Translations under genes and position numbers: made by a program
Notes under the pieces: generated by a model
Told to the model about the DNA's origin: nothing
What the model saw: only the letters and a program-made list of their open reading frames with translations
Database searches by the model: none
Part shown: positions 1 to 64,000 of the stretch, piece after piece
Numbering within the stretch: the first letter of the stretch is position 1
Layout of the letters: the number at the start of each line of letters is the position of its first letter
Assembly (NCBI GenBank): GCA_963835065.1
Contig: CAWIEK010000009.1
Location: 64,001 to 128,000 of the forward strand
DNA length: 64,000 nucleotides
Source: an uncultured Chthonomonadaceae bacterium
Lineage (GTDB): Bacteria; Armatimonadota; Chthonomonadetes; Chthonomonadales; Chthonomonadaceae
Direction: 5' to 3'

Positions 1-113
1 GTGGTAACTGATGTGGCATAGATGGTCTGTGCCGAGGCGGGTCGGCAAATTGCCCACACCGTCAACATCGAGAGGCAAAGAGTAAAGCCGGTGGTACGAA
101 AAAAGCATTGCAT
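1..113 (-). CDS. Secreted protein, N-terminal fragment (runs off window edge)
   Basis: ATG at 113 preceded by GAAAAGGA; translates MQCFFRTTGFTLCLSMLTVWAICRPASAQTIYATSVT, a signal peptide with an ASA|Q cleavage site. Confidence 0.7.
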   Translation of the reverse strand, partial: MQCFFRTTGFTLCLSMLTVWAICRPASAQTIYATSVT

Positions 114-621
114 GAAATTTTCCTTTTCAACTTCTATACTCCCGTAGGAGTAAGGAACAGGATACGAGAACTAAAACGAAACATAGATTGTTACCTTTGT
201 TAATGAGAGAACTTTCCACATTTTCAAGCCTGTAAAGGCTTGAAAGCGGCACAACGATTGAATTTAGCGGCAAGCCCCTGATTGCTTCACAAGGAAAAAT
301 GCCAGGTGGGGCTTGTCCGCTGTAAGGAGGGGTTGGGCCGCCACAGGCAAGCAATGGCAGCGACACAAACCTTGTTAACGGTGAAACCAACAAGCCCTGG
401 CAGCGTTTTATGCAAGACACAGGAGTGGAACGATACTCCTACGAGGTAAATTAAACGGACGTGTGCGGCCGGCCACAACGCCCGTAAGCCTGTTTTCTGC
501 GCCTTCTTCCGCTTGCTGTCACCTGCTGCAAACTATTTTTCACAATTAACCCGGAATTGCGCGCCGAACGCGCAGGAAATTGCGAACAAACGGGTAAATT
601 AGTAGGGACAACTTACGCGGC

Positions 622-682
622 GCGCGGGAAACCCTCGGACGGCTGGTAACGCATGGACGCAGCCGCCTGAATTTTCCCGCGC
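622..682 (+). promoter_or_regulatory. 5'-UTR stem-loop upstream of the outer-membrane protein gene
   Basis: GCGCGGGAAA (622-631) pairs with TTTCCCGCGC (673-682); inner CGGCTG/CAGCCG stem; AGGAGG RBS at 694-699. Confidence 0.55.
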
Positions 683-706
683 CCCCAATTCACAGGAGGA
701 ACCTAC

Positions 707-1243
707 GTGAGACGACTTGGTACAATTTGGAGTGCCGCTCTCGTACTTGTTTTAAGCGTGTTCGCGCTGTTCGCGCCCAATGCGGTTCGCGCGCAGACAG
801 GCGACTCATCCGATCAACTCCCCGAACTGTCGCAGGACTGGGAAGTGCGCGTCGGCATGTACGTGTTTCAAAGCAAGACAACCCGCGGTAACGCCGGGGA
901 AATCGGCATCAGCGGCGATGTCAACCGGCGCGTGTATGCCGGGCGGGGCTACGATGTCACCATCGGCATCGGCTATCATGGCATTGACCCCATTTACAGC
1001 ATTCCCCTGACGGTTGACCTCGTTGCCTACAAAGACAACCTCCGTTACGGAGGGGGCGTCGGCTATGCGTTCGGCAAGCGCGCCAATGGCAGAGGGCTGA
1101 AAGGAACCGTCGAGGAACTGCTGCTCGGCTATCAGCTCACGCGCGGGCGCAATCCCGTTTCCGTGGACCTGCGCTATATGTTCATCGGCGGCTCTTCCAG
1201 CGAACTCGACGGCTACAGCCTGACGTTTGGCATGAGGTTCTAA
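707..1243 (+). CDS. Outer-membrane beta-barrel protein
   Basis: GTG start after AGGAGG; signal peptide; alternating amphipathic strands; C-terminal YSLTFGMRF ending in Phe (beta-signal). Confidence 0.75.
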   Translation: MRRLGTIWSAALVLVLSVFALFAPNAVRAQTGDSSDQLPELSQDWEVRVGMYVFQSKTTRGNAGEIGISGDVNRRVYAGRGYDVTIGIGYHGIDPIYSIPLTVDLVAYKDNLRYGGGVGYAFGKRANGRGLKGTVEELLLGYQLTRGRNPVSVDLRYMFIGGSSSELDGYSLTFGMRF

Positions 1244-1248
1244 GTCAA

Positions 1249-1362
1249 AGGGGTCAGGATTCAGGGGTCAGGGGTCAGGAAAGACCTATATATTCCTGCA
1301 CTTCTGCCAGCAGGAAAGTCAGTTACTCCAGACTGACCCCTGACCCCTGAATCCTGACCCCT
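1249..1362. repeat. Inverted heptamer-array element (GGGGTCA)n ... (TGACCCC)n
   Basis: Left arm ggggtcaggattcaggggtcaggggtcag; right arm ctgacccctgacccctgaatcctgacccc. Confidence 0.85.
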
Positions 1363-3011
1363 ACCCCGTACCGCCTTCCCATCCAATACGGCAGCAGCCA
1401 GAACGCGCCGTCCATTTCCCGCGTACCTCCCGTCCCGCTGTCGGCCAGATAGGGATTTTCGTTCCACTTGGTTACGCCGCGCTCACCCGGCGGCAGCGGC
1501 GTTGTCAGTTGCCGCTTGCCGAAGCGGTCTAAATCCGGCGCGAAGACAACGTCGGGACGGTGAGAATTCTCCATTTTCCAGTCCCGCAAATCCAGCGGCG
1601 CATCCTGAAGCCACTCCGTAATTGCGTCCACGTCGCAGGGCTTTCCCGCGCAGGCTGTGTAGATGATATTGTAAAAGGGCGAGCGCTCCGGGCGTAAAAT
1701 TGACTGCGTTTGCTCCAGACTCAGCAGGTACAGTTGCCGCAGCATCGGATCGGTTTCCAGCATCAGCAACGGGTAATAGGCGCAGGCGGCCAGTTCATCA
1801 TCGGAATGGTTGTTGTCGCCTTCGGGCGGCAAAACTTTCTGGCGAATTGTATTCAGCGCGTAGCCGTGTTCCTTGATGAGCGTTTGGTAGGCGGCAGCGA
1901 ATCGCTCACAGGGGCTTAGGCGCATGGCAACGCGCAGATGCGACAGCATTTCGAGTGAATTCAGCCCCCGCTCGTTCTTCCATTGCGGATCATTATTCAG
2001 CAGTTCGGGAGTCCACACGCCCCAACTTGTACGCTTACCGTTCGCGCCCACCAGCGTATAGTTGTTGTCCAAAATGTGACTGGTGACGGCGTGGCATACA
2101 TTTGCAATTGCCCGTTTCTCCTCTTCATCCGCCACGAGTTCATAATACACGTACCACGCCAGATAATGCCCATCTATCTCATCTGAAGAGGTATCGCCTT
2201 TGTACAGCATATCGGCGTCAACGGGCGATTGAATCCAGTTGCGCTGCGGCACGGACATTTGCGCGCGCTCATTTCGCCTTACCGCCGCCCGCGCGGGAAA
2301 GCCGGGAATTCCCGTGACCGTCACCAGTTTCAGCAGGGCGTTCAGACTCCGCCGCGCCAAACAACGCGCTTCTTCCTCCTGTGTCACCGCGTACCGAAAA
2401 CACTCCGCGCATAGATATAACGCCGTCCACAATCCATCGTTGTCGCTCGCTTCATACAGAAAACTGTCCAGATCAACCGGACGAGTCAGCAGGCACTCCG
2501 TTACCCAGCCGTCACGATTATGCCGCGCCTGCGTGATTTGCTCGTAATGCGCGGCTTTCGCTTCCCATGTCATGTCTATGGATTCGATACAGGAGAAGCC
2601 GTCCGGCGTTGCAAGCCAGGCGCGGTTTTGCAGGTCAATGGCAATGCCTTCTACGCGGTCATGGGGCAGCCAGCGCTTGCCGCCGAAATAGCGCCAGGTT
2701 CCTTTTTGCAGCCGCGCCGCGCCCCGTTCGCTTCCCACCCACAACGTACCCTCGTTTCCCAATGCGAGGCACGTCGGGTTTTGCAGCGGAAAGCCATCCT
2801 TGCCGGTGAGGAAAAGCGAATGATGTTCCGTATGGATACCTAAGCCGTGTTCCGTTACGGTCCAACGGCAATTTTCAAGCAGGCAATCGGCCTGTAAAAC
2901 CTTTTGGAGACTTACGCCGTCTAACGGATTAAGCGCGTCATAAAATGTCGCAATGTCCTGACGAAACCGGTCGCTCGAAGGCGCATCTTCCTGGCGAGAA
3001 GCAGCATTCAT
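1323..3011 (-). CDS. Hypothetical protein: N-terminal regulator-propeller-like repeats plus helical (glycoside hydrolase-like) domain
   Basis: 562-aa ORF; GTLWVGS and NRAWLATPDG propeller-like motifs; SDNDGLWT and DTSSDEIDGH motifs; last residues are read from the repeat element. Confidence 0.7.
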   Translation of the reverse strand: MNAASRQEDAPSSDRFRQDIATFYDALNPLDGVSLQKVLQADCLLENCRWTVTEHGLGIHTEHHSLFLTGKDGFPLQNPTCLALGNEGTLWVGSERGAARLQKGTWRYFGGKRWLPHDRVEGIAIDLQNRAWLATPDGFSCIESIDMTWEAKAAHYEQITQARHNRDGWVTECLLTRPVDLDSFLYEASDNDGLWTALYLCAECFRYAVTQEEEARCLARRSLNALLKLVTVTGIPGFPARAAVRRNERAQMSVPQRNWIQSPVDADMLYKGDTSSDEIDGHYLAWYVYYELVADEEEKRAIANVCHAVTSHILDNNYTLVGANGKRTSWGVWTPELLNNDPQWKNERGLNSLEMLSHLRVAMRLSPCERFAAAYQTLIKEHGYALNTIRQKVLPPEGDNNHSDDELAACAYYPLLMLETDPMLRQLYLLSLEQTQSILRPERSPFYNIIYTACAGKPCDVDAITEWLQDAPLDLRDWKMENSHRPDVVFAPDLDRFGKRQLTTPLPPGERGVTKWNENPYLADSGTGGTREMDGAFWLLPYWMGRRYGVGVRIQGSGVSLE

Positions 3012-3624
3012 ACTTTTTTATTCCTGACTATCGCTGCGCTATTTTCGAGTCACGCCCTGTTATGATCAAGAACGCGAACACTCTGCCAAGTTGAAACATC
3101 GGGTTCTTAGTTTTGAGATTGCCGATGTGTCGCGCCCGGCAGAAAAGGAGCGCAAGGTCGTTCGCGCATGTTATGCGGTTGTGAATGTTACCCGTTTTGC
3201 TTTCTTGTTGACTTCGATTTGTCTCCAAAGAGGAGTTAGAAAGACAAATCCGCCCGGATGTGTCTGCAAGCACGGCTATTGTGACGTGTTTCTCTGCGCG
3301 GCTGTGGCTGAGTTCACAGTTGGGCAAGTAACATCCCAGGGCGTCGCGTCGTCAATAACAGGTACAGGTTCGCAACTCGCGCAAATGCCGGTTTTTTACG
3401 TGATTGGCTGAAAACGTCGTTTCGATGCCTTCCTGTACGCGCCAGGTATGGAACAATCCATTAGCAGGATTGGTTTCTTTGCAACACTGCTTGGAAGCAA
3501 GCCATTGGCCTTCCTTTTTTGCCAATGCGTTGTGAGTTATCAATAGTCGTGGCGCATACAGGAAGCGAACACAAACATCGGGGCAACGCCGCAGGCAGAT
3601 AGAACAAGGGGTGACAGCTAGAAA

Positions 3625-4518
3625 ATGAAAAACACGCAGCAGAACTCCGCGCATCAGGAACCTTCGGAAGCGCCTGGCGAGGCTCCGAGCATAATCCCGG
3701 ACGCCATTTCCTTTATGACCCGCTTGACACGACAGCGCCTGCTCACTTTTGAGGAAGAAGTCGCTTTGTCCGTCCGTGTCAAAAACGGCGACGCCCGCGC
3801 CAAAGATCGCCTTGTCGAATCTAATATGCGCCTTGTCATCAACATCGCCAAGAACTACCGCACGGCGCTGGTTCCGTTCGAGGATTTGGTTCAGGAAGGC
3901 GCAATCGGCCTGATGACGGCTGCCGAGCGCTACGATCCGAGCAAAGGCTACCGTTTCAGCACGTATGCCACGCACTGGATACGGCAGGCCATCAGCCGCG
4001 CCATAGACAACAAGGCCAAAGCCATCCGCATCCCGGCCCACGTTTCCGAATCCCTGCGCAAGCTGGAACGGACGCGCGCCCTGCTCACCCGCGAACACGG
4101 CGAAGAGCCGACGGCGGAAACCCTTGCCCTGCACTTAGGTTTGACGCTGCGCAAAGTGAATGCCCTGCTGCAAGCGGGGCTGGAACCGGTTTCCTTAGAT
4201 ATGCTCGTCGGGGATGAGGAGAACACCACTCTCGCCTCGCTCATCAACGACCGTACCGCCGCCAACCCGCAGGACGCGGTTCTCAGCCAGGAGATGCAAG
4301 CCGAACTTTTCAAGCTGCTGTCTATCCTGACGCCGCGCGAACAGGAAATCATGCGCCGCCGCCTGGGTTTTGAAGAAGAATCGTCGCAAGTCTTGCAGGA
4401 AATCGGCGAAAACATGCACATATCGCGTGAGCGCGTCCGCCAGATCGAAGTCCAGGCGCTGAAAAAACTAAAACACGCCGCCAAGCGCCGTAACCTGATG
4501 GGCTATATCAGCAGCTAA
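3625..4518 (+). CDS. RNA polymerase sigma-70 factor (RpoD/SigA family, lacks region 1.1)
   Basis: LVESNMRLVINIAK, DLVQEGAIGL, GYRFSTYATHWIRQAISRA and SRERVRQIE (regions 2 and 4.2). Confidence 0.95.
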   Translation: MKNTQQNSAHQEPSEAPGEAPSIIPDAISFMTRLTRQRLLTFEEEVALSVRVKNGDARAKDRLVESNMRLVINIAKNYRTALVPFEDLVQEGAIGLMTAAERYDPSKGYRFSTYATHWIRQAISRAIDNKAKAIRIPAHVSESLRKLERTRALLTREHGEEPTAETLALHLGLTLRKVNALLQAGLEPVSLDMLVGDEENTTLASLINDRTAANPQDAVLSQEMQAELFKLLSILTPREQEIMRRRLGFEEESSQVLQEIGENMHISRERVRQIEVQALKKLKHAAKRRNLMGYISS

Positions 4519-4523
4519 AATGC

Positions 4524-4556
4524 GGGTGTTGGGTATTGGGACACCCAACGCCCTTT
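4524..4556. terminator. Hairpin between convergent genes
   Basis: gggtgttgggt ... acccaacgccc followed by ttt. Confidence 0.5.
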
Positions 4557-5448
4557 AATTCACAGGAACCTCATAAACCCCGTCGCCATACGCAAAACTC
4601 AGATGCTTGCCGTCGGGACACCAGAACAAGCCTTGCAAGGAGAAGGCCGTGCCGGATTTGCTGTAAGGCGGTTTGTTGGGCATGTCGTCTTTCACAACGC
4701 CCAAAATGTCCGTGCGGCTGCCGTCTACCGCGCTTATCAGAATTGCCGCGCCCTGCCCCCGAAATGGCGCTTTGTACCCGCGCCGCAAACGCTGCATAAT
4801 CGCATCGCGCCACTCTATGTGGGGAACCAGGCACTTATATGCTATGCGCTTGCCGTCCGGCGATAGAGATACCGAAGAAAAAGAAGTTTGCATGTCCGGC
4901 ACTACCTTGATTTTCCATAAGTAATCCGGCTTGGGCATAGGTCGGCTCAAAGAATAGTGCTGTGGTTCATTGAACGCGCTAATAATCTTAAATTGCTTGT
5001 CTCCTTCGGCAAATGTCTGCACGTATGGCCCTACATCTCGCATCGGGTCTTGAAAGAAGCTGTCTTTACCCGGCATCAGTAGTTCTTCGAACGTGGTGGA
5101 TTGAGTTGCTTGATTCCATCGCAGTGTTGCCGTTCCCTCCGGCCTATATTCGTAGAGTCGCAACTCGCCGTTCGGAGTCCAATAATACCCCTCGGCTTTA
5201 GCAAGCGACGCTATGCGGTGGGCATGCGCCATCAGGTCGGGAGGACGCGCCCGCATCTGCACCGTTCCAATGCCCGCGCCCACGCCCGCCACCAGCAAGA
5301 GCCGAACCGACGCCCACATCAGCCAGCGCTGCCAGCGCGGACGCGCCCGTTTGCCGGATACGGTAGCGCCTGTCGTTAGGGCATCCGTGTGTTCGCCTTC
5401 GCTTGCTGCCACATCAGCATTGCCCGTCTGCTGCATTTTATCCGGCAT
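4555..5448 (-). CDS. Membrane-anchored protein with TolB/PD40-like propeller repeats
   Basis: N-terminal TM segment; SLSPDGKRIAY and LFWCPDGKHLSF motifs; start overlaps the end of the upstream vWA gene. Confidence 0.75.
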   Translation of the reverse strand: MPDKMQQTGNADVAASEGEHTDALTTGATVSGKRARPRWQRWLMWASVRLLLVAGVGAGIGTVQMRARPPDLMAHAHRIASLAKAEGYYWTPNGELRLYEYRPEGTATLRWNQATQSTTFEELLMPGKDSFFQDPMRDVGPYVQTFAEGDKQFKIISAFNEPQHYSLSRPMPKPDYLWKIKVVPDMQTSFSSVSLSPDGKRIAYKCLVPHIEWRDAIMQRLRRGYKAPFRGQGAAILISAVDGSRTDILGVVKDDMPNKPPYSKSGTAFSLQGLFWCPDGKHLSFAYGDGVYEVPVN

Positions 5449-8400
5449 CGTCGTTCTTCTCCTGCCGCTGCTGCGCGCGCCGCTTGGCCGCCATCAGCCG
5501 CGACATTCCGGCTTCTTCTTCGGGTACAGGCGCGTTTTCTACCACCTCCACAGGAGCCGCTACCGTAACGGGTTCCACTCCCTCCGGGCGAATGGTACGG
5601 GAGGGTTGCCGGGTGTTGGGTGTCGGGTGTCGGGTGTCGGGTGTTGGGATTGACGATTGTTGATTGCCGATTGCCGATTGCCGATTGAGGATTGGGGATT
5701 GGGGATTGACTGTTCCCTGTTCCCTGTTCCCTGTTCCCTGTATCTTCTCTTCCCCTACCCCTTCTTCCTGACCACTGACCACTGACCACTGACCACTCGC
5801 AACGCTCTCCTTCCGCTCCATCAGGCGCGACAGTTCGGGCGTGGCGGCGCGGGTTTTCGGGGTTGGGGCTTTGCGGCCTGTTATCCACGCCCAGGCGCGG
5901 GCGAAGTCGCTGCGCTCAATGGCGAGGCGGCGCGTGGCGATGTCGAACAGCAGGAACGGAAGGGTGAGCAGCATCAGGTAAGGGATCATGTCCTGCGCGG
6001 AAAAGACAACCGGGCGGTCTGCCGCGAACACGCTTGGCGCGGAGGGTTCCACGCGCCCGCCTCCGGTTTGCGCAAGCTGCGTCATCAGGTATTGGTTGGC
6101 CTGCGTGTCTTTGTATTCGGGCGAGTACGAGGTTGCCAGGCCGATGCGCGTGGATTTGTCCGGCTTGCTTGGATCGGAGGATTTTTGCAGCACGTTGATC
6201 AGGTACGTTCCGGTTTGCGGCGCGTCGAAGTTGGCTTCATAGTGCCCCGGCCCGGTTTGCGACAGGGTTTCTTCAGTGGGCATTGCGCCCTTGATTCCGG
6301 TCACGCCGGGCGGCACGATCCGCGCCCGCAGACTCAATCGGTTGACGAATTTGCCTTTGTCGTCAATGGCGTCCACAACCACATGCCCCCGGTTGTTTTC
6401 CATCGTCACTTGCGTACTGTACTCGCTTGGCGCAAACGGGCGCAGGGTCCAGCGCACGGCCTGCGCCCAGAACTTGGCATACCCCGGCCAGCCCATCCAC
6501 GCCGCCGCCCACCGCGCCCGGTCATCCGACATAAACGCGACGGAACGGCCCAACCCATACCGCCAGCCGGCGAAAATCGGATCGGTTTCGCGGTTCGGGT
6601 TGCCGTTGCGCAGGGCAAGGAGCGCGGTTGGCTTCAGGCTGGTCACGTCGTAGCCGAGCAGGGGCGGCGCTCCTCCCCAATCCATGCCTTTCAATATCTC
6701 GTCGCCATCAGTGGGCACAACGTGAAACGGTTCCTCGATAATGGGCGGCTGCGAAATGGTCTGCTGGTCTTTGAGAAGGAGGTACGGCAACTGCTGCGGA
6801 CGGTCAGCGACATACGCCTGCCCATCCCCGGTTTTGGCAATCGCCGCCATAAATTGTACGCCGCTGCGATCCGCGCCCGTTGAAATTGTGGACACGGTAA
6901 TGCCCATATCGCGGATGCGCTGGATGTTGGCGACAACCGCGCTTTGATTGGCTTCCCACACCGCGTCGCCGTCGCCAAGAAAAATGATGTGCTTGATTTT
7001 GGCGTCCGTCTGGTTCAGGACGCGGGCGGCTTCCATCAGAAACGGGTCATAATTGGGCGGGTCGCCCATGTTTTGCAGGTTCTGCATCTGCGCTTTGATC
7101 GCGTCCCGGTCTACGACGTGCTGCATCGGGATGCGCCAGGTTCCGCCCGGAGCCATGTTCGCAATGTCACCCCTGCCGTACCCGAACGCGCCGTTGCAGT
7201 CCAGAACGCCCACCTGGTCAATCGGTTCCAGCAAATCCATCGTGGCTTTGGCGGCTTCAATGGACATATTCACGGTTGTCGGGATTTCCAGGTTTTCAAT
7301 CACAAGCGCGACGGCAACGGAGGGCAGCCGTTTTTGCTTTTTCACGTCCATCGAAACCGGCAGCGCGTCTTCTAAGGGCGTTCCCCGGTAGCCGCCCGCG
7401 CCAAAACTGGTATCGCCGCCCACCATGCCCAACCCCACGCCGAAATCGCGGCAGGCGACCTGCAAGGCGGTCATTTGCGCCGACGACAGCGCTGCGGCAG
7501 GCACATTGCTCAGAAACACGCTGTCATAGGGCTGGAGTGCGGCAGCCGACGTGGGCATGGCGTCGGGGTTGGCGTACTCAACGTTGATATTGAGGCTTTG
7601 CAGCGATTTGCGCAAAAAGCCGGTCAGGGTCGGGCTGTCAGCGACATACAAAATAGTGGGCTTGCCTTCCACCCACACAAAGCCCTCGCCCTTGTTGTTT
7701 TCGGCAATGGTGTCGTCGCGGGCATCCAGCGTGGCGGTGTAGCGATAAAAGCCCTTGTCGCCCACAATCTGGTCGAACGCAACCACGTTCTTCCCCCGGT
7801 GCAGGTCTATCCGCTTGCTCAATCCGGTCGGCTTGCCGTCCCGAAACAGCGATACGGTTGCCGATTGCGCGGTTTGGCTGCTGACGATCACTTTGGCGGT
7901 AAACGGCTCCCCGATCTTGACCCGGTTGGGCAGGTTCATTTTGTCAACGAGGGCTTCTTTGGTCAGCGTGACCGGCAGGGTAATCGTGTCCAGAACGATG
8001 TGGTCGGCGTTGAGTTCCTGCACGACGGACAGAGCGCGTCCCACGTTTTCGTTGCCGTCCGACAGCAGCACAATGCGCTTGCCCGCGTCCCGCGCTGCGG
8101 TATCCAGTTCGTTTTTGGCCTGCTGCAAGGCGCGTCCAATGTCGGTAGCCGTCGTAATTCCCGGATCGCGCAAATGCGCCAGTTCGAGCGGCTGACCTAA
8201 CATAGATTGGACGTGCGCTTCGCTGGCGAACGTAATCACGCCGATTTTGTCTACGGTTCGCATTCCCCGCCCGGCTTCCCGAATATACTGCTCCATGCGC
8301 GTCCGCTGATCGTCACGGATACTGCGCGACGAATCCACCACGAACACGACGGCAAGGGCATTGCCCGGCTTCACAATCTTCAATCCGGCAAGGGTGAAAA

Positions 8401-8587
8401 TCAGCAGGGTGGCAAGGGCGCAGCGCAGCAGCAGCGCCCCCCTGCGCCGCGCAGGACTCATATCCGTGACGGTATGCCGATTGCACCAGCCAAAGAAGAC
8501 AAATGCAAGCGGCAGCAGCAGCAAAAACCACGGATTGGCAAACTGAACAGATTTGAATAATTGCGTGACAAAACTGAATAATTGCAT
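5438..8587 (-). CDS. Membrane protein with vWA and glutamine-amidotransferase-like domains
   Basis: FANPWFLLLL (BatA-like N-terminus); VFVVDSSRS MIDAS; VLLSDGNEN; GGDTSFGAGGY; WRYGLGRSVAF; start codon approximate. Confidence 0.9.
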   Translation of the reverse strand: MQLFSFVTQLFKSVQFANPWFLLLLPLAFVFFGWCNRHTVTDMSPARRRGALLLRCALATLLIFTLAGLKIVKPGNALAVVFVVDSSRSIRDDQRTRMEQYIREAGRGMRTVDKIGVITFASEAHVQSMLGQPLELAHLRDPGITTATDIGRALQQAKNELDTAARDAGKRIVLLSDGNENVGRALSVVQELNADHIVLDTITLPVTLTKEALVDKMNLPNRVKIGEPFTAKVIVSSQTAQSATVSLFRDGKPTGLSKRIDLHRGKNVVAFDQIVGDKGFYRYTATLDARDDTIAENNKGEGFVWVEGKPTILYVADSPTLTGFLRKSLQSLNINVEYANPDAMPTSAAALQPYDSVFLSNVPAAALSSAQMTALQVACRDFGVGLGMVGGDTSFGAGGYRGTPLEDALPVSMDVKKQKRLPSVAVALVIENLEIPTTVNMSIEAAKATMDLLEPIDQVGVLDCNGAFGYGRGDIANMAPGGTWRIPMQHVVDRDAIKAQMQNLQNMGDPPNYDPFLMEAARVLNQTDAKIKHIIFLGDGDAVWEANQSAVVANIQRIRDMGITVSTISTGADRSGVQFMAAIAKTGDGQAYVADRPQQLPYLLLKDQQTISQPPIIEEPFHVVPTDGDEILKGMDWGGAPPLLGYDVTSLKPTALLALRNGNPNRETDPIFAGWRYGLGRSVAFMSDDRARWAAAWMGWPGYAKFWAQAVRWTLRPFAPSEYSTQVTMENNRGHVVVDAIDDKGKFVNRLSLRARIVPPGVTGIKGAMPTEETLSQTGPGHYEANFDAPQTGTYLINVLQKSSDPSKPDKSTRIGLATSYSPEYKDTQANQYLMTQLAQTGGGRVEPSAPSVFAADRPVVFSAQDMIPYLMLLTLPFLLFDIATRRLAIERSDFARAWAWITGRKAPTPKTRAATPELSRLMERKESVASGQWSVVSGQEEGVGEEKIQGTGNREQGTVNPQSPILNRQSAIGNQQSSIPTPDTRHPTPNTRQPSRTIRPEGVEPVTVAAPVEVVENAPVPEEEAGMSRLMAAKRRAQQRQEKNDDAG
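5608..5797. repeat. Mosaic of heptamer tandem repeats in-frame inside the vWA gene
   Basis: (GGGTGTC)n, (GATTGCC)n, (GGGGATT)n, (TGTTCCC)n and (TGACCAC)n arrays in series. Confidence 0.85.
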
Positions 8588-8695
8588 GGGCACGAGGCAG
8601 CCCTTCCTATGGAGTCCGCACGGGAAAAGAAACAAACGGCGCAAAGCGGCAACACAGCCGTCCTATCCCTCATACGCAAACCAACGAACCGGTGA

Positions 8696-9349
8696 TTACA
8701 TTTTCTTTACAATGCGCAGGCGCTGCAGCCAGCAACGCAGCCATACTCTTGCGCTTTCCATAAGAGCCAGAGCAGGAATAGTACGCTTTAATTCCGTTTG
8801 TGGAAGCAGGACGGACACGTTCGGCCAGCCATACGCGACGGTGGCAAGCGGGATGCCGGAAGCGTCGAAAACGCCATCGCACAGCCACGCGCCGCCCATC
8901 CGCTCGTAAAAGCCCCGCGCCGGGTGGTTTTCGGTCAGCACCCACACGAGCATGGAATTCATACCCTGCCGCTTCAACTGCCGCGCCGCTTCGATCACCA
9001 TGGCGCGGCCAAAACCCTGCTTGTGATGCTCCGGCAGCAGATACAGGCTGTACAGTTCGCCCTTATAGTTGCGGTTGTGGTGGCGTTCCGGGCCGAAGGT
9101 GACGCAGCCAACGATTTGCCCCGCGTCGTTTTCGGCAACCAGCGTGACATGCAGCCGGGAATGGAATTCGATGATGCGCTGCCAGTAGGCTTCCTTCGCC
9201 TGCTCGGACACCAGTTTCGCCAGGGCGGCGTCGGGGATGATGCCGGGATACGCGGCCTGCCAACTGCGCGCGTTGACCTGCGCGACTTGAGCGGCGTCAG
9301 CAATCTCGGCAGGACGAATACGCACGAAACGTTGCTCCTTTTGGCGCAT
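8696..9349 (-). CDS. GNAT family N-acetyltransferase
   Basis: IRPAEIADA; ELYSLYLLPEHHKQGFGR (motif A); VLTENHPARGFYERMGG; start placed at MRQKEQ. Confidence 0.9.
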   Translation of the reverse strand: MRQKEQRFVRIRPAEIADAAQVAQVNARSWQAAYPGIIPDAALAKLVSEQAKEAYWQRIIEFHSRLHVTLVAENDAGQIVGCVTFGPERHHNRNYKGELYSLYLLPEHHKQGFGRAMVIEAARQLKRQGMNSMLVWVLTENHPARGFYERMGGAWLCDGVFDASGIPLATVAYGWPNVSVLLPQTELKRTIPALALMESARVWLRCWLQRLRIVKKM

Positions 9350-9497
9350 CCGCCGGCATCGAGCGGCTGCGCTTCTCAGGCCCCTTTGCGGCACAAACGC
9401 CAATGACGCGCAAAACAGTGACTGTCTGCGCGTCGTATTCGTTATGCCGTTCTTGAATTCCTGCTTAATGATGAAGGATTGCAGAATTAGGGTAGGT

Positions 9498-9653
9498 AAA
9501 AAAAGATATGTAGAGGCATCGTCGAAATCTTGGCAATGCAGCGCTTCCAGCCCGATGTCTCGTTGTGTCAAGTTGTGGGAGTGAGGCGTCGTGACCTCGT
9601 AAGCGTCAGGGCGAACGGGAGGGGTGGGGACATAGGCTCTTCACCTCCCTTCC
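9498..9653 (-). ncRNA. Putative small RNA or leader unit, copy 1
   Basis: 9507-9622 matches 34070-34185 (reverse complement) at 111/116 nt; begins GGAAGGGAGGTG and ends in a T run. Confidence 0.55.
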
Positions 9654-9705
9654 TGTATGGATAGCACCTGTCTAACATCTATATAGTAGACTTGGTTCTA
9701 CTGTT

Positions 9706-9733
9706 TAGACGGCAGTGTGGGGCAAAAGGTTCA
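9706..9733 (-). promoter_or_regulatory. ECF-sigma-like promoter TGAACC-N16-CGTCTA
   Basis: Same geometry upstream of copy 2 (GAAACC-N16-CGTCAT); A-rich upstream tract. Confidence 0.55.
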
Positions 9734-9872
9734 CTGTTTTTTTATTTTTTAGCGGGATTGTTGTTGCGGGTAGGCTATTCCTGGTGTGGTGTGGGAACGG
9801 GGAAGGGGGCTTACTTCGGGGCTGATCGTTTATCCCTTGCCGGCGGACGCAACGCGCAAGGGGCGCAAAAAG

Positions 9873-9951
9873 AGGGCACAACGCGCAAGGAGGGCACAAC
9901 ACGTAAGGAGGGCACAACACGTAAGGAGGGCACAACATGTTGTGCCCCTAC
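9873..9951. repeat. 18-bp tandem repeat (x4) ending in a GTAG-type REP palindrome
   Basis: AGGGCACAAC at 9873, 9891, 9909 and 9927; last unit is GGGCACAACATGTTGTGCCCCTAC. Confidence 0.85.
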
Positions 9952-9977
9952 GTTCGGGAACTTGTATTTTTCAACCC

Positions 9978-10304
9978 TTACCGCTTGCGCGGCACGGCTT
10001 TGGTTTGGGGCTGCTTCGATACGGCGGAAACGGCGGCAGGCTTGTTCGGCGTAGATGCCACTGTATTCTTCATGGGCGCGTTGAACGTGAGTTTGCCCCC
10101 TTTCTTTTTCGCCGGGTAGCCCTGCAAAATGCCTTTTTGCGCCAGTTCCGTCACGGCCTGATACGCCCAATGGGTTTTCGGCACGTCGGGAAAGCCTTTG
10201 AAGTCGGCATTTTGCGCCCCTGCCTGAACTGTTGCCGTCGCGCCCAAAACTGCCATCGGCAGCAAAATCGCAAAGCCATATCGTTGCGCTGCAATTCTTT
10301 TCAT
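9978..10304 (-). CDS. Small secreted S-layer homology (SLH) domain protein
   Basis: Signal peptide then FPDVPKTHWAYQAVTELAQKGILQGYP. Confidence 0.8.
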   Translation of the reverse strand: MKRIAAQRYGFAILLPMAVLGATATVQAGAQNADFKGFPDVPKTHWAYQAVTELAQKGILQGYPAKKKGGKLTFNAPMKNTVASTPNKPAAVSAVSKQPQTKAVPRKR

Positions 10305-10322
10305 AGTTTGTCCTGCCTTTCT

Positions 10323-11255
10323 TTACTCTAAACTTTTGGTAATAAGCGCGGGAGCGGACTTATCTATGGTTTCCGCCTTGACTGCTTCTTGTAACAACGG
10401 CTGTAAAAGTTGTTCGGTATGTTCTTCTTGCCCGTTTGCTGTTGAACGCAAGAGTTGATCTCCCGCCTCAGAGACGGGTTGCTCTGTACCAAAACCGGGA
10501 CGCAACAGGATTTCAGACGGCGTTGCTGAGAAGGAAGGCCGCAGCAAGACACCGGGGGCATGTTCTGAATGTAAACGTTCTTCAATGCAGAGGACCGTTT
10601 TGTTTGCCATGTCCGCCAGAATACGTGTGTTCTCGTGTTTGAATCGGATGGGCAGACGCATTACCCATCTTTTCAGCATTTTCGAGGTTTGATGCGTTCC
10701 CACTTGCGAAAGAGCAAACAGTAAGCCGCTCGTAAGTTTATCCGGTTCGCCTCCCTTGTTACCATGCTGCTTCCAGCAATGCGAATCAAGCAGCGAAAGC
10801 ATTTGGGTTTGGCGCTCTTGGTTCAGGAGGTCACTGTCCAGCCTATCTACCATTTGCATGAGACTGGCGATTTTGTCTACTTTCACGGAGTATGTTTCTG
10901 GAGAAGCGTGTTGTAACTCCAGCAGCAGAATAGGCAAAACGTCTTTCGTTTCCGCAGAAGAAACTTTAGCAGAGTACCTTTTGATTGCCCTGCTAAAGCA
11001 AGCCTGCAGACAAAGTTGACCGAGGATTGCGCTGCTAACAACAAAGATGGCTAGGTAAAGCAGGGCGTTTGAACCCGCACTACTTGAACGATGGGGAAAC
11101 GTAAATAAGTACAGCAATAGTATGATACATAAGCCAACAAAATTCGCCATAATAGCGTTATTTATACGGTTTATAGTGCAATAGTGTCGGTGGATGCGAC
11201 TTAAACTGATTTCCTCCAAACTATCGCAGGGCTTGTTCTGTTTCCAACGAAGCAC
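10323..11255 (-). CDS. Membrane protein with HEAT-like helices and LLRP-repeat tail
   Basis: GTG start after GAGGAG; two TM segments; tail VLLRPS..ILLRPG..QLLRST. Confidence 0.7.
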   Translation of the reverse strand: MLRWKQNKPCDSLEEISLSRIHRHYCTINRINNAIMANFVGLCIILLLYLFTFPHRSSSAGSNALLYLAIFVVSSAILGQLCLQACFSRAIKRYSAKVSSAETKDVLPILLLELQHASPETYSVKVDKIASLMQMVDRLDSDLLNQERQTQMLSLLDSHCWKQHGNKGGEPDKLTSGLLFALSQVGTHQTSKMLKRWVMRLPIRFKHENTRILADMANKTVLCIEERLHSEHAPGVLLRPSFSATPSEILLRPGFGTEQPVSEAGDQLLRSTANGQEEHTEQLLQPLLQEAVKAETIDKSAPALITKSLE

Positions 11256-11265
11256 GGGGTACTCC

Positions 11266-12795
11266 TCACACCGCATGTCCCGTCAGTGGCGGCTGCGCGG
11301 CGGGGCCGAAGCCGACGTTGCGGCGCACTGTTAATGTCACCTGATCGCCGTTGAATTCGCAGACGACGGTTTGTATGTAGGGTGTTTCGTAGAAGCACAG
11401 GGTTGCCGTATAGGTGTTGTCCTGCGTCCACGTTCCGCGCGCCGCCACTTTGTTGGAGACTGCGCCTTCCAGTCGGGCTGTGCCTTTTACCCACTGGCTG
11501 CTTCCGCATGTTACGCGCTGTTCGCCCTTTGCGTCCCGCGTTACCATCTGCCAACCGCTTGCATCGAACGTGAGCGTAAGCGATTCGATTTTCTGCGGGT
11601 TGTCAGCAAATCGGAATGTTTTGCCGGATACGCGGGCGGCAGTGGGCGTTGTCGGCTGTCCCTGTGGAACCGGAATGGCAAGCGCTTTTAGTTTCCGCGC
11701 CAGGTCTTTGTCCCCGTCGCTTTTGGGCAATGGCGTCGGTTGCATCGCGGGCAGCAAATGTTCCCATACGGCGTTGAGGATGGCCTGCATATCGCCCACG
11801 CCGCTGGTGATGGCAAGCACGGCGTCGTGATCCGGCAGGACCACGCAGAACTGGCCGAATGCGCCGTCCCCGCGATAAGCGTTGTGCCGACAGCGCCAGA
11901 ATTGATAGCCGTAGCCCTGACTCCAATCACTGGCCGCGCTCGGATCGCCGTTGGATACCTGCGCATGTGTCGCCTGCTCCACCCAATTTGCGGGCACAAC
12001 CTGCTTCCCGTTCCACTGCCCTTTTTGCAGATACAATTGGCCGAAGCGGGCAATGTCTTCGGTTTTCACGGCCAGGCCCCACCCGCCTGTATTGATGCCT
12101 CTGGGACACGTTTCCCACGTCGGATGTTCAATGCCCAGAGGGACGAACAGGCGCGATGTCAGGTATTCCAGAACGGGTTTCCCGGTCTGCTTCTGCACAA
12201 TGGCGGACAGCATGTACGTGGCCGCGCTGTTGTAAACGAATTTGGAACCCGGCTCGTGTTCGACGGGCAGGGCGAGAAAGCCGCGTACCCAATTACCGTC
12301 CGGCTGCGCGGTTGTCGGGCCGGTGGCATCCTTGTCGTGCCCCGTGTTCATGGTGAGCAGATGCTTTACCCGCATGGCGGCAAGGTTGTCGCTGATAGAC
12401 GCGGGCAGTTGGTCCGGGAAGAAATCCATTATCCTGTCTTCCACGCTCAAATGCCCCTCGCTCACAGCAAATCCAACCGCCGTACTCGTGAAACTCTTGC
12501 TCAGCGAGTACAGCATGTGCGGATAGGAGGGCGCATACGGCTGCCACCACGCTTCCGCCGCCACTTTGCCATGCCGCAGCAGCATCAGGCTGTGCAGCCC
12601 GCCCACTTTGGCGTTCACGGCATCCACAAAGGCGGCAAGGCCATCGGGCGCGATACCCGCCGCTTCCAACCGGACGCGGGGCAGTTTGTCGGCTGCGGCA
12701 GCGGCAGACGCGGGCGCATCGGCAGCCAGCTCTCCCACAGCACACGCGGCGGCGCCCAAAGCAACGCCCTGCAAAAACGTTCGACGGTCAGACAT
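11266..12795 (-). CDS. Tat-exported serine hydrolase (beta-lactamase / class C family)
   Basis: SDRRTFL twin-arginine signal; YSLSKS (SxxK); FVYNS; DIARFGQLYL. Confidence 0.92.
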   Translation of the reverse strand: MSDRRTFLQGVALGAAACAVGELAADAPASAAAAADKLPRVRLEAAGIAPDGLAAFVDAVNAKVGGLHSLMLLRHGKVAAEAWWQPYAPSYPHMLYSLSKSFTSTAVGFAVSEGHLSVEDRIMDFFPDQLPASISDNLAAMRVKHLLTMNTGHDKDATGPTTAQPDGNWVRGFLALPVEHEPGSKFVYNSAATYMLSAIVQKQTGKPVLEYLTSRLFVPLGIEHPTWETCPRGINTGGWGLAVKTEDIARFGQLYLQKGQWNGKQVVPANWVEQATHAQVSNGDPSAASDWSQGYGYQFWRCRHNAYRGDGAFGQFCVVLPDHDAVLAITSGVGDMQAILNAVWEHLLPAMQPTPLPKSDGDKDLARKLKALAIPVPQGQPTTPTAARVSGKTFRFADNPQKIESLTLTFDASGWQMVTRDAKGEQRVTCGSSQWVKGTARLEGAVSNKVAARGTWTQDNTYTATLCFYETPYIQTVVCEFNGDQVTLTVRRNVGFGPAAQPPLTGHAV

Positions 12796-12822
12796 AGTTG
12801 ATTTATCCTTCATAAAGATTAT

Positions 12823-12950
12823 CTCTGCCGGGTACTGAAAGTACCCGGCAGGACAAAACAAGCGTCTTACAGACGCGATTCTCTATTCACAAATTCCTGC
12901 GTCCGTAGGACGGTTGTACTTTCCTGCCGGGTACTTTCAGTACCCGGAAC
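12823..12950. repeat. Palindromic REP/MITE-like element (CCGGGTACT-AGTACCCGG family)
   Basis: Two inverted hairpins gccgggtactgaaagtacccggc and gccgggtactttcagtacccgg; related copy at 61186-61352. Confidence 0.8.
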
Positions 12951-12955
12951 GCAGG

Positions 12956-14131
12956 CTATACAAACGGGACGCTCATGCCGTGATGGGGGCCGGAGGTGTA
13001 TACGTCTATGGCGGCCTGATACACGCGGCGCGTCATGGCGGCGACGCGGGGCCAGGCGTAGCGAGTCGCGTACTTGCGGGCGTTTGCCGCCAGTTTTGTT
13101 TGCCGCTCCGGGCTGTTCAGCAAGGCCAGCAGTTTTGTTCGGTAATCTGTCGCATCGCCCGCCCGAAACAATTCCACGCAGTCCACGCGGTTTGAAATCT
13201 CCTGAAAGCAATCCAGATCGGACGCGAACACCACGCGGCTATGCGATAGTGGCAGGGTCACGGAATACGAACCCGTCGCATAGGTATGCGGCACAAGCGC
13301 AATGTCCGTCGCTTCCATCGCTTCGGCCACATCCTCATCGCTCAGATACCCGGTCAGAACCACGCGCTGCTTTTGCCCCGAACGCTCTACCGCCTGCCGA
13401 ACCGTTTCCGCGTAGGGCGCTTCGCTTTCATTCCTTGCGCCCCCCGCGATTACCAATGTCACGTCTTCGGGCAGCCCCGCCAGTACCTCCAAACTCAATT
13501 CATAGCCTTTATTGGGCGTCACGTAGCCAAAAATGGTCAGGACGCGCTTGCCGTGCAGCCCGAACCGCTCCCGGAACGCTTTGCCGCCCGATGGGGCAGG
13601 CAGGGGCGCGGGTACTCCCGTCGGCACAATGGTCACATAGCCGGGTTTTGCGCCCCGCGCAATCAGTTCGTTGCGGGCCGCGGTGGTATGCACAATCGTA
13701 ATCGCAGTCGTGAACGGCGCGGTTTCCACGCTGTCGCGGTAGCCCTGATTGCGCACCAGCAATTGCTTGGCAAGCCACTTATGCGGACGCCGCTCCTGTT
13801 TCAGTTTCAGCAGATCGGCCAGCGTGGTTGTCGTGTGCGCGGTCAGCACGACGGGCTTGGTAAGCAGATAGCGCATCTCCCAAAAGGCGGACGCGCGGGG
13901 CATGATGCCGCCCCAAAAACTGTGTTCGTGCTGAATATGCACCACATCTACATCGGCGTGGTTGAGCAATTCGGCCTGCTCCCGATAATGCACAATCGGC
14001 TGACGCCCTTCTTCAATCGGCACGACCTGTATTTCCGTATCGGGAACCTGTTCAAACCCTTCCACCAGCGCCCTTGTGTACGCGGCAATCCCGCAGCGCG
14101 GCCCCACCGTCGTCAGCATCGCTACTTTCAT
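12956..14131 (-). CDS. Glycosyltransferase family 4
   Basis: CGIAAYT; DVVHIQHE; FGYVTPNKGYE; GT-B architecture. Confidence 0.92.
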   Translation of the reverse strand: MKVAMLTTVGPRCGIAAYTRALVEGFEQVPDTEIQVVPIEEGRQPIVHYREQAELLNHADVDVVHIQHEHSFWGGIMPRASAFWEMRYLLTKPVVLTAHTTTTLADLLKLKQERRPHKWLAKQLLVRNQGYRDSVETAPFTTAITIVHTTAARNELIARGAKPGYVTIVPTGVPAPLPAPSGGKAFRERFGLHGKRVLTIFGYVTPNKGYELSLEVLAGLPEDVTLVIAGGARNESEAPYAETVRQAVERSGQKQRVVLTGYLSDEDVAEAMEATDIALVPHTYATGSYSVTLPLSHSRVVFASDLDCFQEISNRVDCVELFRAGDATDYRTKLLALLNSPERQTKLAANARKYATRYAWPRVAAMTRRVYQAAIDVYTSGPHHGMSVPFV

Positions 14132-14229
14132 CGTAACCGCCGTATTTTCCTATCCCGCCCGGAAGCAGCCGGAGCCGGAATACGTTCTACAGGGAACTTG
14201 TCCCAACCATAATTCAACCTTGCGCCCAC

Positions 14230-14259
14230 TTGCGCTCCCCGCCCCGTTCCGATTATAAT
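14230..14259 (+). promoter_or_regulatory. Sigma-70-like promoter
   Basis: TTGCGC-N18-TATAAT, ending 28 nt before the ATG at 14288. Confidence 0.45.
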
Positions 14260-14287
14260 AGGCCAATGTCTGCCACCGGGAGTTTTC

Positions 14288-15022
14288 ATGAGCCTGATTA
14301 AGCGCGTCAATCGTCGTTTGCGTGGAGAGTTAATGCCGCCCCTTCCGTTCGACAGCGACGAACATCTGTCCACGTATCTGTTTCCTTTGTATGACGAACC
14401 GCATCAGCCCTCACAACGCCTGATTGACACAATGCTGGCCTGTGTCCGCGAAGTGCCGCAGATTGACTTGGCCGATATAGCCGTTCGCCCGGCAATCAAC
14501 TCGCGCCGGTTCCTGCAATGGCCGGGCGAACATTACAAATTGCTTGCCGGTATGATGGTCGCGCTTCAGCCCCGCAGCGTCGTTGAAATCGGAACGCATA
14601 CCGGCTGGTCCGCTCTCGCCATGAAGAAGTACCTTCCCCCGAACAGCCGCATCAGCACCTTCGACATCAACGCATGGAACGCGCTTACCGACACGGCCCT
14701 GACCCCTGCCGATTTTGCCGACGGGCAACTTGTCCAGCATTTGGATGACCTTGCCAATCCCGCTGTTGTCGCCAAACACCGCGACCTGCTGGCAAACGCC
14801 GACCTGATCTTTATGGACGGCCCGCACGACGGCCCAACGGAAGTAAAAATGATGGCAAACTTCCAGGCGGTTCCGTTCGCCAACAATCCCCTGCTCGTTT
14901 TCGACGACATTCGTATGCACGAACTGCTCAAATTCTGGCGCGACCTTGCCCTGCCCAAAATGGATATTACTTCCTTCGGCCATTGGAGCGGAACCGGCCT
15001 CGCGGAATGGAAACTTGGGTAG
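14288..15022 (+). CDS. Class I SAM-dependent methyltransferase
   Basis: VVEIGTHTGWS; DLIFMDGPH; VFDD. Confidence 0.88.
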   Translation: MSLIKRVNRRLRGELMPPLPFDSDEHLSTYLFPLYDEPHQPSQRLIDTMLACVREVPQIDLADIAVRPAINSRRFLQWPGEHYKLLAGMMVALQPRSVVEIGTHTGWSALAMKKYLPPNSRISTFDINAWNALTDTALTPADFADGQLVQHLDDLANPAVVAKHRDLLANADLIFMDGPHDGPTEVKMMANFQAVPFANNPLLVFDDIRMHELLKFWRDLALPKMDITSFGHWSGTGLAEWKLG

Positions 15023-15126
15023 GTGTTCAGGTATTCAGGTGTTCAGGTGTTCGGGTCAATGCAAAAGTACCGAAGTTTAATTTACCGCGATAAGGCAATA
15101 ACCTGAATACCTGAACACCTGAATAC
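15021..15126. repeat. Inverted octamer-array element (GTGTTCAG)n ... (CTGAACAC)n
   Basis: Arms are reverse complements; core AGTACCGAAGTTT recurs reversed in the element at 29751-29855. Confidence 0.85.
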
Positions 15127-15130
15127 TCGA

Positions 15131-16024
15131 TTACCGTATCAATTTTCGGGCGCGGAGTTGACGCTTCACCGCCACGCCCAGGTGCAGCAATTCGTTTTTC
15201 GCCAGTCCCATGCCTACTACGCCGAACATCGCCGTCCTTGCGCCCATCCCCGCCGTCTTACGGTAGTACACCAACGCGCTCTTGAACAAACGGGCGGTCA
15301 TGGCGCGGTTTTGCTGCCGGACGCTGCCCATCCAGTGATGCACAATCCGCGCTTCGGGCAGGTAGACCACTTTGTACCCCGCCTTGCGAATTCGCCAGCA
15401 CCATTCGATTTCCTCATAAAACATGAAAAAATCTTCGTCCAGCATCCCCACTTTATCCATGATAGCGTGGGGAACCATCATACATGCGCCCGACACCTGA
15501 TCCGTTTCCCAAGTCTCGTCAAAATCTTCCCGGCCATACTCATAGTTACGATCATACGCGCGCCGGTTCAGCCGACGCAACCCTGAATGACCGATAAATT
15601 CGCGCCAGGGCGTTGGGAACGGGCGTCCGTTGTGCTGAAGCGAACCGTCTGTGTTGAGCAGTTTGGGGCCAACCGCGCCCACATCCGGGTGTGTGTCCAG
15701 ATACCCCACCATGCGCGTCAGCGATTCCGGTTCCGCTTCCGTGTCCGGGTTCAAAATCACGACATGCCGCCCCTTAGACTGCCGCAACGCCTGATTGTTG
15801 GCGCGGGCAAAGCCGGGATTATCTGCATTGGCAATCAGCTTCACATGAGGAAATTCTGCCGCCACCATGCCCGCGCTGTCATCCGGCGAATGGTTGTCCA
15901 CCACCCAAACCTCAGAACAAATGTCTTCTGTAGCAGTAGGCAACGCGGTCAAACACGCGCGCAGCATGTCGCGCGTGTTGTAGCTGACAATCACAATGGA
16001 CAAATCCACATCCACTCCACTCAT
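15131..16024 (-). CDS. Glycosyltransferase family 2
   Basis: SIVIVSYNT; VVDNHSPD; GFARANNQA; LNPD; DEDFFMFYEEIEWCWR. Confidence 0.93.
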   Translation of the reverse strand: MSGVDVDLSIVIVSYNTRDMLRACLTALPTATEDICSEVWVVDNHSPDDSAGMVAAEFPHVKLIANADNPGFARANNQALRQSKGRHVVILNPDTEAEPESLTRMVGYLDTHPDVGAVGPKLLNTDGSLQHNGRPFPTPWREFIGHSGLRRLNRRAYDRNYEYGREDFDETWETDQVSGACMMVPHAIMDKVGMLDEDFFMFYEEIEWCWRIRKAGYKVVYLPEARIVHHWMGSVRQQNRAMTARLFKSALVYYRKTAGMGARTAMFGVVGMGLAKNELLHLGVAVKRQLRARKLIR

Positions 16025-16044
16025 ATCCTATTGTACAACATTCA

Positions 16045-16140
16045 AGAAAAGGAGAAAAGAAGAAAAGGAGAAAAGGAGAGTTCGACATGAATCTTTTCTC
16101 CCCCTCTCCTCTTCTCCCCTTCTCCTTTTCTTCTTTTCTT
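16045..16140. repeat. Inverted purine/pyrimidine octamer arrays (AGAAAAGG)n ... (CCTTTTCT)n
   Basis: Visible directly in the intergenic sequence. Confidence 0.75.
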
Positions 16141-16141
16141 C

Positions 16142-18988
16142 CTAACCCGTATTGCGCAGGCCGGCGGAAATGCCGTTGATGGTGGCGGCGAGGGCGTAGT
16201 TGAGTTCGTCGGACTCTTCGCCCTGCCGCTTGCGGCGCAGCAGGTCGAGTTGTATCAGGCTCATCGGGTCTATGTAGGGGTTGCGCAGGCGGATGCTTTC
16301 CGCCAGCATCGTACTGGCTTCCAGCAGTTCCGTTTGCCCCGTAATGCGCAAGAGTACGCGCTTTGTCCGCTCGAACTCCTCACTGATCATCGTGAACACG
16401 CGCTCCCGAACGCCCGCATCGGCCACCAGATCGGCGTACCGACGCGCAATCGTCAAATCCGCTTTTGCCAGCCCGGTTTCCACGTTGCGGATCATGTCTT
16501 CAAACAGGGGGAATTTGCGCAGCATGGTTTGCAGCACGGCTTCATGCGCGGGGTCGGCGTTGAGAAAGCGCTCCACCGCGTACCCGACGCCGAAATAGCC
16601 GGGCAAAACGTGCCGCGACTGCATCCAGCCGAACACCCAGGGAATAGCGCGTAAATCTTCCAAGCCGCGCTTTTGGCTGCGCCGGGTGGGACGCGACCCG
16701 ATGCGCGCGTGTTCCAGTTCCCCAACGGGCGTGGCTTCCTCGAAATAGGGCAGAATGTCCGGGTTTTCCGCGACATTGGCGCGGTAGAACTGAAACGCTT
16801 CCTCGGACATGCCATTCAGCGCGGCTTCCCACTCCGGTTCGATGTTTGCGCCCCACCCGCCTGCCCGCGTCAGGGCTTCCAGCGAGGCGGCGACCATCAA
16901 TTCCAGATTGCGCTCGGCAATCACGCCGTCCGCGAATTTCCAGTTGAGAACTTCCCCCTGTTCGGTTATTTTCAGCGGGCCGTCAAACGAGTTGGGCGGC
17001 TGCGCGGCAATGGCGCGGTGCGTCGGTCCCCCGCCACGCCCCACCGTGCCGCCGCGTCCGTGAAACAAGCGCAGTTTGACATTGCACTCCCGCGCCACGT
17101 CGTGCAGGGCGCGGTGCGCCTTGAAAATCTCCCACGTGCTTGTCAGCATCCCGCCGTCTTTGTTGCTGTCGGAATAGCCCAGCATTACTTCCTGCATTCT
17201 GCCCCATGAATTCAGCAGAGGCGCGTAACTTTCCGACTGCCATAAAGCGCGGCAGATTTCGGGACAGTTGCGCAGGTCTTCGATGCTTTCAAACAGGGGC
17301 ACAGGCATGATGCCGGGATCGCTGCCGTCTTCACTCGCGGCCACGCACACGCCGTTGGACTGGAGCAGCCACACAAGAGAAAGCATGTCGTCTACGCCCG
17401 TCGTGCCGCTGATGATATAGGTTCGGATGGACTGCGGCGGAAACTGCCGCTTGATGTCGGCCAGAGCGCGCATCGTTTCCATTAGCTGCGTGGTTTCCGG
17501 GGCGGGCGCGGGCGGCACAACAATGGATTCCCCGGTTCCGATTTGCGCTCCGGTTGCCAGGTCGCGCATCGCCTGCGCGTGGATTTTGGCGTGTTGGCGA
17601 ATGTCAAGCGTATGCAGATGAAACCCGAACGCCCGCACCTGCCGCAAAAGCGGATCAATCAGCAGGCGGGCAAGCCGCGCGCCCCGATGGGCGGTCAGGC
17701 TGTTGCGTACCAGATTCAGGTCGGCGGCAAAGGCTTCCGCGTTGGCATAGGCGTGAAGGGTGTCGCGCAGGTTGGCCGCGTCCTGCGGTTCCAAACTGCT
17801 TTTCAGGCGGAAGAGGACATACGCGAGAAAGCCGCGATAACTCTCATCCGTAGACTTGGTGCGGAATTGCGCTTCGTCCAGCCGGATGCTTTGCGCGTAA
17901 TCGGCAAGCGCCGCCAGCAGTTCATCCGAAACCGTCACCTGTTTTGCGGAAGAACTGAGCTGCTCGATAACATCGGCAACGCCGTGAATGTAATGCGAAA
18001 CAATGGTTTTCCGCGCCAGAAGCAGGGCACTGCGCGTCGTGTCGGGCGTGACGAAGGGGTTGCCGTCCCGGTCGCCGCCGATCCACGAGCCGAAGCGCAG
18101 CACGTCCGGCAGTTGTTCGGGCGTCAGCGGCATATTGTAAACCGTGTGAAAGGCGTCGGCAAAGGTTTCGTACAAACGCGGCAGGCTGGCAATCAGGGCG
18201 TTGGGATAATAGTCCAATCCCATACGGATTTCGTCGCGCACGGTAGGGGCGCGTCGCCTTACTTCATCCGTCTGCCATAGCGCGGTAATATCCCCCGCCA
18301 TAATGTTCTCGCGCTCCCGCGCTTCCAGATCGGTCAGCGGCAGCCAGTCCAGCCGTTCGATCTGATCGGCGATCCGCCGCCGCTTGAACAGAACCGTGCG
18401 TCGCGCCACTTCCGTCGGGTGCGCGGTAAACGTCGGCACAACCTCAATACGCCCAAAGATCTCCAGCGCCTGCTGCGCGTCAATGCCGTGCCGACACAAC
18501 CTTTGCAGCGTTCCCAGCATGGAACCCGGCTGCGGCTTGCGGTCAGGGTTGACCAATGCCGCCCGCAGCCGCCGCTTGCGGTGATTGGCTTCCGCCAGAT
18601 TGGTCAACTCAAAATAAATCGAAAACGCTTTGGTAACGCAGTACGCATCGTCCACGCTCAATTGCCGGATACGGTGTTCCAGGTTAAGGGTTGAGGGCGA
18701 AGAAAGTGATGAATGATGAGTGCTGAGTGATGAATGGGAATTCAATTCATCATTCATCATTCCGCGTTCATCATTTCCCCTGTATTCGATTGCCAGCCGC
18801 CGCAGGGTTTCGACGGTTTCAAAGAGTTCCGTGCCGCCCTGTTCCTGCAGGACTTCGCCTAACAGCCTGCCCAGGGAGCGCACGTCGCGGCGCAGGGGCG
18901 CTTCTTTCTCGTTGGGCGCGGTGGTAATCAATTCCTGCAAACGCGCGATTTGTTCCGTACTCGCCCACAAAGGCTGTTGCTCTGTCAT
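16142..18988 (-). CDS. ppc: Phosphoenolpyruvate carboxylase
   Basis: FTAHPT, GSWIGGDRDGNP, MLGYSDSNKDGG, FHGRGGTVGRGG, LRAIPW and C-terminal LRNTG. Confidence 0.98.
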   Translation of the reverse strand: MTEQQPLWASTEQIARLQELITTAPNEKEAPLRRDVRSLGRLLGEVLQEQGGTELFETVETLRRLAIEYRGNDERGMMNDELNSHSSLSTHHSSLSSPSTLNLEHRIRQLSVDDAYCVTKAFSIYFELTNLAEANHRKRRLRAALVNPDRKPQPGSMLGTLQRLCRHGIDAQQALEIFGRIEVVPTFTAHPTEVARRTVLFKRRRIADQIERLDWLPLTDLEARERENIMAGDITALWQTDEVRRRAPTVRDEIRMGLDYYPNALIASLPRLYETFADAFHTVYNMPLTPEQLPDVLRFGSWIGGDRDGNPFVTPDTTRSALLLARKTIVSHYIHGVADVIEQLSSSAKQVTVSDELLAALADYAQSIRLDEAQFRTKSTDESYRGFLAYVLFRLKSSLEPQDAANLRDTLHAYANAEAFAADLNLVRNSLTAHRGARLARLLIDPLLRQVRAFGFHLHTLDIRQHAKIHAQAMRDLATGAQIGTGESIVVPPAPAPETTQLMETMRALADIKRQFPPQSIRTYIISGTTGVDDMLSLVWLLQSNGVCVAASEDGSDPGIMPVPLFESIEDLRNCPEICRALWQSESYAPLLNSWGRMQEVMLGYSDSNKDGGMLTSTWEIFKAHRALHDVARECNVKLRLFHGRGGTVGRGGGPTHRAIAAQPPNSFDGPLKITEQGEVLNWKFADGVIAERNLELMVAASLEALTRAGGWGANIEPEWEAALNGMSEEAFQFYRANVAENPDILPYFEEATPVGELEHARIGSRPTRRSQKRGLEDLRAIPWVFGWMQSRHVLPGYFGVGYAVERFLNADPAHEAVLQTMLRKFPLFEDMIRNVETGLAKADLTIARRYADLVADAGVRERVFTMISEEFERTKRVLLRITGQTELLEASTMLAESIRLRNPYIDPMSLIQLDLLRRKRQGEESDELNYALAATINGISAGLRNTG

Positions 18989-19100
18989 TCGTACCCCCCA
19001 CGTCTGCTCTCATGGATAATGTTGTTTATACGCGGAACATTTGCGATTGTTCGGAGGCTATGTCATTTTCACTTAATCCTGCGCGCCGATGCCGCAGGTA

Positions 19101-19129
19101 TTGACAATCGAACAAATATAACTTACAAT
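19101..19129 (+). promoter_or_regulatory. Sigma-70 promoter
   Basis: TTGACA-N17-TACAAT upstream of the gene at 19192. Confidence 0.7.
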
Positions 19130-19191
19130 AAATATCTCACTTACCTACAAATGAGTTACGCAGTTTCTACGTCGCATTGAAAGGAGCCGTC

Positions 19192-20211
19192 ATGAGCGAA
19201 GAGGAAGAAGGGGCGGGAGGCATCGAGATTACCGACTCCGTGATTATGAACTCGGAAGTCACCTCATCGGAAAAGTCGGGATTCGCGCCTTTTCTGGAAG
19301 CGACGCGGCAGGCTTCAGACCGTTCGCGGTTTATGATCTACCTGATTCTGGTGGCCGTTGTCGCCAGTTTCGGCGTATATCGTTCCGGGCGCGCGCCGGG
19401 ATGGAACAGCAAGCGTATTGCCTTCTACAGCAAAGTGTCCGGCTGCTACAAGCCCGGATGGGAACACTCGCAGGACCCGGACTGCGCGTACATCTACCGC
19501 TATCGTCAGGAACTTGGCGTACCACTGCCAAAAAACTTCGACAAGGATACGGCGGAAGCGGTTGCCAAGACTTACGAGAAGCAGCGCGACGAGGCTATCA
19601 AGGCCCGCCAGGAAGCGCTGACCATCAGCGTCCCCATTCTGGGCGCGAAATTCGACATCAACGATTTAGGGATGGTCAGCGGGGCGGCATTGATGGCGTT
19701 GCTGTTCATGCTGTACGCTTCCGCGCAGCGCGAGTCCCAAAACTTACGCATTGCGATGGACAAGGCGCGCACGTCTACCGATCTGGTACTGCTGGAATCC
19801 ACGCAGGTGTTTTCTTCAGCGAACCATAACAACGCGCTCGCCGAGATCGTTACCGCCGTGCTGTACGCCCTACCCGTGTTGATTTTAGCCGTGATAGATC
19901 GTTACAACTTTGTTCGGCGCGTCAACAGCATTTTCCTGCAGGGATCACTTGCCTTCTATATGGAATACGCTTTGAAGCTGCTGCTGACGGCAGCGACAGC
20001 GCGGGGCGCGTATCTGTGCTGGCACGAATCGAGAGCGATTAACCGGCAATTAGATGACCTGCGTACCAAAGAAACGAAACTCCGGGCAGAAGAGGCGAAA
20101 GCAACGCAGGATAAAGAGCGGGAGCGCGCGCAAAAGCAGCAAGGCGCGTCCCTCGCTCACACTCCGGCGCAGCAAAACGGAACATCGCAACAACCGTCGG
20201 TAACAAACTGA
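19192..20211 (+). CDS. Hypothetical multi-pass membrane protein
   Basis: AAGGAG RBS; about four hydrophobic segments; C-terminal coiled coil. Confidence 0.75.
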   Translation: MSEEEEGAGGIEITDSVIMNSEVTSSEKSGFAPFLEATRQASDRSRFMIYLILVAVVASFGVYRSGRAPGWNSKRIAFYSKVSGCYKPGWEHSQDPDCAYIYRYRQELGVPLPKNFDKDTAEAVAKTYEKQRDEAIKARQEALTISVPILGAKFDINDLGMVSGAALMALLFMLYASAQRESQNLRIAMDKARTSTDLVLLESTQVFSSANHNNALAEIVTAVLYALPVLILAVIDRYNFVRRVNSIFLQGSLAFYMEYALKLLLTAATARGAYLCWHESRAINRQLDDLRTKETKLRAEEAKATQDKERERAQKQQGASLAHTPAQQNGTSQQPSVTN

Positions 20212-20300
20212 AAACATCATTCCAACAATGGCCTGAGCAGGAATAGCCATTCTTATGCGGAACTCTATAAAAGGCAACTTGGAAGATGAGGAGGAATACG

Positions 20301-20546
20301 GTGCATCAAATTTCGCTTGAAGACGCCGCCGCGCGTCTGCCGCAACTTGTGGCTGAAGCCGGGAACGGTGAAGACGTTGTGCTAACGCAAAACAATCAGC
20401 CTGTCGCCCGGTTGATTCCGGTTGCGCCTGCCGTGTCGCGCCCACGCCGGGAACCCGGCAGCGCTAAAGGCATTATTCTGCACATTGCGGATGATTTCGC
20501 CGCGACGCCGGAAGAATTTGAGGCGTATCTTGGACGTGCCTGCTAA
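20301..20546 (+). CDS. Phd/YefM-family antitoxin
   Basis: GAGGAGG RBS, GTG start; ISLEDAAARLPQLVAEAGNGEDVVLT..PVARLIP..REPGSAKG..DDFAATPEEF. Confidence 0.85.
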   Translation: MHQISLEDAAARLPQLVAEAGNGEDVVLTQNNQPVARLIPVAPAVSRPRREPGSAKGIILHIADDFAATPEEFEAYLGRAC

Positions 20547-20576
20547 CAGCGTACAGCGTTTGTGGTAATGTTGTAT

Positions 20577-21431
20577 TTATGGATTCTGCGTTTCGGATCC
20601 CGTATTAGAAGCGCGAAGCAACTGCTGCGGTTCCGTCGGCGCACTGGAAACGACCGGGCGCAGCAACGTATCGAGCGCGTCTGGTTGCGTTCCGGCGCGC
20701 AACAGAGTTTGTTCCACGCGGGCATGTTCGGCGCGCTGCTGTACATACGGCAAGCACTCCTGCGCGGCAAAACGCACTTGCGGATTGCGGGCTGTACGCG
20801 CCAACTTCTCCACATGCGGAACCGCTTTCTCATCCCCAATTTGTTCCAGCGCCTTCAAAATGGCTATCTTCAAATCTGCGCCCCAAAATCGTCCGTAGTA
20901 TGGAAAATACTCGTCATTGCTCAGACAACGATACAGACATTTGCGCTGCTGGGACGTAAGCAGGATGGTATCCGTAGCCTGTAATCGCGGCAGCATTTGT
21001 ATCAACATTCCTTTGAAACGCGCGTTTCGCAGAAGTTGTGATGTGGCATAAACTTCAATGAGCGGGCCAATTGCCTGTGGAATATCCAGAACTGCGATGT
21101 TGCGGGCAACGCGACTCTTCCATTGCGAAAACAGATATAGCACCCCTATAAAGCCGCAGCTGAAGAAGATTGAGTAGTCTCTGACAAAGCCATGTCCGGG
21201 AAGAGTGCCGAACATTACAGCCGGAATGTAAAGCAAGCCATAAATAGTTACAAAGACCATTTCCAGTTTGCGTATACGATTCAGCCGTTTTATATCACCG
21301 GCAATTAAGGCTTGCAAGTCGGCTTGCGCCTGCTGCCGTTCCGCGTCGTTGGAACTGTTCAGGCGGCGGGCGAGCGCGACGGTATCCACATCCGTAGGAA
21401 ATGTCGGCATAAAGCGCGTTTTCTCCGGCAT
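20577..21431 (-). CDS. Membrane protein with HEAT repeats and LLRP-repeat tail
   Basis: Two TM segments; AILKALEQIGDEKAVPHVEKLA..VRFAAQECLP; tail TLLRA..TLLRP..QLLRA. Confidence 0.8.
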   Translation of the reverse strand: MPEKTRFMPTFPTDVDTVALARRLNSSNDAERQQAQADLQALIAGDIKRLNRIRKLEMVFVTIYGLLYIPAVMFGTLPGHGFVRDYSIFFSCGFIGVLYLFSQWKSRVARNIAVLDIPQAIGPLIEVYATSQLLRNARFKGMLIQMLPRLQATDTILLTSQQRKCLYRCLSNDEYFPYYGRFWGADLKIAILKALEQIGDEKAVPHVEKLARTARNPQVRFAAQECLPYVQQRAEHARVEQTLLRAGTQPDALDTLLRPVVSSAPTEPQQLLRASNTGSETQNP

Positions 21432-21562
21432 GGGCGCGTTGTTGAGGGTGCGCGCAATGCGAACAGGGGTGTGCAGCCTGGCAAAGCGTTACTTTTACTC
21501 AGATGGCGCGTCGTACCTGTAGCGTGTATACTGAGGGTATCCCTTTCGTTGACGGAGTAACC

Positions 21563-22024
21563 ATGTCGCGTGGCGCAGAACCAGAACAATCCAATAATCT
21601 TATTCTAAACGAACCTTCGGATTCGCCTGCCGATGCCAAAATCACGCCACACCCTGACCAAGTTTCCGCGCATCTTGCCAATGAGCGCACCTTTCTGGCG
21701 TGGAGTTTCACGTCCCTGTTCATCATGAGCGGCGGGGTCGCGTTGGCGCGAGCGTTGGTTGCGCTGAATACATCGCCACTATCGTCAGGAGCAAGCGGCG
21801 CGGCAGTGGTTATTTTTTATCCCACAACGCTGGGCCTGATATTCCTGGCGGCGGGGCTGGCGATTATGGTCATGGCGGCCTGTCGCTATATGAGCGCGCA
21901 GGAACAGATTATCCAGCGCCGCTATCGCCCTTGCAGTACATGGGTGATGGTGTACCTCGCCATTATTCTGGCGCTGTGCGCGATTCTGGCCGGGTTCCTG
22001 CTGCAATTACGGGGCACTTTGTAA
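21563..22024 (+). CDS. DUF202 / YidH-like membrane protein
   Basis: HLANERTFLAW signature; three TM segments. Confidence 0.88.
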   Translation: MSRGAEPEQSNNLILNEPSDSPADAKITPHPDQVSAHLANERTFLAWSFTSLFIMSGGVALARALVALNTSPLSSGASGAAVVIFYPTTLGLIFLAAGLAIMVMAACRYMSAQEQIIQRRYRPCSTWVMVYLAIILALCAILAGFLLQLRGTL

Positions 22025-22247
22025 AAGGGTCTGTCAAACGCGCGCAAGTTCTTAGGGACTTTCACCAAAATAAACGTTCCACCTGACCGAGTCGTGAACG
22101 ACCCGTCTAATGGGCGTTCCGCCAGCCAGTCTGCGACCGGAACACTTATTTTTGTGAAAGTCCCTTACTGCTTACGCCGCTCCTCATTTCTTCGCCTACA
22201 GTTTGTACTCTTACCGATCTTTTCCTCACCAATCACAATGAACCACT

Positions 22248-23087
22248 ATGACAAACACACTACGCAAACCTGTTCTGGACGCCGCATTTTGGGCATGTAA
22301 ACCGCTTATAGGCATGGTACACCTGGGCGCGCTGCCGGGAAGTCCGCGCGATACCGGCGAACCGATAGACGCGCTGCTGCAACGCGCCATAGCCGACGCG
22401 CAGGCATTGGAAGCCGGGGGAGCTGACGCCATCATGGTGGAAAACTTCTTCGACGCGCCTTTTGCCAAAGACCATCTGCCGCCGCATACGGTTGCCGCGC
22501 TGACGCGGGCGGTACAGGCCGTGCGAGACGCGACAAATTTGCCGATTGGCGTCAATGCCCTGCGCAATGACGCGCTTGCCGCCATCGCCATCGCGCACGT
22601 TTGCGGCGCGCAGTTTGTTCGTATCAACGTCTTTGTCGGCGCGGCGGTGACGGATCAGGGAATCATCGAGGGCGCGGCGCGGGCGGCCAATCTGTACCGC
22701 CGGGAACTGCGCGCGGACGTGCAGCTATGGGCAGACGTGTTCGTAAAACACGCCGCGCAATTGGGCGCGAACACGCTGGAAGACGCCGCCAAAGACGCCG
22801 TATTGCGCGGGCTTGCCGATGCCCTGATCGTCAGCGGAACCGCAACCGGCAACGCTACCGCCCCCGACGATGTTCGCCGCGTGAAGCAGGCCGCGCCCCA
22901 AACGCCCGTGCTGATCGGCAGCGGCTTTGACGCCGACACCGCGCCCGCATTGCTTGTCCATGCGGATGGCGCGATTGTCGGCACGAGCCTGAAGCGCGAC
23001 GGCCAGGTTGCCAATCCCGTTGATACTTCCCGCGTCCGCAGTCTGCGCCAGGCCATGCGGGGAGAAATGAACCACCCGCTGCGCTAG
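22248..23087 (+). CDS. BtpA/SgcQ family protein
   Basis: IGMVHLGALPGSP; VENFFDAPF; GVNALRND; ADVFVKH. Confidence 0.93.
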   Translation: MTNTLRKPVLDAAFWACKPLIGMVHLGALPGSPRDTGEPIDALLQRAIADAQALEAGGADAIMVENFFDAPFAKDHLPPHTVAALTRAVQAVRDATNLPIGVNALRNDALAAIAIAHVCGAQFVRINVFVGAAVTDQGIIEGAARAANLYRRELRADVQLWADVFVKHAAQLGANTLEDAAKDAVLRGLADALIVSGTATGNATAPDDVRRVKQAAPQTPVLIGSGFDADTAPALLVHADGAIVGTSLKRDGQVANPVDTSRVRSLRQAMRGEMNHPLR

Positions 23088-23106
23088 AGACACAGAGACA
23101 CAGAGG
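23069..23106. repeat. CACAGAG-family repeat (half element)
   Basis: aaccacccgctgcgctagagacacagag is identical to the start of the element at 57195. Confidence 0.75.
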
Positions 23107-23241
23107 AAAAGCAATGCGAGAGGAACGACGAGAGAAACAACCGGCATACTCATGCCCACAGGACAATTGGCCGCTGGCCTAACAACCGGTATTTTATATA
23201 CCGGTTGAAAATGGCAGTCTCATGTTTTACAGGTTTGCCTG

Positions 23242-23487
23242 TTACGAGCGTTGGGTTACGTCCCAAACCACGTCTCGGATGCCGGGGATGGTGCGCAGGA
23301 TTTGTGAAATCTGCATCATTTCGGCTTTCAGGTCCACGCCGGGATGGGAGCGCAGCGTACCCAGGACGCCGGTGAGATGCACGTTCCCACCGATCACGCT
23401 CACGCTGAGCATGGAAGTATCTACGTACCGCCGCGCAATTTGGGCGCGCACCTTGCGCGTCTCTTCCTTGTTGTTATGAGCAGACAT
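23242..23487 (-). CDS. Small protein, BON-domain-like
   Basis: 81 aa; LSVSVIGGNVHLTGVL..IPGIRDVVWD resembles BON motifs. Confidence 0.6.
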   Translation of the reverse strand: MSAHNNKEETRKVRAQIARRYVDTSMLSVSVIGGNVHLTGVLGTLRSHPGVDLKAEMMQISQILRTIPGIRDVVWDVTQRS

Positions 23488-23574
23488 TTTCGACTTCTTT
23501 CTCACGCGCCTTGCGTGAAGAGTGGAACGCCTTGCGCCGCAACGCGCCCCGCGAACCATGTTAATGCGCCCTGT

Positions 23575-23678
23575 TCAAATAAGAGTTCGTAGGGGCGCAA
23601 TTTATTGCGCCCTCTTGGAACCGGCAACTTGTGGACTGGAACCGGCAATTTATTGCGCCCCTACGAACTCTTATTTGA
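23575..23678. repeat. Inverted pair of GTAG-type REP elements
   Basis: GTAGGGGCGCAATTTATTGCGCCC plus a partial inverse copy; flanks tcaaataagagttc/gaactcttatttga are complementary. Confidence 0.85.
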
Positions 23679-23778
23679 CTGGCTGGCTTGAGAATACGAC
23701 CTGCCGCCGTAGTGAAGGACATAAATAAATCTATCTACTTGTAGACGCGAAAAAACTCTGCTTCGTTCCTCTGCCTGT

Positions 23779-24303
23779 TTACCCTTGCTTTTCAGGTGCT
23801 TTTGGCACTGAAGCCTCGGATGCTTCTCCGGCCTCGCTTGCGCGCAACAGGCTGTCGCCTGTTACCGGGGTTACGCCCTGCGCGGGACGGAGCAGAATGT
23901 CCGGGTTTGCAGGCGGCTCGGACGAGGGATGCAGCAGGGTTTGCGCCAAATAGCCCGGTTCGGTTCGCTCCCGCATCCGATGCAGGCATTGCGTCGCCGC
24001 TTCCCGCACTTCCGAGGAGGTTCGCAGGGCCGCGTTGGGCAGGCTCACAAACTCGACATGGCGCATAACCCACGCCAGATTTCGTATCCCTTCCCGCTCC
24101 TGAAGGGCGCGGAGGGTGGCAATCACTTCGTCCGGCGTGTAATCCCCGTGGCGGTTCACGCAGAGATTGGCGAGACTGCGCTGCGCCTGCTCCCGAACTC
24201 CAATGTCGGCGTCGCACAGGCCGTTGAGCAACCATTGAATATGCGCCTCCTGCGTTTGAGCCGGAGGCATTTTGCGCAGCCATTGTATGATTTGAGCCAG
24301 CAT
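23779..24303 (-). CDS. HEAT-repeat protein with LLRP-repeat tail
   Basis: ATG after GGAG; LCDADIGVREQAQRSL; VREAATQCL; tail TLLHP..ILLRP..SLLRA. Confidence 0.7.
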   Translation of the reverse strand: MLAQIIQWLRKMPPAQTQEAHIQWLLNGLCDADIGVREQAQRSLANLCVNRHGDYTPDEVIATLRALQEREGIRNLAWVMRHVEFVSLPNAALRTSSEVREAATQCLHRMRERTEPGYLAQTLLHPSSEPPANPDILLRPAQGVTPVTGDSLLRASEAGEASEASVPKAPEKQG

Positions 24304-24432
24304 CCACCCTGCTCCACGCCAACCGGCAACATTCCCGCTTGCAAGTGGTATCAATATGCGGCACTCAAACAAGTTTTTCCTGCTCGAATCCGAAACCAAA
24401 CCAAATTCCTGTCCGTTTAGCCATAATAGAGA

Positions 24433-25785
24433 GTGGGCATACTCGCCATCACTCGAAACGTTCTGCAAGCAACGACACAAACAACCAACAGATATAAAAC
24501 GAAAGCAACGCTTTTGCGTCGAACACTGGAAACCGAACAAACTCCAACCCTGGACGCGCCCCTGCTGAACGCGCGGCCTGCCGTCACAACCGAGGCGGAC
24601 GTGGTGGCAAAACGCGGCTTGCACGCGCCCGAAACGCAAACGCAGCAGACCGCTGCTATTGCCACGCGCAACCCCAACGCTATTGTCGCCCTGCCACCCA
24701 CCCCGCAGCAGCTTGCCGTGAAAGCGCAGGTTGCGGAAGCGATTGCTCAACGGCAGCGCGAACAGCAAAAGCGGCGACTGGTGGAACACGTTGTCAATGG
24801 CGACGGCGGGCCGTATCAGTGGCATGCCAGTGTTTTTGAAACGTTTGGCTACGCGCTTGCGTCAGGAATGGCAACGAGTGACGCCTTGCGGCAGGCAACG
24901 CGCGCGGCGAACCCGCAGATGCAAGCCCTGTTCGCGGACATTGCCGCGCAGATCGAGCAGGGCGCGACACTGGTACAGGCGCTCAAAACGCATCAGGAGC
25001 AGTTGCCCGACATCGTTGTACCCATCTTTGAACATGGGCTGATTTACGGCACGGCGGAAAATGCGGCGCGACAGACAGCCAGAGCCTTGCAGCAACTGGC
25101 GGGCGTACAATCCAAATTCGAGTACAGCGCGCTTAATCCCGGCTTTGTGATGCCCCTGATTGCGGGCGGCATTATGATTTTGGCGCTGCTGCCATTTTTT
25201 TTAATCTGCGCCAATCCGCTGGTTCCCTATACGCTGTTTTGCGCGTTGATGTTCGGCGGAAGCGCATTAGTCTGGAAGTTCCGGCATAAGCTGACGCAGC
25301 GCAAGGCTGCGAATGTCGCTGTATCAAAATTTGTGCTGCGCGGTTGGGGCAAAGGATTTGTGCGGCGTCAGATGGGCGGGGCGCAGTGGTCACGCACATT
25401 TGCCGCGCTGTGGCACTGCGGCGTTCCCATCAGTTCCGCGCTGGAAGCGGCAGGACGCAGCACGCGCAACGCGCACTACGAAAGCATTTTGTGCGAAGCC
25501 GCGCAAGCCGCGCGCAATGGCGTGAGTTTGAGCGACAGCCTGGCGCAAGTCGGCTTGCTCAAAGGCGAAATGATCAACACCCTTCGCACGGGCGAAATGA
25601 CGGGCGACTTAGGTCCCGTTCTGGAGCAATACGCGGACGTCCTGGAAGACGACGCCAAGCAGCGAGGCGCGCAGGTCTTGTTTCTGAGTACCTTCGGCCT
25701 GGTATTCGCGTGTGCCCTGATCATCTGCATCCTGGCGCTGATCTTCGCCTACATCTATTCCGGCAGGCCGATGCCGGTAGACTAG
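24433..25785 (+). CDS. Type II secretion system F / PilC-family protein
   Basis: Two T2SSF-like domains (IEQGATLVQAL; GVSLSDSL..GEMTGDL) with TM segments; start uncertain. Confidence 0.85.
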   Translation: MGILAITRNVLQATTQTTNRYKTKATLLRRTLETEQTPTLDAPLLNARPAVTTEADVVAKRGLHAPETQTQQTAAIATRNPNAIVALPPTPQQLAVKAQVAEAIAQRQREQQKRRLVEHVVNGDGGPYQWHASVFETFGYALASGMATSDALRQATRAANPQMQALFADIAAQIEQGATLVQALKTHQEQLPDIVVPIFEHGLIYGTAENAARQTARALQQLAGVQSKFEYSALNPGFVMPLIAGGIMILALLPFFLICANPLVPYTLFCALMFGGSALVWKFRHKLTQRKAANVAVSKFVLRGWGKGFVRRQMGGAQWSRTFAALWHCGVPISSALEAAGRSTRNAHYESILCEAAQAARNGVSLSDSLAQVGLLKGEMINTLRTGEMTGDLGPVLEQYADVLEDDAKQRGAQVLFLSTFGLVFACALIICILALIFAYIYSGRPMPVD

Positions 25786-25810
25786 CGGCAAAACGAACGA
25801 AAAGAACCTT

Positions 25811-25977
25811 CACCACAGAGGCACAGAGACACAGAGGGGTCACAGAGGGGAAGAAAAGAAGAAGAGAAGAAGAGAAGAAAAGGAGAGGGAACAGCCAAAT
25901 ATACGAAGCGTCATAGTTCCTCCTTTCCTTTTCTTTATTCTCTCTATGAAACCTCTGTGTCTCTGTGCCTCTGTGGT
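25811..25977. repeat. CACAGAG-family inverted element
   Basis: caccacagaggcacagagacacagagg ... cctctgtgtctctgtgcctctgtggtg with AG-rich and CT-rich inner arms. Confidence 0.85.
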
Positions 25978-26003
25978 GGGAACGAATTTTTAAGGAGTTG
26001 ACT

Positions 26004-27377
26004 GTGCAAGCACGAATTACCAGGCGGCAGATACTGACGGGGGCGGCGCTGATAGCGGCGGGCGTGGCGAACGGCTTAGGGCGCAACCGTCCCGCGCTTG
26101 CCAACGTCACGATTGGGCCGAACCCGCATAAAACGGGCGGCGATGCGCTCGTGGTGGTGTTTCTGCGCGGGGGCGCGGACGGCCTGAACATTGTCATCCC
26201 ACACGGCGAAGACAATTACCACCGTTACCGGCCCACGCTCGCCCTTGCCCGTCCCAATGACCGTACTGCCGCCGCAGCCGCCCGCGCGCTCGATTTGGAC
26301 GGCTTTTTCGGGCTGCATCCATCGCTGGCCCCTCTTCTGCCGCTGTACCAGAACGGGCAAATGGGCATCGTTCATGCCATCGGGTCGGGCGACAAGACCC
26401 GTTCCCACTTTGAAGCGATGGCAACGATGGAACGCGGCATTGCCAGTGACACGGGCGCGGCCAGTGGGTGGCTCGCCCGCCATCTCGTGACAACCGCCGA
26501 TCCCAACAACTCGCCCCTGCGCGCCGTCGCCATCACCGATACCATGCCCGACTCCCTGCGCGGCGCCAACAACGCCACCTCGCTAACCTCATTGGCGGAT
26601 TACAAACTGAATGTGCAGCAAGTGGCGGACGAGGGAAAAGGGAAAAGGGAAAAGGGAAAAGATACAAACCCAACACCCAACACCCAACACCCAACACTCC
26701 GTTCCGACGCTTTGACCGAAACGCTGCGCGGGCTGTATGCGGCAACCGAGAAGACGGACGCGCTGCAAAGCGCGGGGCAGGAAACCTTGCTGGCATTGGA
26801 CGCGATTCGGCAGCTTGATCCCGCGCATTATCGGCCTGCGCCGGGCGTCACCTATCCCGGCAACGATCTGGGCAACGGACTGCGGCAGGCGGCGTGTCTG
26901 CTCAAAGGCAACATCGGGCTGGAAATGGCCTGTTTGGACATGGGCGGATGGGACACGCACGTCGCGCAGGGACGCGACGCGGGATTTCAGCCGGCGCGTT
27001 TAAATGAACTGGGCCGCGCCCTGGCCGCGTTTCACGCCGATCTTGGTCCCGCCGCAAGCCACGTCACCACGATTGTCATGACGGAATTCGGGCGGCGGGC
27101 GGCGGAAAACAGCGGGCTTGGCACGGATCACGGGCGGGCAAGCTGCATGTTCCTCTTAGGCGGCGGCGTGGTGGGCGGCAAGGTACACGGACAATGGCCG
27201 GGGCTGGCCGAGTCGCAACTGGAAAATGCGGGCGGCGGACAGGGAGATTTGCGCGTCACGACGGATTACCGCGACGTTCTGGCCGAAGTCGTTTCCCTCC
27301 GCCTGCGCAACCCCCGCCTCGCCGAAGTGTTCCCGGACTACGCGCCCCAGTTGCGCGGCGTGGTTCGACAAGCGTAA
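26004..27377 (+). CDS. DUF1501 domain protein (Tat signal)
   Basis: AAGGAG RBS, GTG start; TRRQIL; LVVVFLRGGADGLN; TRSHF; GGWDTH; MTEFGR; GTDHG. Confidence 0.92.
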   Translation: MQARITRRQILTGAALIAAGVANGLGRNRPALANVTIGPNPHKTGGDALVVVFLRGGADGLNIVIPHGEDNYHRYRPTLALARPNDRTAAAAARALDLDGFFGLHPSLAPLLPLYQNGQMGIVHAIGSGDKTRSHFEAMATMERGIASDTGAASGWLARHLVTTADPNNSPLRAVAITDTMPDSLRGANNATSLTSLADYKLNVQQVADEGKGKREKGKDTNPTPNTQHPTLRSDALTETLRGLYAATEKTDALQSAGQETLLALDAIRQLDPAHYRPAPGVTYPGNDLGNGLRQAACLLKGNIGLEMACLDMGGWDTHVAQGRDAGFQPARLNELGRALAAFHADLGPAASHVTTIVMTEFGRRAAENSGLGTDHGRASCMFLLGGGVVGGKVHGQWPGLAESQLENAGGGQGDLRVTTDYRDVLAEVVSLRLRNPRLAEVFPDYAPQLRGVVRQA

Positions 27378-27392
27378 GAAAGAAGAGCAGAA

Positions 27393-27436
27393 TGGGAAAG
27401 GCTGGCTTTGCTTGCTTGCAAAGCCAGCCTTTCCCA
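27393..27436. terminator. Perfect 19-bp hairpin between convergent genes
   Basis: tgggaaaggctggctttgc - ttgctt - gcaaagccagcctttccca. Confidence 0.65.
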
Positions 27437-27444
27437 ATTAAAGG

Positions 27445-27924
27445 CTAAGGCGATCCTGAACAGTCTTCCACCTGTATTCTTTCCATTGCCAGGACATTGC
27501 CCCTCTTCGACCATCCTGAGAGCACCTCTGCTATTTCGTGTGTCTTGCCGTTCTCACGCTGTACTTCCAGGGCAAAAGCATATACGTGAGGTCGCCAACT
27601 CCAGCGCGTACCGGTGATACGATAATGCAGAACACGTCCGTACCGTTTCTGCATCATCAGCAGCCATACCTGGGTAAGAGAGTTGTCGGCTTCTCCTCCT
27701 CCCTGGGCCGCGAGGTAGCCGCGATCCACGAGGGTACGCGCAGCTTGCTCATCGGCAGGACTGCGGTCAACACGAAGCCAGATTGCCCATACTACAATTG
27801 CAGCAACTCCCCCCAGCAACTTTACACCTACAGGCCTCCACAGGTTCCGTTCTCTCACAGCTACCAACTTTCCGCGCCTGATCTTCGCGACGAGACTTCC
27901 GGCACAATCGCAGCTACGGCGCAA
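27445..27924 (-). CDS. Hypothetical single-TM protein
   Basis: 159-aa ORF co-oriented with the TPR gene; one hydrophobic segment; start uncertain. Confidence 0.5.
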   Translation of the reverse strand: MRRSCDCAGSLVAKIRRGKLVAVRERNLWRPVGVKLLGGVAAIVVWAIWLRVDRSPADEQAARTLVDRGYLAAQGGGEADNSLTQVWLLMMQKRYGRVLHYRITGTRWSWRPHVYAFALEVQRENGKTHEIAEVLSGWSKRGNVLAMERIQVEDCSGSP

Positions 27925-27995
27925 TCAATGGTCGTATGTTTCTCCTCAATTCACTGCCGTTCGCGCCTTCTCCTCTTCTCCCCATCTCTCGCGGT

Positions 27996-29621
27996 CTATT
28001 TTCCCGGCGCGGCTCCTTTGGTCGTCATGCGCGTCAGGTTTTCTTTGGCTAAGGTATTGCCGGGGGCCAGTTGCGTGGCTTTGCGGCAGGCGGCGATAGC
28101 TTTGGGAAGGTCGCCTTTGGCTTCATACGCCACGCCGAGATTGTTGAAGGCATCGGCAAAATTCGTGTCCAATTGCGTGGCTTTGGTGAAGTGGGTAATG
28201 GCTTCGTCGTACTTGTGGTCTTTTTGCGCCACCAGCCCCAGGCCATTGTGCGCGTTAGCGTTGGTGGGGTCGGCCTTCGCCGCCTGCGCGAACAGTTCGC
28301 GGGCGCGAGTCGTACCCGCAGTATCGCCTTGCTTGAAGTAATGGACGCCCAATGTCAGGCACAATGGAGCCAATGCGGGGCCGGTTCCGACGTGCTTCAC
28401 AGCGTCTTCCAGAACAGCCGCCGCCTCGTCGTTTTTGCCGGCATTTTGCAGCGACAGGCTATAATTGGCCCAAGCGGACGCGCTTTCCGGTTTTAGTGTG
28501 GTCAGCTTTTGAAAGGTGAGGGCGGCTTCGGCGTAGTGGCTCTGCTCGTACTGCGCGGCTCCCATGCCTTGCAGCGCGCCGATGTTGTTGGGGTCCAGCT
28601 TTAACACGCCTTGATACGCCTTGATAGCGGCATCGTAATGTTTCAAGCGCGATTGAACCAGCCCCAGATTGTACAGGGGTTTGGGATCGGCGGGACGCAA
28701 CTGCGCGGCTTTGGCAAACTGCGCGGCAGCCGCTTCGTCGCGCTCCAGTTCATACAGCGTTTCACCATACGCGGCGCGAATGGTGTAATCTTCCGGCGCG
28801 AATTTCTGCGCCTGCGCCAGCGAAGTTTGAGCGGCGATGAGCTGCGTCTTCCCTGCGGTATGGTCTGCCGCGCTTTTGGAGGCAAGCAGTTTATGAGCGG
28901 CGCTTTGCTGTGCCAGGCCGAGGTTGAGCCAGAAACTGGGGTTGGTGGGTTCCAGGCGCGTGGCGGCCTGATGCGGGGGAATGGCGTCCATGTAGTTGCC
29001 CGACATCTGAAAGGCGTATCCCAATCCATCCTGCACATACGCATCGTCAGGAGACAGCGACACGGCTTTCTGGAACGCGGCCAGGGCTTCGGTTTTATGC
29101 CCCATCTTCAAATCCAGGCTGCCGAGATTGTAGTAAGCGTCGGCCAGGCGCGGCATTTTGGGTTCCAGCTTGATCGCGGTCTCAAACTCTTTGACGGCTT
29201 CGGGATAGCGCTTCAGGCCGTCGTAAATGTTGCCCAGGTTGAGATGGCCGTCCGCCAGATTGGGCCGCAGGGCAACGGCATCCAGCATCGGCTGAAGCGC
29301 TTCCTCGTAGTGCCGCTGCTGCAATTGAATAAAGCCGATCCAAAACAGCGCGGTGGGTTCTTTGGGCGACAGTTCATGCGCCTTTTGAAACTCCGTCAGC
29401 GCGTCATCCAATTTCTTGCCGTTGTAGTTCTTGACGCCCAGATCGAAATGTTCGCGGGCGGTGTCGGCGGCGCGGGCAGGCAGGGGCGCGGGCAGCAGCA
29501 ATCCACAAATAAGGCCAAGCGTCAGCACCGCCACGCTCCGATGGGAACGCAAGCGCCGAAAGAAGGCATTGCGGGCGCAGCATGGTAGGAGCGGAAACAA
29601 GCGCGTCACGCGGTGGAACAT
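27996..29621 (-). CDS. Exported tetratricopeptide-repeat protein
   Basis: Signal peptide; many TPR units (e.g. AYYNLG..EALAAFQKAVSLSP). Confidence 0.92.
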   Translation of the reverse strand: MFHRVTRLFPLLPCCARNAFFRRLRSHRSVAVLTLGLICGLLLPAPLPARAADTAREHFDLGVKNYNGKKLDDALTEFQKAHELSPKEPTALFWIGFIQLQQRHYEEALQPMLDAVALRPNLADGHLNLGNIYDGLKRYPEAVKEFETAIKLEPKMPRLADAYYNLGSLDLKMGHKTEALAAFQKAVSLSPDDAYVQDGLGYAFQMSGNYMDAIPPHQAATRLEPTNPSFWLNLGLAQQSAAHKLLASKSAADHTAGKTQLIAAQTSLAQAQKFAPEDYTIRAAYGETLYELERDEAAAAQFAKAAQLRPADPKPLYNLGLVQSRLKHYDAAIKAYQGVLKLDPNNIGALQGMGAAQYEQSHYAEAALTFQKLTTLKPESASAWANYSLSLQNAGKNDEAAAVLEDAVKHVGTGPALAPLCLTLGVHYFKQGDTAGTTRARELFAQAAKADPTNANAHNGLGLVAQKDHKYDEAITHFTKATQLDTNFADAFNNLGVAYEAKGDLPKAIAACRKATQLAPGNTLAKENLTRMTTKGAAPGK

Positions 29622-29750
29622 AGTCACATCTCCTGCGGTTTCCCTTCCCGCACAGCCTGTGTTGCCGGGAATGTCGAAAACGCGGTAGGTCAGGGCGCGG
29701 TTTAAAATACGTCTTTCTCATTATACTGCGCAAACGGGGAAGATGCAATC

Positions 29751-29855
29751 GGTGTTCAGGTGTTCGGGTGTTCAGGTGTTCGGGTGGTGATCTTGCCAAG
29801 TTACAGAAAACTTCGGTACTCTTGTATTTCCTGAATACCGAATGAACACCTGAAC
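29751..29855. repeat. Inverted octamer-array element, second copy
   Basis: (GTGTTCRG)n left arm; core aaacttcggtact is the reverse complement of the core in 15021-15126. Confidence 0.75.
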
Positions 29856-29856
29856 T

Positions 29857-29893
29857 AAACAGCCCCCTTACTTTTCGGTAAGTGGGGCTGTTT
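29857..29893 (-). terminator. Intrinsic terminator-like hairpin
   Basis: aaacagcccccttac-ttttcg-gtaagtggggctgttt downstream of the gene ending at 29926. Confidence 0.6.
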
Positions 29894-29925
29894 GCACAAT
29901 GGGAACACGCGGGAAGAGGCGTAAT

Positions 29926-30216
29926 TTATTTGGCTGCGTATCCCAGCGTCGCAAGGAGATCGGATTTCGTGTTGTCCGAGTAGCTTTCCTGCGTTTCTTT
30001 GATAACGGAAGCGTTGAATTCCGCGCGGGGAATGGCTTCCGGGTCTTCGTCTAAGGACGCTTCGGCGGCGGACTGCTGCTCCTTGATCTGGCGGAGCGCT
30101 TCGGCGAGTTGCGGGCCGAAGGCTTCCAAAATCTGGTCGGCGCTGGTATCGTCCTGAACCGGGATTTGCAGGGTTATCATCAAAACGGGTGTTTCCGGGT
30201 TGGTTTCTGGATTCAT
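29926..30216 (-). CDS. Small acidic hypothetical protein
   Basis: GAGGGAG RBS before the ATG; 96 aa; followed by a terminator-like hairpin. Confidence 0.65.
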   Translation of the reverse strand: MNPETNPETPVLMITLQIPVQDDTSADQILEAFGPQLAEALRQIKEQQSAAEASLDEDPEAIPRAEFNASVIKETQESYSDNTKSDLLATLGYAAK

Positions 30217-30276
30217 GATTTGTTCTCCCTCGTGGGCAAACATGCGTTCTTGCGCAGTACATCAGAAAGCGCGTAA

Positions 30277-31317
30277 TTAGGTCACTTCCGTACTAATAGT
30301 ATCCTGCATCAGCCGCCAAAGTGCAAATAATTCTTGCGGCTCCACCCGTCTGTTTGGCTTGTGTCTGTTCAGGTTCAATGCTGCGCTTATAGTGAGAGAC
30401 GAGCAAACGAAGCGGAAAGTTTCTGAGGTTAGTGTCTGTCGTGAACAAGTGAACAATTTAGTCTTCTCCCTTGCAGGAAGAAGGTGGCCGAAGGCCGGAT
30501 GAAGGTAGAACCTACCGTTTCCCCGCAGCAGCGCTACAAGGTCGGGACGACCCGCCTGTTGGGCAAGCATGATTGGAGTAACGCCCTTCTTGTTACGATA
30601 ATTCGGATCGCCTCCATGTGCCATGAGCAGACGGAGGCGATCTTCACCATAGTCGCTACTTACAGCGAAATGCAAAGCAGTATCGCCCCCTTCATCTTCC
30701 ATAGAAACGTTCGCGCCATGCTCCAGCAGAAGGCGCGTCATGCCCGTATCACGTACCTCAACAGCTAACATCAGCGGCGTCTTGCCTTCTCTGTCTTGAG
30801 AGTTGACGTTCGCGCCATATTCCAGAAGAAGTTGAACCGTCTCCGAATAGTCACGCCAAATGGCCCAATGCAGAGCGGATACATCTTGTGAGTCTCTGGC
30901 CTTGCAATCCGCGCCATGCGCCAGCATAGTACGAACTAAAAGCGCCTCTTCCGGTTTTTTTTCACGCACAATGATGAAACGATCTGAGAAATGCCAATGC
31001 GCTCCACAAACAAACAGAAACGCCGTCGAACTATCATCTACAAGCGGCGGTGAACGATGCAGTAGCTGCAGCGCCAGTTGCGGCAGGGAAGGCGCGGGCG
31101 AAGCATTGTAGCGCGTGTTCGGGTCGGCTCCCGCGTTGACAAGGAGAAGCGCCTGCTTATTATCGTAGTGTGCAAGAGCGGCAATGAGTTGGCGGTTGAG
31201 GATGTACTGCCGCTTCGCCTGCCATACCCACAGACCACAGCCGCCCGCCAGCAGCACGACAACCAATACTGAAAAAAATAGTAGACGCCGATGTTTCATA
31301 TTCTTCTCATTCGCCAC
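30277..31317 (-). CDS. Membrane-anchored ankyrin-repeat protein
   Basis: N-terminal TM; GANVNSQDREGKTPLMLA-type repeats; the tail after about 30512 reads through a palindromic element. Confidence 0.9.
   Translation of the reverse strand: MANEKNMKHRRLLFFSVLVVVLLAGGCGLWVWQAKRQYILNRQLIAALAHYDNKQALLLVNAGADPNTRYNASPAPSLPQLALQLLHRSPPLVDDSSTAFLFVCGAHWHFSDRFIIVREKKPEEALLVRTMLAHGADCKARDSQDVSALHWAIWRDYSETVQLLLEYGANVNSQDREGKTPLMLAVEVRDTGMTRLLLEHGANVSMEDEGGDTALHFAVSSDYGEDRLRLLMAHGGDPNYRNKKGVTPIMLAQQAGRPDLVALLRGNGRFYLHPAFGHLLPAREKTKLFTCSRQTLTSETFRFVCSSLTISAALNLNRHKPNRRVEPQELFALWRLMQDTISTEVT
30462..30510. repeat. CCGGCCTTCGGCCACCTTCTCCC-family palindromic element
   Basis: Same motif as at 32672-32866 and 52679-52879. 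Confidence 0.8.
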
Positions 31318-31394
31318 TCGATACCAGACACCTATTTTCCTGGCCGCCTTCTTTCCGCAAGTCCTATGCTACTTTGCGCCTTTGCGCAGCGCCT

Positions 31395-32508
31395 TTACTC
31401 CGTCGGAACCACATACAGGCCATCTTCATCGTCCCACGCGATATGCCGGTTGTCTGCAAGCCATTGCACATGCTGCATTGTAAAGTGGTCTGTAGATATC
31501 GTATGCCCGATTTCGCGCAGGTCGCTGCCATCCAGATTGCTCACCCACAAACCCTGCACCTGCTGAACGGGCGGATGGATGCGGGGGATTATGCGGTGCA
31601 GCAGCGTCAGCAGGGGCGACGCTTGTTCATAGCGCAGTTCATAAACGATGCTTTTGGTAATCCGGGGAAGTCGTCGAAGAGCCGTATTGTGGCGTGAAGG
31701 GAAGGTTGAGCGGCAAAGTGCGCAGGGGCTTTGCATCATACCGAATATGGTAGTCGAACACGTCATAAACAGCCAGATGCCAGCCCGTCGGCGGGTTACT
31801 GCCCGCCTGCGGTTCTAATACGTACTCCTTGCCATCCGGCGCAAGCGAGGCGAACAAAGTGTGCGCCTGCGGTGAATTGGCGGCAATCTCCTGATGTTTC
31901 TCAGGATGGCGCACATCATTGACATACACGGGAAGTAGCGATGGTTCCAGTTTTCCATTATTTGCGCCGGGAGCAGGCGTAAAGGAGACCTCCTCATCAC
32001 TGTGGCGTAGATGGCGTATCCACTGGCAGGCATTTGCCCACCTCTGCACATCGAACTTGTCCGCTTCCCAATGATAATGCCGCTTGCCGTCCAGGGTTGA
32101 CAACACGGGATTAGGATAGCCGTCAGCGCTATAAGTCACTGTCCACAGCAGCCATTTGCCGCTGGGCGCAGGTTCGCACTCCATCGGTTCAGCGCACAGG
32201 CTGTTGAGCATTCGCGTCAGCCCCACTTCAGGAGTTCGCTGTCCGGTGCGGGTGTCCAGTCGCTGCACTTTCCCTGTCCACTGGCTCGGCCACCGATAAC
32301 CTTGATAGGGGTCGCCGGTGACAAGCAGCAGGGTATGTTCGTCCAGCCAGTACCCCTGCGTATCCGGCGCTTCGCGGTGATAATCCAGTACCCATGTGGC
32401 GCGGGAACGTAATAGCCGCTCAGGACGGTACAAACGCCAGCCAGCGGCCAACGTCGTTCCCAAAAGCAGCAGAGCTATCATGCCAATCTTTACACGCCTT
32501 CCCGCCAT
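31395..32508 (-). CDS. Membrane-anchored TolB/PD40-like protein, split by a +1 frameshift near 31653
   Basis: ORFs 31639-32508 and 31395-31766 join as SPDYQ|SIVYE; C-terminus resembles 4555-5448 (LYVVPTE vs VYEVPVN). Confidence 0.75.
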
Positions 32509-32671
32509 CCGAAATCCTCCCGCCTCCCCGAAGCGCGTACCCTTAAACCCGGCTCTTCCCCTGTGTTTCGTGTTCCTGCTTCACTTTGGGAACACGACTT
32601 TGCTGCGTTCGGAGGGAGAGGGGAGCGAGTGCCCAAGCCTTGCGCATTGCTATGAACAGGTACGGTGCTTC

Positions 32672-32866
32672 GACTCTCATCCGGCCTTCGGCCACCTTCT
32701 CCCTTTCAGGGAGAAGGCGAATGTGTTCAATGGGCAGTTGAACAGGAGAGGGCAAATCTGTCAGAAAGCCTTGCGTTTTCCATAAACGCCGTATCAACGC
32801 ACCCAATGAACAGTTTAGCCTTCGCCCTGAAAGGGAGAGGTGGCCGAAGGCCGGATGAGGGTCGAA
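32672..32866. repeat. Inverted pair of CCGGCCTTCGGCCACC-family elements
   Basis: ctcatccggccttcggccaccttctccctttcagggagaaggc ... ggtggccgaaggccggatgag. Confidence 0.85.
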
Positions 32867-32935
32867 ACTATCATACCGCGCCTGTTCGCAGCAATACCAC
32901 AATGTTTAGGTGTTCGCACAGGGCGGCTTTCTCTA

Positions 32936-33647
32936 TCAGTTTTTGTAACCATATTCCCTGAGCAGAGCCAGCATCTCAGGGTGATTCTCATAACGTCTCG
33001 CGGCCTCTAGAGCCGGCACGTCTTCGCCGTCGTTTTGACACTTCGCGCCTCGACTGAGCAGCAATTGAGCCATATCCAGATTGTTGCCTTTGATGGCGCA
33101 GAGCAGGAGAGACATTCCATTGCGCGTTTCCGCGTTCACTTTCAGCGCCCGCATCCAACAAAAGTTTCACGCAATGGAGGTTGTTTTCACCATAGTTCCC
33201 CTGATACACGCCCGCAAAAACAACGACGGGAACTTCAAACTCATCCTTAGCATTGACATCGGCTCCATGCGCAATCAACGCGTGCACGATTTCGGCGGGT
33301 TCTTTGCGCTTGGGCAGGGGATGAGCATCCTGATCGCCAGCAAATATTATCTGTAAAGTAGTCAGGCCGCTTGTCTCAACCGCTGACTGCTTGCCCCGAA
33401 GTCTATCCCACAGCATCTGTCGAAAGGAGCGCGGATCGGGAACCGCCACACGGGTTTTCGCATCCGCTCCTTGCTCCAGCAGCGCGATAGCCTCCTGAGC
33501 CTTATTACGTTGAAGCGCCATGATTAAAGCGCGATTAAGATGCTCCTGTCGCCATTCTCGCCACGTTAGCACAACAGGCACAGCCATCAGCAAGAGCAGC
33601 AGGGCGGAAGCAAGAAGGGCAGAACGTTGGAAGCGACGTTTGTTCAT
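32936..33647 (-). CDS. Membrane-anchored ankyrin-repeat protein, split by a +1 frameshift near 33143
   Basis: LLDAGA|KVNAETRNGMSLLLCA joins ORFs 32988-33731 and 32936-33154; N-terminus paralogous to 30277-31317. Confidence 0.8.
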
Positions 33648-33918
33648 AAGTTCCTTTGCGCCTTTCCGCAGCAACGTCACACTATTTGCATGCTTCTGCT
33701 GCATCAAAATTGATTCCTGCTGCAAGCGCATACCCTCAATTCCGGCGCTTCTGTCTGACCGTTCCTGCGTTACTCAAGAAGAGCGGAAATGCGCTGGCCT
33801 TGTGCGGTGCTGTAAACAGGCGTGTTTCGTCCTTCGCGCCCTCTTGACCATACCGCGTTCTTCATAAACACTTACCGTCAGAAAAAAGACAGAAAAATCG
33901 AAAAACCGCAAGAAAAAC

Positions 33919-33946
33919 GAAACCATTTCCCTACTCACGACGTCAT
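33919..33946 (+). promoter_or_regulatory. ECF-sigma-like promoter GAAACC-N16-CGTCAT
   Basis: Same spacing and similar downstream sequence as 9706-9733. Confidence 0.55.
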
Positions 33947-34037
33947 AAAACTGTATAACTGTCTACTTAAAAGCCAGGTGGCGGGCCGTTGACAGTTCAG
34001 AGTTCTTATCAACTCTCCACTCTCAACAATCTAACCT

Positions 34038-34193
34038 GGAAGGGAGGTGCTGGAAGATGCCTGTACATTCCTCCCGTTCGCCCTGACGCTTACGAGGTCA
34101 CGACGCCTCTCTCCTACAACCTGACACAACGAGACATCGGGCTGGAAGCGCTGTATTGCCAAGATTTCGACGCTGCCTCTACATACTCTTTTT
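34038..34193 (+). ncRNA. Putative small RNA or leader unit, copy 2
   Basis: Homologous to 9498-9653; no plus-strand gene follows it (convergent with the MFS gene). Confidence 0.55.
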
Positions 34194-34211
34194 CTAGATG
34201 AGGGTAGAACG

Positions 34212-35453
34212 CTATTTGCCTTCCTTTGCCTGCTTGCGGTAGTCGCGCATGGAGATCAGCTGCAGGTACGCGCCCACCACCATAATCAGGAAGGCCAGCA
34301 CGAAGGTGTTTTGCGCGCCCTCCCGCCGCAGCAGGGGAATGGCGAATTGGGGCGCAATCGTACCCCGAATGCCGAAGAAACTGGAATGGAGCGCCTGATA
34401 CTGCGCCGCCTTGCCCGGTTCCGCGAACATCAGCGTGGTATTCAGGTAGCCTAAATCAATGCCGGACATACACAGCCCGCTGGCAATCGCCGCCAGGTAC
34501 AGCGCCGACATCCCCCACGCCCCCGCATACAACAATGGTATCGCCAGATTGATGCAGATCGCCGCCAGCACCGTTGCCAATGACCCCTTGCGATCCAGAA
34601 ACGTGCCCCAAAACACATAGCCCACAATCGTCATAATGGACATGATGTTTTGCAGATTGGCGACCTGCGTATTGGAAACGTGAAACTTGTCCACCTGCTG
34701 AATCGGGATCAAGGTCGCGGAGATTAAATTTCCAAAGCCGGAAATAAACACCGAGGCCGTAAACCAGCGAAAGCCGGGATTGCGCTTCAGAATGTGAATG
34801 GTGTCGCGCGCAAACGCGCCCGCTGTCGCCGGATTTTCCTCCGGCAGCACGGCTTGCAGGCGAATCCGGCTGAACGTCCACGCGCTCAAAACGCCGAACG
34901 CGCCGCCGATGAAAAAGCCCGCCCGCCAGTTGATAACGTGGTCCAGCAGCCGCCCCATCACCAGCGCCGATACCAGTGTCGCCAGGCTCATGCCCATGCG
35001 AACGATGCTCATCAAGCGGCCCCGGTGCGCGTCGGGGTAAATCTCCTTCATAATAGCGGTGTACGCGGGCGTGGAAATGGAAAAAATGAGCGGCGTGATA
35101 CAAACGAGGGCGACATACTGCGCCTGCGTGTGCAGCAAGGGAGCGAACAAAAACAGACCGCGCGCCAGCAGCCATGTCCACGTCACAAACGGCATTTTGG
35201 AGCGGCCTTCCATCTGCCGCGCCCATAGGGTAGCGAAGATGTAGCCCAGCGCGGGAGCCGCCGTAATCCAGCCCATCTGCCCTCGCGTGGCGTGTATCTC
35301 GGCGCGCGCGATGCGCAGCACGAAGGTCCAGATGCAGCCCTGATAAATGCCCGCGCACAATCCCGTCACCATGTCCCATTGCCAGGCCGTTCGGGTCTGT
35401 GGGGACATTCTCAGTAAAAAGGCGCGCAAACGGGCGGCAAAATCGGAAATCAA
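34212..35453 (-). CDS. MFS transporter
   Basis: About 12 hydrophobic segments; EIYPDAHRGR; WGTFLDRKG; TTG start overlaps the upstream TGA (TTGA) after GGAG. Confidence 0.9.
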   Translation of the reverse strand: MISDFAARLRAFLLRMSPQTRTAWQWDMVTGLCAGIYQGCIWTFVLRIARAEIHATRGQMGWITAAPALGYIFATLWARQMEGRSKMPFVTWTWLLARGLFLFAPLLHTQAQYVALVCITPLIFSISTPAYTAIMKEIYPDAHRGRLMSIVRMGMSLATLVSALVMGRLLDHVINWRAGFFIGGAFGVLSAWTFSRIRLQAVLPEENPATAGAFARDTIHILKRNPGFRWFTASVFISGFGNLISATLIPIQQVDKFHVSNTQVANLQNIMSIMTIVGYVFWGTFLDRKGSLATVLAAICINLAIPLLYAGAWGMSALYLAAIASGLCMSGIDLGYLNTTLMFAEPGKAAQYQALHSSFFGIRGTIAPQFAIPLLRREGAQNTFVLAFLIMVVGAYLQLISMRDYRKQAKEGK

Positions 35454-38400
35454 GATGTTAGGTCTCCAGAATTGCGTTTTCTGGCCCACGCGACGCCCTG
35501 CGCGATAGCGGCGCGCATGGCGTCATCAAAGCCGTACCAGTCGCAAACAATTTTATCCGCTTCGCGTTGGAGGCCGCAAAACAGCGCCCACCGCTGCTGC
35601 GCTTCTTGTCCAAGCGCAGCATAGGCGGCAAGCCATCTTGAAGCGGCAATCGGTTCCGGCATCTGCCGCCCTTGCGCCTGCGCCCACGTTTGATCGCTCC
35701 GACTCCACTCGTCCAGAAACAGGCCCAGAACGCGGGCAAAATCAGCCGCGTAGGGCTGTTCTTCTCCCACGCCGGAAACGATTCGCTGCCGCGCATGAAG
35801 CGCAGAAACGCGCTGATTGGACGCGCCCTGATTTATCACTTCCCCTCGCGCTATCATATCGCCAAGCGTCAGTTTGGGCAGTGGCGTCGTGTTCAGGACG
35901 GCGGACGGCGGCAAAGTCACCGTTCCGGTTTCTGTTCCGGGCAGGATGGCATGAAGCCGCGTCACAAAATCGGCTTCAAGTTCGGCGCGAATATGCAACA
36001 TCCGGTCGGCCAAATCCGCCAGTTCGGCAACGGGAAACGTCGCCGGGTCAGGCACAGGAACGCGGTACAATTCTTCCTTTCCGATGTGGTTGTTGGTAGA
36101 AAAAAGATTTATCATGTAGGCGACAGGTTTGCTGACAATGAAAGCAAGAAGCGCCCTGCCGGTTTGAACCTCTGCTGTAGGCGCAAGCGAGATGCGCCAC
36201 AACTCATTCGTAAATGCAATCGGGTGAGTTGCGTCCCGTTCAAACCAGGTTGCAATCAAGGTGTCTCGCGTATTCAAACGGGCGACTTGACGCAAAACAA
36301 TGCCGAATTCACGGGCTGGTAGTTGTTGAACGGCTTCCAGATTCCTCGAGGCGGTAATGTTGGCAGTCGTAAATCCGGTGTTTGAACCAGGTGGAAGCGG
36401 CCTGGCCCAATCGGAAGGAATAGCGGGCAATGGCGCAAACAAATTCGCATTTTCGCCTTTGTAGATTGCCACATCTCCTTGCGCATAACTCCCATTCCTA
36501 CCTTTTACCCGTAATGGATTAAGATGCGTCGCATTCACGTCGCCCTGTTTGAAATCCGAAAACGTTTGAGCAAGCAGGGTTCCGAGCGTGAACGTCAATT
36601 CGTTGCTGACCATTCTTGCCTGCTGCCAGATTGCCGCATCGGTCGGGTTGTTGGAAACCAGCCACGCGCCGTTCCACGTTCCATTTTGCGGCACGGCGTC
36701 TACTACGGACGGGGCTGTAAGTAGGACATGGCCGGCCTGCGCGTCCGGGGTGTCATTGCCGCCGCCGACAACAATGGTCTGCGCGTCAATAGAATGTTCG
36801 ACGGCCACGATGCCGACAGCCTGATCCACGCCGGGAAACAGCATATCGCCGCGAAAAAAGCGGACGGCGGCGAAGGGCGCGAACGGCGGCGTTCGCAGCA
36901 GGTTCCGCGCCGCTTTCGCGCTTGGATCGCCGAAGATCGTCAGAGGCACAATAAACGCCATGCGCCCGAACTCGGCTAGATAGTAAAGCCCCAACTTCAG
37001 AAACAGCAGGTACAGGTTCAGGTCACCCGATAGTGCCGCCGCATAAAACGGCGCGCTGCGATATCGCTCTGCTGCCAGCGCCTCGCGCTTGCTCGTGACG
37101 TAGGGCGGGTTCGAAATCACGTATTGAAAGCCCGCCACAAAGCCGTTTGTTCGCGCCTTGATCGGGTAGGCTTCATCAGCCAGTCGCTCATTCAGCGTGT
37201 CGGGAATCGTGGAGGACTGCCCGGAAACATGCGGGTCGTCCAGCACGTCGCGCGGCAATTCCAGGCTATCCGTATTGACAATATTGAAACGGTCAATCGG
37301 GTAGTTCTGCCCCGCCTGCTGTAAAACCGCCAGATCGTTCAGCGTCTGAATCAGCAGGTTCATTTCGGCAAGGTAGCAGGCGAAGGGCAGCAGTTCCATG
37401 CCGTGAAACAGGCGGATCAGGTCTTCCACAAATCGGCGAGCCAGTTCCACGCGCAGGTTCGGGACGCTCCGTAAGCGCATTTTCATCCTCCGGCAGATGT
37501 TCGCGGCGGCAGATCGAGGCCACAAGGGCGCGGCGATAGCGGCGGGCCGCATGGACAAGAAAACTGCCGCTGCCGCAGGCCGGGTCGAGGATGGAACGCC
37601 CGATGACCGCCGCGCCCTCATAGCCGAGCAGGTCAAGCATGTACTCCACAACGCGAGGCCGGGTGAGAAAATGGCCCTTACGCTTTTGCGCCACCCGGTC
37701 AATATAGTTTTCGTAGGTGAAGCCGATCACGTCACTGGCAATATCGGCAAATGAGTAGCGGCACAGAAACGCAAGCGTTTCGAGCAGCAGAAAGTCGTCG
37801 GGAACAAACCAGTTGAAAACCGGCTGCTGAAAGAAGTGCAGATAGTAGTTGCCCGCTTTGCGCGTGAGCAAATTGCAATAAATATCGCCCACAATGCTGA
37901 CGCTTTCCAGTTCCCAAAACTGGCGGCGCGCGTAATCCAGCCACACTTGAAAGCCGCCGTTGCTTGCCATGCGCGGCTGCATCACCTGCTTGTCTTCCAG
38001 AACGCGAACAAGCAGCATACGCACAAAGAAAACATAAGCCACCTGTTCGGCAAACACTTCCGGCTTGATGTCCTCGGCGTCCGTCTGTCGGTTGCTCCAC
38101 ACCTGGTAGGCATGAGCGACAAGCAGGCGGCCACTGCTTTCAAATCGCAGCGAGTACAGAACGCCGCTGATGCGCAAAACATTTTCTTTCCAGATGTTGA
38201 ACTGCGCGTTAAGCGCGGGGGTTAAACTCCTGCCCTGCGACTTGACAAGCACCGGTTCAATTTGCTCCAACTCCTGTTTTGTGCTTTCACCAGGTTTGAG
38301 CGCATTCAAAGCCGCTGCAATGCTTTCCGGCTGATACGTGAAATTACTTAACAATTTTTTGGAAGCGTCCTGCCATTCCGACAGCAGGCGCGTTTGCGTG

Positions 38401-39131
38401 ACGTTCGCCTCCTCTTCTCCGGCAAGCGCGGCGCGAATACGGGTTAATGCGGCCAGGCGCAGGTGATCCAGTGACTCGCGGCTGCCCGCGATAAACTGCG
38501 CAAGCGCCCGGTCGGTGGTAAGGTGAATCGCGTTCGCTTCAAACGTGGCCGAGTCAACGGCAATGCTTTCCGCGAGGCTTGCAAATTGAAAGAAGCGCGT
38601 TCGGCTGAACAACAGTTGAAACAGAGCCAAATTGGTGGTTTGCGTTTCCCGAACCTCATCCGTAACGGTTTGCGCTCCAAACAGGGCTTCCACGTTCACA
38701 TTGACCAGTGTTTCGGCGTCGGACATGTCGTTGGCGGCAAAGCGCATAGCGACAATGCGGCGCATGTTGCACCAAACCGCGTAACCCGCTGTGCCGATGC
38801 AGTAGCGGCGCATCTGCTGAATATGTTTCGGCTCTAAATCAAGCGTACTGTTTTTGTCCTCCCATACAAACGCTGTGCCGACCGGCCCTCGTACAATGTA
38901 GTCCGGGCGGTTTTCCCGATTGCCCGCCTGCGTCAGGTTGTAATTCAGCCGGGCATCCTCGAAACCCAGCCATTCCAGCGCGTAGCGGGCGAACTGCTGA
39001 TCTACGGCATTGGCTTCATCGTTGCTGCGCTCACTTTCCGGCAGCGCCAGGTAAGCGCGATAATCGCACTGTCGCCCACCCACATTCAGGCTGATACGAT
39101 CAATAACGGCAGATTGAAAAGCAGCAAGCAT
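35450..39131 (-). CDS. Type IIG-like restriction-modification enzyme (nuclease + N6-adenine MTase + TRD), +1 frameshift near 37458
   Basis: RPDY..WEDK nuclease motif; GHFLTR; ILDPACGSGSFL (motif I); ISNPPY (motif IV); NLYLLFL; frames join at LTERP|LRVELA. Confidence 0.88.
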
Positions 39132-39134
39132 AGC

Positions 39135-40109
39135 TTACTTTTTGTCCCCTATGCCTTTGAGCCACTCCCCCGCCCGCTCAGGCCAGTGCGAGATAGGATT
39201 TTCCGAGGGGCGCAAGCCGTAGCCATGCCCACCCTTGGCATAGATATGCAGTTCAACCGGCACTTTGGCGGCTTTTAACGCCTGCCCGTAGACAAGCGCG
39301 TTTTCGACGTGAACCGGGTCGTCTTCGGTCATGGCGATAAACGTCGGCGGCGTGTCGGTGGACGGCTTGATTTCGGGAGCCAGGCGCGTCAGGTCGTCAT
39401 TGGGAGTGAGGTACGCGGGATAAATCAGCAGGGCAAAGTCCGGGCGGCAGCTTTCCTGATCCGCCGCATCTACAGTCGGATAAGCGCGAGTTTCATGGTT
39501 GCTGCAAAGCATGGCCGCCAGATGCCCGCCTGCGGAAAAGCCCAGGATGCCGATACGCTTGCTGTCCAGTTCCCATTCTCTGGCATGATGGCGCGTCAAA
39601 CTCAGCGCGCGCTGCGCATCCTGAAAGGCAGCCGCGTGTCGTTCCAGGCTGGGACGGGCGGGAACGCGGTATTTCAGCAGAACCGCCGTATAGCCCAATG
39701 AGTTCAGCCACGCGCAGACTTCCGTGCCTTCCAGATTCAGCGCCAGAATCGAGTACCCGCCGCCCGGACATACGACAACCGCCCCGCCGTTCGCCTTGTT
39801 TTTGGCGGGGCGGTACACGGTAATCGTCGGGCGCGTCACATTGCCTGTGCGAATCACGTAATTTTCCTGCGAACCGTCCTGCCCCGGCTTGGTGGTGTCG
39901 AGTTCCGCGCCGATGGTGTCCAGTTTGCCCGCGTCACCCGGAGCCACGCCCGGCCACAGCGCAATCGTATCTGAAGCCGTTAGTTTCACGCTCCGATAAT
40001 CCGGGGGCGCGGCGCTTGTGGGCGCGGCAATCATCGCCGCCAGCACACACAGCACCAGTCCGCCGCCCATCTTCCACAACAATGTGGCGTTCAGAACCGT
40101 CAAATACAT
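39135..40109 (-). CDS. Alpha/beta hydrolase (esterase)
   Basis: VVVCPGGGY; GFSAGG nucleophile elbow; EDDPV; GGHGYG. Confidence 0.92.
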   Translation of the reverse strand: MYLTVLNATLLWKMGGGLVLCVLAAMIAAPTSAAPPDYRSVKLTASDTIALWPGVAPGDAGKLDTIGAELDTTKPGQDGSQENYVIRTGNVTRPTITVYRPAKNKANGGAVVVCPGGGYSILALNLEGTEVCAWLNSLGYTAVLLKYRVPARPSLERHAAAFQDAQRALSLTRHHAREWELDSKRIGILGFSAGGHLAAMLCSNHETRAYPTVDAADQESCRPDFALLIYPAYLTPNDDLTRLAPEIKPSTDTPPTFIAMTEDDPVHVENALVYGQALKAAKVPVELHIYAKGGHGYGLRPSENPISHWPERAGEWLKGIGDKK

Positions 40110-40176
40110 CTTTGTCTCCTTATGTTAGCTATAATGTTTTCAATGTTGGCGTGAAATGTCTCGCCTGTAAAACCGG

Positions 40177-40731
40177 CTATTTCCGCTCCTCAATCAATTT
40201 GGTGAGCAGTTGGATTTGTTCCTGCTGCATCGCCACCAATTCCCCCCATTGTTGTTCGCGCAGCGCGTCAATCTTCTGATGCAGCGCCAATATCTCTAAT
40301 TCGGACTTCAAGTTGACTTGATAATCGTGTTCGGCGGCAAGCCGGTCTTTTGCCGCATAGCGGTTTTGAGACATCATAATGACAGGGGCTTGCAGCGCGG
40401 CCAGCATGGACAAAATAAGATTGAGGAAAATGTAGGGATAGGCATCAAAAGGTTTGCCGATCCGCGTCAAAATCACCGTATTCAGCACGACCCAGGAAAG
40501 CAGCAACGCCAGGAAAATAATGATAAACGTCCAGGAACCTCCAAAGATTGCAATGCGGTCCGCAAGGCGCTGTCCGAACGTCAGGGTTTCCTCGAATTCC
40601 TGATTGGTGTTGCGGCTGATGTGGCCTCGTTTAGTCAGACGCTCAATAACCCGCTGCTCGCTTTCGCCTGCCTCGCCGCAGGTTTGCAGAAACGTTGCCG
40701 TCAGTTCTTCTATGGAGTTGTTCTTTAGCAT
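40177..40731 (-). CDS. DUF1003 membrane protein
   Basis: TFGQRLADRIAIFGGSW; FDAYPYIFLNLILSMLAALQAPVIMMSQNR. Confidence 0.92.
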   Translation of the reverse strand: MLKNNSIEELTATFLQTCGEAGESEQRVIERLTKRGHISRNTNQEFEETLTFGQRLADRIAIFGGSWTFIIIFLALLLSWVVLNTVILTRIGKPFDAYPYIFLNLILSMLAALQAPVIMMSQNRYAAKDRLAAEHDYQVNLKSELEILALHQKIDALREQQWGELVAMQQEQIQLLTKLIEERK

Positions 40732-40795
40732 GGCTTATTTCTTTGCTTATTTTTACAACGCGCCAAACACGCCCATTGCCGCCCAACGTCCTGCC

Positions 40796-41686
40796 TCAAA
40801 TATCTCGCTTCTGGAACAAAGCCGCGCCGATGAAAAACACTGCCACTATGTAGACAGCCACGTAAACGGCATCAAGGTGGGCGAAATGCAAATGCCTTTC
40901 CCCCCAACTGTTTAAGAACTCCGGGGATTGCCATTGTCCAAACCCGCGTCCGCTAAAAGAAGGCCGAATCAGCGGTTCAACCTTATTCTCAACCCACCAG
41001 CCTACATAGCCTTGCGGCACAACCAAGCCGGCAATATCCGCGATCCAGCGCAGAATGTCAACGTCGTATTGATTCCCCAGGGCATTGAAAACGCCGTCGA
41101 ACCAGGCCAAAGCCCCCAGTGTGACGGCGAGGACAGTCCCAAACAGGCGCGGCGCAACCGTTGAAATCGTCAGTGTGACGGTTGAAAGCAGGATGGGAAA
41201 CAGGGCGAGCAGCGGGCCGGCGCGTAAAATGCTACTGACATTTACATCACATTGCTGGTTGAACGACGCCCACACCATGAACGTCCATACAAGTGTGCTG
41301 CAAACCAGAATAAAATTGATACCGATCCATTTGCCGAGCAGAATCTGCCAGCGCGGCACAGGCTTGGGCAGGATTACAGACATCAATCCGCTTTCGATTT
41401 CACCAGAAATCGCGCCTCCCGCCAGCAGGGCTGAAAACAGCGCTCCCAGCGATTTAATCGAGGAAAGGCAGAGCGACATGACAATCGCCCTCCCCGTGAT
41501 CTGGTTCAGTAAGTAGCGCGGAGGATAAATGCGTCCCGTTGCCAGCATGTGGTTATTGTGGTTCTGCATTGGCACAAGCATCAGCGACAATCCCAAAACC
41601 AGCAAGCCCATCAGCAGCGCTCCGAACAGCGTTCGCCGTCGTACCGCTTCTTTCAGCGTCATCCCCGCAATTATAAAAACGGCCAT
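40796..41686 (-). CDS. ABC-2 type transporter permease
   Basis: TLKEAVRRR; ISGEIESG..ILPKPVPRWQILLGKW; ends FQKRDI. Confidence 0.9.
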   Translation of the reverse strand: MAVFIIAGMTLKEAVRRRTLFGALLMGLLVLGLSLMLVPMQNHNNHMLATGRIYPPRYLLNQITGRAIVMSLCLSSIKSLGALFSALLAGGAISGEIESGLMSVILPKPVPRWQILLGKWIGINFILVCSTLVWTFMVWASFNQQCDVNVSSILRAGPLLALFPILLSTVTLTISTVAPRLFGTVLAVTLGALAWFDGVFNALGNQYDVDILRWIADIAGLVVPQGYVGWWVENKVEPLIRPSFSGRGFGQWQSPEFLNSWGERHLHFAHLDAVYVAVYIVAVFFIGAALFQKRDI

Positions 41687-41946
41687 GTTGAGCCGCGCCC
41701 TTTCTAAAACATTGAAAATAATTTTCAAAGCCTTCTATTCCATTGTACCTAGTTCTGCTTCCTGTCCTGACATTTGCGCTGAAAATGTCAGGACTGCTGA
41801 ACCGAATCTTTCCCTTGTGGAACAAACAAGGTATAACCGAGTACCAGCCAAAAAATCAGCAGGAATCTTCCTGCTTCAAACGGAATCTATGAAAATAACT
41901 CTGTCACCAACATTCATTCGCGCCCGTATATCGTAACAAGGTGAGA

Positions 41947-42037
41947 GGCATCAGGCATTAGGCATCAGGCATTAGATACAAGATAAGAGTTAAAACTTAG
42001 ATGCTCAAGTTCCTAATGCCTGATGCCTGATGCCTAA
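41947..42037. repeat. Inverted heptamer-array element (GGCATYA)n ... (TRATGCC)n
   Basis: Arms are reverse complements; related element at 62592-62664. Confidence 0.85.
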
Positions 42038-42066
42038 CGCCTACAAAAACACGAAAGAGTAAGTCC

Positions 42067-43716
42067 ATGCCGATGATGTTCCATTCTCAGGAAGACCATT
42101 CCGAGGAAAACCACGCGCCGCAGATTGCTGCTCAGAATACGCAAGCGCCTGCGCAGGAGCGCCGCTATGACCCGGAAACGCTGCAAAAAGTGGCGATCCT
42201 TGCTACGCGCCTGCAGCAGGAACACCACGAGCAGCCTGCATCACCCGCGCAGTTGACGGCTTCGGATATGGAAGCCATCGGCCTGGAAATGGGCCTGCAT
42301 CCCGAATTCGTACAGCAGGCGCTGGCGCAGTTGGAAGAGGAACACGCGCGCATGGAAGTGGAAAAGCAACGACAGGAAGCGGTAAAGCAGAAGCAGCAGG
42401 AACAGATTGCAGAACAGCGCCGCCTGCGCGAGCAGACGACCCTGCACAAAACCGCGCTGCAGACCGAACTCGCCGCCGGGAACGCGGAGTTTTATTCCGC
42501 CTGCGCCGCCCTTGCCATTCCCTTCGCGTTCGGGTTTCTGGCCTGGCACTTCAAAAGCACGCACTGGATGGGCGGCCTGCTCACGGACGGCTATTCGCAT
42601 CCCATGATGGTGACGCGCCCCGGCATGTTGGCAGGCTTCACGATGATCGCGCCCGCGCCGCTCGCCCTGATGCTGGGCTTTCTGGCCGGCAAAAAGCGCG
42701 TCGCCTTTGCCGCGTCCGCCGCCATGATGCTTGCGCTCGCTCCGACGTTTCCGTTCCTTGTGGAAACCGGGCAGACTTATTTCTCAATCCTGCGCAACTT
42801 GTTCGATTATACGGGCGAGATGTTCGGCTATGTGTTCTTTGGCCTGCCCGTCGTCGGCCTGATGGCGATCACGGGAGCCTGGGCGCGCAAAACCTATTTC
42901 CCGTTCGGCGGCAGGCAGCGCGACAATGCCGACGTAAATTCGGTTCAGCACAAAGAATACGCCGCGCCCAAAATCGCGCCCGCGCCCCAATTGCAGCCAA
43001 TGTCCTATGCGCAGGGCGCGCAGGCGCAGTCCTATGCGGCACAATCCAATACAGCGGCACAACCTTACCAGGCCGCGCAGCCTTACATGCCCGGACAGGC
43101 GTATGGGCAGACACCGCAGTACGCGCCGCCACCGATGCAGACTCCCTATACCGGACAAGCGCAGCATCCGGGGCAGGCATACGCGCAGCGCCCGGAGCAG
43201 ACACACGCGCCGATGCAAACCACGCCCATGTACCATCAAAATCGGCGCGCGGTCCTGAGCCTGGAAGTGGCGGACAAAGATAAGCTGCGGCAAAGCGCCA
43301 CGCTGGTTGCGGTAGACTATTCGTTCGGGCAGTTTCGCTCGTGGGTGGAAGAGCTTGTGCGCGGGTGCGGCGGCGAAATGCAAACCGGCGTCAACCTGAC
43401 AGCGACCTTTCCAACGGACGCGCAGGCAATGCGCGCCGCGCGCTTATTGCAGGAACGCTTGCCGCAGTTCAACCAATCGCTCAACCGCCTGCCCCTGCCG
43501 TTCCTGTTACGCGCCGCCGTGAGCGCGGGCGATGCCAATTCCAGCCTTGCGTCCCAGCGCAATGCGGCCCTGTTGCGCAACGCGAACCCCGGCGATACGC
43601 TTGTCAGCAGCGAAGTGGGCGCGGCGGCCTTAGCTGAATTGGGGCAGTTGACTCCCCTCCCCGCCTCGCTGATGGGCGAGATGGCGTTTGTATGGCGGGC
43701 GGAAAAGCAAGGATGA
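42067..43716 (+). CDS. Membrane protein with Q/P/Y-rich linker and degenerate class III nucleotide cyclase-like domain
   Basis: About four TM segments; C-terminal VLSLEV..GGEM..ATF..AMRAA..LRAAVSAG..ANPGDTLVS follows the cyclase motif order. Confidence 0.7.
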   Translation: MPMMFHSQEDHSEENHAPQIAAQNTQAPAQERRYDPETLQKVAILATRLQQEHHEQPASPAQLTASDMEAIGLEMGLHPEFVQQALAQLEEEHARMEVEKQRQEAVKQKQQEQIAEQRRLREQTTLHKTALQTELAAGNAEFYSACAALAIPFAFGFLAWHFKSTHWMGGLLTDGYSHPMMVTRPGMLAGFTMIAPAPLALMLGFLAGKKRVAFAASAAMMLALAPTFPFLVETGQTYFSILRNLFDYTGEMFGYVFFGLPVVGLMAITGAWARKTYFPFGGRQRDNADVNSVQHKEYAAPKIAPAPQLQPMSYAQGAQAQSYAAQSNTAAQPYQAAQPYMPGQAYGQTPQYAPPPMQTPYTGQAQHPGQAYAQRPEQTHAPMQTTPMYHQNRRAVLSLEVADKDKLRQSATLVAVDYSFGQFRSWVEELVRGCGGEMQTGVNLTATFPTDAQAMRAARLLQERLPQFNQSLNRLPLPFLLRAAVSAGDANSSLASQRNAALLRNANPGDTLVSSEVGAAALAELGQLTPLPASLMGEMAFVWRAEKQG

Positions 43717-43913
43717 AGGATGAAGCATGAAGGATGAAAATTTGGTCCCGCCTGCCGATAGCGATGGTAAGGCGGGAACCATTGGCGCGTCTTATTTGTT
43801 ACATAAGCGGCGTTTCGTTCAGAACCTACATAGCAAGCCGTCAGGCAGTTACCATGCAGTTACATTGCAGTTAGATAAATGGGCAACGTACCCATAGAAA
43901 AGGATTTTGCGCA

Positions 43914-45158
43914 ATGAAACGTTCGTATTTACTCGCTCCTGTCGCATTGGCGGGACTTTGGAGTTTGACCGGGTGCGGGCATCGAGTTCAAACAGCCTCC
44001 ATGGCTCCGCCGGTGACGCAAAACGCGCCCATGAATAACGGTGGAATGAACGGGGGAATGAATGGAGGCATGGGCGGCGGCATGAACGGCGGCGGGACAA
44101 TGCCTGTCGGCAACATGCAGGGCGGCGTGTATAACTGGCAGGACGTGCCCGCGAATCAGCAGGTGGGCATTCAGCGCGCGCAGTTCGATCAGGGCGGCTA
44201 CCAATTGATTACCGACAGCGGCGATACTATCGTCGTGCCGTTCGTCAACCAGAATTTGTACGTGATGAAGTTCGGGCGAACGAATGGACAGGCGTACTTT
44301 ATCAACGACAATGGCGTCCCGACGCTGTACCTCGCGCCCGGTTCCGGGCTGTCCAACGCCAGCGCGCAGGGCGCGATGTGGTATCCCATTCCCAACAACT
44401 ACAATTATACAAGCCCTATGTACGTTGGCATGGCTCCAAGCTGGAATGATTATGTGGGCATGGGCTGGTATCCGGGCATGGCGATGTACGGCGGTATGTG
44501 GGGCTACAACCCCTACGGCTTCCACTGGATGCCCGGCTTCAACATCAACATCGGCGGCAATCCCTATTACGGCTGGGGTTCGTACCACACGTACTACAGC
44601 AGCCATCCCGGCTATTATCGGCCCAGCGTGGTTTACCGCAACTACAACACAGCCCCGCGTGGAACCGGCTCGTACCGCTACACAGGCTCGTTCGCCAACA
44701 ATGGGCGCAGCACGGGTTCGTTCCGACCCGGCGCTTCCGGCTCCACCGGCTCGTTCGGCAGTCGGCCCTCGGGATCAACCGGCTCCTTTGGCAGCCGTCC
44801 CTCAACGGGCTTTGGTTCGCGGCCTTCCGGCACATTCGGAAGTGGTTCTAGTGGCACGGCAGGCGGCACGGGTTCGTTCGGCAGTGGAACCCGGTCCGGC
44901 GGAACTTTCGGCGGCGGCTCCTTCGGCGGGACGCGGCCGGCCTTTAACGGCGGCGCGTCTGCCCCATCCGGCGGAACCTCTGGCAGCCGTCCGAGCGGCA
45001 GTTCCTTCGGCGGTGGCAGCGGTGGTTTCTCATCGCGCCCAACCGGCGGCGGCAGTTCGTTCGGCGGTGGCAGTTCGTCCAGCCGGCCCTCCGGGAGTTC
45101 CTTTGGCGGCGGCTCAACACGCTCCGGTGGCTCGTTCGGGGGCGGGCGGCGCAGGTAA
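43914..45158 (+). CDS. Lipoprotein with Gly/Ser/Phe low-complexity tail
   Basis: LTGC lipobox; Y/W/G-rich segment; repeated GSFG and GGSSFG. Confidence 0.82.
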   Translation: MKRSYLLAPVALAGLWSLTGCGHRVQTASMAPPVTQNAPMNNGGMNGGMNGGMGGGMNGGGTMPVGNMQGGVYNWQDVPANQQVGIQRAQFDQGGYQLITDSGDTIVVPFVNQNLYVMKFGRTNGQAYFINDNGVPTLYLAPGSGLSNASAQGAMWYPIPNNYNYTSPMYVGMAPSWNDYVGMGWYPGMAMYGGMWGYNPYGFHWMPGFNINIGGNPYYGWGSYHTYYSSHPGYYRPSVVYRNYNTAPRGTGSYRYTGSFANNGRSTGSFRPGASGSTGSFGSRPSGSTGSFGSRPSTGFGSRPSGTFGSGSSGTAGGTGSFGSGTRSGGTFGGGSFGGTRPAFNGGASAPSGGTSGSRPSGSSFGGGSGGFSSRPTGGGSSFGGGSSSSRPSGSSFGGGSTRSGGSFGGGRRR

Positions 45159-45365
45159 GGGCGGCAGCAGCAGAGTTGCTGATGCAAATTCGTTCTGCAA
45201 AATCTTACATTGTTTCTGAAACCTGCAATAAACGTCAACGTAATGTGGCTTGGCAGCAATGCCGCGTTCGCTGCCAGGCGCAGGTTCCACGTCAAAAATG
45301 CGCTATACTGAGAGTGCTTGCTGAGGATTGATACGTCAAGCTTGATAAGATTGAAAAGAAAGAAG

Positions 45366-47801
45366 ATGGATACTATGCTTGCGCTGCGTCCAAAAACCAA
45401 ACAAAAACAGCCTTGTAAATCAACCCAATCGCTGCCATCCCTGCCGCGTGGCTATCGGTCAACCCGCTGGAACGCCAATCGGCGCGTCAACACGGGCGGA
45501 ACCCGGTTCGCCACGCTGGTCGTTTTGGTGGCGCTGGCGGCGGGCGGCGTGTTCGCTTTTCGCCATTTCTTTCATCGAGGCGGCGAGGGCGCGGTACAGC
45601 TCATTCCCGCGGATACGCTCGTTGTCGTGACCTTAGACACCACGCCCTCCCCGGCGCAGGTGCCGGTGTTCAAGCACATCATGGACACCTTCAAAGCCGA
45701 GCATCTGGACGCCGAGCTGGAAAAGGCGATCAGCAGCGTACAAAACAGTTCGCCGCTGGCGCGCGATACGCGCCCGTTTGTGACCGGCAGCCTCGCGTAT
45801 GCCCTGCTGAAAACAAACGCCGCGAATACGGGCGCGGGATCAGCCCCCAATGGGGACAACGTGGTGTTCTTAGCCGTCAGCGATGCCCGCCGCGTTCAGG
45901 AAGCCCTGACGCGCGATGCGCAAAAGAACACGGTGAACAGCTTTGACTATTACACCATTGCGGGCCAAACCAACTGCATGGCCGTAATCGGCAGCTACCT
46001 CGTCTTGGCGGACAAGCCGCAGGACCTGACTAAAATTGAGGCGGTACGCACCGGGGAAACGCCGGCGATTTCCACGCAGACCGACTACCAGCAGGCGCGC
46101 GCCGGGCTTCCTTCCGACAGCAACATCATGCTGTTCGTGTCGCAAGCCGCCATTGCGCAGGCGCAGCAGGCCGCGCAGGGTTTGGCGGGCGGCGGGAGCG
46201 GCTCAAACAATACATCGGGTGGCCTGCTGAACAGCACCAGCAATCCCCTGAACCACGCGCACTATCTGGCAATGGGATTTGCCGTTCACGACCGGGGTAT
46301 TGATGGCGTTATGCTGTCGCCTGCCGAAGCGCCCGCCAACGCGGACGGACAGGCAATCAGCCATATCGCGCCCTTCGACGCCGAAATGTTCCGCAAAATG
46401 CCATCGGGGGCGTATGGAATTATAGCAATGTCGCAGCCCGGCCAATACTACCATTACGCCACTGCGGTAGCCGCTTCGGTCCCGGACTTTCAGCACACGA
46501 TGGACGAGGGCGTGAAAAGTTTCGAGCAGGAAACCGGCATGAGCGTGACCCGCGATATTCTGCCCGGCGTCAACGGCAACCTCGCGCTGGCCGTCTACCC
46601 GGACGCGAACAATTCCCGCAAAAGCGTGGATGGCCTGCTCGTGATGGACGACGCCAACGGAGCCGACCCCGCCAAACTTGCCGACCTCGTTCGCGGGTAT
46701 GCCGAGCGCGCGTCCGCGCAGCATGGCGGGCAAGCCTGGCATTACACGTCTGAGAACCGCAACGGCGTCCTTATCTGGACTCTGAACCCGGAAGCGCAGC
46801 GGCAAATTCAATCCCTCGGCGGCGATTCGCCGGACAGCAGAGGACAGGGAACAGGAAACAGGGAACAGGGTAATCCGTTCTCCATGCCGTCAACGCCGCC
46901 TGGTTCGGGGAGCAATCCTGATGGCGGCATGGGAAGTGGCACTATGCCCAACTCCGGCAGCAGCAATATGAATGGAGCCGACCGGCGCGGGGACAATGGC
47001 GGATTGCTGCAAAGCGGAGGCAGCAGCCGACAAAGCAACGATACGGATGTGCATATCCATGCTAACCATAACGGGCGCGTGTACGACGATACGTTCGACC
47101 TGCATCACGGCGACGACCGGGTACACGCCGACCATAACGGCGTGGATGTGCAGTCGGGGCCTGGCAACACGGTACACGTGAACCGGGGCGGACTGAGCGT
47201 TCATTCCGATGACGGCAGCAGTGTGGACATCAACCCTAACGGCATTGACATCCATGCCCATGACGACGGCACAACGCCGGGGGGAATCGCGCAAAACAAC
47301 ACGGGGCCAACCAGTTTCGGGCAAACGGGGCCGGGACAATCCGCGCCGGGAGTATCTGCGCCGCCCCATGCGAGCGACATGCAGGAGGCCATGCGCAACA
47401 AAACGGTTGCGTATGCGCAGATCGGACACGTTCTGCTGATAGCGTCGTCGCGCCGCATGTTGGATCGCGCCATTGCCGCCTATCAGAGCGGCAGCGACAC
47501 ATTGGCGAATGATCCGGGCTACGCGCAAATGCGGCAGCAAATGATACCGGGTACGCAAAATGCCCTGCTGCTGAACCTGCCGGCCATTCTGGAAGCCGTC
47601 AGACCCTACGTGACCGATGCGATGCGCAGCGACAGTTCCGGCATCAATGTCGAAGACATTCTGCGCGTGGCAGGCGCGCCCGGCAACAGCCTCGTCGCCA
47701 CCCAGCAATACGACGGCAAAACCTTCAAAACCACCTTCTTCCTGCCGCTGGATTACGAAAAGGTGATTCATTTGATCGGCGCGGGAACCAGGCATCAGTA
47801 A
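45366..47801 (+). CDS. Large membrane-anchored protein, DUF3352-like
   Basis: N-terminal TM; AVQLIPADTLVVV; internal two-fold repeat (YQQARAGLP / YAQMRQQM); His/Asp-rich insert; start uncertain. Confidence 0.7.
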   Translation: MDTMLALRPKTKQKQPCKSTQSLPSLPRGYRSTRWNANRRVNTGGTRFATLVVLVALAAGGVFAFRHFFHRGGEGAVQLIPADTLVVVTLDTTPSPAQVPVFKHIMDTFKAEHLDAELEKAISSVQNSSPLARDTRPFVTGSLAYALLKTNAANTGAGSAPNGDNVVFLAVSDARRVQEALTRDAQKNTVNSFDYYTIAGQTNCMAVIGSYLVLADKPQDLTKIEAVRTGETPAISTQTDYQQARAGLPSDSNIMLFVSQAAIAQAQQAAQGLAGGGSGSNNTSGGLLNSTSNPLNHAHYLAMGFAVHDRGIDGVMLSPAEAPANADGQAISHIAPFDAEMFRKMPSGAYGIIAMSQPGQYYHYATAVAASVPDFQHTMDEGVKSFEQETGMSVTRDILPGVNGNLALAVYPDANNSRKSVDGLLVMDDANGADPAKLADLVRGYAERASAQHGGQAWHYTSENRNGVLIWTLNPEAQRQIQSLGGDSPDSRGQGTGNREQGNPFSMPSTPPGSGSNPDGGMGSGTMPNSGSSNMNGADRRGDNGGLLQSGGSSRQSNDTDVHIHANHNGRVYDDTFDLHHGDDRVHADHNGVDVQSGPGNTVHVNRGGLSVHSDDGSSVDINPNGIDIHAHDDGTTPGGIAQNNTGPTSFGQTGPGQSAPGVSAPPHASDMQEAMRNKTVAYAQIGHVLLIASSRRMLDRAIAAYQSGSDTLANDPGYAQMRQQMIPGTQNALLLNLPAILEAVRPYVTDAMRSDSSGINVEDILRVAGAPGNSLVATQQYDGKTFKTTFFLPLDYEKVIHLIGAGTRHQ

Positions 47802-47924
47802 GTAGTCAGAAGTGAGTAGTCAGTAGTCAGTAGAAATGCCTCTCGACTCAACTCTCTGCGCTACAGTAATAGCTTATAAGAAGTGGTTGTCCTACTGACT
47901 ACTGACTACTCACTTCTGACTACT
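47800..47924. repeat. Inverted heptamer-array element (AGTAGTC)n ... (GACTACT)n
   Basis: Arms are reverse complements; core related to 49058-49181 in opposite orientation. Confidence 0.88.
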
Positions 47925-47939
47925 TTCGGAGACATTCAC

Positions 47940-48386
47940 ATGAATAATGTCGTATTTCAAACCGGGGGCGATTGGGACAGCACGACGCTGTTCAACAATG
48001 GTATGGAAGTGATGGCCGCGCAGTTGTTTGTGGAACTCCATGCGGGGCGCGACTTCGACGGCATGCCTTCACGGGGCGGCGTGTACGATGGCGGCGAGAT
48101 TACCGCGATCATCCGCCCGCAGGACAACCCCACCTATGAAATGGGGATTTTCCCCGGTCGGCTGGAAATGATTTTCCCCGGCCATACCCTTGTGCTGGAA
48201 AACACGCATCCAGGCTTTCAATTTGAATTTACGCGCATCCTCTACAACAATCAGGACGTGACCAACCATGTCGTAGACCTGTACGTAGACATCAATGCCG
48301 TTGACAACGTGGTGACGGCGTACATTACCCTGTACAAAGCGCACTGGTTCGGCTCCGATGAAGTGGCGACGTATACTATAGTTTGA
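47940..48386 (+). CDS. Hypothetical beta-rich protein
   Basis: GGAG RBS; 148 aa; co-oriented within the cluster. Confidence 0.8.
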   Translation: MNNVVFQTGGDWDSTTLFNNGMEVMAAQLFVELHAGRDFDGMPSRGGVYDGGEITAIIRPQDNPTYEMGIFPGRLEMIFPGHTLVLENTHPGFQFEFTRILYNNQDVTNHVVDLYVDINAVDNVVTAYITLYKAHWFGSDEVATYTIV

Positions 48387-48404
48387 GTGTGAGTGAGGAA
48401 AAAA

Positions 48405-49055
48405 ATGACACATCCAAATCGTTCGAGTTGGATTCGCTTGATGCGCGCGGGACTGGCGTTTCTGTTGACGGGCGTGATGGCGCTTGCGCTGTTTGCGGAC
48501 GGCGCGATTGCGCAGCGGCGCGGCGGGGGCGGCGGGGGCGGCTCGTTTGGGCGCTCCGGCGGCGGGGGTGGCTTCGGCGGCTCGTTCGGGCGCGGCAGCA
48601 GCGGGGGCGGCAGTTTCGGCAGTGGCGGCGGTTCGTTTGGCCGTTCCAGTTCCGGCGGGGGTGGCAGTTTTGGAAGTGGAGGCGGTTCCTTCGGACGCTC
48701 CAGCAGCGGCAGCTTCGGCAGCAGCAGTAGTGGCGGGTCGTTCGGGCGCAGCGGCAGTTTTGGCGGTGGCGGAATTACCCGCTCGTCCAGCGGCACCATG
48801 ATGTATCACAACTCCCCCGCGTATGGCTACGGCGGCTACAGCTACTACTGGGGTTCGCCCTCCTGGTACTACTATACGCCGTTCCATCCCGCGTTCTACT
48901 ATTACCCGCCGTACTACAATGATGGCGCTTACTACGCGGGCGGCTTCAACTTCGGCCATTTGCTCATCAGCCTCCTTGTCTTCGCAGGCATCTTCTGGGT
49001 GATCGGCAGACTGTTCTTCCGGCGCAAAAACGTTCGGTTTACGAGCTATTCGTGA
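48405..49055 (+). CDS. Exported Gly/Ser-rich protein with Tyr-rich segment and C-terminal TM anchor
   Basis: Signal peptide; GGSFG(R/S)S repeats; YYYTPFHPAFYYYPPYY; TM followed by RRK. Confidence 0.8.
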   Translation: MTHPNRSSWIRLMRAGLAFLLTGVMALALFADGAIAQRRGGGGGGGSFGRSGGGGGFGGSFGRGSSGGGSFGSGGGSFGRSSSGGGGSFGSGGGSFGRSSSGSFGSSSSGGSFGRSGSFGGGGITRSSSGTMMYHNSPAYGYGGYSYYWGSPSWYYYTPFHPAFYYYPPYYNDGAYYAGGFNFGHLLISLLVFAGIFWVIGRLFFRRKNVRFTSYS

Positions 49056-49057
49056 CA

Positions 49058-49181
49058 GAGTAGTCAGTAGTCAGTAGTCAGTAGTCAGTAGAAAATCTGC
49101 TCTTGTAAGCTGTTACTGAGGTACACGGCTTTGAAGAGACAGGTGTTTCTACTGACTACTGACTACTGACTACTGACTACT
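49058..49181. repeat. Inverted heptamer-array element (AGTAGTC)n ... (GACTACT)n, second copy
   Basis: Four-plus units on each arm. Confidence 0.88.
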
Positions 49182-49196
49182 TCGGAGACCCCCATC

Positions 49197-49757
49197 GTGT
49201 TCGGCAAACCTTCGCAGAACAATCCCGGCAATCGCAATCCGGCGGGCAGTGCGGCCAATAATGGACAAAGCGCCAATCGGCCTGCGGTTGCGGACGAAGC
49301 GCAGATACAGGGCGGCGGATTGGCGCAGATTATTGTCACCGGGCTGTCGCCCCTGACGTTTTATCTGTTTTTGAATGACCAATTCGTGTCGCAGTTGGAT
49401 GTGGAAAGCCTGAACGTCGCCATTGAAGCGCCTTCCGACAATGATCCGAGCAGCGGCATGATACGGGCGACATTAGCCCGCTACGTGGACGCGATTACGG
49501 GCGGCAAAACCGTGCAAAGGACAGAGTTGTTTCCCTGTACGCTGGAAATTGTGGCGCAAAAACGCCGCTTGTCCGTGATTTGCAAGGACCCCAACACCTT
49601 CGATGGCTTGTTCTTAACCGTCGGATTACAGCCGGATGGAACCAGCCGCGATCTGAACGGCGTTCATTCCCTGAACGTTTTGCTGACCGAAGGATTGTTC
49701 GACGCCAAAATCATCTGGAGCGACGGGCAGACAGACAACGTTTTCCCGCAATCGTAG
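49197..49757 (+). CDS. Hypothetical protein, probable distant paralogue of 47940-48386
   Basis: GGAG RBS, GTG start; shares an (I/L)FP-x-x-LE motif. Confidence 0.78.
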   Translation: MFGKPSQNNPGNRNPAGSAANNGQSANRPAVADEAQIQGGGLAQIIVTGLSPLTFYLFLNDQFVSQLDVESLNVAIEAPSDNDPSSGMIRATLARYVDAITGGKTVQRTELFPCTLEIVAQKRRLSVICKDPNTFDGLFLTVGLQPDGTSRDLNGVHSLNVLLTEGLFDAKIIWSDGQTDNVFPQS

Positions 49758-49968
49758 TTGAAAGGCGCGGTAAATAGCAATGCAGACAGAACTTCAAAGT
49801 GATATACTGTAACAAAGCGCAGGGCGTGACGTATAAGTGATATGTCACGCCATCGCTTTCAATCGCTTTCAATGGTATTGGTTCAACTCTCAACTGTTTA
49901 GCGCCTGTTTCCTGCGGTATATTTACGCGCTGCTCCACCCGGACGTATTTGGAAGAAGGCCACGCATT

Positions 49969-51318
49969 ATGCCCTTTCACTATTCGCGGACTCGCAGTTC
50001 CGTTGTTTCAGGTTCCACTTCCAATTCGCGCGGCGCGCTGCTTTCGAGCGCGCGCTACTCGTGCCCCTGGATGGGCACGCTTGCTCTGTCACTGGTTCTG
50101 GCTGTCATGTCGCGGCCGGGATCGGCGCTGAGTGGGGAGAAAGCGCCTGGCGACACGGCCCCAACCGCCGCTGCAAAGGGCGCAAGCGCGGACGCCGGGG
50201 GCGCGAAAACGCCCCTGGCAGATCCGACGCCGGTTGAAGACGGCGAAGTGAAACTAGGCCGCATGAACGCGGAAGAAAATGACCGACAGGTAAAACTGAT
50301 TACCGACAGCAAGGTTTTGGAGCGCGTGAACCGCATCGGGCAGGAGTTGGCGCGTATCGCCAACAACTATCCCATTCCCGCGACCTGGGGCAGTTCGCAA
50401 TTGAAGGCGTTCAAGTACACCTTCAAAGTGGTGGACGATAAAGATGTGAACGCTTACTCGCTGCCGGGCGGCTTTATTTATGTTCACAAAGGCTTGATTG
50501 ACGCCGTGCGATCCGATGATGAACTGGCCGGCGTTCTGGCGCACGAAATCGCCCATGCCGCGCACCACCACGTTTTGAAACTGCTGCGCGAACAGCACAA
50601 AATTGAGAACTGGATGGTTCCTCTGGAACTGCTGGCGGCTGCGGCGGCCATGAGCAAACGGGGACAGGGCGGGGCGGGCGCGCTGCAGGCCATTCAGGTG
50701 GGACAACTGTACGCGACGGCCAAAGTAAACGGGTTCGGCATTGAAGCCGAAAAGGACGCCGATCACGCGGGCTTATTGCTGATGACGCACTCGCGCTACA
50801 ATCCCGTCGGCCTTTACAGTTTTATGATTCGTCTGGCGCAACTGGAGAAATCGCATGAGCGCGGCGACCTGGGCATTTTCCGCACCCACCCGCCCGGAGC
50901 GGAGCGCGTCGAATCCGCGAAAGAACTGCTCGACAACCTCAACATTCCCATCCGCCTGGCGGATGTAGACCCCACCATTCGCGCAGTCGTCACGTCCGTC
51001 AAAGACAGCGGCATTGAAATGGCCGAAATCAAGATACGGGGCATGGTCGTTTGCCGGGTTATCAGCGACGACGGTATTCCCGCAACGGAGCGCGCCACTG
51101 ACATTGGCAAAAAGCTGACCAAACTGCTGGATGATCGCCTGCAGCCCTTCGAGGTCAAGGTAAGCCGGGACGAAACGCGCATCATGGTTCGCAATCAAGC
51201 CCTGCTTACAGACGCGGACGCCCACGCGCAAAACAAAACATTGGCGGAACTTGCCCGCCAGATCGCCGATGCCGTCGCCCAAATCAGCCAGAAAGCGCAA
51301 CTGGAAAATAATCCGTAG
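49969..51318 (+). CDS. M48 family zinc metallopeptidase
   Basis: VNAYSLPGGFIYV; ELAGVLAHEIAH (HExxH); EKDAD; THP. Confidence 0.93.
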   Translation: MPFHYSRTRSSVVSGSTSNSRGALLSSARYSCPWMGTLALSLVLAVMSRPGSALSGEKAPGDTAPTAAAKGASADAGGAKTPLADPTPVEDGEVKLGRMNAEENDRQVKLITDSKVLERVNRIGQELARIANNYPIPATWGSSQLKAFKYTFKVVDDKDVNAYSLPGGFIYVHKGLIDAVRSDDELAGVLAHEIAHAAHHHVLKLLREQHKIENWMVPLELLAAAAAMSKRGQGGAGALQAIQVGQLYATAKVNGFGIEAEKDADHAGLLLMTHSRYNPVGLYSFMIRLAQLEKSHERGDLGIFRTHPPGAERVESAKELLDNLNIPIRLADVDPTIRAVVTSVKDSGIEMAEIKIRGMVVCRVISDDGIPATERATDIGKKLTKLLDDRLQPFEVKVSRDETRIMVRNQALLTDADAHAQNKTLAELARQIADAVAQISQKAQLENNP

Positions 51319-51365
51319 ACGCAAAACTGCGGGAGTAGAGCCAATACCATGTAAAACAAGACTCC

Positions 51366-51453
51366 GTAGGGGCGCAATTTATTGCGCCCTCTGGCGCGCT
51401 TGCGCCCTCTGGCGGATGTGGCTAATTGCGGGCGTGATTTATCACGCCCCTAC
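51366..51453. repeat. Inverted pair of GTAG-type REP elements
   Basis: GTAGGGGCGCAATTTATTGCGCCC and GGGCGTGATTTATCACGCCCCTAC (compensatory stem changes). Confidence 0.85.
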
Positions 51454-51483
51454 AAATATTGTTTGAATGGCAGCGTAATTAAA

Positions 51484-52674
51484 ATGATAAGCCTGACATT
51501 TTTGATTGGAATTGCTGTGATGGCAGGCGTAACCCTGTCCGGCGGGACACCTGCCAGCGCAGAGGTGGCAAAACTGCCGGAAAGAGAGCAATTGCCTGTT
51601 GTCAAGCAATTGCCCGATCCGTTTCTGTTTCTGGATGGAACGCGGGTTCATAGCAAAAAGGAGTGGGCAAAGCGGCGTGAGGAACTCAAAATGCTGGCGC
51701 AGTATTACGCTTATGGCGTGTTGCCCCCGGCAGGCGGCGCGGTTCACGCCGAAGAACTGGAATCCACGCACAATTCTGCGCTTGGCGCGACGGAAAAGAG
51801 ACTGCTGCTGCGCATGGGGCCGGAAGGCAAGGTGCAGGCGCATCTGCTGCTGACTATTCCCGACGGCGGCAAGCGGTTCCCCGCTATTGTTGTTGGCGAT
51901 TTATGCTGGGGCAAAGTGGAACCGGAGATTGTCGCGGAAGTGGTGAAGCGCGGCTATATTCTGGCCGAATTTGACCGTACCGAAGTTGTACCGGACAAGA
52001 ACGTTCATACGGGCGGCTTGTACGACGCTTATCCCAATGGAGATTACGGGGCGGTTGCGGGCTGGGCGTGGGGCTTTCACCGGGTAGTAGATTATCTGCA
52101 CACGCTGCCTAACGTAGACGCCAAACACATTGCGGCAACGGGACATTCGCGGGGCGGCAAAGCGGTTCTGCTGGCGGGCGCGTTGGATGAGCGCATTGCC
52201 CTGACCGCGCCCAATGATGCGGGCTGCATGGGAACCGGCTGTACGCGCTTTATCTACTCCGGGGAAACCGTACCCATTATCACGAAGAATTTCCCCTACT
52301 GGTTTTCGCCCCGCCTGACGGAGTTTATCGGTCACGAAGAGCAGCTTCCGTTCGATCAGCATAGCATGAAAGCCCTGATTGCGCCTCGCGCCCTGCTGGA
52401 AACGCAGGCGTTGGGGGATGAGTGGGCTAATCCGCAGGGGGCGCAGTCCACCTATCAGGCGGCAAGAACCGTCTTCGACTATTTGGGCGCGGGTGACAAA
52501 ATCGGCATTGCCTACCGTCCCGGCGAACACGCGCAAAAACTCTGGGACTGGCAAGCCCTCCTGAACTTCGCCGACCTCCAGTTCTTCCACAAACCCACCG
52601 AACGCAGCTTCAACGCGCTCCCCTACCCCGATGATTCCAAGCGCGTCTTTGCGTGGACAGCCCCGGCGAAATAG
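51484..52674 (+). CDS. Secreted CE15-like (glucuronoyl esterase family) hydrolase
   Basis: Signal peptide; LPDPF; GWAWG; GHSRGGK; LPFDQH..ALIAPR. Confidence 0.85.
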   Translation: MISLTFLIGIAVMAGVTLSGGTPASAEVAKLPEREQLPVVKQLPDPFLFLDGTRVHSKKEWAKRREELKMLAQYYAYGVLPPAGGAVHAEELESTHNSALGATEKRLLLRMGPEGKVQAHLLLTIPDGGKRFPAIVVGDLCWGKVEPEIVAEVVKRGYILAEFDRTEVVPDKNVHTGGLYDAYPNGDYGAVAGWAWGFHRVVDYLHTLPNVDAKHIAATGHSRGGKAVLLAGALDERIALTAPNDAGCMGTGCTRFIYSGETVPIITKNFPYWFSPRLTEFIGHEEQLPFDQHSMKALIAPRALLETQALGDEWANPQGAQSTYQAARTVFDYLGAGDKIGIAYRPGEHAQKLWDWQALLNFADLQFFHKPTERSFNALPYPDDSKRVFAWTAPAK

Positions 52675-52678
52675 TGGG

Positions 52679-52879
52679 CTTCTACCCTCATCCGGCCTCC
52701 GGCCACCTTCTCCCTGCAAGGGAGAAGGCCAATGTGGTAGTCTGGTGCGCTGATTGTGGAGTTGGTTGGTGTATAAGGTTCGCGCGCTCGTTTCCCATCC
52801 CTAATACAACCGCCCACTGAATAGTTTAGCCTTCTCCCTTGCAGGGAGAAGGTGGCCGGAGGCCGGATGAGGGTAGAAA
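52679..52879. repeat. Inverted pair of CCGGCCTYCGGCCACC-family elements
   Basis: ttctaccctcatccggcctccggccaccttctccctgcaagggagaaggc and its reverse complement. Confidence 0.88.
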
Positions 52880-52884
52880 CTCCC

Positions 52885-52919
52885 AAAATAAAAGAGGCTC
52901 TTCATTGCTGAAGGGCCTC
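52885..52919 (-). terminator. Intrinsic terminator of tRNA-Leu
   Basis: Minus strand: GAGGCCCTTCA-GCAA-TGAAGAGCCTC-TTTTATTTT. Confidence 0.85.
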
Positions 52920-52922
52920 CGA

Positions 52923-53230
52923 TGCGGGGAACGGGACTCGAACCCGTACGTCTTACGACCCAGGTTTTTCTTACCACTACAGTTTTCACTGCCCGTAAGG
53001 TTTGTGGTCTGGACCATACCTTCTCCATATCCCATAGGATTTAGGAGGTTTCCATCTGGCCTCTACACCTTCTCAAGGGAACGAATTTGTATTCCCTGAG
53101 CTTGGCTCGGTATTGCCATGTTAAATTCTAACGAAGGGTTCACCGAATTTGGAAACTTCTACATTGAACTTTTCAGTTCAAGCACTCAATTTGTTTAAGA
53201 CCTGTGCGGCTGCCATTACGCCACCCCCGC
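52923..53230 (-). tRNA. trnL: tRNA-Leu(UAA), intron-containing; exons 53230-53197 and 52969-52923
   Basis: Acceptor GCGGGGG/TCCCCGC+A; anticodon stem CAGGT/ACCTG with spliced loop CTTAAAA; variable arm GTC-GTAA-GAC; T arm ACGGG-TTCGAGT-CCCGT; CCA not encoded. Confidence 0.96.
52970..53196 (-). ncRNA. Group I self-splicing intron (IC3-like), 227 nt, no ORF
   Basis: Follows U34 and ends in G; P1 CUU/GAG; P3 GTTTCCA/TGGAAAC; P4 TTCGGT/ACCGAG; P7 G-A-GGCCA/TGGTC-C. Confidence 0.93.
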
Positions 53231-53253
53231 GCATACTTTAGTAGAACCCTCTT

Positions 53254-53283
53254 ATTATAACCCTCTGCCCTCCTTTCCGTCAA
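53254..53283 (-). promoter_or_regulatory. Sigma-70 promoter of tRNA-Leu
   Basis: Minus strand TTGACG-N18-TATAAT, 23 nt upstream of the tRNA 5' end. Confidence 0.8.
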
Positions 53284-53375
53284 CCACTGTTTTGAAAACG
53301 TTGCTGTTTTTGCATCCTGCCGGGCGGGAACAGACAGATGCGTGGTAAACTGTTACAACAATACCAATACTGCCG

Positions 53376-54506
53376 ATGGTTCTAACGCCTGCTTCTCAAC
53401 AGCCCATGAAACGTTTTCTTGTGTGTATTCCCGATTCTAAAGTGGGCGATTTTTTGATGAGCGTTCCGACGCTTGCGGCTTTGCGCGCGCATTTTCCCGG
53501 CTGCCATATCGCGCTGCTGCTGCGCCGCCCCGATCCCGGCGAGTGGCTGACGCGGCATCCCCTGGTGGACGACATCATCTGGTGCAATCCTGACGACCAT
53601 ACCCGCCGTCAGGGAATGGCAGGCGTGGTACGCGAGTTACGCAAGCGCAAGTTCGATGTGGCGATTTATCGCGGACGCAACGCGCATTTCGTCTGGATGT
53701 TCTGGCTGGCGGGCATCCCCATGCGGATCGCCGGTTCCAACCGCTACTACAAATTCCTGATTACGCACAACACAGCCTTTAACCGCGAAACTCCTGACCG
53801 TCACGAACTGGTGTATAATCTGGAGCAGTTGCGTCCGCTTGGCATTACGGCTCCCGATACCGCCATGCGCTTTCCCGTTTCGCTACAGGAGCAAGCGCAG
53901 GCAGACGCACTTTTGCGCGAACAAGGCGTTCAGAACGGCAATACGCTGATTGCCATTAATCCGGGCTACGCGGGCAGTTCGCGCCCCTGGCCTGCCGAAC
54001 GGTTTGCCGAAGTGGGCAAGCAACTTGCGGCGAAAACGGGCGCGCGTATTTTAATTGTCGGGCGCAAGGGCGACGCGCAAATGGAAAACGGGTTTTGCGA
54101 GAGTTATCGGCTCGGCCTGCGTGGACCTGACCGGCAAAACTTCCGTGCCCCTGCTTGCCGCCATTTTGCAGCGCTGCCGACTGCACATCAGCATTGACAC
54201 GGGCACATCCCATCTCGCTGCGGCGATGGACACGCCCAATGTCACGCTTATTTCCCTATATCAAGCATTGGGAGCAGCGCATTCGCTGGCGTCCCTGGCA
54301 GACCGAATCGCAGCAACGCTTACTCGGCCCGCTTGTACGCTGCGCAGGGTGTGCGCGGCGCTGTACCAAAACGGAAAACGCCTGCGTGGACAGCATTACC
54401 GTTGCGCAGGTGGTTGACTGCCGCGCTGGATTTGCTGGCTTCCACTGCTGATACCACGCGCAAGATAACGGATGAGACAACGGCTTCCGAGGTGACATTG
54501 GCGTGA
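53376..54506 (+). CDS. Glycosyltransferase family 9 (heptosyltransferase-like), three +1 frameshifts
   Basis: KVGDFL; IAINPG..WPAERF; DLTGKTS; ISIDTGTSHLAAA in a shifted frame; the repaired frame ends in a TGA overlapping the next GTG. Confidence 0.85.
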
Positions 54507-55646
54507 CGAACTTGCCCTCCAAACCTGCCCCTGCTCCGTCCGGCAGCCGCGACATTTCCGCAAGCGCGTCCGAAACCGCGCCCCGCTCCATCGTTGTGAT
54601 CGCCAAAGAGCATATCGGCGATCTGGTCTGCACCACGCCCGCCCTGCGCAGCCTGCGCCGCCTGTATCCCGACGCCCATATCACCGTTGATGTGGGCGAA
54701 CGCGCCGCCTGCGTCCTCGCCAACTGCCCGTATGTGGACGAGGTTGTCAGTCGTCCCGCGCATCAGGGAATTGTGGGCAAAGCAAAGTACGTTGCCTGGC
54801 TGCGCAAGCGTAAATTCGATTTGGGCGTCGTCCTGTATGACAGCCCCGATTTGCGCCTGTTCCTGCGGCTGAGTGGAACGCCGCGCCGCATTGGGATAGT
54901 ACGCAAGCCCCGTTTCGCAAACTGCCTGACCGACATCGTTGACTGGAACCCGAACGGACACGAAACCAATGACAATTATCGGAACGTGATCGCGCATTTG
55001 GGCGGCGATGTATCCGACGCGCGCCCCGAAGTGTTTCCTGCTATTGCCGATGAACAGGCCATACAGCAGATTCTAAAAGCCGAGGGAGTTGCGCCCGATA
55101 CAACCTTGATTGCCCTGAACCCAAGCACGTCAATGGCGGGCAAATTCTGGCCTGCTGAACGCTTCGCCGAATTAGGCAATCTGCTCGCGCCCCTGCCCAA
55201 CGCGCGCCTGCTATTATTGGGTGGCCCCGGTGACGAAAGCCTTGCCAATGAAATTTGCGCGGGCATGACAGTTCAACCTATCACGCTGACCGGCAAACTG
55301 ACCATCCTGCAACTGGCAGCCCTGCTGAAACATTGCCGCGTTCTGGTGACGGGCGATACCGGCCCCATGCACCTTAGCTGCGCGGTGGGTACGCCCGTCG
55401 TTGCTCTATTCGGCCCCACAAATCCAATCCAAACCGGTACCCGGCTACGCGCCCGGCAACACCATCATTCGCAAAGTTTCCGCCTGCCCCGAGTGTACGT
55501 TATACGTGTGCCGCCACAACAGCGCGTGTCTGCGCCAAATCACCGCGCAGGAAGTGGCACAGGCGGTTCATAATCATTTGCGCGTTTCCCCGACTGCTCC
55601 ACCTTCGCATACTTCACCACTTGTTCTTAACCTTACTTCGGGGTAA
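54503..55646 (+). CDS. Glycosyltransferase family 9, +1 frameshift near 55440
   Basis: HIGDLV; KFWPAERF; VTGDTGPMHL; ALFGPT; Cys-rich tail CPEC..C..CLRQIT lies in the shifted frame. Confidence 0.88.
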
Positions 55647-55691
55647 AATAGCAGAAGAATTTCTGCATGGCCTGTGAAAGTGGTGTAAACG

Positions 55692-57191
55692 TTGAACGCG
55701 CAAACTTTTTTGTCGGCACAATGGAACCATCAGCGCGTCACGATTGGCCTGACGCCGCCCGATGAATTGCGGCGCTTGTCTAATGCCCGCCTGCTGACGT
55801 GTCCCGGCTGCGGTTCGCCCGTCATTCTCCACGCGGGAAGCGTCCGCGCCCACCACTTCGCGCACCTGCCCGGAGCCGTCTGCTCCGCCCCGCAAACCGA
55901 ACCCGAAACGGAAGAACACCGCGCGGGCAAACTGCTCCTCGCCCAATGGCTGCGCGCCTGCCTCCCGGACGCCGATATTGTCGTGGAAGCCCACATTCCC
56001 GAAACCAACCAGCGCGCCGATATTCTTGTTGTTCTTTCGCCCCACCAGCCACGCCTCAATTTCAATGCGCAAACGTTCCCGGTACGCGACCCCGCAACGT
56101 CCGCCGTCAATACGCCGTCCACTGCCAACGCGCCTCACGTACAAGACAGAACCAATGGCCGAGTTGTTGCGCCCGCCGTCACCAAATCACAGCGTATTGC
56201 TATTGAATACCAGTGCGCCAACATGCCGGCTAAAGAATGGCGCAGGCGGCATCAGCTTTATCGCAACGCGGGAATTCAAGATTTGTGGCTGCTCGGTGGC
56301 TCACGCCTGTTGCGCGAAGCGCCGCCCGCTGCCAACAGCGATACGAACGAAAATCCTAATGTAAACGCAAACCGCGCTGCGAACATAAAGCAAGATATTG
56401 GCAACACCCCTGCGGCAAATACTCCTGTCGCCCCCGCGCTGCCTTCCACCATCCTGCGCACCCACGAACTGGAACGCGGTTTGTTGTGGGACGGCGCACC
56501 GCTGCTGTTCCTCGACGCTATTGGCGAGCAGATTGCCATCGGCAGCCTTGCCCGCTTCCGCCCCCATCCCGACGCGCAGGCCATGCGTCCCGAAGGCCGT
56601 CTTGTCACCCGCGCCCTTCTCGATCTTCCTTTTCCCTTTGCGCTCCTCGACTGGCCCAGCGCCCTGCACCCGGAAGAACCGCTACAGGGAACAGGGAACA
56701 GGGAACAGGGAACAGGAAAAACCAACCACCAATCACCAGCCACCAACCACCAACTCTGGCATTGGCTGGCGCAGCGGCATCGGGTCACGCCGGACACGCT
56801 GGATTCCTTTTTCGGCCTGCCGATTAAGAACGCGGACGTTTTTGCCTGTGAAAACCGGGCCTGGCAAGCCGCCCTTTATTACCGCTTTATACATCGGCGC
56901 GTGGGAGACCGCTGGTGGCTCGGGGAAGTGGAAACGTGGACGCGCGCTTATCTGCCCCTGACGTTTCCCGTCCATCTCAAGCGTCTCCAGTACGCGCTTG
57001 CCGAGTATCAGGAATTGCTTGCTGCCGGAGGGATGTTGTCCCTGCCGCGCGGCTACAATCGTGTCAACGCCATCGTCACCGCCGACCTGACCACCCTTCC
57101 CGAACCGCCCGACCCACAGGAAGTCCTTCGACTCGCCCGCTACCGCCGCACCCTCGCCCGCGAAGCCACTGCCGATTACGCCGCGAAATAA
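55692..57191 (+). CDS. CoiA-like competence/nuclease-domain protein
   Basis: CPGCGSPVILHAGSVRAHHFAH; EPETEEH..GK; QRADIL..IAIEYQC. Confidence 0.85.
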   Translation: MNAQTFLSAQWNHQRVTIGLTPPDELRRLSNARLLTCPGCGSPVILHAGSVRAHHFAHLPGAVCSAPQTEPETEEHRAGKLLLAQWLRACLPDADIVVEAHIPETNQRADILVVLSPHQPRLNFNAQTFPVRDPATSAVNTPSTANAPHVQDRTNGRVVAPAVTKSQRIAIEYQCANMPAKEWRRRHQLYRNAGIQDLWLLGGSRLLREAPPAANSDTNENPNVNANRAANIKQDIGNTPAANTPVAPALPSTILRTHELERGLLWDGAPLLFLDAIGEQIAIGSLARFRPHPDAQAMRPEGRLVTRALLDLPFPFALLDWPSALHPEEPLQGTGNREQGTGKTNHQSPATNHQLWHWLAQRHRVTPDTLDSFFGLPIKNADVFACENRAWQAALYYRFIHRRVGDRWWLGEVETWTRAYLPLTFPVHLKRLQYALAEYQELLAAGGMLSLPRGYNRVNAIVTADLTTLPEPPDPQEVLRLARYRRTLAREATADYAAK

Positions 57192-57194
57192 ACT

Positions 57195-57376
57195 AACCAC
57201 CCGCTGCGCTAGAGACACAGAGGCACAGAGAGGGAACACAGAGGAAGAAAAGAAGAGAATAAACCTCTTTGCTTCCTTTGCCTCTTTGCGGTTCCTTTTC
57301 TTCTCCTTGTTCTCTTTTGTTTTTCTCGCATCGGTTTTTCCTCTGTGTCTCTGTGTCTCTAGCGCAGCGGGTGGTT
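57195..57376. repeat. CACAGAG-family inverted element between convergent genes
   Basis: aaccacccgctgcgctagagacacagag ... ctctgtgtctctagcgcagcgggtggtt. Confidence 0.88.
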
Positions 57377-58415
57377 AGTTTGCTTTGTTCTGGACGATGA
57401 GGAGCGCGCGTTTGGAGGTAATGACGTGGTTGTTGCGGTTGAGGGCGCGGACTTCGACGAGATGTTCGCCTTCCGTTTCGCGGCGCGTATCCCACTCGAA
57501 ATTGAACGGCGGCACGTTTTGGGACGAAACAATCTGGCCGTCCACAACGTAAGTGACGTAAGCAATCGGGTCGGGTTCGCCGGGGGGAAGTTTGGCTTTC
57601 AGATTGAGGACTCCGGCTACGATAGAGCGGTGTTCCTGCCGGGCGCGCGCAAGCGATTGCGCCAGATACGCTTGTTCCAGCGCCGTCACGCGCTGCTGAA
57701 GCAGTTCAGGGCTAAGGGAGGTTGAGGGTTGAGGGTTGAGGGTTGAGGTACTGCCGATTGTGTTCCTACTGTTCCCTGTTCCCTGTTCCCTGTTCCCTAT
57801 TTCCTGTTGTGGCCGCGCTACTACAATTACGATAGGCTCGTCCTGTTGGGGATCGTACAAGGTGGGAAAGGGGCGGAGCGCGCGGGGAGCGATTTCCAGT
57901 TTTACCGGCGCGTCGGGTGGCGGCGTCAGGTCGGCAAAAATGGCGGTATGAGGAGCGATATTGGTCATAATCGCGCCGGCTTCGCCCGCAGCAGGCATCG
58001 AGCCGCGTTTGCCGTTCGGAGATGAGAGCGCAGTCGGGCGTAATTTCAGGACTTGGCCCAAACTCACGGTAAAGGCAATCCCGTCGCCACTGCTGCGCAA
58101 CACAATTCCGGGCGTTTCGGCGCTTCGTTCCAACTGCACAGTGGTCGCGGGGCGCGTCACGCGGCCAATCAGCGCATAATGCTGTCCCCCATCTACGCTG
58201 ACGCTTATACGGCCCTGCATGGTATTTTCCACGCGAATCCGGTACGCTTCTTCGGAAGCAGTACGCCGGGGCGCAAGCGGAACCTCGTCCTGCGGCCCTT
58301 GCTGCGCATAACCGGGCAGGCACAACGCGGATAACAACGTGAAAGACAGCATTGCCCAACAAACATGCCGAACGATTACGGAAATGGGTCGAATGGAAAA
58401 TTGAAAAACGTTCAT
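57375..58415 (-). CDS. Exported protein with C-terminal bacterial Ig-like domain
   Basis: Signal peptide; VTYVVDG..PPFNFEWDT..EGEHLVEVRA. Confidence 0.75.
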   Translation of the reverse strand: MNVFQFSIRPISVIVRHVCWAMLSFTLLSALCLPGYAQQGPQDEVPLAPRRTASEEAYRIRVENTMQGRISVSVDGGQHYALIGRVTRPATTVQLERSAETPGIVLRSSGDGIAFTVSLGQVLKLRPTALSSPNGKRGSMPAAGEAGAIMTNIAPHTAIFADLTPPPDAPVKLEIAPRALRPFPTLYDPQQDEPIVIVVARPQQEIGNREQGTGNSRNTIGSTSTLNPQPSTSLSPELLQQRVTALEQAYLAQSLARARQEHRSIVAGVLNLKAKLPPGEPDPIAYVTYVVDGQIVSSQNVPPFNFEWDTRRETEGEHLVEVRALNRNNHVITSKRALLIVQNKAN

Positions 58416-58705
58416 GCGCTTTCTCAGAAACGGAACAGCGAAGCAGAATAAACATTTTATCAATACTTGCTTCGCGTTTGAAATTACGAGCGGGAGGTAA
58501 TCGCAGTATACCACGTCAGAAGGGTGTTAGGTATTGGGTATTAGGTGTTGGGCTTTTGTCCTTGCTTTCTCCTTTCTCCTTTTTCCTTTTTCCTTGCAGA
58601 AGGGTTTTTCGCGGCGATGTCGAACTTACCCCACAATACTCTCCCGCGCCTGCTTACGCTGCTACCGTTTCTTTCATCCTGTCGGCGCAATTTCGGAGGC
58701 TTGCT

Positions 58706-60034
58706 ATGCAGATTGAGCTGCCCATTGATATTTTCACGTTTCCCCATGTTCCCCTGCCCGCTGTTTGGACGGTGGAGCAAATTTATGACACGCCCGCACT
58801 GACTTCGGAGCAGATTACGGCTCAGGCGCGGCAGGCGGTGGATGCGCTTGTGGAGCGCAAGGGGCTTGCGTCCGGCGCGACGGTTGCCGTTGGCGTGGGC
58901 AGTCGCGGCCTGGACAATCTGGTGACGATTGTTTCCGCCGTAATCGCGCAGTTGAAAACGCGGGGGATGCAGCCGTTTGTGGTTCCCGCGATGGGCAGTC
59001 ATGGCGGCGCGACGGCGGAGGGGCAAATTGACGTTCTGCACGGCTATGGCATCACGCCGGAAACCGTTGGCGCGGAAATACGGGCCACGATGGAAGTGAA
59101 TCAGATCGGCGTTTTGGAGGGAGAAGACGCGGGCGAGTATGCCGGCCAGCCTGTATATTGTGACCGCAACGCTCTTGCCGCCGATGCCATTCTGTTAATC
59201 AACCGCATCAAGGCGCATACGGATTTCAGCGGCGAGTGGGAGTCGGGCATCGGCAAGATGAGCGTCATCGGGTTGGGCAAGCGGCACGGCGCGGAAAGCG
59301 TACACCGGTATGGAGCGCACGGCCTGCGGGACTTGATCCCACGTCTTGCCCGTTATAACGCGCAGCATTTGCCCCTGATTGGCGGCATTGCCCTGATCGA
59401 AAACGAACTCGGCCATACGTCGGAACTTCACGCCCTGCTGCCCGACCAGATTGGACAAGACGGCGAACGACAGTTGTTGCAGCGCGCCCGCGCCATTGCG
59501 CCGCGCCTGCCCTTTGACGAACTGGACGCGCTGATTATTGATGAAATGGGCAAAAACATCAGTGGCAGCGGCGTGGATACCCATGTTATCGGCAGGGGAA
59601 CCATGCCCAGCGTTGCCGAACATACGTGGGGCGGGCCGGACATCCGCATAATTGCCGTACTGGATTTGACCGCCGCTTCGCACGGCAACGCCACCGCTTT
59701 CGGGCTGGCCGATCTGGTCACGCGCAAATTGATTGAGAAAACCGATTTTGCCGCCAGTTACATCAACATGCGTACCAGTGGCGAGGGCGGCGTCCTGCGG
59801 GGGCGATTGCCGCTCATTCAGCCGACGAGTGAGGATTGCGTCCGTACCGCGTATGCCTGCTGCGGCAAAGCGGAACCCGATCAGGTACGCTTCGCCCGCA
59901 TCCGCAGCACGGCGGACACGCAGTATTTGGAAGTTTCGTCTGCCCTGCTCGCAGAAGCGCGGCAAAATCCGCGTTTGCGCGTGGCTGCCGAGTCGCATCC
60001 GCTCGATCTTTGCCAACCCGTCCGCCCGTACTGA
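58706..60034 (+). CDS. LarA (lactate racemase) superfamily / DUF362-like protein
   Basis: VAVGVGSRG; VPAMGSHGGATAEGQ; NRIKAHTDF; GKNISGSGVD; SHGNA. Confidence 0.8.
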   Translation: MQIELPIDIFTFPHVPLPAVWTVEQIYDTPALTSEQITAQARQAVDALVERKGLASGATVAVGVGSRGLDNLVTIVSAVIAQLKTRGMQPFVVPAMGSHGGATAEGQIDVLHGYGITPETVGAEIRATMEVNQIGVLEGEDAGEYAGQPVYCDRNALAADAILLINRIKAHTDFSGEWESGIGKMSVIGLGKRHGAESVHRYGAHGLRDLIPRLARYNAQHLPLIGGIALIENELGHTSELHALLPDQIGQDGERQLLQRARAIAPRLPFDELDALIIDEMGKNISGSGVDTHVIGRGTMPSVAEHTWGGPDIRIIAVLDLTAASHGNATAFGLADLVTRKLIEKTDFAASYINMRTSGEGGVLRGRLPLIQPTSEDCVRTAYACCGKAEPDQVRFARIRSTADTQYLEVSSALLAEARQNPRLRVAAESHPLDLCQPVRPY

Positions 60035-60068
60035 TTTACCTTCGCTCGTGTCATGAGGCAATACCATC

Positions 60069-61184
60069 ATGCAGCAGCGCCTTGTCGCATCTGAAACCGC
60101 TTCGCATCCCTTGCCGTATACGCCTTTGCAGACGGAAGCCGGAACCGTGTCGTCGGGGGAACGCTTGCCGGTCACGCCCGAAGAAAAGCGCAAAATGCAG
60201 CAGCGCATCCGGCGCGTCCGGCGGCGCAGCCTGCTGACGCCGGACGTACTGGCGCAACTGGGGCAATCGCGCCTGCCAACCCAAACCCTCCACGCCCTGC
60301 TGACGATGCTGGAAGGGCCGTTTGAGGAGCATTGGGAGGAGCGCACTGCCGCAGTGTGGGCGCTCGGCCTGGCGCATCTGACGCCACGCCAACAGCAGAC
60401 CGTCAGTTACGCGCTGTGCCATGTTCTGCGCCGCAAAATGCTGACAGGGCGAGTTCACAAAGAGCGCTGGATAGACCCGCCCCTTGTGCTGGTCGCCATG
60501 CCCTGCCTGCTGTGCTGGTTGTTTGCCCTGCTCGCGCATACCTCGGAAGCGCAGGGCAGCCCGGTTGTTTTTCAGGCGGGCGCGCTATTCGGCAGCGTTT
60601 ACATTGCGCAGCGGTTCAACCAATCTCTCAAAACATCCGCGCTTATTCGTGACAATCGCTTGCGCGCAACGGCGGCAACGGCGTTAGGGCGCATCGGCAG
60701 TACGCATAGTATCGCCACTTTAGCCCGCGCCGCCCTGGACGGCAATACCAGCGTTCGCCATGCGGCCGTGCCGGCGCTGCAAGCCTGTCTTGCCAATCTG
60801 ACGCCCGCGTATCCCGGCGAACTGGAAGCCGACGTAATCCCCAACCTGTGCCGCCTGCTGGAACGGGCGCGCGAACAATTGACCCACAACAGCGCGCGGG
60901 CATCCGAACTGGCGCTGAGTATTCTGGACGCGCTGACGATCATTGGGGATGGCCGCGCCGCGTCTACGGTCAGCAATCTCATCAATACGGGGTGGACAGC
61001 CCCGGTCAACCGTGCCGCCAAAGACCTGCTTCCCCTGCTCCTGGCTCGTCAACAGCAGGAAACCGATCAGCGCGTGTTGTTGCGCGGCGCGGCCACGCCC
61101 AGTGATACGCCCCAAACCCTGCTGCGCCCCATCGAAACCGATGGCAGCGAAGATCAGCAGCACACACTATTGCGTCCCTTGTAA
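60069..61184 (+). CDS. Membrane protein with HEAT repeats and LLRP-repeat tail
   Basis: WEERTAAVWALG; two TM segments; ILDALTIIGDGRA; tail VLLRG..TLLRP..TLLRP. Confidence 0.82.
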   Translation: MQQRLVASETASHPLPYTPLQTEAGTVSSGERLPVTPEEKRKMQQRIRRVRRRSLLTPDVLAQLGQSRLPTQTLHALLTMLEGPFEEHWEERTAAVWALGLAHLTPRQQQTVSYALCHVLRRKMLTGRVHKERWIDPPLVLVAMPCLLCWLFALLAHTSEAQGSPVVFQAGALFGSVYIAQRFNQSLKTSALIRDNRLRATAATALGRIGSTHSIATLARAALDGNTSVRHAAVPALQACLANLTPAYPGELEADVIPNLCRLLERAREQLTHNSARASELALSILDALTIIGDGRAASTVSNLINTGWTAPVNRAAKDLLPLLLARQQQETDQRVLLRGAATPSDTPQTLLRPIETDGSEDQQHTLLRPL

Positions 61185-61185
61185 T

Positions 61186-61352
61186 TTCACCAACCGGACG
61201 CTTGGTTCCGGGTATTGAAAATACCCGGCAGGAAAGTACAAGCGTCCTGCGGACGCGGGAATCTTTATACAGAGTTGCGTCCGCAGGACGCTTGGCGGAA
61301 CGCCACCGAGACGGGTATTTTCAATGCCCGGAACCAAGCGTCCGGTAGTGAA
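61186..61352. repeat. Palindromic REP/MITE-like element
   Basis: Terminal inverted repeats ccggacgcttggttccgggtattgaaaatacccg / cgggtattttcaatgcccggaaccaagcgtccgg; related to 12823-12950. Confidence 0.85.
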
Positions 61353-61364
61353 TACCAACCCAAC

Positions 61365-62582
61365 ATGCAGCACCAGCATATACAAGAAGAAGCGCGCGAG
61401 TTCAGCCTGCCTCCTGATACAGGGGGGCTGCGTACTATGCCGCCGGATGTGTCGGCAGATGCTGCAGCTTGCCTGAACATGGAAACGGAAACACAGGCTA
61501 AAAATGATCCTTTGATTTCAGAAGTATTACCAATCGAAACACGCCAACAAACGCCGTTTATTCAGAAGTTGCGGCGTAAATTGTTCCGGCGCTCCTTTCC
61601 GTCCATGCCGCAAGCGTACTCGGAAAATCCCAGCCCGCTTGACGCGCAAAAGTTCAGTGCGGCATTGACCGCATTATGTAACCCCGCGCCCAGCGCCTGG
61701 CGCGAACGCATGTATTGCGCCTGGCTGCTTGGTCATGCGCCCCTGACACCCGCACAGCAACTTGAAGCAACCCGCGCTTTAGGCAGCGAGGTACAATTCC
61801 GCTATGTATCCCGTTACGACCGGTTTCGTGCCCACTTACGAAGAGTAGAGTATCAAACGCTGCCATTGGCTGTCATCAGCGCTCTATGGATTACTCTGCC
61901 AATTATCCGGCACGGTACTCATCATCATACTACGCTTGATCTATCTACGTCTGTATTCATGGTTGCCGGTATGTTTTTGGCGCTGTATGTCTCTCTTTTT
62001 CCAAGTGTCTTTCTGCTTTCCGCGCTTCTAAACATGCGCCGCGTCAACAGTGTGCGCGTTGCCGCGATTCTGGCTTTGGCGCGTTTGCGCGCGCCGGAAG
62101 CTATCGGGCCACTTTCCCGCGCCGCTCTGGATGTCAGTCATGGCATACGAGTCGTGGCGGAGGAGAGCCTCCGCCAATGCCTGCCGCAGATTACGCCTGA
62201 CCACTATGGGCGACTGGATGCGGATACGGTTCCCGCCCTGTGCAAACTGCTGGATGTTAAAAAAGAGCGGTTGTTTGCCGGACACCTGCATACCGAGCAA
62301 CTGGTGCTGGATGTATTAGACGCATTGGGCAAAATCGGCGATGGCAGCGCTGTGCGACATGTGGAAAGCGTAGCCGAGGATGGCTGGACGTCGTCTGCGC
62401 GCGACGCCGCCCGCCAAATCCTGCCCCTTCTGCGCCAGCGCCAACAGCAGGAAAACGAACTCCGCCTCCTCCTGCGCGGCTCCACGCCACCCCCGACTTC
62501 CCCCGACCAGCTTCTGCGCCCCACCCTGCCCACTCCCCACACTGCGCCTGAACTACTATTAAGATCAGGGAGTAGGGAGTAG
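61365..62582 (+). CDS. Membrane protein with HEAT repeats and LLRP-repeat tail (tandem paralogue)
   Basis: WRERMYCAWLLG; two TM segments; VLDALGKIGDGSA; tail LLLRG..QLLRP..LLLRS; start uncertain (61365, 61437 or 61479). Confidence 0.8.
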   Translation: MQHQHIQEEAREFSLPPDTGGLRTMPPDVSADAAACLNMETETQAKNDPLISEVLPIETRQQTPFIQKLRRKLFRRSFPSMPQAYSENPSPLDAQKFSAALTALCNPAPSAWRERMYCAWLLGHAPLTPAQQLEATRALGSEVQFRYVSRYDRFRAHLRRVEYQTLPLAVISALWITLPIIRHGTHHHTTLDLSTSVFMVAGMFLALYVSLFPSVFLLSALLNMRRVNSVRVAAILALARLRAPEAIGPLSRAALDVSHGIRVVAEESLRQCLPQITPDHYGRLDADTVPALCKLLDVKKERLFAGHLHTEQLVLDVLDALGKIGDGSAVRHVESVAEDGWTSSARDAARQILPLLRQRQQQENELRLLLRGSTPPPTSPDQLLRPTLPTPHTAPELLLRSGSRE

Positions 62583-62591
62583 GGAGTAGAT

Positions 62592-62664
62592 ATTAGGCAT
62601 TAGATGCAAGGCAGAAGACAGAAGGCACTTGTGCCTAATGCCTAATGCCTAATGCCTAATGCCT
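62592..62664. repeat. (TAATGCC)n heptamer array with a short inverted arm
   Basis: attaggcattag ... (gcctaat)x4. Confidence 0.8.
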
Positions 62665-62665
62665 C

Positions 62666-62694
62666 TTGACAAGCCTCGGAATCCGATGTATACT
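62666..62694 (+). promoter_or_regulatory. Sigma-70 promoter
   Basis: TTGACA-N17-TATACT upstream of the AAGGAG RBS and PadR start. Confidence 0.75.
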
Positions 62695-62725
62695 ATAATC
62701 CAATGCAAGGCGCTAAGGAGCAAGA

Positions 62726-63157
62726 ATGGACGAGGAGCGGGAACTGCTCAAAGGAAATACGCCCACGCTGGTACTGGCCGTTCTTAAGGACGCGCCCCGA
62801 CACGGCTACGGCATTGCCCGCGAAATCGAGCGGCGCAGCGACAACGCCTTGAAGTTCAAGGAAGGAACGCTTTACCCCGCGCTGCACGCTCTGGAACGCG
62901 AAGGGCTGATTGTCGGCGCGTGGGAAAAAGAACCCGGCGGGCGCGAACGCAAAGTGTACCGCATCACGCCGCAGGGATTGGCCGCCTTAGCGCGGCGCGC
63001 GCAAACGTGGAACGCCTTCGCCAACGCCGTGCAAAGCGTGATTGCGGGCAGTCCACAGGGAGACCAACATGCAGGAACACCATCAGCAGCAGGAACCGGA
63101 ACAACAAACGTATTCCCCATCCCCGGTCTCCGGCCCCATCCTGAACCCACCGGCTGA
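62726..63157 (+). CDS. PadR family transcriptional regulator
   Basis: LLKGN..LVLAVL..HGYGI..EGTLYPALHALE..RKVYRITPQG. Confidence 0.95.
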   Translation: MDEERELLKGNTPTLVLAVLKDAPRHGYGIAREIERRSDNALKFKEGTLYPALHALEREGLIVGAWEKEPGGRERKVYRITPQGLAALARRAQTWNAFANAVQSVIAGSPQGDQHAGTPSAAGTGTTNVFPIPGLRPHPEPTG

Positions 63158-63887
63158 TACCGGCGCTACAGACGCGCTGCTGGACGCTTATCTGGATTCG
63201 ATCTGCGCCAATCTGCCGCCCGAAGTGGATTCGGATGCCGCGCAGGATATGCGCCGTGAAATGCGCGGGCATTTGCAGGCGGCAGTGGTTGCCGGGCAGG
63301 AATTGGGCTACGCGCCGGAACAGTCTGTAGAACATGCGTTCGCCCAATTCGGCAAGCCGCAGGTTGTGGCGCGGCAATGGCAGGAAGAGTGGGAAACAAC
63401 GCTTACGGCAACAAAGGCTGTTCCCTTCCTGCCCTCGCTGAAGCTGGCGTCGAAAATGTGGGCGGTTTCGGGAGGCATGGCAGTTGCCGCCGGCGCGATT
63501 CTGATGATGCTGATTTTAACACAGCCTGAGTCACCCTTGCGTCTTCCCCTGATGTTTTCGATCTTTTTCGGACCACCGCTCGTGTCGGGAACGATCATCG
63601 GAATGCGAGCGCGCCGCCATCCGGTTCTTGCCACGCTGGCGGGCTATGCCCTGCTGCTTCCATTCCTTATTGTGGGGTTTATCGGCGTCAACGCCTGCCA
63701 AGCCCCTTATGTCAGTTGGCTGACAGGCAAAACCTTCACGTATCCATTCGGCTTGTCCGTTGAGGCAGGTATTCGCAGCGCGCTGTCCTTCATGCCGCTG
63801 TGGATTATTCTCAGCGCTTTCAGTTCGGGCATGGTGACACTGGCCCGCCGCTACAAAACGCGCGCCCGTCGGCAAATCGCGCGCTGA
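63069..63887 (+). CDS. PadR-associated membrane protein (permease-prefix/HAAS-like N-terminus)
   Basis: LDAYLDSI..EMRGHL..AFAQFGKPQVVA followed by about four TM segments; AGGGAG RBS. Confidence 0.82.
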   Translation: MQEHHQQQEPEQQTYSPSPVSGPILNPPADTGATDALLDAYLDSICANLPPEVDSDAAQDMRREMRGHLQAAVVAGQELGYAPEQSVEHAFAQFGKPQVVARQWQEEWETTLTATKAVPFLPSLKLASKMWAVSGGMAVAAGAILMMLILTQPESPLRLPLMFSIFFGPPLVSGTIIGMRARRHPVLATLAGYALLLPFLIVGFIGVNACQAPYVSWLTGKTFTYPFGLSVEAGIRSALSFMPLWIILSAFSSGMVTLARRYKTRARRQIAR

Positions 63888-64000
63888 ATAAGTGAAGTAG
63901 AGAATGTTGAGAGGAAATCCGATTTTCCGTGTCGAATGATAACAGGGTTGTTCGATAACATTGCGCCCTGTAATTTTAACACGCTGCCCACGCAAGGGGC

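Follow-up and report, generated by a model that had tools for sequence, protein, structure and literature searches.

The two related intergenic loci described here belong to a dispersed family of putative mini-genes, in which a predicted ECF-type promoter and a strong Shine-Dalgarno sequence (SD) typically precede a mini-ORF and a paired 3' RNA domain. Judged by its conservation in three genomes, the mini-ORF is under selection, and its C terminus corresponds to an RxPP stalling motif in which a stop codon takes the place of the A-site proline. The scope of the family is one uncultured genus, within which the copy number is 13, about 46, or about 160.

Two related loci in the analysed window

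The window, the whole stretch of 64,000 nucleotides that was analysed (G000:C9:64001-128000), is part of an 8.0 Mb assembly with 57% GC. A repeat finder detected an inverted repeat pair at 9499-9622 and 34070-34193 (124 nt, 94%), and pairwise alignment of the two loci, copies 1 and 2, showed that they share a 116-nt core with 5 mismatches, A-tracts, a second GTCTAC, and a T run. The promoter boxes are GAACC in copy 1 and GAAACC in copy 2, followed by N16-CGTC, and GGAAGGGAGGTG is located 8 nt (copy 1) or 7 nt (copy 2) 5' of an ATG. All features that the initial annotation had listed for the two loci were recovered by these methods where it had placed them, and the two peptides, 21 aa in copy 1 and 9 aa (MPVHSSRSP) in copy 2, read as it had written them. 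The elements of both copies are as follows.

9737..9751, minus strand: copy 1, A-tract 5' of the -35 box, possibly UP-element-like; present in most family copies
9706..9732, minus strand: copy 1, predicted ECF-type promoter, based on motif: GAACC 9732-9728, N16, CGTCTA 9711-9706
9685..9702, minus strand: copy 1, predicted RNA 5' end with putative start site: small hairpin with the second GTCTAC
9642..9653, minus strand: copy 1, Shine-Dalgarno GGAAGGGAGGTG, complementary to the host 16S 3' end
9606..9633, minus strand: copy 1, mini-ORF, ATG to Arg-Ser-Pro-TGA, 28 nt as assembled
9583..9598, minus strand: copy 1, hairpin P1, 5 bp with a 6-nt loop, 7 nt 3' of the stop
9562..9582, minus strand: copy 1, unpaired A/C-rich linker
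9513..9561, minus strand: copy 1, long irregular hairpin P2 with invariant top GCGC-UGYAUU-GCC
9498..9512, minus strand: copy 1, invariant CATA and pyrimidine/T run, no canonical terminator
33883..33946, plus strand: copy 2, A-tracts and promoter: GAAACC 33919-33924, N16, CGTCAT 33941-33946
33947..34037, plus strand: copy 2, longer 5' leader (B subfamily) with the second GTCTAC at 33961-33966
34038..34049, plus strand: copy 2, Shine-Dalgarno
34057..34086, plus strand: copy 2, in-frame mini-ORF of 9 residues, ending in Arg-Ser-Pro-TGA
34094..34109, plus strand: copy 2, hairpin P1
34110..34130, plus strand: copy 2, A/C-rich linker
34131..34179, plus strand: copy 2, hairpin P2
34180..34193, plus strand: copy 2, CATA and T run

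The T run of copy 2 stops 18 nt short of the stop codon of a convergent MFS gene (34212-35489, minus strand). In the family, the layout is an A-rich tract, an AAC-N15/16-(C/T)GTCTA promoter, a variable leader, a strong SD that matches the host 16S end, and the mini-ORF, followed by 7 nt, P1, an A/C-rich linker of 22-25 nt, P2, CATA, and a pyrimidine run. The 5'-end hairpin with the second GTCTAC is weak or missing in some copies.

Other repeats and RNA-like features are present as well. Palindromic repeat families occur in the window at 12828-12950, 61193-61346, 23065-23133, 30450-30516, and 32664-32872, and one palindromic family, with 160 loci genome-wide, is often found just upstream of the cassettes. 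An intergenic match to the Rfam group I intron model (RF00028, 53.4 bits with a gathering threshold of 50) lies at 52992-53207 on the minus strand, and an inverted repeat of 53 nt (52680-52878) borders the intergenic region. Elsewhere in the assembly, ARAGORN called an array of 16 tRNAs (G000:C49:430274-432286) and, in a CRISPR array region, a tRNA with a stop (TTA) anticodon that is likely false (G000:C42:1858-1953).

A multicopy family within one genus

The initial annotation had taken the two loci for members of a multicopy family, and they are indeed 2 of 162 near-complete copies in their own genome (G000): blastn with a 122-nt core gave 162 matches, nearly all full length, and an HMM built from these recovered the same 162 (nhmmer). 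The core was also found in both other genomes of this Chthonomonadaceae genus, with 13 model matches in G001 and 47, one of them weak, in G002 (about 46 copies). The family consists of whole units only, since 162 SD-P1 matches and 162 P2 matches in G000 included no orphans of either, and of 159 promoter pieces found by HMM, 3 were orphans.

Outside the genus, blastn of the core gave no match in 38 relatives. Model searches, in which only 24-53 candidates were scored per genome, gave nothing convincing in the other 65 of 68 genomes of the order, where one match in G038 (E 0.004) is without P1 and without the motif, or in 150 genomes of the phylum, with one partial match (E 0.003). In a pattern scan of genome contigs, 11 of the 12 matches outside the Chthonomonadaceae were rejected as chance. 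The remaining match, L072, is a genuine family copy. Its contig, labelled Solirubrobacteraceae, looks chimeric, with a truncated actinobacterial gene joined to an unrelated gene at the cassette; at 1473-1610 (minus strand), core and ORF are complete and enclosed by 8-bp direct repeats, and promoter and SD are absent. Pattern scans of metagenome contigs gave 0 and 13 matches, the 13 by chance, and a scan of viral contigs gave 0. None of the Rfam 15 covariance models matched the family at the gathering threshold (best E 5.1), in agreement with the earlier view that the family cannot be assigned to a known RNA class.

The mini-ORF ends in a stalling-type motif followed by a stop codon

Codons were tallied in 199 copies, comprising 158 from G000 (4 of the 162 were omitted as assembly or tandem duplicates), 31 of the about 46 from G002, and 10 of the 13 from G001; one of the 199 is without the hairpin search pattern, leaving 198. 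The ATG frame is kept in 185 of the 190 copies with an assigned ATG, with 8-11 codons leading into one stop. In-frame ORFs vary in length between 24, 27, 30, and 33 nt, and none is below 8 codons. Five G001 copies have ORFs of 45-48 nt with GTG, TTG, or CTG starts, chosen in frame by the script, and 3 of the 198 copies were given no start by the script, two of which are in frame by eye. Copy 1 is off-frame by one base, an extra C in a C run, which is possibly an assembly error. Such exceptions account for 5 of 156 ATG-assigned copies in G000, and one of the five (not copy 1) has a second, in-frame ATG. Orthologues of the GNAT gene next to copy 1 were not found in G001 or G002. Strain duplicates are seen as overlaps of 93-99% over 4-17 kb between many contig ends in G000, and frameshifts interrupt some genes, so that single-base indels in this assembly are suspect. 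The initial annotation had concluded from the different frames of the two peptides that the conserved entity appears to be RNA or DNA rather than protein. This was wrong, since the start codon, the frame, and the last three residues are kept in three genomes, and few copies deviate by one base as copy 1 does.

The N-terminal residues are free to vary, and the C terminus is nearly fixed. The last codon encodes Pro in 196 of 198 copies (CCC 159, CCT 22, CCG 12, CCA 3), position -2 is Ser (139), Pro (51), Ala (7), or Gln (1), and position -3 is Arg (182, with four Arg codons in use), Leu (10), or His (6). The stop codon is TGA in 173 copies, TAA in 24, and TAG in 1. A C after the stop codon is a weak termination context, and the base 3' of the stop is C in 148 of 162 copies. 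The distance from stop to P1 is 7 nt in 193 of 198 copies, and three of these spacer bases vary freely. RxPP sequences (x = Ser, Ala, Gly, or Pro) and HGPP have been selected as stallers (PMC7897499, PMC10951233), and the family ORFs have Arg or His in 188, x from this set in 197, and Pro in 196 of the 198 copies. Leader peptides of the NSP-stop and NAP-stop type are described as stalling with the stop codon in the A site (PMC10987492), and CliM is described as one peptide that is able to arrest either elongation or termination (PMC13183943). The cited arrest-peptide papers also indicate that RAPP by itself is often insufficient for arrest.

Host genes avoid the R-[SPAG]-P-stop ending. Based on gene calls made in this analysis, Arg occupies position -3 in 0 of 69 host genes ending in [SPAG]-Pro versus 129 of 1682 ending in [SPAG]-non-Pro (Fisher p 0.008), and with a looser threshold in 1 of 92 genes ending in [SPAG]-Pro. 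Internal RxPP in host proteins is depleted sevenfold (11 observed versus 79.5 expected). Products of read-through or +1 frameshifting were considered and rejected, as the frames 3' of the stop are not kept, and so was selenocysteine insertion (UGA with a SECIS element), as 25 of 198 copies use TAA or TAG and the downstream sequence contains indels and in-frame stops.

A paired 3' RNA domain

RNAalifold on 23 sequences predicted P1 and a long, bulged P2. In the refined fold, 97.6% of 460 cells are paired, with 11 double-sided changes, compared to 43-57% in slid controls. Among the copies of G000, pairing reaches 99-100% in P1 and in the middle and upper parts of P2, and one outer pair is mostly unpaired. 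One-sided pair changes are all G-U on the promoter's strand, which supports the structured 3' part proposed before. The possible pseudoknot that had been suggested is not supported: across species, just 69% and 75% of the cells in its two helices are paired, compared to 94-100% for the alternative hairpins. Most of the double-sided changes are found in a single G001 subfamily, and many of the 20 pairs never vary. The top of P2 is invariant in sequence, the folding energy is no better than that of shuffled sequences (z -0.2 and +0.6), and no intrinsic terminator was called at the copies. With an ordinary folding energy and no called terminator, P2 may be a recognition site rather than a terminator.

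Predicted promoters and metatranscriptome matches

The strict AAC-N15/16-(C/T)GTCTA pattern is present in 116 of 162 G000 copies, and the HMM detects the promoter in 159. AAC at -35, CGT(C) at -10, and a spacer within 14-17 bp are as expected for an ECF-sigma promoter, and the assignment made in the initial annotation agrees with the B. subtilis sigma M, W, and X promoters, for which AAC at -35 and CGTC at -10 are given in PMC5758882. Outside the cassettes, the strict pattern occurs at 44 intergenic sites, 17 of which are within 350 nt of a co-directional gene. The same core stands behind at least two unrelated promoter types, as some G001 and G002 copies differ: a G001 subfamily (L006, L009, L012, L015, and L018) has a promoter-like TTCTAAA-N16-CATATAGT, together with non-ATG starts, ORFs of 15-16 residues, and a long GC-rich leader hairpin, and several G002 copies show a third, related promoter-like form.

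Core-matching contigs were found in five of six RNA runs of metatranscriptomes, with none in X4. Matches in four runs extend over 100-170 nt of the core at about 85-93% and come from relatives; one contig of 186 nt covers the leader, SD, and core, and two continue 104 and about 390 nt past the 3' end. The RNA runs were picked for sharing words with the window, and only 4-6% of the words are present in seven runs. As strand, ends, and level cannot be read from these contigs and DNA may be their source, the support for transcription is weak.

A possible ribosome trap

These features suggest a model in which the copies are stand-alone mini-genes whose main use is to trap ribosomes, and we consider the chance of this to be a little under even; it is probable that the mini-ORF is translated and slow to terminate. 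The ECF-type promoter would produce an RNA of ~190-250 nt from each copy under stress, and this RNA would load one ribosome on the SD and mini-ORF. Once the stop codon occupies the A site, with Pro in the P site, the ribosome would stall. The mRNA entry channel ends 7 nt after the A-site codon, and P1 would rest there and reinforce the pause, while P2, displayed on the linker, may dock on the ribosome or on a partner protein. The family would then be a dose-dependent trap for ribosomes together with their peptidyl-tRNA-Pro and release factor, which could result in a translation brake or in ribosome storage. What argues for such a trap is that the frame, the Pro-stop motif, the 7-nt spacing, the paired 3' domain, and intact copies are conserved, whereas the ordinary folding energy of the 3' domain and the origin of most covariation in one G001 subfamily speak against it. 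If true, the stalled ribosome-RNA complex itself would be the gene product, with no need for a downstream target, and whether termination is blocked by R-x-P-stop could be tested on the family as a minimal natural system.

The hibernation factor HPF/RaiA (PF02482) was found in only 9 of 41 Chthonomonadaceae genomes versus 22 of 26 in sister families. A replacement of HPF by the mini-genes was rejected: PF02482 was not detected in the three carriers, but neither was it in about 30 other genomes of the 41, so that there is no specific replacement signal.

Spacing and orientation on the chromosome

The copies are intergenic, with 3 of 162 overlapping a called gene, and they are over-dispersed: only 4 of 105 gaps between neighbouring copies are shorter than 10 kb versus 28.5 for uniform placement (0/1000 simulations). 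A control repeat of 160 loci was not over-dispersed (35 versus 27 gaps shorter than 10 kb), and of three smaller control repeats, one was mildly so. Gap length depends on orientation, with medians of 21 kb for head-to-head, 36-38 kb for tandem, and 47.5 kb for back-to-back copies (p 8e-4; 0/5000 permutations; p 0.003 with a context-matched null). The DNA behind the copies is accessory-like, and this is one-sided. GC is lower for 3-4.5 kb behind the promoter, and in each of the four orientation classes, genes behind the promoter are shorter and have a lower GC3 than those ahead of it (GC3 difference 0.047, null 0.001, 0/3000). For the G001 and G002 copies, a G000 orthologue was present for 19 of 41 upstream flanks versus 33 of 41 downstream flanks.

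A simple trans-acting role, and hence a trap that acts purely in trans, leaves this even, orientation-dependent spacing and one-sided accessory DNA unexplained, and they hint that translation may be linked to how the chromosome is organised or how genes are taken up. It is conceivable, although we regard it as unlikely, that the stalled ribosome serves as a shield or anchor that protects or tethers the RNA, with P2 (by binding a protein) or a bulky nascent complex as a locally acting effector, and that the copies separate core DNA from accessory islets as polar boundaries about every 40-50 kb. Apart from the placement data, the invariant top of P2 and the missing canonical terminator are in line with such a boundary. 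However, in G002 the orientation effect has the same direction and is not significant (10 versus 10 gaps, p 0.27), the spacing could also stem from insertion immunity or from loss of unstable neighbours, and the partner protein of P2 is hypothetical.

Spread and sequence evolution

Inverted ends of 19 bp, 419-539 bp apart, enclose 15 of the 162 copies, which all belong to the B subfamily, and at 8 of these 15, there are 10-bp target duplications with 9-10 of 10 bases matching. The ends match those of full-length ISAs1 elements in G002, which carry no cassette, and neither full-length elements nor an ISAs1 transposase were found in G000 or G001. The other 147 copies, including both window copies, are without a pair of ISAs1 ends and have ragged flanks. 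The earlier statement that terminal inverted repeats are lacking therefore applies to the two window copies and not to the family. ISAs1-type ends without a cassette occur at G000:C48:46866 and other lone sites, and a short fragment after one of these resembles an ISAs1 transposase in its motif.

Of 27 G002 copies with an identifiable neighbour, 12 have a G000 copy beside the orthologue, and among five such pairs that were aligned in full, some share flank sequence. The cores at orthologous sites have genome-specific states: in 12 of 13 pairs, the orthologue ranks only 30-111 of 161 in similarity, and in the remaining pair, it ranks 2. This indicates concerted evolution, with the core being homogenised within each genome, so that copies are not independent and the counts above overstate the support. 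Next to the MFS orthologues in G001 and G002, no cassette occupies the site that corresponds to copy 2. The core does not show the decay that is seen in flanks and transposon ends.

The copies could also be a selfish element, such as a CreT-like RNA toxin or the substrate of a mobility enzyme, whose promoter, mini-ORF, and hairpins serve its own copying or retention with ISAs1 as one vehicle. We consider this improbable. The ISAs1 ends and target duplications, the variation in copy number within one genus, and the combination of SD, start, short ORF, and hairpin, which is the anatomy of CreT (PMC8501985), are what one would expect from such an element, but the full-length ISAs1 elements without cassette, the large majority of copies without paired ends, the sites that persist between species, and the absence of half-copies are not. 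Moreover, no enzyme gene recurs next to the copies, no copies were found in viral contigs, there are no tandem rare codons, and the spacers of the six CRISPR arrays found gave a best match of only 17 nt to the copies (E 2.1).

Two more specific origins were rejected. As a target of an integrase, the family should have displaced half-copies, of which there are none. As retron msr-msd RNA, it gave no model match in four RT loci, and the fold is without long terminal inverted repeats. The three genomes of the genus each have an RT-domain frame of 484-503 aa with a long N-terminal extension, 3' of a SWIM/BRCT-like gene and with no cassette near (G000:C50:52695-53327, G001:C2:1807188-1807823, and G002:C6:132948-133580; L104-L106), which we assume to resemble retron RTs of the myxobacterial type. 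Behind a second RT in G000 lie a Cas1-like frame and a CRISPR array with about 27 repeats (G000:C49:681660-685965; L103).

Neighbouring genes

Arrest motifs usually work in cis, and the family could regulate its neighbours as an attenuator leader, like the SecM, ApdA, and TnaC leaders, or as an antisense promoter that reads into a convergent gene. There are 61 copies with a co-directional downstream gene, at a median distance of 220 nt, which would suit this role, but a convergent gene lies ahead of 100 of 161 copies, and copies in gaps between co-directional genes are antisense in 60 cases and sense in 25 (p 2e-4). In addition, the 319 neighbour proteins fall into 268 clusters, the largest with 6 members, with no recurring neighbour or enzyme family, and the neighbours differ between species. 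The convergent genes and unrelated neighbours rule out a shared leader role, and cis regulation in any form seems very unlikely.

Finally, that the family is a neutral, MITE-like repeat whose apparent constraint results from recent spread and gene conversion, as the ISAs1 ends of one subfamily, the species-specific core states at orthologous sites, and the ordinary folding energy might suggest, is barely credible and already largely refuted by the codon-position and frame data, i.e., synonymous-biased change, three stop codons, and length changes that preserve the frame, with further counterevidence in compensatory pairs in three genomes, a core that is kept as flanks and ends decay, and the absence of fragments.

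When the ribosome trap is considered together with the placement data, the family may tentatively be viewed as a new gene class: host-maintained RNAs under an alternative sigma factor, whose product would be a ribosome parked at an R-x-P stop, present in ~160 copies at polar core/accessory-border intervals, and serving either as a ribosome store that is switched by stress or as anchors of chromosome domains.

Comparison with known systems

The RAPP/RxPP arrest peptides have the same C terminus of Arg/His-[Ser/Ala/Pro]-Pro, a motif that is avoided in the host proteome, but they stall with a Pro or Gly codon in the A site, whereas the family has a stop codon there in every tallied copy. The NSP-stop and NAP-stop leaders (PMC10987492) are the precedent for a Pro-stop with the stop in the A site. 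Arrest peptides come from single leader ORFs that include a sensor domain and regulate the co-directional gene behind them. The mini-genes encode 8-16 residues, without a sensor or a fixed downstream gene, and differ further in having their own alternative-sigma promoter, a conserved 3' RNA domain, and up to ~160 copies.

Short ORFs that end in Pro-stop and are followed by C-rich unpaired RNA are also characteristic of the TnaC-type leaders, which are single-copy cis attenuators, and minigenes that drain peptidyl-tRNA are known from phage toxicity assays. Neither has a conserved 3' hairpin domain or is dispersed, and the mini-gene family has both properties.

In its build, the family is closest to CreT of the CreTA system, a small RNA with a strong SD, a start codon, a mini-ORF, a stop, and an essential downstream hairpin that, according to PMC8501985, ties up translation components. 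In that account, CreT sequesters a single tRNA by means of two consecutive rare codons, is repressed by CreA and Cas, and is located at cas loci. The codons of the mini-genes are not rare as a rule (CCC, CCG, CGC, and TCG are common), their motif is at the stop, and they are found genome-wide.

With MITEs derived from ISAs1, 15 copies of the family have in common that they are non-autonomous elements of about 450-480 bp with the ends of a resident IS, and eight of these 15 also have 10-bp target duplications. Bacterial MITEs that reportedly carry promoters or small RNAs include the Correia elements (PMC5039591) and MITEAba12 (PMC6382973). In contrast to known MITEs, which decay, most copies of the family are without ends, fragments are absent, the spacing is even, and the passenger is better conserved and older than its shell; hence, the family is a MITE only in a minority of its copies. 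A literature search, in which subscription journals were mostly outside the scope, gave no description of such a family. On this comparison, its design was found in none of the described families: the mini-genes appear to combine a function like that of the RxP and NAP-stop peptides with a CreT-like build, and to be a member of neither.

Follow-up and report, generated by a model that had tools for sequence, protein, structure and literature searches.

A short tail near the C-terminus, built of tandem xLLR[AP] units joined by flexible spacers rich in Pro, Ser, Thr and Glu, is carried by many otherwise unrelated proteins of the Chthonomonadales. Judging from the sequences, the tail is a portable module and not part of one protein family; there is about an even chance that its LLR unit is a docking motif, by which many clients would be docked to a common cytoplasmic receptor, specific to this order and endowed with several binding sites. 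The tail is real and broader than a single HEAT family; its function, multivalent linear-motif docking, is what we infer.

The window, a stretch of 64,000 nucleotides, is part of contig C9 of an 8.0 Mb genome, indicated as G000 in the following. Five of its reading frames were described in an earlier note as ending with three LL[RH]x motifs: translation gives the three terminal motifs in all of them, including the LLHP variant in 23779-24303. Gene 10323 (10323..11276, minus strand) encodes a membrane protein with two hydrophobic segments and a degenerate helical-repeat body, 317 residues long if started at ATG 11276, which may be the start, or 310 if started at GTG 11255; its triple tail (10446..10547, minus strand) is followed by a degenerate fourth motif, LLQP. 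Gene 20577 (20577..21431, minus strand, 284 residues) is a typical member of family A, where a HEAT-like solenoid with an inserted helical hairpin precedes the tail (20613..20705, minus strand). Gene 23779 (23779..24303, minus strand, 174 residues) encodes a soluble HEAT-like member, devoid of hydrophobic segments, whose triple tail (23842..23937, minus strand) has LLHP as its first motif. Two membrane HEAT-like members are found in tandem on the plus strand: gene 60069 (60069..61184, 371 residues, tail at 61077..61175) and gene 61365 (61365..62582, 405 residues, tail at 62469..62564, as counted from translation).

The HEAT-like unit ALxxIGDxxA..AAxxxLPxL, also pointed out in that note, is literally present in 20577, 60069 and 61365, and degenerate in 10323 and 23779. 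The two-segment membrane hairpin, attributed to four of the five proteins, holds in part: in a hydropathy scan 10323 and 61365 have two segments each, 20577 and 60069 have a single one above threshold, and 23779 has none. In the AlphaFold model of 20577 a long helical hairpin is visible. Pfam HEAT matches are weak and present in four of the five proteins, 10323 having none: the HEAT_2 cut-off is exceeded by 60069 and the HEAT cut-off by 23779, while 20577 and 61365 remain below. Directly downstream of the tandem members (60069-62582), a PadR regulator and a HAAS-domain gene form a pair (window positions 62726-63887). Elsewhere in the window, at 35450-39131, an N6-methyltransferase/Eco57I-like gene is read as two overlapping frames, 35450-37702 and 37293-39131, which suggests a frameshift or an assembly error.

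A genome-wide expansion, anticipated from the five copies in the window, is indeed found: an iterated tail profile retrieves 67 tail proteins in G000, each with its tail at most 53 residues from the stop, and 1-53 residues following it. The triple pattern, searched as a regular expression, gives 43 matches in a set of 69,977 reading frames, and in 42 cases the stop is no more than 54 residues away; the match at C67:31527 is spurious, lying in a Leu-rich frame. When the 7,027 called genes are considered, 41 contain the pattern, all within the last 100 residues, whereas shuffling whole proteins 20 times gives 0-1, and shuffling just these 100 terminal residues, again 20 times, gives none: its C-terminal position goes beyond what composition predicts. 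Of the matches to a DNA profile of the tail, 65 fall in member genes and 6 in broken ones, and one is spurious. Broken members, featuring a frameshift or a stop, are located at C11:134723-135607, C28:14494, C44:180896, C44:357243, C44:552115, C67:16093 and C67:24571, and are either pseudogenes or indel errors of the assembly. Some regions of the assembly are duplicated.

The bodies carrying the tail are diverse. The attribution of the tail to one family of HEAT-like proteins is too narrow: HEAT-like members are there, but the tail is also found on unrelated bodies and, in single or double form, on small soluble proteins. In family A, the membrane hairpin is inserted in a HEAT-like solenoid; the family profile matches the alphaReps with E values down to 4e-22, and the body appears helical-repeat-like by fold search, where no match is found at E <= 0.001. 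Family B, with 16 members in G000, is composed of hairpin proteins of 140-190 residues, lacking HEAT. The profiles of the two families align over the tail only (hhalign 96.8%). The family-A core profile is unmatched by 35 of the 67 G000 members, which include family B, fragments, divergent HEAT and soluble HEAT proteins, as well as a hairpin with a small C-terminal domain and a DUF3592-like protein. A bPH-like region, recognized by eye, is another body.

At C3:149529-154705 of G000, four soluble HEAT proteins, all with the tail, are found in tandem; proteins resembling them are also present in G014, G018, G020 and G023. A second shared C-terminal ending, containing ALLxLSEWLDGKVSEQEKRELLQLPDD, is found in G000 at C45:121819-122358, C68:107226-107411, C68:110500-110667 and C42:37943-38107; the genes bearing it have family-B LLR genes and a family of ankyrin-repeat membrane proteins for neighbours, an arrangement reminiscent of a mobile cassette.

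The tail is not always terminal. It is internal in P0121, P0122, P0124 and P0138, possibly through the fusion of tandem genes, and is followed by an extra HEAT unit in L063 and L086, indicating that a free C-terminus is probably not needed. A signal requiring such a terminus is therefore unlikely. ssrA-like degrons, PDZ ligands and membrane-anchored sorting tails do not fit, the motif being located neither at the extreme C-terminus nor before a membrane segment.

In 102 homologues, gathered by a search with the whole protein, conservation is 90% or more at every one of the nine LLR positions, as compared to a mean column identity of 20%. Spacers measure 11-12 residues in 262, and 12 residues in 264, of the 319 sequences considered, counts which are biased because about half of the 319 sequences came through the tail profile. 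In the AlphaFold model of 20577, with a mean pLDDT of 85, motif 1 is the end of the last long helix (217-247), and motifs 2 and 3 are unstructured (pLDDT ~53). The number of motifs per protein ranges from one to four. Few conserved residues, a predicted-disordered region and non-homologous carriers are the features of a short linear motif. All synonymous Leu and Arg codons are in use across the tail copies and vary freely, so that the peptide, rather than a repeated DNA element, is what selection maintains. Conservation, flexibility and codon use thus agree with the description of the tail as a short linear motif, conserved at the protein level on variable proteins.

Shorter forms of the tail are found on small proteins. 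A scan for lone motifs detects, at C60:17802-18128 of G000, a 108-residue Hfq-like protein with one motif. Its AlphaFold model is a Sm fold of five strands; the top Foldseek matches are all Hfq (E 1e-4, rmsd 1.0-1.4 A over ~57 residues, several Hfq chains) and its Atlas neighbours are Hfq/Hfq_1. Pfam Hfq is not matched, and the tail has a pLDDT of ~57. In 26 of 34 Hfq-like rows one xLLR[PA] is located ~10 residues past the last strand; the other 8 comprise six paralogues and one companion, all untagged, together with a fragment due to a frameshift. In a tree built on the core only, 24 tagged rows are separated from 6 untagged ones by a 100/99 branch. None of 13 rows from other orders (12 of 13 loci) has a LLR tail, and most of these homologues stop at or just past the last strand. 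As far as sequence comparison goes, the motif is shown to have been gained on one Hfq-like clade, in this order only. The untagged paralogues (C26:7127-7426 and C62:5237-5536 in G000; also L148 and L150-L152) form a clade with a conserved tail, (I/V)(Y/F)EPxAQxLP, in place of LLR. In 12 loci, the gene next after the tagged Hfq-like one encodes a receiver-like protein without Pfam match (C60:18125-18805 in G000).

A second small family, recognized by a PGGW signature, is present in 15 of 46 genomes. Out of 28 rows, 20 (19 distinct) contain one or two motifs, 6 are untagged and 2 incomplete. Near-twins, one tagged and one untagged, are both present in G001 (L201, L207). The tree, built without duplicate rows, incomplete rows and L207, is compatible with one as well as with several gains of the motif. 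The PGGW protein has no match in PDB or PHROG; a weak lead to the Lockin phage sponge is given, at low recognition, by one Atlas cluster (score 0.84, 16% Lockin members).

A lone LLR[PA] near the C-terminus is also seen in G000 in a YsnF/DUF2382 protein (C15:68086-69222), a small membrane protein (C10:32859-33227) and a TPR-CHAT protein (C63:160510-163917), which are possibly further clients or chance occurrences, as well as at the end of IspE. In the scan of G000 proteins outside the members, lone motifs are not enriched in the last 50 residues over elsewhere.

The tail is present in 42 of 46 Chthonomonadales genomes, with 2-70 copies each. In a search of 251 genomes of the phylum, with at most 29 candidates scored per genome, the tail profile is matched in all 14 genomes of the window's family, in 8 out of 11 of the second family of the order and not in the only genome of the third. 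Outside the order, one of 224 genomes (G219) gives a match, which was dropped as partial and unconvincing. At least 2,412 clusters match the profile among 1.84 billion representatives, to which taxonomy is not attached; of the best 150, which were inspected, one is spurious (P0134, a tandem repeat). No family-A relative is found in viruses. A pattern scan of virus DNA, a weak test since the pattern began with one codon choice only, detects 19 stretches, 16 with a motif-matching frame: all are simple repeats and none is found by the tail profile.

The four negative genomes, G019, G024, G025 and G257, are 92-99% complete. They also lack the HEAT family, although the HEAT and tail profiles are not independent: HEAT proteins carry most of the tails, and the tail is part of the HEAT alignment. 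The tagged Hfq-like gene is found in none of the four; at the thioredoxin locus of G025 the untagged companion gene is kept, and at this locus the tagged gene is close by in tail-positive relatives. The joint loss of tails, HEAT family and tagged Hfq-like gene, in four related genomes of three genera and in perhaps two or three events, suggests that a shared reader was lost, after which the tags were useless.

In the proposed mechanism, each xLLR[PA] unit would form a one-turn helix, with a Pro/acidic N-cap, a Leu-Leu face, the Arg and a Pro/Ala stop, and would bind weakly to a pocket. Single-chain membrane and HEAT clients would acquire avidity from three units, ~14-15 residues apart; the Hfq-fold client from one unit per subunit of a ring, which is predicted from the fold alone. 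A valency rule, linking the number of motifs to the oligomeric state, may accordingly be put forward as a hypothesis of the model. The receptor would bring its clients together on the cytoplasmic side of the cell membrane, in the way of the GpsB hexamer and its Arg motif, and the purpose might be localisation, assembly or turnover. The membrane hairpins are flanked by basic residues, which, by the positive-inside rule for membrane proteins, would make the tails cytoplasmic. The motif comes and goes among genomes together on all the carriers compared. The distinct flanks of the three motifs count against docking, since they would also fit a small cooperative fold. A more elaborate version, in which a dedicated, eukaryote-style sorting or scaffolding machinery has an undescribed oligomeric hub reading the LLR tags, with tag number tuned to client oligomery and up to ~70 fast-evolving clients per cell (hairpin membrane proteins, HEAT proteins and small rings) in one membrane-associated structure, is tentative and on the doubtful side.

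Among the reader candidates tested by distribution, none tracks the tail, which weighs against the docking reading. Tail-negative genomes, too, contain PspA, the proteasome ATPase, a Ycf46-type ATPase, FlhA and SPFH, and bactofilin and BMC shells are not found in tail-positive ones (five genomes compared for each of these). TPR-AAA, compared in five genomes, is present in G025 and not in G024, both tail-negative. In the set of 46 genomes, DivIVA is not found in G000, yet it is found in all four tail-negative genomes, and a pseudo-receiver neighbour, present in 29, does not track the tail. Ten of the 42 tail-positive genomes have no Hfq-like protein, and its gene is cleanly deleted in the G008, G009, G265 and G272 loci, so that it is to be seen as a client and not as a universal reader. 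In gene neighbourhoods, covering 6 kb around the 67 G000 members and 44 loci of relatives, only generic abundant families recur. The Ycf46-type AAA ATPase of G000 (C3:187337-190672) is 1,111 residues long, while its frames in five relatives are of ~515-580 residues: it looks like the gene is interrupted by an intein.

The reader may also be sought within the tailed proteins. The family-A HEAT core would then bind the LLR units of its neighbours, forming a membrane lattice, and HEAT-less proteins would be cargo recruited through their tails. The core is the sole folded domain known to us with the distribution of the tail (42 of 46 genomes, same negatives), a co-distribution which is partly circular. 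It features unusually conserved polar residues (D154 95%, R163 88%, E196 93%, Q197 100%, D200 93%) and, in low-copy genomes, nearly all triple tails are on HEAT proteins. Such a role is nevertheless unlikely, although it survives better than the other alternatives: the AlphaFold monomer, based on a 102-row alignment, leaves motifs 2 and 3 undocked on the core, and a simple covariation scan finds no core-tail pair above background. The predicted complex of the core (residues 100-237 of family A) with a family-B tail scores 0.01, compared to a mark of 0.32, with controls unfolded, and weighs neither for nor against binding.

The tail might, alternatively, be a degron or a tether for a universal AAA+ machine, for instance ClpX/FtsH, or the proteasome ATPase, where it would mimic UBact. 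The proteasome ATPase is present, UBact-proteasome operons are found in G000, G013, G029 and G025, and UBact proteins contain look-alikes of the motif, TSDLLKRM and TSDELLRRM. AAA+ hexamers such as the proteasome ATPase feature three dimeric N-domains, with which the three motifs could pair. The look-alike is, however, a generic helix start, not followed by Pro or Ala; the ATPase is retained in the tail-negative G024 and G025, and UBact in G025, while the joint loss of every client would be unexpected with a universal reader. The G000 member adjacent to the proteasome genes is not syntenic in other genomes. Altogether, this possibility is regarded as quite unlikely. The operon itself is located in G000 at C49:30215-41576, and contains the ATPase, two ligase/deamidase-like genes, a UBact-like gene and the beta and alpha subunits; 1.8 kb upstream, the opposite strand encodes a HEAT protein whose LLR tail is degenerate, an arrangement not seen in relatives.

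Flanking preferences, which differ among motifs 1, 2 and 3, may be seen, along with the tight spacing, as an indication that the motifs bind each other, forming a pseudo-symmetric knot or clustering as stickers, without a separate receptor; a ring with one motif per subunit could form the same knot in trans. The tail, on the other hand, has no confident predicted fold, a simple scan finds no covariation within it, and forms with one and two motifs are stable across two families: self-association of this kind is improbable.

Very improbable is the recognition of the motif by a modifying enzyme or a protease particular to the lineage, acting by arginine modification, R-x-S/T phosphorylation or cleavage after Arg. 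Such a site would agree with the near-invariant Arg and with the Ser found at +2 after motif 1 in 74% of the cases, but in motif 2 Pro directly follows the Arg in 52%, with Ser/Thr rare at +2, some copies have His instead of Arg, and catalysis needs no fixed spacing. Hardly any credence is left for the idea of a repeat at the DNA level, or of a selectively neutral remnant of gene duplications, to which the six frameshifted or interrupted copies might point, as it is largely refuted by the free synonymous codon variation, by the 65 DNA-profile matches falling in member genes, and by the persistence of the motif over two families despite diverging spacers. The docking of LLR units on a shared receptor is retained as the preferred reading.

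The tail falls outside characterized domains: there is no credible match in NCBIfam, Pfam or PDB. NCBIfam matches none of 40 tails; in Pfam the same number gives only two single weak matches, at chance level (E 0.07 and 0.15); the best PDB match (E 0.039) covers 12 residues of a designed protein. The literature search, whose coverage excludes most subscription journals, returned no description of the motif. The module is thus new in the sense of being undescribed in the sources searched, while its bodies are known folds (HEAT, Sm).

Short linear motifs are a main organizing code in eukaryotes; to our knowledge, few are described in bacteria, each with a handful of clients. For the LLR motif, tail-bearing genomes across an order count 2-70 clients with tandem motifs, in addition to single-motif versions on unrelated small proteins, and there is a fair chance that the tail marks a new bacterial scaffolding system. 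The clean natural controls of gain and loss across the order make the reader directly findable, and the tail would give a first way into the function of many 'hypothetical' proteins, in a phylum that has hardly been studied.

Some known systems resemble the tail in part. SHOCT is a short C-terminal module found on many unrelated bacterial membrane proteins: both are appended modules, but SHOCT folds into a helical hairpin and has a dedicated Pfam model, while the tail is predicted to be disordered and has no significant Pfam/NCBIfam match. Pup/UBact tags are conjugated post-translationally and bind through a long helix; like the tail, they are disordered segments with a DLL(K/R)-like helix start, but they persist in a genome from which LLR tails are absent. 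The body of family A matches by profile the PBS-lyase-type HEAT repeats (HEAT_2/HEAT_PBS; alphaRep scaffolds), from which it differs by the inserted membrane hairpin and by family-specific conserved residues; the tail lies outside the HEAT repeat and is also found without it. A precedent for protein contacts of Hfq is the cyanobacterial one, which binds the C-terminus of PilB1 (PMC4390875, part of the text). The single-motif client described here shares the Hfq fold, but is known as a carrier of the motif and not as its reader.

The closest likeness is with GpsB of Firmicutes, a hexamer reading SRxxR(R/K) in cytoplasmic segments of unrelated membrane proteins (10.1101/427823, part of the text): in both cases a short, Arg-centred motif is found on unrelated membrane proteins, with one oligomeric adaptor, postulated for the tail. 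The tail differs in being C-terminal, in its xLLR[AP] sequence, in its three repeats in fixed register and in the number of proteins involved, up to ~70. It is not a member of the GpsB/DivIVA system, the SRxxR(R/K)-type membrane-adjacent motif being missing and a DivIVA-family adaptor not being found in G000. By analogy, the tail would most likely work in the way of GpsB and its SRxxR(R/K) motif.

Follow-up and report, generated by a model that had tools for sequence, protein, structure and literature searches.

A Group I Intron in a tRNA-Leu(UAA) Gene of Armatimonadota

Organization of the Split tRNA-Leu(UAA) Gene

A tRNA-Leu(UAA) gene of 308 nt lies on the minus strand at positions 53230-52923 of the window, as the whole 64,000-nucleotide (64-kb) stretch of DNA analysed here is called, and is interrupted between U34 and A35. 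The parts of the gene and the control elements predicted around it are as follows.

53254..53283, minus strand: promoter-like site of the sigma-70 type (predicted), TTGACG-18-TATAAT, 11 of 12 consensus positions
53197..53230, minus strand: 5' exon of tRNA-Leu(UAA), 34 nt, ending in C32 U33 U34
52970..53196, minus strand: group I intron, 227 nt, starting with A and ending with the terminal G at 52970, 42.7% G+C, no ORF longer than 26 aa
52923..52969, minus strand: 3' exon of tRNA-Leu(UAA), 47 nt, long variable arm, discriminator A73, CCA not encoded
52885..52920, minus strand: terminator-like hairpin followed by a U-run (predicted), fold -16.2 kcal/mol, z -2.4

The 227-nt insert is confirmed as a group I intron. 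It matches the Rfam model RF00028 with 53.4 bits (E 9.8e-11), passing the gathering cut-off of 50 bits by 3.4 bits, and is the only Rfam match within the 64-kb window. Only one of the nine registers that excise 227 nt combines a U at position -1 with a G at omega, and this register yields an 81-nt tRNA-Leu(UAA) cloverleaf with a long variable arm; the insertion between U34 and A35 given in a preliminary description of this DNA is thereby fixed to exact coordinates. The longest ATG-initiated reading frame inside the intron comprises 26 aa, short of a homing endonuclease. ARAGORN called no tRNA at all in the window when run without its intron search, as had been anticipated for standard tRNA callers, and with the -i option returned tRNA-Leu(taa) i(35,227); both checks proposed beforehand, the Rfam group I model and ARAGORN with intron detection, thus gave positive results. 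Passages of the tRNAscan-SE 2.0 paper describe that tool, too, as not designed to detect such introns.

The preliminary description had also read the locus as a complete promoter-tRNA-terminator unit, which holds in part. The identical two promoter hexamers precede the tRNA gene in both congeners (G001 and G002) and the hairpin folds, but one promoter match of this quality is close to chance level, with shuffled sequences averaging 0.8. A consensus terminator scan did not list the hairpin at 52885..52920. A GT9 glycosyltransferase gene adjoins the tRNA gene in the window, in G002, in the family member G016 and at 6 of 28 intronless-tRNA loci; since it stands beside alleles with and without the intron, the tRNA-Leu(UAA) locus is native. 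The flanks of the G001 gene differ from the GT9 arrangement.

Between an esterase gene and the tRNA terminator lies a 197-bp element (window 52681-52877) with 49-bp terminal inverted repeats. At least six similar paired copies of 158-198 bp with variable middles occur elsewhere in the genome, and the element is MITE- or REP-like. The first GT9 gene (window 53376-54451) is broken over two frames and is a single ORF in G002, and rpoB of this genome (G000:C48) is found in six pieces, so that the assembly (71 contigs, 92% complete) likely carries indel errors.

Ribozyme Fold and Covariation

The following helices can be drawn within the intron and its exon borders.

53185..53199, minus strand: P1 (CUU/AA with UUGAG), with the pair U34.G53187 at the 5' splice site; U.G in 37/37 homologues
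53164..53181, minus strand: P2 hairpin TTGAACT-GAAA-AGTTCAA with a GAAA loop; two-sided changes at 7/7 pairs
53048..53156, minus strand: P3 pseudoknot, 53156-53151 with 53053-53048, enclosing P4, P5 and P6-P6a
53146-53141/53112-53107, minus strand: P4, within the P3 pseudoknot
53138-53116, minus strand: P5, within the P3 pseudoknot
53106-53067, minus strand: P6-P6a, within the P3 pseudoknot
53011..53063, minus strand: P7, 53063-53057 (A53062 bulged) with 53016-53011
53024..53046, minus strand: P8, with a CCUAAA/UAUGG motif resembling the 11-nt GAAA-tetraloop receptor
52973..53008, minus strand: P9.0 (ACCAC/GUGGU), enclosing a CC-UUAC-GG hairpin and P9 GCAGU-GAAA-ACUGU

All helices named in the preliminary description (P1 with its U.G pair, P2, P3, P4, P6, P7, P8 and a branched P9), together with the terminal G, are present and are backed by covariation in 37 homologues. 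In the alignment of these 37 Leu(UAA) introns, taken from 52 candidates, 95.8% of cells are paired and 33 of 53 pairs show two-sided changes. Slid controls pair in only 30-42% of cells, and none of 500 shuffles attained the observed pairing and covariation values, a result inflated by kinship among the sequences. The pseudoknot core from P3 to P7 is almost invariably formed, with 99.5-100% of cells paired in P3, P4, P6 and P7 across the 37 sequences. Pairing is weak in P5 (43%) and outer P1 (70%), probably owing to misalignment.

The P4 and P7 sequences had been singled out as divergent, and neither assessment is supported by comparison with homologues. The UCGGU/ACCGA form of P4 is the majority type, with U-A at the pair concerned in 26 of the 37 introns. 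In P7, where the core shows its only unusual feature, the third pair is G.U here, adjoined by a C-G swap, and among the homologues it is A-U in 29/37 and G.U in 8/37. This GGCCA/UGGUC form is common to the intron and that of congener G002, was found again in 120 further stretches (117 from metagenomes and 3 viral), and is spread over Thr, Arg, CAU, Asn-type and Leu tRNAs. A uniquely divergent P7 is ruled out by the recurrence in 120 other stretches and in 8/37 homologues; judged from these comparisons, the P7 G.U is a tolerated variant.

The pair G53061-C53012 in P7 is presumably the guanosine-binding pair expected from established group I structure. From its consensus, we likewise take the CCUAAA/UAUGG motif of P8 to be akin to the 11-nt GAAA-tetraloop receptor, and the two GAAA loops with receptor-like motifs presumably are a feature in common with the Azoarcus pre-tRNA-Ile intron. 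Introns of subgroup IC3 have a compact fold with a GNRA loop on P2, a receptor in P8, a short P5 and a GNRA loop on P9. The corresponding elements, namely the P2 GNRA loop, the receptor-like motif of P8, the short P5 and the P9 GNRA loop, are visible in this intron, a possible IC3 member, and the classical tRNA introns are filed under IC3 (Williams 2020, 10.1101/2020.01.27.920355).

Host Lineage

A record labelled Chthonomonadaceae (Armatimonadota; L021) contains a relative of the neighbouring GT9 protein with 79% identity, as well as the same intron-split gene. The gene, the intron and the flanking genes are found in both G002 and L021, and the split gene also occurs in G001, so that all three genomes of the genus have it (the two others at 87% and 68%). 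The three congeners form a clade in the RpoB tree (support 100/96). Taken together, the labelled relative with the same split gene, the split gene in the congeners and the RpoB grouping place the host outside the cyanobacteria, as the preliminary description had supposed.

Relation to Known tRNA Introns

Group I introns of bacterial tRNA genes were surveyed by Williams (2020, 10.1101/2020.01.27.920355), who counted 5,292 intron-split tRNA genes in 21 settings, among them 72 same-site Leu.3Cg introns, all in Proteobacteria. The present intron corresponds to the Leu.3Ug setting of that survey: in tRNA-Leu(UAA) it is inserted behind the third base of the loop as CUU/a...g/AAAA, has U(-1) and omega G, is shorter than 400 nt and matches RF00028. 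It may differ from the published set in its host, as Armatimonadota are not named in those portions of the main text of Williams (2020) that were available. The earlier recognition of a compact group I ribozyme at the cyanobacterial and plastid trnL(UAA) site is thus upheld. The claim that it is unusually divergent or novel is not supported, since same-site introns outside the cyanobacteria are published and were found in other Armatimonadota, in another phylum, in phages and on a plasmid. The finding is a new host lineage, Armatimonadota, for a known class of bacterial tRNA intron, and the site itself is classical.

The cyanobacterial and plastid tRNA-Leu(UAA) intron, the subject of Xu et al. 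(1990) and Zaug et al. (1993), shares with this intron the gene, the site and very short P1 and P10 helices. The two differ in host. Synechococcus elongatus, used as a control, matches RF00028, and searches of plasmid and viral sequences found no intron identifiable as cyanobacterial. The 205-nt Azoarcus pre-tRNA-Ile intron, in the portion of the account consulted (PMC13168695), is likewise a compact anticodon-loop ribozyme whose P1 combines the 5' exon with an internal guide and whose guanosine pocket is a G-C pair. In contrast, the intron described here occupies another tRNA and another site, is 22 nt longer, and has an additional hairpin in the P9 domain and a G.U in P7. A literature search combining Armatimonad, tRNA and group I intron returned only unrelated work. 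A Leu(UAA) intron in a gamma-proteobacterium was reportedly described by Vepritskiy et al. 2002 (J. Bacteriol.).

Distribution of Same-Site Introns

Within the family, the Leu(UAA) intron was found in 5 of 42 genomes and an intronless gene in 28 (27 with the intronless gene only, and G016 with both), and 10 genomes yielded neither. In an RpoB tree of 37 genomes, G017, the sister of the genus, is intronless, and the intron state needs three changes, which the unrooted tree does not separate into gains and losses. Same-site introns are found at three separate points of the family tree, and further families of the same phylum also contain them. The intronless alleles of relatives have the same CUUAAAA loop. 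A single locus in the family offers alleles with and without the intron, a useful resource for the old question of whether tRNA introns were inherited from ancient times or spread laterally.

Across the phylum, the Leu junction pattern was found in 6 of 401 sampled genomes; exact patterns overlook variants, and these and the other intron counts are lower bounds. Two of the six introns, about 740-750 nt long, encode HNH-type proteins. Such ORFs were located in the same-site introns of G310 (L361:967-1458; Pfam HNH and HNH_3 above cut-off) and G313 (L362:854-1363; HNH below cut-off), and the 700-nt same-site Leu(UAA) intron of phage LR756511 (L041) also has an HNH-type ORF. In G310 and LR756511 the reading frame is located in the P6 region, in G313 in the loop of P1. 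The table of Haugen lists a single endonuclease from a tRNA intron, which belongs to the PD-(D/E)XK type.

Beyond the phylum, the intron was found at the same site in 2 of 151 genomes of a second phylum (that of G413, whose locus is labelled Acidobacteriota). The Leu-junction pattern was found in none of 151 genomes of the phylum of G415, and an RF00028 search of G413-G415 gave no match in the three. At least 120 IMG/VR viral stretches have a same-site intron, as do the jumbo phages Agrobacterium phage Atu_ph07 and LR756501, and a metagenome search with the exact 3' junction of the present intron found none. The phage and plasmid Leu(UAA) introns (Atu_ph07, LR756501, pCTX-M3, IMG/VR) share site and fold with this one; for the named introns and those most similar to it, 65-76% of aligned columns are identical. 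They differ in lying on mobile DNA, in being unannotated in the Atu_ph07, LR756501 and pCTX-M3 records, and in that some have an HNH-type ORF. Literature screened by title and start of abstract held nothing on jumbo-phage tRNA introns, on HNH proteins with tRNA introns or on the plasmid case.

The plasmid pCTX-M3 (NC_004464.2; L038:2860-3158), the one record opened among 1,249 that matched the plasmid query, contains an unannotated complete tRNA-Leu(UAA) gene with a 213-nt group I intron that scores 36.8 bits with RF00028, below the cut-off. The gene aac(3)-IId is about 650 bp away, and the split tRNA gene may be left over from the chromosome of the donor of that segment.

Two forms of tRNA-Leu(UAA) body coexist in the family (f1; L053-L080). 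A long variable arm is found in 13 of 28 intronless genes, and a short form of 73-75 nt with a short variable loop in the other 15 and in the intron-bearing G011 and G016. Mapped onto the RpoB tree, the two forms require five changes, and each has examples next to GT9 genes. A literature search on the short-variable-loop form found nothing relevant.

Origin of the Intron

We regard it as very probable that the locus is an ORF-less group I intron at U34/A35 of a chromosomal Armatimonadota tRNA-Leu(UAA) gene, likely self-splicing and likely gained in the ancestry of the genus. The source of the intron is addressed by comparing exons and introns separately. The exons of the window gene are closest to those of G001 (75/81 identical, 93%), against 57/81 for L252 and 48/81 for L266, two metagenome loci with the closest introns found outside the genus. 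For the intron the order is reversed: pairwise identity is 72% to G001 and 85-86% to L252 and L266, and in the multiple alignment 66% as against 75-76%. A maximum-likelihood tree groups the introns of the window, G002, L252, L266 and the viral locus L148 (96/95), with G001 apart. The window intron also has 42.7% G+C, compared with 57% for the locus and 56.5% for the G001 intron.

These observations would fit a scenario in which the intron common to this genome and G002 either took the place of that of G001 or was acquired independently of it, the source being a phage-borne pool of Leu(UAA) introns. The contigs of L252 and L266 are AT-rich with tRNA clusters, that is, phage-like. We regard this as a possible though rather doubtful account, because several points weigh the other way. 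Approximately unbiased (AU) tests do not reject the grouping of all three congeners in a single clade (p 0.26 and 0.74; in the latter the constrained tree outscored the free tree) and are compatible with simple inheritance, while only one weak PHROG match was found among four L252 and L266 proteins. The intron trees span just 117-200 columns, over which low G+C can draw AT-rich sequences together, and the comparator introns were retrieved with patterns derived from this intron and are a biased sample. The multi-isotype tree contains 103 of 161 unique cores, the Thr rows being randomly thinned from 47 to 12 and the viral Leu rows from 58 to 35, with isotypes assigned from 3'-exon starts. Replacement by a phage intron, if true, would support phages as vectors of tRNA introns. 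It is speculative to go further and propose that giant phages are the reservoir, that HNH-encoding introns home into host tRNA genes, and that a phage intron displaced a resident same-site intron within the genus; the site of the classic 'ancient' Leu intron would then be one that is invaded again and again.

An intron ancestral to the family or older, followed by many losses, is improbable. It would account for the three separate occurrences of same-site introns within the family and for those in further families of the phylum; counts of changes do not part gain from loss. Against it stand the 27 of 42 family genomes that are intronless only, compared with 5 bearing the intron and 10 with neither. 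Moreover, the G011 and G016 introns group with those of other families and another phylum, apart from the window intron, and the AU test gives p 0.058 for keeping all five family introns in one clade.

Splicing and UUA Decoding

The ribozyme would be expected to follow the chemistry described for group I introns, in which attack by guanosine precedes exon joining (Williams 2020; and, in the parts consulted, Hausner 2014 and PMC13168695). By analogy with that chemistry, a free G would bind the G-C pair of P7 and attack 3' of U34, held in the U.G wobble of P1. The terminal G would next occupy the P7 pocket, and the 3'-OH of U34 would attack the 3' splice site to join U34 to A35. P1 has only five pairs and P10 about two, and because both are short the anticodon stem of the tRNA likely aids exon alignment. 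Such help from the anticodon stem is reportedly given in the Anabaena intron. In the IC3 architecture the P2 and P9 loops dock on P8 and P5, and the GAAA loops of P2 and P9 likely do so here. CCA would be added after splicing.

A need for splicing is suggested by the tRNA set of the genome. The assembly contains Leu tRNAs with the anticodons CAG, GAG, CAA and TAG, which cannot read UUA under standard wobble rules. ARAGORN, a pattern search and a custom scan that recovered 5/5 controls found no intronless tRNA-Leu(UAA) in the assembly, which at 92% completeness and with frameshift-type errors could lack a second such gene. Of 84,914 Leu codons, 3,253 (3.8%) are TTA, and 1,027 of 1,252 long ORFs contain this codon, counted on raw ORFs of which some may be spurious. 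With no other UUA reader found, the gene is likely essential and its intron likely active; splicing is likely required for UUA decoding, and the intron itself is intact and likely self-excising. The failure of default tRNA calling explains why a default annotation would show a genome without a UUA-reading tRNA. Most likely the intron is a nearly neutral passenger whose integrity is maintained because the decoding of UUA depends on this tRNA. Homing is the likely means by which its ancestors spread, given that HNH-type proteins are still encoded in two same-site introns of the phylum. A single query for a homologue of the G310 HNH protein found none in this genome.

Read data came from three runs (X1, X2 and X3, with shares of 0.05, 0.05 and 0.33). 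X1 contained related introns, 85-95% alike, and X2, labelled as RNA, covered just the repeat next to the gene. One contig from X3, a run of unstated type, omits exactly 227 nt; other X3 contigs run across the promoter and look like DNA, and an intronless DNA allele accounts for the skip as well as splicing does.

It is very improbable that the ribozyme is impaired or protein-dependent, with its P7 G.U and short P1, or that the gene is a relic. The predominance of A-U at the third P7 pair and the narrow 3.4-bit passage of the Rfam cut-off would suit such a reading, but the same P7 change is present in G002 and in 120 other stretches with several tRNA isotypes, every core helix pairs, and the searches revealed no backup gene. 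Contamination from a cyanobacterium or plastid, or an artefact of the fragmented, error-prone assembly, can be dismissed, as it is contradicted by independent genomes, with gene, intron and flanks recurring in G002 and L021, the split gene in G001, neighbours syntenic with family relatives and RpoB within the genus.

Other tRNA Introns and tRNA Genes

A second group I intron is present in the same genome (G000:C37:50062-50414; L001). It is 281 nt long, scores 70.1 bits with RF00028 and follows U33 of a tRNA-CAU gene, which ARAGORN mis-assigns as Leu(CAA). Transfer of the Leu(UAA) intron from this tRNA-CAU intron was considered and set aside: the trees put the latter in a separate CAU clade (97), and an AU test does not reject the transfer (p 0.30). 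Related CAU introns occur in G001, in G002, in four other family genomes with this tRNA type and in many genomes of family f29. In G001 the CAU intron is enlarged by a long insert that contains an antisense ORF of 153 aa; HNH-like motifs can be seen by eye in this ORF, which has no Pfam HNH match.

In metagenome loci L204-L320, group I introns interrupt tRNA-Thr(GGU) (61 loci) as well as Arg(UCU), Asn-type and CAU tRNAs; they probably belong among the 17 new settings of Williams. Elsewhere in the genome, 16 tRNA genes are packed into about 2 kb (G000:C49:430274-432286), an arrangement typical of a mobile tRNA array, and no Leu(UAA) gene was called within it.
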